From the IMG/VR virus record IMGVR_UViG_3300025098_000016: 20,000 bases of DNA; one strand, given 5' to 3'. The stretch comes from an uncultured virus (IMG/VR IMGVR_UViG_3300025098_000016) (taxonomy: Duplodnaviria > Heunggongvirae > Uroviricota > Caudoviricetes). Each line of letters starts with the position of its first letter. Positions within the stretch are counted from its first letter, which is position 1. The translations under genes were made by a program, and so were the position numbers. Shown one piece after another: positions 1 through 20,000 of the stretch. The notes under the pieces are model-generated. The model was not told the DNA's origin. It did not search any database and worked only from the letters and a program-made list of their open reading frames with translations.

Positions 1-514
1 GCAAATGACTTGGAAAGATAATTAAACTTCCTGTCATTGCCGCACAAGTTACATTAGGAGAGTTTGCTTCATTTAGTTCTGAAACATTTACTCTCGGCCA
101 GTTAGCTTTCATATTAGGATTAACAAGTGTTAGTCCTGGATGATCTTGATCTGCTTGAATATAGTATACTCCGCTCCATGTGTCTGGAAGATGATTATGT
201 TCTTCGTGGTAAGTGTACTTACGATTAATACTAAACCAACTGCTCTTAAGTGAAGGCGTATGTTGTAGTTTAGTTTCTTTATGACACTCTTTTACACTTG
301 CATCAATAAAGTTTTTTAAATCTTCAAACAACGGATGTTCTAAAATACTTTCACTGCCGTATGATGTATATCCGTTAGCAGTATATCTTATAGGAGATTT
401 ATCTGTTTTTTCTTTTGCTAAAAGCTCTTTAACTACAGACTTTTGTAGCTCTTGAGCTTTGTCGTATACAGCTCTAAATACTTGTGTTGGAAATATAAAC
501 TGCTTCTCAATCAT
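1..514 (-). CDS. 2OG-Fe(II) oxygenase, TIGR02466-like (runs off left edge)
   Basis: Not in the ORF track; translated by hand from ATG at 514, which overlaps the upstream TAA (TAATG): MIEKQFIFPTQVF...SWFSINRKYTYHEEHNHLPDTWSGVYY...GSLIIFPSHL. The HxH, SGVYY and IFPSxL motifs are typical of this family. Confidence 0.85.
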   Translation of the reverse strand, partial: MIEKQFIFPTQVFRAVYDKAQELQKSVVKELLAKEKTDKSPIRYTANGYTSYGSESILEHPLFEDLKNFIDASVKECHKETKLQHTPSLKSSWFSINRKYTYHEEHNHLPDTWSGVYYIQADQDHPGLTLVNPNMKANWPRVNVSELNEANSPNVTCAAMTGSLIIFPSHL

Positions 515-1059
515 TAATATTCTCCAACGTGTTCCCAAGGATAAACTAACCAAACATCTTCTTCTGCTTTATTTACTTCGTGGCAACTATAGGATATTGT
601 ACTATTGAAATCACTTGCTAAATTATCGGTTAGTGTAGCAAAGCGAACATTGTTACCAAACACATTATTCCATTTAGGATCATCAGGCAAACACCCTTGT
701 TTCCAGTCTTGCATAATCCAATTAAACGTAGCACCAGTATCGTTAATATCATCTACAATAAGAATTTTCTTTTCTAATGGCCCTGCTGTTACTTTTGTAC
801 CATCGTTGTATCCATATGCATCTTCTGCCATCCATAACATACTATCGCCAGTCTTACCTGACTCTCCATCACGTAAACTTACTTTAAGTGCTTCACAACG
901 TATACCTGTGATGTTACTAATAATAGTAGCAGGTACATTACCACCACGTGTAATACCTACAATGTAATCAGGCTTCCAATTGTCAGCGTACATTTGATTT
1001 ACAATACTAACGCACATACGTTCTACGTCTTGCCAGTTGTAATAGTGTTTTTTAATCAT
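514..1059 (-). CDS. Type I phosphoribosyltransferase (xanthine/guanine PRT-like)
   Basis: IVGITRGG, PRPP-binding ILIVDDINDTGATF and C-terminal WLVYPWE. Start probably MIKKHYY at 1059 (ORF track start is 1077). Confidence 0.9.
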   Translation of the reverse strand: MIKKHYYNWQDVERMCVSIVNQMYADNWKPDYIVGITRGGNVPATIISNITGIRCEALKVSLRDGESGKTGDSMLWMAEDAYGYNDGTKVTAGPLEKKILIVDDINDTGATFNWIMQDWKQGCLPDDPKWNNVFGNNVRFATLTDNLASDFNSTISYSCHEVNKAEEDVWLVYPWEHVGEY

Positions 1060-1234
1060 GATATCCATCATCCTCATCTAATATTTTAATAGTTGGTTTA
1101 TTAATAAACCAGTTTGGAACCTCTGGACAAGCATCTTTAATTTCTTGACTAGTATATGATTCAGGTTGTCTAATACCATATTTGTTCATTTGGTCTAAAG
1201 CCCAATCTGTAACATCTTGCTTGTTCTTAAACAT
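1052..1234 (-). CDS. Hypothetical protein (60 aa)
   Basis: Fills the gap in a tightly overlapping operon; no recognisable motif. Confidence 0.65.
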   Translation of the reverse strand: MFKNKQDVTDWALDQMNKYGIRQPESYTSQEIKDACPEVPNWFINKPTIKILDEDDGYHD

Positions 1235-1643
1235 TCTTTAAATAATCCTTGTTGTCGATCCATTTACCATTTTTTACAAAGCCCCAGCTTTGTGCTTTTC
1301 TACCCATGAAGAATAAACTCCAACATGGAATGTTATTTCCATCTTTGTCCTTTGCAAGCTCTAACCAATGTAGATCTTTTGCTGAACGAAAACGTATGCT
1401 ACCTGGACCACGCCAAAACTTGCCTTGTGGTGTATGTTCCCAATAGCCGCCTTTAATAATAAATGCTCCCCAACTCCAAGGATGATCATGTAGTGTAGGC
1501 TCATCACTTACTAAAACTTTATGTAGTGTGATGTTGAAAGGAAAGTTTTTTCTTTCTTTTAAAAACAAATAATATCTTACTAGGTAAGGTACTTTACCGC
1601 TTCTATCTGTAATTACACGTTTACGGTTTTTAAAAAAGTTCAT
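1227..1643 (-). CDS. Cupin-fold protein (HDHPW type)
   Basis: LHDHPWSW-x5-GGYWE followed by a second H (DLHWLEL) and WSLFFMG; metal-binding cupin pattern. Confidence 0.75.
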   Translation of the reverse strand: MNFFKNRKRVITDRSGKVPYLVRYYLFLKERKNFPFNITLHKVLVSDEPTLHDHPWSWGAFIIKGGYWEHTPQGKFWRGPGSIRFRSAKDLHWLELAKDKDGNNIPCWSLFFMGRKAQSWGFVKNGKWIDNKDYLKNV

Positions 1644-1977
1644 CTTTTATTTCCCCTGATTCTTTTTTACCTTTGTAATCTTGCTTAACCATATTATATA
1701 CACTTTCAAAGTTGCGCCAAACTTTTACAAGTGCAGGATATTCTTTACACATGTTTTCTACTTCGTCTGGATCAATCATGGTATCTAAAATATTATAATA
1801 ACCACCTGTACTACCTGCACTATCAAATGTAATATTTGGACCTGCACTATTTGTATTGATAATGTATTCACCACCAGTATCATTTACACCATCAATGGTA
1901 ATTGTTACATCACTAAGACCATAATCCATACTTGGTGAATCTGTTGTAATATAACCTGTATCGTAATCATCACCCAT
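1630..1977 (-). CDS. Hypothetical protein (115 aa)
   Basis: Low-complexity acidic/Thr/Gly N-terminus, helical C-terminus (MCKEYPALVKVWRNFESVYNMV); GGAGG upstream; overlaps both neighbours. Confidence 0.7.
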   Translation of the reverse strand: MGDDYDTGYITTDSPSMDYGLSDVTITIDGVNDTGGEYIINTNSAGPNITFDSAGSTGGYYNILDTMIDPDEVENMCKEYPALVKVWRNFESVYNMVKQDYKGKKESGEIKDELF

Positions 1978-3049
1978 TGCTTACCTCCTTGTATAATGCT
2001 TCGCCACTAAAGAAAGATCTTTTTAAGTTGTATAATTGTTTATTCATAGGACCTTTATAACTATCATAGTTTTCCATATAATCAATTACTTTGTCAACAA
2101 GTTGCGGTCTAAATTTTTTGTATTGCTCAAAGTTCTTAGTCCAAATACTTGGATACTTGAAAGGCTGATCTGCCATTTCACTATAACTAAGTCTATCAGG
2201 AACCATAGGAATAGTATCAACTAATAAACCTTCGTACCAACTAATACCTAGTGTTTCTTGTAGATTAGCACTAAACACAAGTTTAGCTTTACCTAACAAA
2301 TTATGGTAGTCATTTTTTGATAGTTGTTTTTCTTGACACACAATAAATTCATATTGCGGTAATTGTTCTTTTAAATCTCTAAAGATTTCAACTTGTTTTT
2401 CTGGAGCAACTCTGTGCGGAAACAAAATTATATCTTCTTTAGGCATGCTTTTATAACTATCTAAACTAGTAGCCAAGTACTCCATAGGCCATCCAACACG
2501 TTTAATTTTATCTTCGTTAACGTGCCTATTATCTAAAATAGGATCACCTTTGTTTTTAAATGTTTGTAAAAATAAGTCTATATGAAACTGTGTAGCAAAA
2601 AAGTTATGATCATAACAATCAAACATACTACGTTCTGCATTCCTTACCCAAGGTTTATTACCTATAAGTCTACCTAAAAAATCTTGCGGATCATAACTAC
2701 CTGCATGCCACAAACCACCAATGCGAATATCAACACCCAATAGCTCTGCCATATAGCGTAATTGAATAACTGTAGGATTCCAGGCATCGGTATAGATAAA
2801 ATAATCATCATCTTTAATTTCACCACTTGCAAACATCCTGCTAATCTCTAACATCTGTTGAGATTTGTAATTGTTAGTTCCGGCAAAGTTAAGAAATGCC
2901 CCAGGCGTTGTAGCCTGAGGTACTTCTCCACCACTAATAACAATAACTTCTTCATTCGTAGATCGTTGCAGTTGCTTTGGAAGATATTCTTTCCACTGCT
3001 TAGTATACCTAGTATCTACTGCTTCAATGTCTACGATAAAGATTGTCAT
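1970..3049 (-). CDS. GT-B (GT4-like) glycosyltransferase, GTDC1/QTMAN/DUF3524-like
   Basis: ILFPHRVAPEK donor-binding R/K motif, E-x7-E (QETLGISWYEG), PDRLSYSE; AGGAG SD upstream. Confidence 0.85.
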   Translation of the reverse strand: MTIFIVDIEAVDTRYTKQWKEYLPKQLQRSTNEEVIVISGGEVPQATTPGAFLNFAGTNNYKSQQMLEISRMFASGEIKDDDYFIYTDAWNPTVIQLRYMAELLGVDIRIGGLWHAGSYDPQDFLGRLIGNKPWVRNAERSMFDCYDHNFFATQFHIDLFLQTFKNKGDPILDNRHVNEDKIKRVGWPMEYLATSLDSYKSMPKEDIILFPHRVAPEKQVEIFRDLKEQLPQYEFIVCQEKQLSKNDYHNLLGKAKLVFSANLQETLGISWYEGLLVDTIPMVPDRLSYSEMADQPFKYPSIWTKNFEQYKKFRPQLVDKVIDYMENYDSYKGPMNKQLYNLKRSFFSGEALYKEVSNG

Positions 3050-3315
3050 TAGTGTCTCCTATTACTCTGATAACGACCTTGATTATTACGATCATTACGA
3101 TGGTTATTAAATTTACGTTTGCCGCCTGAACGGAATCTGCTATAAGCCTGCCAAGCACGACTTTTATTATTATACAGATTTCTTTCGTCCCAAGTATAGC
3201 CATCATGACCAAACAAGTACGCGGTTCTGCAGAACGCTTTGAAACGTTCCATATCGTCAAAGATTTTTACAATCTCTGGGTTTTTAGCAAAGTATTCACC
3301 CTGGTTGTAAGCCAT
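3049..3315 (-). CDS. Hypothetical protein with Asn/Arg-rich basic tail
   Basis: AAGGAG SD; TAATG coupling to the glycosyltransferase. Confidence 0.75.
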   Translation of the reverse strand: MAYNQGEYFAKNPEIVKIFDDMERFKAFCRTAYLFGHDGYTWDERNLYNNKSRAWQAYSRFRSGGKRKFNNHRNDRNNQGRYQSNRRH

Positions 3316-3327
3316 TTATTATCTCCT

Positions 3328-3789
3328 TTAATAGCTAGGGTATGTAATTTGTGCACCGTTCTCTCCGTCTTCGGAAATCTCGATGTGGACCTCACGTCCA
3401 GTATATTTTGTTGTAATCTGCTCATACAAATCATCTGACATCATTTCACATGACTTATAATCTAGTTCAAGTGTTTTTTCTGCGTAAAGTTTCTCCATCC
3501 ATCTTTTAAATTGAATAAACTCGATATCTCTGTCATTATGTGTAACAGTAATACCTACTCTAAAATGAAATATGTGTCTATGGGGATATCCCAAAAAACT
3601 AACATCATATTCATCACCTGTTGCAAGACTAGGATCATCTAGTGCCGCAGGATACTTATGGATACCTTCTTTCTTAAAGGTTACCCAAATCATACGTTTT
3701 GCTTCTTTCATTGCTTTGTCTTTAGCATCAATCATATCTTGTTCTCTCATTCTACGCATCATATAGTCATAATGTCGTTCTTGTTGCAT
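3328..3789 (-). CDS. dpdL: QueD/PTPS-like T-fold protein, DpdL-type
   Basis: EGIH...LGYPHRHIF (LxxxHRHxF in place of QueD CxxxHGH), DRDIEF, SCEM and ISEDGENG. The real start may be a downstream Met. Confidence 0.75.
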   Translation of the reverse strand: MQQERHYDYMMRRMREQDMIDAKDKAMKEAKRMIWVTFKKEGIHKYPAALDDPSLATGDEYDVSFLGYPHRHIFHFRVGITVTHNDRDIEFIQFKRWMEKLYAEKTLELDYKSCEMMSDDLYEQITTKYTGREVHIEISEDGENGAQITYPSY

Positions 3790-3791
3790 TT

Positions 3792-3820
3792 ATTATACTA
3801 CCTTTACTCATTGTTGTCAA
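3792..3820 (-). promoter_or_regulatory. Sigma70-type (early) promoter
   Basis: TTGACA (3815-3820), 17 nt, TATAAT (3792-3797); perfect consensus. Confidence 0.85.
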
Positions 3821-4349
3821 TAGATATTGGTGAATCATTTTCGTATTTTTCCCAAGATGTAAACTTATCTCTTGACTGCAAATCTCTAGCATAATGTACC
3901 CAAACACCTGCATTTGATGCTTTAAAGTCTTTATCATCAATTTTAATACATGCATTGTAGTTAAGTTGATCAATATAAGGTAGTTTTACGCTAATCATAC
4001 TAATAAACTTTTTATGTTCATTATACCCAGATTCTAACACCCAACTATGAAACTTAACATCATAGTCTAGTGTAACCCAAAAGCCAGCTTTACATAATCC
4101 ATCAACTAATAGATCCCATGCTGTATTTTGTTCGTTCTTACCGTATGGCAATTCAATGTCAAAACTTTGATTGGCGCCTAAGTAAATGTGTTCGACTGAT
4201 TCCGCTTTTGCTCTTTCAATCACGTCATCAACATCTTGTGGTCCTACAACAAACAATGTATGTTCATTGTGAACTGGTGTATGCTCTACTTCATAACCTG
4301 TAAAATATACAACGTCATCTTTGACGCCATCATCGTAATCTCTATTCAT
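3804..4349 (-). CDS. Phage hypothetical protein (181 aa)
   Basis: Enzyme-like sequence (EVEHTP, HIYLGANQSF, KIDDKDF, GVWVH) inside the transglycosylase operon. Confidence 0.8.
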   Translation of the reverse strand: MNRDYDDGVKDDVVYFTGYEVEHTPVHNEHTLFVVGPQDVDDVIERAKAESVEHIYLGANQSFDIELPYGKNEQNTAWDLLVDGLCKAGFWVTLDYDVKFHSWVLESGYNEHKKFISMISVKLPYIDQLNYNACIKIDDKDFKASNAGVWVHYARDLQSRDKFTSWEKYENDSPISIDNNE

Positions 4350-4527
4350 CTTTTGCTAACTGATCCTTTATTGCAAGTTTTTCTTTTTTTAGATTAATAA
4401 GGTGTGATTTGTGATTATATGATCTATCACCTTCACGTTCTTTTTCTATTGCTTCAACTTTGTTGTGTAAGTAGTCGTGCATATTTTGTAACTTTTTTGC
4501 ACTTTTACTTTTTCTTCCTGTCGCCAT
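4342..4527 (-). CDS. Small coiled-coil protein, YdcH/DUF465-like
   Basis: H-x2-L...LKKEKLAIKDQL pattern; GGAGGT SD. Confidence 0.65.
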   Translation of the reverse strand: MATGRKSKSAKKLQNMHDYLHNKVEAIEKEREGDRSYNHKSHLINLKKEKLAIKDQLAKDE

Positions 4528-4529
4528 CT

Positions 4530-6062
4530 TTATACCTCCGTAAATAAATTTGAAAAGCCTGTATTTGCATTTACAGTCTTTTTACCTACTGCTCCTCTAG
4601 TGCCAATAATTGACATCCAGAATTTACTATATTCTTCTATGATTGCTTCTGCTTCGTCTCTGTTTGAAGTTGCAAATATTGCTTCCACAACATCTTTAAA
4701 ATATAGCCTGTCGAATTGTTCCTCCACAAGCATTGCCGGAACATTTCCATTGTCGTATTGTCTGTTTGCTTCTTGTACTGCATTAACATGACTCCATACG
4801 TTGTGACCCATTTGTATAGCATAACTAAAACTATCCCAACTAGTTGAGTCACGTTTACGAATAATTTGATTACCGTCTTCGTCTAGTATAGGATTACCAT
4901 GTTTGTCTCTATCAATTTCTCCTGCTAAAATTTTAGGACCACCAACTTTGTTAGTGTCACCAGGAGCATATATACAAACATCGTTTACTTTAATATTTTT
5001 AGTCAAAGGACTATCAGTAAAGTTTTTAAATATTCCATCTGCTAGTACACCATCTCTAAAGTTACGTGTATCAGTTGCGTACTTTAATTCATCAATACTT
5101 GGAACCATTCTGTAGACCCATTTAGTTCTATCTTCAGTTTCAGTTTGAATGTAAATTTGTCCATTTGCTGTAGCAAGGAAAGGAGAAGCACAATCAAATG
5201 TAATTGTAAAGTTTGGATTATGATACTTACGTACTGCTCTTTGTATATCAGTTAGTAGTGTAGCCCATTCTAGTTTGCTTGTTCCTAGAAAGTGCATAAA
5301 GTCATGTTTACCTTGTTCAAGTAATCCATCAAAACGTAATGCTACAATACGTTTAAGAACTAAGTGTATATCACACATGTTCTGTCCACCCATCGACCAT
5401 CCGTTAAAGTGATTCTCATACTTTGCAGGATCACAATAGTCTTTCATCTGTTGATACCAATCTTCAGCATCAGCATGATTCTCACCTTGTAATACATTTA
5501 AGAACTTACAAGCACCTGTTCTGTGTTTCATAAAGTAGTCGTTGTTAATACGTGTAGCATTAACAGCCTCTTGATATGTACTAATACCTGTTGCTTTTGC
5601 ACCAGCAGGTGAACGTGCCACCCAAGCCGGAATATCAAGTATCATACCATAGTCCATATAAGCATCCATCCACGCAAGTACTTGCTCACGTTTCTTTTGT
5701 GCTTTAGGACAATTAGGATCTTTCCAATCGCCTTCCCAAACACCTTTACCAATTTGGAAGCCACCTGAGTCACCTAACAACCAACTGTTCTCACGATCAC
5801 GTTCTCTAACCATAAGTTCTTTTGGAGCATCTTTATTGATATCTAATTCAGCATGTCCTGCTGAGTACAGAGTCCAATGATAGTTAAACATTCCTTCTTT
5901 TTTGTTTAACCAATTCATACTTTCCATACTAGGATAAGGAATACGACTTTCTTCAACATATTCTTCACGCCTTTGCTTACCTACAAATGTTGCGTAGAAT
6001 CCACTTAGAGCTGGAAGAAATATTGCATAGTCTTTTTGTGCTGTTGTTAAGTCAGTATTCAA
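4530..6062 (-). CDS. dpdA: TGT-family guanine transglycosylase (queuine tRNA-ribosyltransferase / DpdA-like)
   Basis: Ordered TGT motifs DSGGFQ, ILDIP, VLQG, MGG, HFLG and FDCASP. Likely start is TTG at 6062, 7 nt after AGGAG (6070-6074), giving 510 aa; the ORF-track start at 6152 lies inside the clamp gene. Confidence 0.85.
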   Translation of the reverse strand: MNTDLTTAQKDYAIFLPALSGFYATFVGKQRREEYVEESRIPYPSMESMNWLNKKEGMFNYHWTLYSAGHAELDINKDAPKELMVRERDRENSWLLGDSGGFQIGKGVWEGDWKDPNCPKAQKKREQVLAWMDAYMDYGMILDIPAWVARSPAGAKATGISTYQEAVNATRINNDYFMKHRTGACKFLNVLQGENHADAEDWYQQMKDYCDPAKYENHFNGWSMGGQNMCDIHLVLKRIVALRFDGLLEQGKHDFMHFLGTSKLEWATLLTDIQRAVRKYHNPNFTITFDCASPFLATANGQIYIQTETEDRTKWVYRMVPSIDELKYATDTRNFRDGVLADGIFKNFTDSPLTKNIKVNDVCIYAPGDTNKVGGPKILAGEIDRDKHGNPILDEDGNQIIRKRDSTSWDSFSYAIQMGHNVWSHVNAVQEANRQYDNGNVPAMLVEEQFDRLYFKDVVEAIFATSNRDEAEAIIEEYSKFWMSIIGTRGAVGKKTVNANTGFSNLFTEV

Positions 6063-6072
6063 CTTGTTTCTC

Positions 6073-6819
6073 CTACTTAGATTGTGCTGGCAAAATGTAA
6101 TTGTATGTTCCCATACCACTATCAACTGTAATTTGCATTGCACCTTGATCACTTAGACTCATTGTTGCTTGTCCGTCCAAGTTTAAGATTGCTTGTACTT
6201 GTGCTACAGGATATGTCCATGCATGCTTTAATGTACCTTCAACACCTGTTTGGAATACAAACTTACCTGCGTGTGTATTTGCATCACCAAAGTAAAACAT
6301 TACATCAGTAACACCACTAGTTTCTTCAACTTTAATTGTAAAAGTTGTTTCTTCTGAATGTGCCGCACTTTGCAATTTCATTCTAGTAATTGCCGCTAAC
6401 GATGGAGTAAATGATACATCCCATGTTGCACCTTTAAACTTAACACTTTTAAGTTTTTCATTAATAATCTCTGTTGACATAAAACGGAAATCGTTTTGGA
6501 AATCACCTGCTTCATTCTCAAAGTGAATACCAGTTGGAATAACTGTACCATTACGATCTTGTTCGGTAATTGTAAGTTTGCTATTCTTTTGATACTCTGG
6601 ATTCTTTAAATGCAATGCAAGTTTATCTAAGTTAGGCATACCAAAAATGTTTGCGCCAAATTCAGCTACCTTTTCTTTTGTGTTTGCTGACAGAATTACA
6701 CTGCGATCTTCTGCCATTGATTCAACAGTAGTACTACTGTCGTCTCCTGTTACTTTCACTAAGCTCAAAAAGCCTAAAGAATGTGTCTTTGCTACTACGT
6801 CTTGTAAAATATCTTTCAT
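6073..6819 (-). CDS. DNA sliding clamp (gp45/PCNA-like)
   Basis: 248 aa, beta-rich two-domain pattern ending in ITVDSGMGTYNYILPA; close to polB; AGGAG SD. Confidence 0.7.
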   Translation of the reverse strand: MKDILQDVVAKTHSLGFLSLVKVTGDDSSTTVESMAEDRSVILSANTKEKVAEFGANIFGMPNLDKLALHLKNPEYQKNSKLTITEQDRNGTVIPTGIHFENEAGDFQNDFRFMSTEIINEKLKSVKFKGATWDVSFTPSLAAITRMKLQSAAHSEETTFTIKVEETSGVTDVMFYFGDANTHAGKFVFQTGVEGTLKHAWTYPVAQVQAILNLDGQATMSLSDQGAMQITVDSGMGTYNYILPAQSK

Positions 6820-6842
6820 AATACTTCTCCTATGTTCCTTTT

Positions 6843-6871
6843 ATTATACGACATTTTGTTGATAAAGTCAA
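6843..6871 (-). promoter_or_regulatory. Sigma70-type (early) promoter for the clamp-transglycosylase operon
   Basis: TTGACT (6866-6871), 17 nt, TATAAT (6843-6848). Confidence 0.8.
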
Positions 6872-6874
6872 CAA
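6856..6874. repeat. 7-bp inverted repeat over the -35 box
   Basis: TTGTTGA-TAAAG-TCAACAA. Confidence 0.6.
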
Positions 6875-7275
6875 CTTTTTACTCTATTTCGGAGATCACT
6901 GCTCGAAAAACGGTGCTCTCTTTTGTTAAAAAACAGTTCGATTCCTCGTTTGGCACATATAGCCCTACCAGTAAACTTACCATTTTTGTATTCTTCACCT
7001 AAAATCCTTACATCAATATGAAGCATATTTAGAATGTCTTCTAAGTCAGTTTCTGTTTGATATGGGATTATTTCGTCAACGTACTTGACAGCACTAAGTT
7101 GTGTATGTCTTTCTACTATAGTTTGTACGGGTGAATTTTTCTCTGGACGATCAAGACTTGGATCAATTTGTAGGCCACAAATCAAGTAGTCACATTGTTC
7201 TTTTGCATCTCTCAGCATTTGTATATGACCTGCGTGGAGCAGATCAAATGTACTACATGTGAAGCCTATTCTCAT
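6868..7275 (-). CDS. Cytidylyltransferase (TagD/glycerol-3-phosphate CT-like)
   Basis: TFDLLHAGH (HxGH), YVDEIIPY, RFSSSDLR. Confidence 0.9.
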   Translation of the reverse strand: MRIGFTCSTFDLLHAGHIQMLRDAKEQCDYLICGLQIDPSLDRPEKNSPVQTIVERHTQLSAVKYVDEIIPYQTETDLEDILNMLHIDVRILGEEYKNGKFTGRAICAKRGIELFFNKREHRFSSSDLRNRVKSC

Positions 7276-7985
7276 TTCTTAAAGCCTTGTTCTTTTAAAA
7301 ATCCATCTACTGTATATTTAGGTCTAAAGCCTAACTTATCCATCAAATGTGTATTTGCCTGTGTTTTTGTTCTTTCGCCAATAGTATTTAACTTTACTGG
7401 CAAATCAGGTCTTATGTCCTGGATCCTTACACATTCTCCAGTACCAATGTCAATATTACCTGTTAGGTCTTTGTCCATTAATAACATAATACCATCTGTT
7501 AAATCTTCTAAATGTATAAAATCTCTTAGATGATTTGTTGTGTATTCTAATGTATTGTTAAGCAATTTATCAAAGAACATTTTAGCTCTTGGACTTTCGC
7601 TGTACACTGTATGAAATCTCATAAACAATGCATTAGGGTGTGGAATGTTTTCAATTACATTCTTACTTGCGGCATATGGATTAAGATGTGGTTCGTACTG
7701 TGAACTTGATCCTGCTACTAATACTCGAACATTATCGTAGAACTCAAGTATACGTTTTGTTCCTTCTACATTAGTGTCCCAATACTTTTTAGGATCAGCA
7801 AGACTTTCTCTTACGCCGCCAATGCCTGCTAAGTGTATTACAAAATCTACCTTAGGTAGTTCTGAGGTTAATATATTAGTACCTTCTTTAATATCTATAC
7901 CGACAACATCATGTCCATCTACAACTAACTTTTCTTTTAGTCTTGATCCGATGAAACCTAGATGCCCTGTAATTAGTATCTTCAT
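7272..7985 (-). CDS. NAD-dependent epimerase/dehydratase (extended SDR)
   Basis: ILITGHLGFIGS (GxxGxxG), HLAG, SSS, YAASK (YxxxK), RDFIH. Confidence 0.92.
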   Translation of the reverse strand: MKILITGHLGFIGSRLKEKLVVDGHDVVGIDIKEGTNILTSELPKVDFVIHLAGIGGVRESLADPKKYWDTNVEGTKRILEFYDNVRVLVAGSSSQYEPHLNPYAASKNVIENIPHPNALFMRFHTVYSESPRAKMFFDKLLNNTLEYTTNHLRDFIHLEDLTDGIMLLMDKDLTGNIDIGTGECVRIQDIRPDLPVKLNTIGERTKTQANTHLMDKLGFRPKYTVDGFLKEQGFKK

Positions 7986-8737
7986 GTTTCTTTCCTTTTG
8001 TTCTTATTGCTTGTTACAGCAGTTGATAATATTGGTAGTGTGGCGCCAATTACATTTGCTGAATACAGCAATGCTTCTGTATCTTTTGGAAAGCATGCTC
8101 CTCCAAAACCTTTGTCGCCATCTGGACCTGGAACTTGCATATGACTATGTGTAATTCTTTTGTCCTCACCTACCAATGCTTTAACTTGATTATAATCTAT
8201 TCCTGCTGATTCGCATAGATCAAATACTTCGTTAAAGAAAGCAACCTTGGTTGCTAAAAAACTATTGCGTAAATATTTTGTTAATATTAATTCTTCTACC
8301 GTAGCATAGATTGGATTGAATCCTTTACATAAAATAAACACATCATTCCAAAACTCTACATTACCTCCACCAAATAACATTGTTGTTTGATTTTTAAAGT
8401 CTTCGTTTGCATTGGCCGCAGTTAAAAACTCAGGGCTAAATGTAATTTCTTTATTTTGTGGCTTAAGATCTTTGCGCCACCCTTCTAAACTAATTGTGCT
8501 TTTAATTAAAATAGGTTTATCACTTGGACATGCTTTAACTACAGTTTCAACAATAGTCATATTACATGCTCCTGTTACTGTAGCAGGTGTTGGAACACAA
8601 ATAACATAACCGTCGCTATCGTTATCAATAACATTATCGTTATATTCAGGATCAACAATCTTTACTTCATGATAGTCTTTGAGTACTTCGTACACAGCCT
8701 TGCCTACAAAGCCATACCCAATTAAAGTTAGTTTCAT
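7982..8737 (-). CDS. ugd: UDP-glucose/GDP-mannose 6-dehydrogenase family (short form)
   Basis: IGYGFVG, ICVPTP, IKSTI, SPEFL, K-x3-N and GFGGACFPKD with the catalytic Cys; no C-terminal UDP-binding domain. Confidence 0.88.
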   Translation of the reverse strand: MKLTLIGYGFVGKAVYEVLKDYHEVKIVDPEYNDNVIDNDSDGYVICVPTPATVTGACNMTIVETVVKACPSDKPILIKSTISLEGWRKDLKPQNKEITFSPEFLTAANANEDFKNQTTMLFGGGNVEFWNDVFILCKGFNPIYATVEELILTKYLRNSFLATKVAFFNEVFDLCESAGIDYNQVKALVGEDKRITHSHMQVPGPDGDKGFGGACFPKDTEALLYSANVIGATLPILSTAVTSNKNKRKET

Positions 8738-8949
8738 TTAGCCTCCTTCTTTGCTTGCAATTTAGGATGTGGAGTTTTATCGTTAAAGATATCTCCAGCC
8801 ATTGCTTGTATTTGTTCTACTAGATGAGTAACTAACTGTTCGTCATACTCCTCACCTGGTGCCTTTTTATATTTTTCTCTATGTGCTTGAATGGCCATTC
8901 CGTGCATTGCACTAACCTTGTCCATTAGTTGTTGTATTGTATGTTGCAT
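8734..8949 (-). CDS. Hypothetical helical protein (71 aa)
   Basis: GGAGG SD; start overlaps the polB stop (TAATG). Confidence 0.7.
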   Translation of the reverse strand: MQHTIQQLMDKVSAMHGMAIQAHREKYKKAPGEEYDEQLVTHLVEQIQAMAGDIFNDKTPHPKLQAKKEAK

Positions 8950-11621
8950 TATTCACCTCCAAAGTCAAACAAACTATTGAACGTATTGTTCTGTTTAGTG
9001 TCTTCTAAATCATAGTTTAGAACACCAATTAGGTTATCTAGTTTGTTATCAATAATAGTTGCTTCCATAGCATCGCCATCAAATGGCAGTTCTTTGAACC
9101 ATTCTGGAATACGCAATTCATCTGTAGGGTATGCAACACTTGTGTAACCTAGCGGATTTTGTTTTAGTTTGCATACAATAACTTTCATACCGTCAACAAT
9201 CTCTTGCGAGTACTTGTCACCATTCATACGTTTTAGTGTATTCCAATTAATACTTGCTCTAACATGCCCAGGCATGTTTGCTTTACCTTGCTTTTCTTCA
9301 AGACGTTGATAGTGTCCTACTTTGTTTGCACGTTTAGGTGCACCTTTTTCATAACCTGGACGTAGTTTAAACTCCTTACGAAATTGTGTAATACGATCTA
9401 ATACTTTTCTTTCTTCAACATCAGTAAGTACCATAAGCAATAGCTCACTTAAGAACTCCTGCATAAACACAGGTGTATCTGATCTACGCAAGTCTAAGCC
9501 CATTGCTTTTACTTTGCCTGGTTTACCATCTTCATCTGTTCTAAAGCCTTCGTTATCAATTACTAGTGCCGCATAACGCTTCTTAGTAATATACAATCCG
9601 CTTTTTGCAACAATTTCTCTACCTGCGGCAATAACGTCTGCACGACTCTTTGGACAATGGAATGCTTGTAGCATAAAATCTATAAATGTACTGTCAACAG
9701 CATCACTTACTTGATCATAAAGTTTGATAGCGTTCTCAGTACTCCAAGGAATGTCTCCTTTATCAATACCTTCTTTAAGCATTGGGTAAGCACTAAAGTA
9801 AACAGAGTCTGTATCACCATATATAACAGCATCACCTACGTGATCATATGTACCTGTAATAACTTTGTTTGCTTCTGCACTCATATGCTTAACAATAGTA
9901 CGACCTGACAGTGTTGTTGACTGTCCAATACGTTTGTCAAAGAATCTACAACCAGGATTAAGAATAGCACCATACAAACTGTTCAAGTTAATCTTTTTAA
10001 CAAGTTGTCGCTTGTCCCAGTATTCAATCTCTGTAGCATTGCCGGCATCCTTAGCCTTCTTTAACATTGCTTGTAGTTCTTTACGTTCTGAATACCAACG
10101 TTTTAGTAGTCCGGGTATAACACCTTCGTGTTCTGTTGTAAAAATAGTACCGTTTGCACTAAGCATCCAAGGTTGATTGCTATCAAATACAAGTTTATAA
10201 ATCTCTGCACCTGATAATACATCACTTTGTCCGTTCTCCCAGTCAACAGTTAGTGCAGTATCACGTTTCTGTTCCATAACTGCTTCATATTCTTCTGTAG
10301 CAAAACGTCCTTCCCAACTGCCTGCGAAACTTTTCTTCTTAAGACCCATATCTTCTTTTACACGAGCATCTGAAACGTCTGGACGTAGTTGTCCAACAAC
10401 TGTTGCTGGATCCATATTCAATGCACGAATAACACTAGGATACAGACTGTTCAAGTCCATACTAGCAATCCATTTGTGCAAGCCTTTTTTTGGAAATGCA
10501 ACATAAGCACCTGCCGCTTGTGTGTTTTCTTCATCACGGTGCGGACGATTAGGTACTTGCATACCACGTCTGTGTGCTTCATTAACAATCGCTTGTTCTG
10601 TAACTGCGACAGCACCCATAGTGGTCTGTAGCAAAACAGTGTTTGCATGTGCAAGTTCGTTACTTAGATCAATAAATCTTAGTTTTTTGTCCAGCTTGTC
10701 CAGTAGTGCGGTATCTTGTATGTTGTATTCGATGAACTTTCTAAAGTCATTGTTGTACAACTGGTCCAAAGTGCCTTCATAAGGGACCTTGTTCTCACCA
10801 ACTTCGATTTCGCCAATGGCATCAAGTCTATATGTGTGTCTTTCTTCATATGTATATTTACGATATAATTCCAAACTATCTAAATGCACTCTGCCTATTA
10901 GGTCAAAGGTAACAGCTGATTTACCATACTTTTCATATTCACGTTTCTTAGGAAGTTGACCCCACAAGCAGAATCTACGTGTATCATCCTTGCTTAGTAC
11001 ACGGGCAGTTCTGTTTACAGTATACGGAATATCATAACCTTCACTGTTCCAACCTGATAAAATATCAGCGTCTTCAATCAGCGTTAAGAAAGTGTCAATC
11101 ATTTCACTTTCTTTTTCAACTAGCATTACATTATCAATGCCTTCAATTTCTTTTTTAGCCTGCTCCATAGTAAGTGTCTTAGGCGGCACAGCAATACAGA
11201 TCATTGTTTCCATCCACTGTAAGTATACAGAGATACTTGTAATAGGCATAAACGGATCTGCAGGATCAGCAAAGCCACGCTCTGGATCAAAGTCAGTCTC
11301 AATATCAAAGAATGCAATGTTTAGTTTAGGAGCATCTTGATTGAGATAGTTTTCACTCAAACATTGGAATATAGGATTAATATCGCTTTCAAACATCTTC
11401 TTGCCTTTGTTAATAGCAAGTTCTTTACGAAACTCCTTTGTGTTCTTACACACAATTCTACTAATTGGATCGCCGTAGATGCTTTTAAATTTACCTCTTT
11501 GATCTTCATAATAAAATGTATACTTGATTGGATATTCAGTAAACTTTCTTTTGCCGTCTTTACGTTCTACAACACGTACAATGTCACTGTCTCTATCAAA
11601 TAATGCGTCTACGTAACTCAA
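8949..11621 (-). CDS. polB: Family B DNA polymerase (gp43-like)
   Basis: ExoI FDIET, ExoII GWNSEGYDIPY, ExoIII YNIQD, DLNSLYPS, KINLNSLYG, YGDTDS, KKRY. TTG start after GGGAG. Confidence 0.97.
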   Translation of the reverse strand: MSYVDALFDRDSDIVRVVERKDGKRKFTEYPIKYTFYYEDQRGKFKSIYGDPISRIVCKNTKEFRKELAINKGKKMFESDINPIFQCLSENYLNQDAPKLNIAFFDIETDFDPERGFADPADPFMPITSISVYLQWMETMICIAVPPKTLTMEQAKKEIEGIDNVMLVEKESEMIDTFLTLIEDADILSGWNSEGYDIPYTVNRTARVLSKDDTRRFCLWGQLPKKREYEKYGKSAVTFDLIGRVHLDSLELYRKYTYEERHTYRLDAIGEIEVGENKVPYEGTLDQLYNNDFRKFIEYNIQDTALLDKLDKKLRFIDLSNELAHANTVLLQTTMGAVAVTEQAIVNEAHRRGMQVPNRPHRDEENTQAAGAYVAFPKKGLHKWIASMDLNSLYPSVIRALNMDPATVVGQLRPDVSDARVKEDMGLKKKSFAGSWEGRFATEEYEAVMEQKRDTALTVDWENGQSDVLSGAEIYKLVFDSNQPWMLSANGTIFTTEHEGVIPGLLKRWYSERKELQAMLKKAKDAGNATEIEYWDKRQLVKKINLNSLYGAILNPGCRFFDKRIGQSTTLSGRTIVKHMSAEANKVITGTYDHVGDAVIYGDTDSVYFSAYPMLKEGIDKGDIPWSTENAIKLYDQVSDAVDSTFIDFMLQAFHCPKSRADVIAAGREIVAKSGLYITKKRYAALVIDNEGFRTDEDGKPGKVKAMGLDLRRSDTPVFMQEFLSELLLMVLTDVEERKVLDRITQFRKEFKLRPGYEKGAPKRANKVGHYQRLEEKQGKANMPGHVRASINWNTLKRMNGDKYSQEIVDGMKVIVCKLKQNPLGYTSVAYPTDELRIPEWFKELPFDGDAMEATIIDNKLDNLIGVLNYDLEDTKQNNTFNSLFDFGGE

Positions 11622-12224
11622 TTAATTCTCCCTGTAAGTAATGTCATTAATGTTTCCTGCTAAAACATATCTTGTTGTGTTTACAGGATATACTTTATGA
11701 TGTATGGTACTAGGAAACATGACTACCATATCATTATACACTGGTAAGTTGACTTCGTCAACCGGAAAGATTTCGATTTTGGACTCCTGCATTTCAACAA
11801 ACGTAAGTGGATTGTTACTTTCGCCTACATCTAAGTAGTAAACCCAACTGTAACGACTTAGTGTACCGTGTTCGTGTTGTGGACAACCTTGTCCGGGTAA
11901 GCTCTCTTGGAACCATACTTCTGCATCAATGTTTAATTGACTAGTTTCATGCCAAACTTGATCAGTTATAAACTTAGGACCCCTTGGACGTACAATATTA
12001 TGGCAATACCATAAATGTATTTTGTCTAGTAAAGGACTAATTATATCGTGATCAAGATGTATTTCGTGGTTAGTCTTCCATGACTCAACAGTATATTGTT
12101 CTTCCTCTTTTAATTTAAGGAAATAATCAATAATAGGTTTTGTGGTTTGTTTAGTAAAGCCAAGCGGGCCATGTCTTATGGCGGTCGGCTGAGATATGTA
12201 TAGTGTACTACAACTTAACTTCAT
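11622..12224 (-). CDS. 2OG-Fe(II) oxygenase, TIGR02466-like
   Basis: QHEH, YSWVYY, MFPSTIHHKV, RYVLAGN. Confidence 0.82.
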   Translation of the reverse strand: MKLSCSTLYISQPTAIRHGPLGFTKQTTKPIIDYFLKLKEEEQYTVESWKTNHEIHLDHDIISPLLDKIHLWYCHNIVRPRGPKFITDQVWHETSQLNIDAEVWFQESLPGQGCPQHEHGTLSRYSWVYYLDVGESNNPLTFVEMQESKIEIFPVDEVNLPVYNDMVVMFPSTIHHKVYPVNTTRYVLAGNINDITYREN

Positions 12225-12292
12225 TTTTTCCTACGTTGCTTATGGCCAACTTAACCTTCTACATGCCTGGCAATTGCCTTTGGCGTTACTAT

Positions 12293-12299
12293 TATTTAT
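12293..12299 (-). promoter_or_regulatory. Putative late-type promoter element ATAAATA
   Basis: Resembles the T4 late -10 TATAAATA; intergenic, upstream of the oxygenase-polB pair. Confidence 0.45.
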
Positions 12300-12517
12300 T
12301 AGAACAACAAGCCCGCAACGTAAATTACGGTTAATCCTGCGTTCATAACAATTAAACTTTTTTCTTTCCATAGGACACCAACAAGTATCCATAGACTATT
12401 ACTAATAATGAATGCCCAAATGTACAAAGGGTAAACATTAAATGCGGCCAGTGTAGCGGCTGTCAGTAAACATACTGTAGCCACCCATGCTAGCCATTGA
12501 TAGGGTTTTACCACCAT
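12299..12517 (-). CDS. Small three-helix membrane protein (72 aa)
   Basis: Three hydrophobic segments separated by YP and KEKS loops. Confidence 0.8.
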   Translation of the reverse strand: MVVKPYQWLAWVATVCLLTAATLAAFNVYPLYIWAFIISNSLWILVGVLWKEKSLIVMNAGLTVIYVAGLLF

Positions 12518-12789
12518 CCTGCGGCCACTCCATATCCAAATGTGTTAATAACAGCAAAGTATCCTGTTAGTAACATAACCCATGCCGCGCCTCTGCGTAC
12601 AGCCGCGTAGCATTGTGTAACCGATCCTACAAAAAAGAACGGATATATAATTAGCATGTTTGGATCTTTAGCATTAAATGCCAAAGTCAAACTTGCCATA
12701 ACTGTAAATACGAAACTTATTAGTTCGAATCCAAAAGCAATCTTGTCGCTTTTATAACTATTGATCCAAAAATCTTTTACTTTTTGCAT
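12508..12789 (-). CDS. Small three-helix membrane protein (93 aa)
   Basis: Amphipathic N-terminus, then three hydrophobic segments with YP and RRG loops. Confidence 0.8.
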   Translation of the reverse strand: MQKVKDFWINSYKSDKIAFGFELISFVFTVMASLTLAFNAKDPNMLIIYPFFFVGSVTQCYAAVRRGAAWVMLLTGYFAVINTFGYGVAAGWW

Positions 12790-13052
12790 TACGGCTTGTC
12801 TTTCCCTACAGTGACAACTAGTGTTTCTAAATCGTCAAACTCGTCAGCAACCTTTTCCCAATCACCTTTATGGGCAACTTTAATTGCTTTGTTAATTAAA
12901 CTTGGCTTAATGTCAAGTTCTTCTGCTACTGCTTTCACAGTTTCTTTAAGACCTGTGCTTAGATCTTCAATTTCTCTCATAACTGTAGCGCCTTCGTTAA
13001 CCAAACGTTCTAGTTTAGCCTTCTCGTCGCCACCATATACTCTGTCGCTCAT
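12789..13052 (-). CDS. dsDNA-binding protein, T4 DsbA/GapR-like
   Basis: 87 aa helical; LKETVKAVAEELDIKPSLINKAIKVAHK pattern; AAGGAG SD behind a strong promoter. Confidence 0.7.
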   Translation of the reverse strand: MSDRVYGGDEKAKLERLVNEGATVMREIEDLSTGLKETVKAVAEELDIKPSLINKAIKVAHKGDWEKVADEFDDLETLVVTVGKDKP

Positions 13053-13076
13053 AAGATTCTCCTTAGTTTATGTAGT

Positions 13077-13105
13077 ATTATACTATATTTTTAGGGTGTT
13101 GTCAA
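13077..13105 (-). promoter_or_regulatory. Sigma70-type (early) promoter
   Basis: TTGACA (13100-13105), 17 nt, TATAAT (13077-13082); perfect consensus, intergenic. Confidence 0.9.
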
Positions 13106-13120
13106 GTGTTATTTTACCAA

Positions 13121-13552
13121 TTATCTTGGAGGACAAATTTCAAAGCCGTTCATCTGCTTCTTGTATTCGTCTGCATATCCAACATATATGTACTTAACAC
13201 CTTTGGCCTTGTAATACGCACATTCGTGGCGTAGGCTCTTTAGACCTAAGAATAACTTAGGGTTTTTGTAGTTCCAAGCAAACTGTATTGCTTCTACATT
13301 ATCTGAATTATACCAATAATAGTGACTAAACGCAACTAGTTCTTTATTGCTGTAGTATCCAACTATATCACAATGCGGTGCACACAAGTCTTCGTTAAAT
13401 AAAGGCATTACACTTTCAAACTGTTTGTACTTACAGTATTGATCGTATATTTCTTGTAGTTGTTCTACTGGCGGGTTATCAAACAGTACGGCTGATTTAG
13501 ACATTCTATAGTTTGTTTTAGATAAATTAATTCTAGCATATATGTCACTCAC
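13121..13552 (-). CDS. GNAT-fold protein similar to the arginyl-tRNA-protein transferase C-terminal domain (ATE_C/Bpt)
   Basis: GYYSNKELVAFS...FAWNYKNPKLFLGLKSLRHE...GVKYIYVGY resembles the ATE_C pattern (Y..gkLVAv...YDP...sLG.ySil.EI...g..YyYLGY). GTG start. Confidence 0.7.
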   Translation of the reverse strand: MSDIYARINLSKTNYRMSKSAVLFDNPPVEQLQEIYDQYCKYKQFESVMPLFNEDLCAPHCDIVGYYSNKELVAFSHYYWYNSDNVEAIQFAWNYKNPKLFLGLKSLRHECAYYKAKGVKYIYVGYADEYKKQMNGFEICPPR

Positions 13553-14045
13553 GATTTTGCACCTCTTGTTTGTATTCTTTAGTCCAATTCTTATAATAGT
13601 CTTTCTTTTCTAACCATTCCCTCGCTGTTTCTAGTTTTTCTTTTGGTTGCAAAAGAACAAGAGCATATGTGCCATGGTTTAATTTTATATCTTGTACTTC
13701 CTCTACTTCAAGAGGATGATCTTCAAGTGCTACATAACCTCTACGGTCAAGCATAGGCTTTGTGTCATCTATAATATTACTTAGTTGTTCAGGAGTAATT
13801 CGGTCATAATCAAAGCCTAGTATAACTACTTCTTTACCTTTAGGCCAATGATATGTATAATTTTCTATTTCTGCTCGTACCCAGGTATTAATTTCAAATG
13901 AACCGTCGAGCCAATGTGTGTGTACAGCATTATCTTGCCATGCCTTTTTAGCATACGGACATGGAGGTAGGTTATTAAATGTTTTTGATGGTTTGCTTAA
14001 TACGTTTTGTATCCAATCATCTATCGATGACTTGAAACTTTGCAT
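13545..14045 (-). CDS. DUF1415-like protein
   Basis: W-x3-VL...LPPCPYAKKA and DHP motifs. Confidence 0.65.
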   Translation of the reverse strand: MQSFKSSIDDWIQNVLSKPSKTFNNLPPCPYAKKAWQDNAVHTHWLDGSFEINTWVRAEIENYTYHWPKGKEVVILGFDYDRITPEQLSNIIDDTKPMLDRRGYVALEDHPLEVEEVQDIKLNHGTYALVLLQPKEKLETAREWLEKKDYYKNWTKEYKQEVQNRE

Positions 14046-14051
14046 GGCATA

Positions 14052-15068
14052 TTAGGCCTTAACGCATTTGTTAACACGTTTGCCTGCGTTCTTACCAGTA
14101 CCTTTTTGTGTTCCAGCTCTCTTATAGCCTTTCCAACATTTATCAGGACCAGCTACTTCATCTAGCTCTGCTTCTGATAAACCTAATGTTGTGTAACTTG
14201 GGTTACCACAATCTGTACAATTAGCTTCTACAGATTCTTTTGCAGTCTTAGCCGCATTTTTCCAATCTTGTGGACTAGGTGCATCTGGATGATCTGCTGA
14301 TCTGCTTGTGCCGGCTTTTTTACGTTTATTCACATAGTAGTATAAGCCTTTTTTCTTCTTTGCTTCTTCTAACTTTTGTGCTAGAGTATCTACATATGAT
14401 TCATCTTTTTTTGTAGGTTGTTTTTTACCTTTATATTCGTATCTATCGTCGCCATCTTTCCAACGTTTGTATGCAGGTGTATTTGCTTTTTCGTCTGCTG
14501 GACTAATCTGCATCTTTTCTTTAGATTCTGCTTCAACAAATACTTGTACCATATCGTCGCCGTTGTTAAGGCCACCTTTTTTAACTTTTACGTTTGCTTT
14601 GCCATATTCTTTTTCAGCTTCTGCTGGAGACATACTAGTTTGCTTCCAACGTTTTTCTGCTTCTTTAATGTCTGCTTTTTTAGGCTTGTCGTGTGTCCAA
14701 CCTTTTTTAGCCATGTCTTTATGATCTTGCTCTTTATTGGCTTTCTTGCCTTCACCTGTCTTAGGATCATACATCATGTGTGGTTCAAATTTGTCAGCTT
14801 TTTTAGATTCAGATACTTCGTCAAATTTCATTTCATAATCTAAATGATGATATACACTACCTAAATAGTCTGCGGCTTTAGTAATCTTTGCTTGTACCCA
14901 GCCTTCAAGTCCTTGTTCTTCACTTACGCCTTTAAGCATTTCGTGTAGTTTAATACCGTACTTGGCAACTTTGTATAGATCGCCTCTAGCCATTTGCACT
15001 TCGTGATCTCTTTCAACCTTGTATGCCATGTCAGCTAAACCGTTTTCTTTTAAGTCTTTTTCTCTCAT
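14052..15068 (-). CDS. Putative internal head protein, modular (338 aa)
   Basis: Lys-rich modules separated by xxE sites; DHEVQMAR...WVQAKITKAADYL domain; C-terminal CWKGY...NKCVK module. Confidence 0.7.
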   Translation of the reverse strand: MREKDLKENGLADMAYKVERDHEVQMARGDLYKVAKYGIKLHEMLKGVSEEQGLEGWVQAKITKAADYLGSVYHHLDYEMKFDEVSESKKADKFEPHMMYDPKTGEGKKANKEQDHKDMAKKGWTHDKPKKADIKEAEKRWKQTSMSPAEAEKEYGKANVKVKKGGLNNGDDMVQVFVEAESKEKMQISPADEKANTPAYKRWKDGDDRYEYKGKKQPTKKDESYVDTLAQKLEEAKKKKGLYYYVNKRKKAGTSRSADHPDAPSPQDWKNAAKTAKESVEANCTDCGNPSYTTLGLSEAELDEVAGPDKCWKGYKRAGTQKGTGKNAGKRVNKCVKA

Positions 15069-15077
15069 CGTGTTATC

Positions 15078-15419
15078 CTATTTTTTTCTTTTGACTGTTT
15101 TACCACCAAAAACATTATCTGTAATGTCTAGTCCGTTCTTTGCAGTACCGTCTTTGTTTAGTGCTTGTTTTGCTTTTGGTACACCGTTTTTATCACGCTT
15201 TATTTTTCCGTATGCATGTGGTGGATTAGCAACAGATGCTATATTCCCTGCACTAGTAGAACCTGTTGTAGCAAATTCTTTTATTGATTCTTTATTCTTA
15301 GAATGACAGTCGCAATGCTTACAGTCAGGACCACATGTACATTCTGTTACAGGAACCCCACAACAGTCTTTTGAGCACATCTCTACTTTTTCTTCTCTAA
15401 ATAGTTCTCTTATTAACAT
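15078..15419 (-). CDS. Putative internal head protein with Cys-rich segment
   Basis: MLIRELF N-terminus; 8 Cys in 24 residues; ATTGSTSAGNIASVANP module. Confidence 0.75.
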   Translation of the reverse strand: MLIRELFREEKVEMCSKDCCGVPVTECTCGPDCKHCDCHSKNKESIKEFATTGSTSAGNIASVANPPHAYGKIKRDKNGVPKAKQALNKDGTAKNGLDITDNVFGGKTVKRKK

Positions 15420-15424
15420 GTTAG

Positions 15425-15430
15425 TATTTA
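15425..15430 (-). promoter_or_regulatory. Putative late-type promoter element TAAATA
   Basis: TAAATA 5 nt upstream of the ATG at 15419. Confidence 0.5.
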
Positions 15431-15445
15431 CCTTTTTTCTACTTG

Positions 15446-17035
15446 TTATTTTTTCTTACCGGACTTCATATTTGCACACCAATGATACATTTTAGCACGT
15501 TCACCACTTGCATTCTTTGCTTTTTTACGTAGCTCAGTTACACTACCATTGCAACTAGCACCTGACTTTTTTACTCTACCAGGTCTGCTTTTACCACTCT
15601 TCTTGCCATCTGCAAAATTTTCTAATAAGTCTAATACTTGATCAGTAGTATAAAGTCCGCTTATAAGAGCTTCTTTTGCCATTTTAGTAGCAGTTGCATA
15701 CATAACAGCATCAGCATCTTTGCCGTAACGTTTTTTAAAGTCGCCTTTATTCTTCTTCATACCCTTGACGTTTTTTTCTTTTTTCTTTTCTTCGCCTTTG
15801 GTAAGTGTACGTTCTTCCATATTTTGATATTCTTTTTCTAGTTCAGCTAATTCTTTTTCTAGATTATCTAAATCATTTTTATCAGGTTCAAAGTCATTGA
15901 ATAATTTTTTCAAGTCTTTTTCATCTTTTGCTTTTACTAATTCGTCATAAAGTTTTTTCCCGCCATATAATGCAACTGCAATAGCCACAGCAGGCATACC
16001 GTATTTTGCTAAACTTTTTACTACAGGATGATTAAAGAATTTTTCAAGCCAAGCCAGAGCATCACCGATCCATTTAAATGTTTTCCATGATACAGTTAAG
16101 AATGCTAATGCCCATTTGTTCTGCCAAAACCATTTAATTATTTTTAATATGTAACTACCATGTTTTAAAAATTTAAAGTATTGAATGTATTCATTTAATT
16201 GCGTATTTTCTGCAACAGGTTCTTTCATATGTTGTTGTATTGCTTTTGCAGTACGTTCGAACTTATGATCTTTGTGTTTAAAGCCTTCACCACCAGCCGC
16301 TTCCCAACTAGCAATGTTTTTTCCAAAGTCATCGATTAAAATGTTTGGTGTACCATCGCTGTTAACAGCATACTTAGGTTTGTCATGTGTAATGATAACA
16401 TTCTCTGGTGGAAAGAAGTCTAAATTATTTTTAATCCATTCACGTTTGTGTGGTTCTGAATTAGGATCGTTTGGTAGTGGACTACTTAGAATAGTATAAC
16501 TACCTTTGACTTTTTTAATAACACCTAGCAAGTTTTTTGCTTGTGGTAGTAATGGTAAGTCTAACCAAAAATTATCTTTATCTCTAATCTTTTGTAGTGC
16601 AGGTTCAATGTCTTTTACTTTACGCCAGTCACTGCCTATTAACTTTTGCCATTCTCCAAAGAAGTCTGCTAATACGCCATCCATGTCTACGTATACTTTA
16701 CTTGTACTTGCTAATTCGCCCAAATTTTCTGCCATCTTACTATAGTATAGCATACTTTCATCAGTGTTGTCAACCGATTCTGCAAGGCCTAGATTGAATA
16801 ATACATTGGTTTTGGAGCCTTTTACCTTTTTTGATAGTGTAGGTGGGCGTCCATCTTTGTCTACTTTGTTACCAAACTTAGCGGCTTGCTTCTTAATAGC
16901 ATCTACACCAACATCTGCTGTAGTATTGACACCTTTTACAACACGGCCACCGTGTTCTTGTATCTGAAGGAAGTGTTTGAAACTGCCTGGCTTAGGAACT
17001 TTGTTTTCAATATCTTTTAAATTATGATACTTCAT
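15446..17035 (-). CDS. Modular protein containing a HAD 5'(3')-deoxyribonucleotidase (NT5C-like) domain
   Basis: VYVDMDGVLADF, ILSSP, K-x2-W, LIDD-x3-N...WEAAGG at about aa 113-270; hydrophobic segment and basic modules downstream. Confidence 0.82.
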   Translation of the reverse strand: MKYHNLKDIENKVPKPGSFKHFLQIQEHGGRVVKGVNTTADVGVDAIKKQAAKFGNKVDKDGRPPTLSKKVKGSKTNVLFNLGLAESVDNTDESMLYYSKMAENLGELASTSKVYVDMDGVLADFFGEWQKLIGSDWRKVKDIEPALQKIRDKDNFWLDLPLLPQAKNLLGVIKKVKGSYTILSSPLPNDPNSEPHKREWIKNNLDFFPPENVIITHDKPKYAVNSDGTPNILIDDFGKNIASWEAAGGEGFKHKDHKFERTAKAIQQHMKEPVAENTQLNEYIQYFKFLKHGSYILKIIKWFWQNKWALAFLTVSWKTFKWIGDALAWLEKFFNHPVVKSLAKYGMPAVAIAVALYGGKKLYDELVKAKDEKDLKKLFNDFEPDKNDLDNLEKELAELEKEYQNMEERTLTKGEEKKKEKNVKGMKKNKGDFKKRYGKDADAVMYATATKMAKEALISGLYTTDQVLDLLENFADGKKSGKSRPGRVKKSGASCNGSVTELRKKAKNASGERAKMYHWCANMKSGKKK

Positions 17036-17241
17036 TTTTTCCGTCCTCTAAAACCACCACCAGTCATGTGTGGTAAACTAAACCAAAGTTTGAACCAGTC
17101 TTCGTCACCTGGTTTGATATTTTTTTTCTTCTCTATCTTACGTTTTTCACTAGCAGTCTTACTAATGTTTTCAAGAGTATATTCAGTATAACCTTTATAC
17201 TCATTGACACCTGCAAGTTCTTTTAAACGTTCAATATCCAT
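17032..17241 (-). CDS. Small putative virion protein (69 aa)
   Basis: RLKELAGV N-terminal motif; IKPG-x3-WFKLWFS. Confidence 0.75.
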   Translation of the reverse strand: MDIERLKELAGVNEYKGYTEYTLENISKTASEKRKIEKKKNIKPGDEDWFKLWFSLPHMTGGGFRGRKK

Positions 17242-17242
17242 A

Positions 17243-18154
17243 TTAGTCAGCTCGCCTAATATCGTGTTTAATATCTAATTGAGTAAACAACTTTGATGTT
17301 GTTTCAATGCTTGTAAGCATTTTTTTAATTCTATCTAAATGGTCTGGGTTGTCTTCAACTTTTTGTCTAAACTTATTAGCCGCTTCAGGTTTAATAAACA
17401 ACAGTCTACCACTCCATGCCGCACCTTTTCTGTAAAAACTTAAAAAATGTTCTTTACCATCTACTCTATCTGCAATCCAATCTAATACTTTCATTTTATT
17501 TGGATCTTGTTCTTTGATACTGCCATTGTCTGTGCTTTTAAAAAATTTATATTCGCCTAGATCTTCTTCTGATACACTATCGTTAACAACATTAACACCC
17601 ATACCTGATCTAACCTTGTTAAACATCATTTGTGCAAGTCTTTCATCACCTGCAACACCTTGTTTAAAAGTTTCAAAGTCGTCGTCAACTGCCGCGGCTT
17701 TAAGTTTACTTGCACTCATACCTTCAGCACCTTCTGCATCAGGATCACGTTCGCCTGCACTTACAACATCAATATTATCAAACTCATAATCTTTGCCGTT
17801 ATACTTATTAAGTAGTTTTGTAAATGATTCAACTCTATCACTACCTGCTATATATACAACTTCGTTATAACCTTGAGATTGTAAATGTTGCATTGCTTGA
17901 ATAATTGTTTTTACATCTTTGTTGCCTACTATTATATCAGAACCAAAACTCTTTTGTGCAAAGAAAACCTTTTCTGCAAATGATAGTGGATCTGTTTTAG
18001 GCTTTTGTGTATGACTTAAAAATAAAAAATGGTCTCCAGGATATCCTGCCATCTTGTCTACAAGTTTTTTGTGTCCAATGGTTGGAGGATTCATTCTACC
18101 AAAAGCAAATACTGCTATTTTGCCGTCAGCTTCAAATAGTTCTCTGAGATGCAT
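17243..18154 (-). CDS. Phage cytidylyltransferase-like nucleotidyltransferase with C-terminal extension
   Basis: FAFGRMNPPTIGH (HxGH variant), AGSDR, SAGERDPD, GMSASK; MHLRELFE N-terminus. Confidence 0.85.
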   Translation of the reverse strand: MHLRELFEADGKIAVFAFGRMNPPTIGHKKLVDKMAGYPGDHFLFLSHTQKPKTDPLSFAEKVFFAQKSFGSDIIVGNKDVKTIIQAMQHLQSQGYNEVVYIAGSDRVESFTKLLNKYNGKDYEFDNIDVVSAGERDPDAEGAEGMSASKLKAAAVDDDFETFKQGVAGDERLAQMMFNKVRSGMGVNVVNDSVSEEDLGEYKFFKSTDNGSIKEQDPNKMKVLDWIADRVDGKEHFLSFYRKGAAWSGRLLFIKPEAANKFRQKVEDNPDHLDRIKKMLTSIETTSKLFTQLDIKHDIRRAD

Positions 18155-18470
18155 CTAGTTCTTCCTTAGGATTTCTTTCGTGATCTAATACCATATGTGC
18201 TAAGTCTGCTTTTTCTTGTGCATTCATAAGCTCTTCAGGTAGTTTATTAAGGTCGTACTTTAAACAATAATGATTTAATGCCTTATCACACAAAGGCATA
18301 ATATGTCCTTGGATTACTTTTTCGTTAGTTTCACTTTTCATTTTATCCATACATGGCATGTAATGTTTGCGATAAAATTCTTCATCATTTATCATATGAA
18401 AATGTACATCGTCAATGACATTAAACGGCATTGAGTCTTGTTTCATATCAAATATTTCTCTTAGTAACAT
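18132..18470 (-). CDS. Hypothetical protein, probably virion-associated (112 aa)
   Basis: MLLREIF N-terminus; AGGA SD; 23-nt overlap with the next gene. Confidence 0.75.
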   Translation of the reverse strand: MLLREIFDMKQDSMPFNVIDDVHFHMINDEEFYRKHYMPCMDKMKSETNEKVIQGHIMPLCDKALNHYCLKYDLNKLPEELMNAQEKADLAHMVLDHERNPKEELDASQRTI

Positions 18471-18479
18471 ATTACTTCC

Positions 18480-19187
18480 TTACCATTTACGGCATGACCA
18501 ATAACGTGCCTTAGTACGTGGTCCTGGATTATCACAGTTGTGTCTTGCTCTAAAGCTCTTACGTCTTGCAGGGTTAGACTTTTTAATCTTCATTGCTTTA
18601 CCTTTAACACTTGATCCGCCGTGTCCAAAGTTTACTTTTTTTACATTACCTGTTTTAGGATCTTTTACGTATACTTTAAACTTCTTAACGTCACCTTGCA
18701 TAGGCTTACCAAGTTTAACTTTACGCCCTTGGTACTCTGCTTCGTCCATGATTTCATCTTCATTGTACCACATTTCGCCATACGCTTCGTAGAAGTCATC
18801 ATCGTCATCATATGTTTCGTCAATACTTGCACCAGCAAGTTCTTTCATTCTATCAAGTTCTTCGTTATCGGGTACAGCACTTGCCATTTCTTTACAATCT
18901 GAGCATCTGCCATGTCCTTGATAGACATCCATAATAGGTGCGCCACAGCAATTACTTACCATGCCTTCTTCATTTTCGTCGCCTGGTGAGTATGCTTCTT
19001 TTGTCTTTTCAGCTTTACTGTATTTGTCTTTGATGCGTCCTAATTCTTCTTGACTAGCACCTTCACGTCCTGCTTTAGCGGCTTTTTTCATATATTCTTT
19101 ACCGTGCTTTTTCACACCAGTATAGTATTGTAAGCCTGATTCGTTTGTTTCGGCTTCTAATAAGTAGTCTTTAAATGTTTTTGTCAT
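18480..19187 (-). CDS. Putative internal head protein with DUF6321-like C-terminal domain
   Basis: MTKTFKDYLLEA start; C-terminal KKFKVYVK...KVNFG...RKSFRARHNC...ARYWSCRKW; internal SNCC...CSDC Zn-binding-like module. Confidence 0.75.
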   Translation of the reverse strand: MTKTFKDYLLEAETNESGLQYYTGVKKHGKEYMKKAAKAGREGASQEELGRIKDKYSKAEKTKEAYSPGDENEEGMVSNCCGAPIMDVYQGHGRCSDCKEMASAVPDNEELDRMKELAGASIDETYDDDDDFYEAYGEMWYNEDEIMDEAEYQGRKVKLGKPMQGDVKKFKVYVKDPKTGNVKKVNFGHGGSSVKGKAMKIKKSNPARRKSFRARHNCDNPGPRTKARYWSCRKW

Positions 19188-19208
19188 GCGTCAACACCTT
19201 TACGTTGT

Positions 19209-19237
19209 AATATAAAGTATTTATCAATAGTAGTCAA
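19209..19237 (-). promoter_or_regulatory. Sigma70-like promoter with ATAAATA nested in the spacer
   Basis: TTGACT (19232-19237), 17 nt, TATATT (19209-19214); ATAAATA at 19218-19224. Confidence 0.55.
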
Positions 19238-19257
19238 CCTCTAATGGTGCAGTGGAC

Positions 19258-19263
19258 TAAATA
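19258..19263 (+). promoter_or_regulatory. Putative late-type promoter element TAAATA
   Basis: Intergenic, upstream of the AAGGA SD and ATG of speD. Confidence 0.45.
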
Positions 19264-19283
19264 GAAACCAAAAAGGAACGGCT

Positions 19284-19646
19284 ATGTTGAAGCACAAACA
19301 CATGATAATTAGAGCTGAAGTAAGCAATCCACCACAATGCGAGCAAACTATAGTCGATTGGGCTGGTAATTTAATAAGAGATATAGATATGAAGATAATG
19401 ATGGGGCCATATGCTAAGTATTGTGAAATGCCGGGCAATAGAGGGTTTACGTGTGTTACTATTATTGAAACAAGTCATATAGCAATACACGTTTGGGACG
19501 AAACCAGTCCTGCACTAGTACAACTAGATGTATATACATGTGGTGAATTACATAAAGATAAAGTATTTGATGCACTAGAACGCTGGGATCCAGTTAAAGT
19601 TGAATACAAATATTTAGATAGAGAAAAAGAACTTACGTTAGTTTAA
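19284..19646 (+). CDS. speD: Pyruvoyl-dependent S-adenosylmethionine decarboxylase family proenzyme
   Basis: G-x-T-x4-IETSHIAIHVWDE and LDVYTCG motifs; AAGGA SD. Confidence 0.88.
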   Translation: MLKHKHMIIRAEVSNPPQCEQTIVDWAGNLIRDIDMKIMMGPYAKYCEMPGNRGFTCVTIIETSHIAIHVWDETSPALVQLDVYTCGELHKDKVFDALERWDPVKVEYKYLDREKELTLV

Positions 19647-20000
19647 GCTCTTGCGTATTGTGGAGTTGCTTTTTGTTGATCATCATTCCAAGTTATACCA
19701 CCTTTGATCATAACATCACCGGCTTCAACTGCTTTTATCAACTCTGCTTGAGTACCAATTAGATAGTAATTCCTATTCATAGAGTTTACAAACAATATGT
19801 TTTCTACTTCATCTTCTTTATTGTAACTATCATATGCTAGTGCAGAATAGTTAAGTTGAAACTTACTAACGTCGATACTGCCATCAGGTTCTACCATTGC
19901 AGAAATTCTTTTCTTCCAATTACTAACTTTTTTCCAACCATTAATAATACTTTTAAATGTTGCATCTAAAAGTTCTACAGTGTCTTCAGGTTTGCCGTTT
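19643..20000 (-). CDS. Hypothetical protein, C-terminal part (starts beyond right edge)
   Basis: Frame stays open from 19897 to the window end (NGKPEDTVELLDATFKSIINGWKKVSNWKKRISAMVEP...). Its stop overlaps the speD stop in TTAA. Confidence 0.8.
   Translation of the reverse strand, partial: NGKPEDTVELLDATFKSIINGWKKVSNWKKRISAMVEPDGSIDVSKFQLNYSALAYDSYNKEDEVENILFVNSMNRNYYLIGTQAELIKAVEAGDVMIKGGITWNDDQQKATPQYARA

Follow-up and report, generated by a model that had tools for sequence, protein, structure and literature searches.

Why should a base-exchange enzyme and the DNA polymerase of the same phage end in a similar short peptide, with the gene of a sliding clamp lying directly before that of the enzyme? 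We examined this question in a window of 20,000 nucleotides (the whole stretch of DNA analysed, from IMG/VR virus record IMGVR_UViG_3300025098_000016), which comes from an uncultured marine jumbo phage and includes part of its replication module. In that module the genes follow each other in the order family-B polymerase, three sugar-nucleotide genes, PCNA-like clamp and TGT/DpdA-superfamily enzyme, and the features considered below are these, each with the evidence used to assign it:

8949..11621, minus strand: family-B DNA polymerase of the T4 gp43 type, 890 aa (Pfam and PHROGs)
8967..8990, minus strand: polymerase tail motif NNTFNSLF, followed by DFGGE and the stop codon (read from the sequence)
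6073..6819, minus strand: predicted PCNA-like sliding clamp, 248 aa (structure model and Foldseek)
6060..6075, minus strand: junction of the clamp stop codon TAG, the AGGAG ribosome site and the TTG start codon (read from the sequence)
4530..6062, minus strand: predicted TGT/DpdA-superfamily base-exchange enzyme, 510 aa, TTG start (structure model, VIA-align and hhalign)
4533..4607, minus strand: predicted disordered C-terminal tail of the enzyme, residues 486-510 (model pLDDT)
4542..4565, minus strand: enzyme tail motif N-T-G-F-S-N-L-F, followed by T-E-V, with the core F503-x-x-L506-F507
3328..3789, minus strand: DpdL-like (QueD-related) protein, 153 aa (phrog_17812 and tblastn)

The clamp gene lies directly upstream of the enzyme gene and its stop codon falls inside the enzyme's ribosome site, as an earlier note on this DNA had described: the clamp TAG occupies 6075-6073, the enzyme's AGGAG 6074-6070 and its TTG start codon 6062-6060. 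Counted from this TTG the enzyme has 510 aa, the length of its closest database relatives (510 aa, 100% coverage). This arrangement recurs widely: of 80 loci in one set, 79 have a clamp gene upstream of that for the enzyme, a count that includes one match to part of the clamp only, as do 87 of 89 loci in another set; the three clamp-less loci have no upstream DNA. The locus search used an alignment of 24 sequences as query, an alignment of 101 sequences being too divergent for it. The clamp-then-enzyme order is also present in phage PA5oct (clamp QCG76195, enzyme QCG76197) and in Vibrio phage 2.275.O. In the Phosso-like clade, neither clamp nor polymerase lies within 10 kb of the enzyme gene, which there adjoins genes for a primase and a DnaB-like helicase, and locus searches with two distant relatives, one with the tail motif (P0156) and one without it (P0133), returned no loci.

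Sequence libraries had little to say about either protein of this gene pair. The 248-aa product of the upstream gene had no sequence match in Pfam, NCBIfam, PADLOC or PDB, and its sole library match was phrog_12062, a family without assigned function. Its structure model (pLDDT 92.8) adopts the two-domain fold of a clamp protomer, and the top Foldseek matches listed are PCNA-type clamps from eukaryotes and from African swine fever virus (E 1.6e-10, TM 0.6-0.7). By its modelled fold the protein is a predicted PCNA-like clamp, which bears out the name of clamp gene given to it earlier. A gene for an RFC-like clamp loader (an AAA/DNA_pol3_delta2 protein) is present on a related 256-kb contig.

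For the enzyme, searches of Pfam, PHROGs, NCBIfam, PADLOC and PDB with single sequences and profiles found no match (in Pfam none at E <= 0.01, PF01702 included), and six-frame searches of two related records (G001 and G002) revealed no canonical PF01702 gene. With its structure model (pLDDT 91.4), all 50 Foldseek matches listed were tRNA-guanine transglycosylases (best E 7e-7). VIA-align against 48,161 chains placed five members of the TGT superfamily first: archaeosine TGT (Z 19.1), QTRT2 (17.9), TGT (16.8), 7ui4, a bacterial DpdA that inserts preQ0 into DNA (16.1), and Cap10 (15.0), with other TIM barrels at Z 11.8 or less. Furthermore, hhalign of a 101-sequence family profile with E. coli Tgt (87.9% probability, E 3.2e-6) paired DSGGFQ with DSGGFQ, LDIP with FDEC, HFLG with YLMG and FDCASP with FDCVMP, in a match that stops at enzyme residue 304. 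The aspartates of DSGGFQ, FDEC and FDC are the catalytic or base-binding residues of TGT, and across the 101 sequences of the enzyme family D143, H257, G260 and D290 are invariant and D98-S-G-G-x-Q nearly so (D98 in at least 90%). Judged by modelled fold (Z 15-19 against the five superfamily members) and aligned catalytic motifs, the protein is a predicted, very divergent member of the TGT/DpdA superfamily, and its earlier label of TGT-like is upheld.

The polymerase is assigned by Pfam (DNA_pol_B 1.8e-37, DNA_pol_B_exo1 3.2e-18) and PHROGs (phrog_262, 2.8e-195), and its C-terminal 299 aa are about 28-30% identical to T4-like gp43 genes. It ends NNTFNSLFDFGGE, where bases 8967-8990 encode N878-N-T-F-N-S-L-F885. 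The enzyme ends NTGFSNLFTEV, with bases 4542-4565 of the minus strand encoding N500-T-G-F-S-N-L-F507 and the ORF stop at 4530-4532, so both tail motifs had been placed correctly by the earlier note. In the enzyme model, pLDDT lies below 50 at residues 490-502 and 508-510, on either side of a short helix (503-507) that covers FSNLF.

How much of this ending is conserved? When 24 sequences at 30-61% identity are aligned, nothing in the tail is conserved apart from F-x-x-L-F, which stands in register in most rows. The 79 complete genes of the window's clade encode 72 distinct tails, of which 67 carry [FY]-x-x-[LF]-F and five deviate, reading MSNNLF, FQNHY, FYANF, FYNRNY and FFNKHF, and among the 80 close loci all 71 polymerase C-termini seen carry x-F-x-x-[LF]-F. 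To assess more distant relatives, we scored the last 45 residues of 101 representatives with at most 50% pairwise identity. F..[LM]F was present in 19, about 13-fold more than in shuffled tails (mean 1.4, maximum 6 in 500 shuffles), and [LM]F in 52 against 24.9 (maximum 38); the other 49 have no [LM]F in this segment. The F-x-x-L-F core is seen again in several phage clades and in relatives as remote as about 28% identity. The six complete tails of the Phosso-like clade, whose enzymes are about 28-33% identical to that of the window, all have [GS]LF among their final four residues. Many relatives carry the motif at an internal position, with an acidic extension of 30-40 residues after it, and many have a second conserved acidic motif, (D/E)-x-K-L-x-x-L-E.

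The shared motif had been proposed as N-x-x-F-x-x-L-F, its N standing where a PIP box has Q. This residue has to be dropped: position 1 is S, A, R, K or N in 88 enzyme instances and K, N or H in 76 polymerase instances, and because it is conserved in neither protein the true motif is F-x-x-L-F-(D/E). The conservation that the earlier note expected among homologues is found for this core, but not for the N, nor in the distant representatives devoid of [LM]F.

In a single genome, a motif common to enzyme and polymerase could arise by chance. On the related 256-kb contig, F-N-x-L-F-E endings are confined to the enzyme and the polymerase among 318 called genes, and a loose form of the pattern matches 11 of the 318, near the interior background of 2.6%. 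It is the conservation across relatives that lifts the shared motif above chance. No other recurrent client with such a tail was found among the 3,877 ORFs of the fetched loci. Two candidate families, one of 299 aa ending PRLH-x-x-LFGNAWGT (40 loci) and one of 258 aa ending NIINLFNGETV (6 loci), were rejected as tail clients, their flanks being conserved too, in the manner of a folded end.

Endings of this kind are clamp ligands in T4-like phages. According to the portions of PMC2988020 that deal with them, the hydrophobic-acidic C-termini of the gp43, gp55 and gp33 type are interchangeable, the ligand of gp55 follows a variable unstructured linker, and the C-terminal peptide of RB69 gp43 has been crystallised on its clamp. 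The window's polymerase tail, NSLFDFGGE, has an SLFD core in common with RB69 gp43 (ASLFDMFDF), and the corresponding ends are ASLDFLFG in T4 gp43 and SLDFLYEAND in T4 gp55. The likeness to the T4 and RB69 ligands of gp45 thus comprises a short hydrophobic-acidic terminal peptide behind a variable unstructured linker, which is common to a polymerase, here also of gp43 type, and to a non-polymerase client. The systems differ in that the client is a transcription factor there and, putatively, a DNA base-exchange enzyme here, in that the best listed Foldseek matches of the clamp here are PCNA-type, and in that the motif is internal, with an acidic extension, in many relatives of the enzyme.

By analogy with these ligands, the F-x-x-L-F-(D/E) peptide most likely serves as the epitope by which the enzyme docks on the phage clamp. 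In the model we propose, the catalytic domain would be followed by a disordered linker of variable sequence and then by a hydrophobic-acidic peptide that copies the C-terminus of the polymerase. This peptide would dock the enzyme on the phage clamp, much as gp43, gp55 and gp33 hold gp45, such that clamps loaded at the fork, or left behind it, would gather the enzyme on freshly replicated duplex DNA and in this way link base exchange to replication. We hold with moderate confidence that the enzyme is coupled to the replication clamp through its polymerase-type tail while exchanging guanine in phage DNA; that it does so processively on nascent DNA, as earlier suggested, we only infer. A complex model of the clamp with enzyme residues 476-510 scored 0.23 against a mark of 0.32, a value that counts neither for nor against binding.

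The same peptide might instead dock enzyme and polymerase on another hub, such as the host beta clamp, the clamp loader, a single-strand-binding protein or a helicase. The ligand consensus of the host beta clamp, QL[SD]LF, resembles x-F-[NS]-x-L-F, and a hydrophobic peptide ending in LF would suit the bacterial beta clamp as well. Moreover, the enzyme gene of the Phosso-like clade has a primase and a helicase as neighbours, not a clamp, and the (D/E)-x-K-L-x-x-L-E motif of many relatives suggests more than one partner. We nevertheless regard another hub as unlikely, given that these phages encode their own PCNA-like clamp, with an RFC-like loader on the related contig, that in most clades the gene just before that of the enzyme encodes the clamp, and that the peptide is the one used by the phage polymerase, whose RB69 counterpart was crystallised on a phage clamp (PMC2988020, in part).

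The core of the enzyme tail resembles the tail of that phage's own polymerase, most clearly in Vibrio phage 2.275.O, where NNNDLFGW in the enzyme faces NNTDLFDW in the polymerase. NLFDF is similarly paired with DLFDF in the L097-L105 clade, and V-x-D-[IL]-F with [VI]-D-D-L-F in the L123-L137 clade and its relatives, which have the most divergent clamps; in L080, whose clamp is 33% identical to that of the window, FF replaces LF in enzyme and polymerase alike. Permutation tests of the own polymerase against those of other clades gave p = 0.023 with 17 clades, 0.085 with 8 and 0.14 with 5, and with p ranging from 0.02 to 0.14 most of the likeness can be put down to a shared consensus, lineage-specific co-variation of the two tails being weakly significant.

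This weak co-variation, a motif of three fixed residues only and its absence from about half of the distant relatives are what one might see if the tail served outside the replisome, in self-association, autoinhibition or turnover, and resembled the polymerase tail by convergence on a common hydrophobic-acidic ending. Such a role seems improbable in view of the roughly 13-fold enrichment over shuffled tails, the constant placement of the motif behind a disordered linker, which is also where clamp ligands stand, and the near-identical endings of enzyme and polymerase within single phages, above all 2.275.O.

A clamp-docked enzyme would raise the question of its substrate, which the earlier note had argued from the tether to be DNA and not tRNA. 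We take the case for DNA from the gene context, which is one of 7-deazaguanine DNA modification. The DpdL-like protein (phrog_17812, 1.2e-34) matches by tblastn the phiST gene between MazG and an ATPase (32.6% identity, E 3e-12), which, mapped via the published gene order, should be CGPG_00067. This gene is treated as QueD-like in the section of PMC10516641 on a predicted CDG decarboxylase, and its name DpdL comes from the abstract of the same paper. In the nearest record, a gene for GTP cyclohydrolase I (FolE) lies ~1.6 kb outside the window on its left side, and FolE is encoded in both G001 and G002, two records in which PF01242 (QueD) was not found. Downstream of its enzyme gene, Vibrio phage 2.275.O encodes QueF, a transporter annotated with PF02592 (the Pfam family of the queuosine-precursor transporter YhhQ), QueC and FolE, and PA5oct encodes QueE 3 kb from its own. 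The DNA of PA5oct resists restriction enzymes in a manner that its authors interpret as modified G, in the pertinent part of PMC12191111. Because a DpdL homologue and GTP cyclohydrolase I are nearby, DNA is the expected substrate, and from this gene context the enzyme most likely swaps guanine in phage DNA for a 7-deazaguanine base.

Canonical TGT carries a zinc-binding CxCxxC...H subdomain, and since there is a single Cys beyond D290 the 510-aa enzyme is without CxCxxC. That the enzyme modifies tRNA like canonical TGT, with a tail unrelated to DNA, is very improbable: the closest solved folds do act on tRNA, yet archaeosine TGT and DpdA (Z 19.1 against 16.1) are near ties from which fold does not reveal substrate, while CxCxxC is absent, the gene sits in a replication module beside DpdL and FolE as described for 7-deazaguanine-DNA phages in parts of PMC10516641, and PA5oct, where this gene is present and a 17-kb stretch that we examined contains no annotated DpdA, has restriction-resistant DNA (PMC12191111, in part).

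DpdA proteins (bacterial 7ui4 and phage DpdA1-4) share with this probable DNA-modifying enzyme the TGT-superfamily fold, the catalytic aspartates and proximity to genes of 7-deazaguanine synthesis; they differ in that searches with library HMMs and PDB profiles miss the enzyme here. DpdA3 of phiST is likewise encoded between pathway genes and polymerase genes, as given in the portion of PMC10516641 on that phage. It has 259 aa as opposed to 510 aa here, and hhalign joined the two at 76% probability (E 2.2e-5) across 83 columns only; by our mapping via gene order, phiST gp042 is CGPG_00065, the gene of DpdA3. A tblastn search of phage records with the window enzyme did not reach phiST, and one with E. 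coli Tgt found host-like tgt genes only and no DpdA.

PCNA-tethered enzymes of eukaryotes and archaea offer a further parallel to the proposed docking. DNMT1 and UNG2, a DNA modifier and a glycosylase tethered to PCNA, use a canonical PIP box, whose first residue is Q. In both settings a short clamp-binding peptide would carry an enzyme acting on bases of duplex DNA to newly made DNA, which is a prediction in our case; here position 1 is unconserved, and the chemistry would be base replacement for anti-restriction, in a phage.

Cui, Hutinet et al. propose all reported 7-deazaguanine DNA modifications to be post-replicative (PMC10516641, in the part consulted), and the word clamp has 0 occurrences in the searched text of that paper; nor did our literature searches find a paper that describes a clamp-docking-type tail on a phage transglycosylase. 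The putative tail would provide a concrete and testable coupling of replication to base exchange, consisting of two short peptides and one clamp. In some phages the replacement of guanine is complete. Bacterial DpdA needs a DpdB-type ATPase. As a tentative extension of the model, which may well prove too broad, this widespread family of jumbo-phage transglycosylases could be a part of the replisome that rides the clamp and replaces guanines behind the fork without a DpdB-type ATPase, with (D/E)-x-K-L-x-x-L-E recruiting a further partner and the coupling enabling near-complete replacement. If clamp docking holds true, the client list of sliding clamps gains a DNA-hypermodifying enzyme, and a large family that the libraries do not recognise (962 cluster representatives at E <= 0.001) gains a predicted function. 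PA5oct is a cultured phage that has both the enzyme gene and the tail motif.

The minus strand carries every long gene of the window, among them those for the TGT/DpdA-superfamily enzyme, the PCNA-like clamp and the polymerase:

4530-6062, minus strand: enzyme open reading frame, stop at 4530-4532, C-terminus NTGFSNLFTEV
4542-4565, minus strand: enzyme tail motif, N500 to F507, read from the translation
6073-6819, minus strand: clamp open reading frame, TAG stop at 6075-6073
8949-11621, minus strand: polymerase, 890 aa, C-terminus NNTFNSLFDFGGE
8967-8990, minus strand: polymerase tail motif NNTFNSLF, read from the translation

An earlier note had placed both motifs at these positions, with the clamp directly upstream and its TAG overlapping the ribosome site of the enzyme gene. 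The translations agree with the former, and reading the sequence confirmed the latter, since the clamp stop overlaps an AGGAG (6074-6070) that is followed seven bases further on by a TTG start (6062-6060). That description was thus right in every detail. Translation from the TTG yields 510 aa, the same length as the closest database relatives, which cover the full protein.

The polymerase belongs to family B and is of the T4 gp43 type. The enzyme had no match in Pfam, PHROGs, NCBIfam, PADLOC or PDB, and widening the query to a 101-sequence profile did not change this; for the clamp the sequence libraries returned only one PHROG, of unknown function. Both names given in the earlier note, "TGT-like" and "clamp", needed testing by structure. 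Using the enzyme model (pLDDT 91.4), Foldseek found tRNA-guanine transglycosylases in 50 of 50 among the matches listed, and a structural aligner run against 48,161 chains placed five TGT-superfamily members at the top (Z of 19.1 for archaeosine TGT, 17.9 for QTRT2, 16.8 for bacterial TGT, 16.1 for the DNA preQ0 insertase DpdA, 7ui4, and 15.0 for Cap10), below which Z falls to 11.8 and to ordinary TIM barrels. Profile comparison of the enzyme family with E. coli Tgt (87.9% probability) paired DSGGFQ with DSGGFQ, LDIP with FDEC, HFLG with YLMG and FDCASP with FDCVMP, and the catalytic-motif residues aligned with Tgt are invariant or nearly so across the family; fold matches and catalytic motifs together bear out superfamily membership. 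Canonical TGT has a CxCxxC zinc motif, which was not found in the 510-aa sequence, and only a weak relation to phiST DpdA3 emerged (just 83 columns aligned, at 76% probability; 510 aa versus 259 aa). We class the enzyme as a divergent lineage within the TGT/DpdA superfamily and assign it to no named DpdA subfamily. The clamp model (pLDDT 92.8) upheld its name as well, matching PCNA-type clamps (among the top matches listed, PCNAs of eukaryotes and the clamp of African swine fever virus; E 1.6e-10, TM 0.6-0.7).

Enzyme residues 486-510 are predicted by the structure model to be disordered except for a short helix across FSNLF. For the window's clade, 80 IMG/VR loci were examined, in 79 of which the enzyme gene is complete at its 3' end, giving 72 distinct tails. 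Conservation at homologue C-termini, one of the checks proposed in the earlier note, held in 67 of these 72 ([FY]-x-x-[LF]-F; the five deviating tails read MSNNLF, FQNHY, FYANF, FYNRNY and FFNKHF). Searching 1.84 billion cluster representatives yielded 962 relatives at E <= 0.001, and tail statistics were computed on the last 45 residues of 101 representatives of at least 400 aa. F..[LM]F occurs there in 19 of the 101, against a mean of 1.4 and a maximum of 6 in 500 shuffles of the tails and 0.5 in interior stretches, while [LM]F occurs in 52 (shuffles 24.9, maximum 38). F-x-x-L-F is in register in most rows of a 24-member alignment (30-61% identity), the rest of the tail being unalignable, and all six complete tails of the Phosso-like clade (phages of ~180-470 kb; 28-33% identity) carry [GS]LF in the last four residues, preceded by a long charged linker. 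Many relatives (L013-L081 and L108-L185 among the fetched loci; PA5oct, L001:7995-9617) continue for 30-40 acidic residues past F-x-x-L-F. The extension closes with another conserved motif of the approximate form (D/E)-x-K-L-x-x-L-E (LDETKLEELEDEQL, for instance), which might serve as an additional docking peptide, for a different partner; the window enzyme is without this extension.

At the level of sequence, the main signal in the tail is a consensus common to enzyme and polymerase: [F/V/H]-x-x-[L/I]-F-[D/E] across 88 enzyme instances and T-F-[N/D]-x-L-F-[D/E]-F across 76 polymerase instances. The PIP-box Q position is variable in both. Thus, of the proposed N-x-x-F-x-x-L-F motif with PIP-box spacing, the F-x-x-L-F core recurs in relatives and the N at the Q position does not hold. 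In the 80-locus set, all 71 polymerase C-termini seen carry x-F-x-x-[LF]-F.

C-terminal motifs of enzyme and polymerase in related loci
Vibrio phage 2.275.O: enzyme NNNDLFGW, polymerase NNTDLFDW
PA5oct: enzyme SFNSLFD, then the acidic extension; polymerase HFDSLFGW
L097-L105 clade: enzyme NLFDF, polymerase DLFDF
L123-L137 clade and relatives (most divergent clamps): enzyme V-x-D-[IL]-F, polymerase [VI]-D-D-L-F
L080 (clamp only 33% identical to the window's): FF instead of LF in both proteins

Among the 318 called genes of a related 256-kb contig, only the enzyme and the polymerase end in F-N-x-L-F-E, and the 3,877 ORFs of the loci retrieved yielded no further convincing tail-bearing client. 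An unrecognised protein of ~299 aa adjoining FolE (L061:16885-17805 and 39 other loci; L093:8699-9592 in the 256-kb contig) ends in a conserved PRLH-[IV]-x-LFGNAWGT, which has LF but resembles a folded end, not a tail.

Comparable peptides end T4 gp43 (ASLDFLFG), T4 gp55 (SLDFLYEAND) and RB69 gp43 (ASLFDMFDF), the last sharing SLFD with the window polymerase. According to the available part of Geiduschek and Kassavetis (PMC2988020), such hydrophobic-acidic C-termini act as ligands of the clamp, the RB69 clamp was crystallised with 11 C-terminal polymerase residues, clamp-ligand tails are interchangeable, and the gp55 epitope lies behind a divergent, probably unstructured linker. The enzyme tail has the same anatomy of linker and terminal epitope. 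By analogy with these ligands, we consider it reasonably probable that the enzyme uses its tail to dock on the PCNA-like clamp of the phage, an arrangement that would concentrate guanine exchange on newly replicated DNA. Upstream of the enzyme gene and in its orientation, a clamp gene was present in 79 of the 80 window-clade loci (one match being a partial clamp) and in 87 of 89 loci of two more distant clades, and in the three clamp-less loci across both sets the upstream DNA is absent. The order polymerase-clamp-enzyme also occurs in Pseudomonas phage PA5oct and Vibrio phage 2.275.O; in Phosso, polymerase and clamp stand together and the enzyme gene adjoins primase and helicase instead. A different hub for the peptide, be it the host beta clamp, the clamp loader, single-strand-binding protein or helicase, is an unlikely destination. 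A role outside the replisome, with the polymerase likeness arising by convergence, appears slightly less likely still. We also asked, for the enzyme tails, whether the polymerase of the same phage is a better fit than the polymerases of other clades; p was 0.023 with 17 clades, 0.085 with 8 and 0.14 with 5, and co-variation is therefore suggestive, not established. As for clamp docking, full-text searches of sources available in part found no paper in which a DpdA-type enzyme is connected with a sliding clamp, and the word "clamp" is absent from the accessible part of PMC10516641; the enzyme kind and the clamp-ligand kind are both known, and it is their combination that would be new.

Three side observations concern replication genes. 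PA5oct's polymerase gene (L001:1605-6831) is interrupted, in its record, by a homing-endonuclease gene, and the clamp (L001:6912-7658) is annotated "structural protein" with mass-spectrometry evidence. Stand-alone DNA polymerase III alpha fragments of 176-191 aa in the related 256-kb contig (L095:16683-17213) and Phosso (L187:4098-4673) fit the split mini Pol III alpha described for group 2.2 jumbo phages in the accessible part of PMC7824862.

The gene context bears on the substrate. A DpdL-like protein of 153 aa (3328-3789, minus strand) is homologous to a phiST gene (32.6% identity, E 3e-12) located between MazG and an ATPase. By our mapping onto the published gene order, this phiST gene should be CGPG_00067, whose product PMC10516641 (seen in part) calls QueD-like where it treats a predicted CDG decarboxylase for 7-deazaguanine DNA. 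In the nearest record, GTP cyclohydrolase I is encoded ~1.6 kb outside the left edge of the window; it also occurs in the 256-kb contig. Behind the enzyme gene of Vibrio phage 2.275.O come QueF, a transporter with the annotation Pfam PF02592 (the YhhQ family of queuosine-precursor transporters), QueC and FolE. PA5oct encodes QueE and PTPS, and its DNA resists several restriction enzymes, from which its authors infer modified G (PMC12191111, available portion); Iyer and colleagues credit it with "a deazaguanine synthesis/incorporation system" (PMC7824862, in part). The two related records searched yielded no canonical PF01702 gene. Taken together, this context makes DNA the likely substrate, and modification of tRNA by the enzyme, for all its transglycosylase fold, very improbable.

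Three sugar-nucleotide genes lie between polymerase and clamp, and further genes surround the module:

6868-8737, minus strand: UDP-glucose-dehydrogenase-like protein (251 aa), NAD-dependent epimerase (237 aa) and cytidylyltransferase (135 aa)
1970-3049, downstream: unrecognised protein of 359 aa
514-1077, minus strand, flanking: phosphoribosyltransferase
1227-1643, minus strand, flanking: cupin (PHROG name "cysteine dioxygenase")
2-553 and 11622-12224, minus strand, flanking: two 2OG-Fe(II) oxygenases

The phosphoribosyltransferase recurs beside FolE in the 256-kb contig (L093:11307-11906), which also carries ~13 radical-SAM genes in a run, with SPASM or B12-binding domains in several of them (L090:15386 to L092:5953). 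The orientation of an S-adenosylmethionine decarboxylase gene (19284-19646, plus strand) is opposite to that of almost every other gene in the window.
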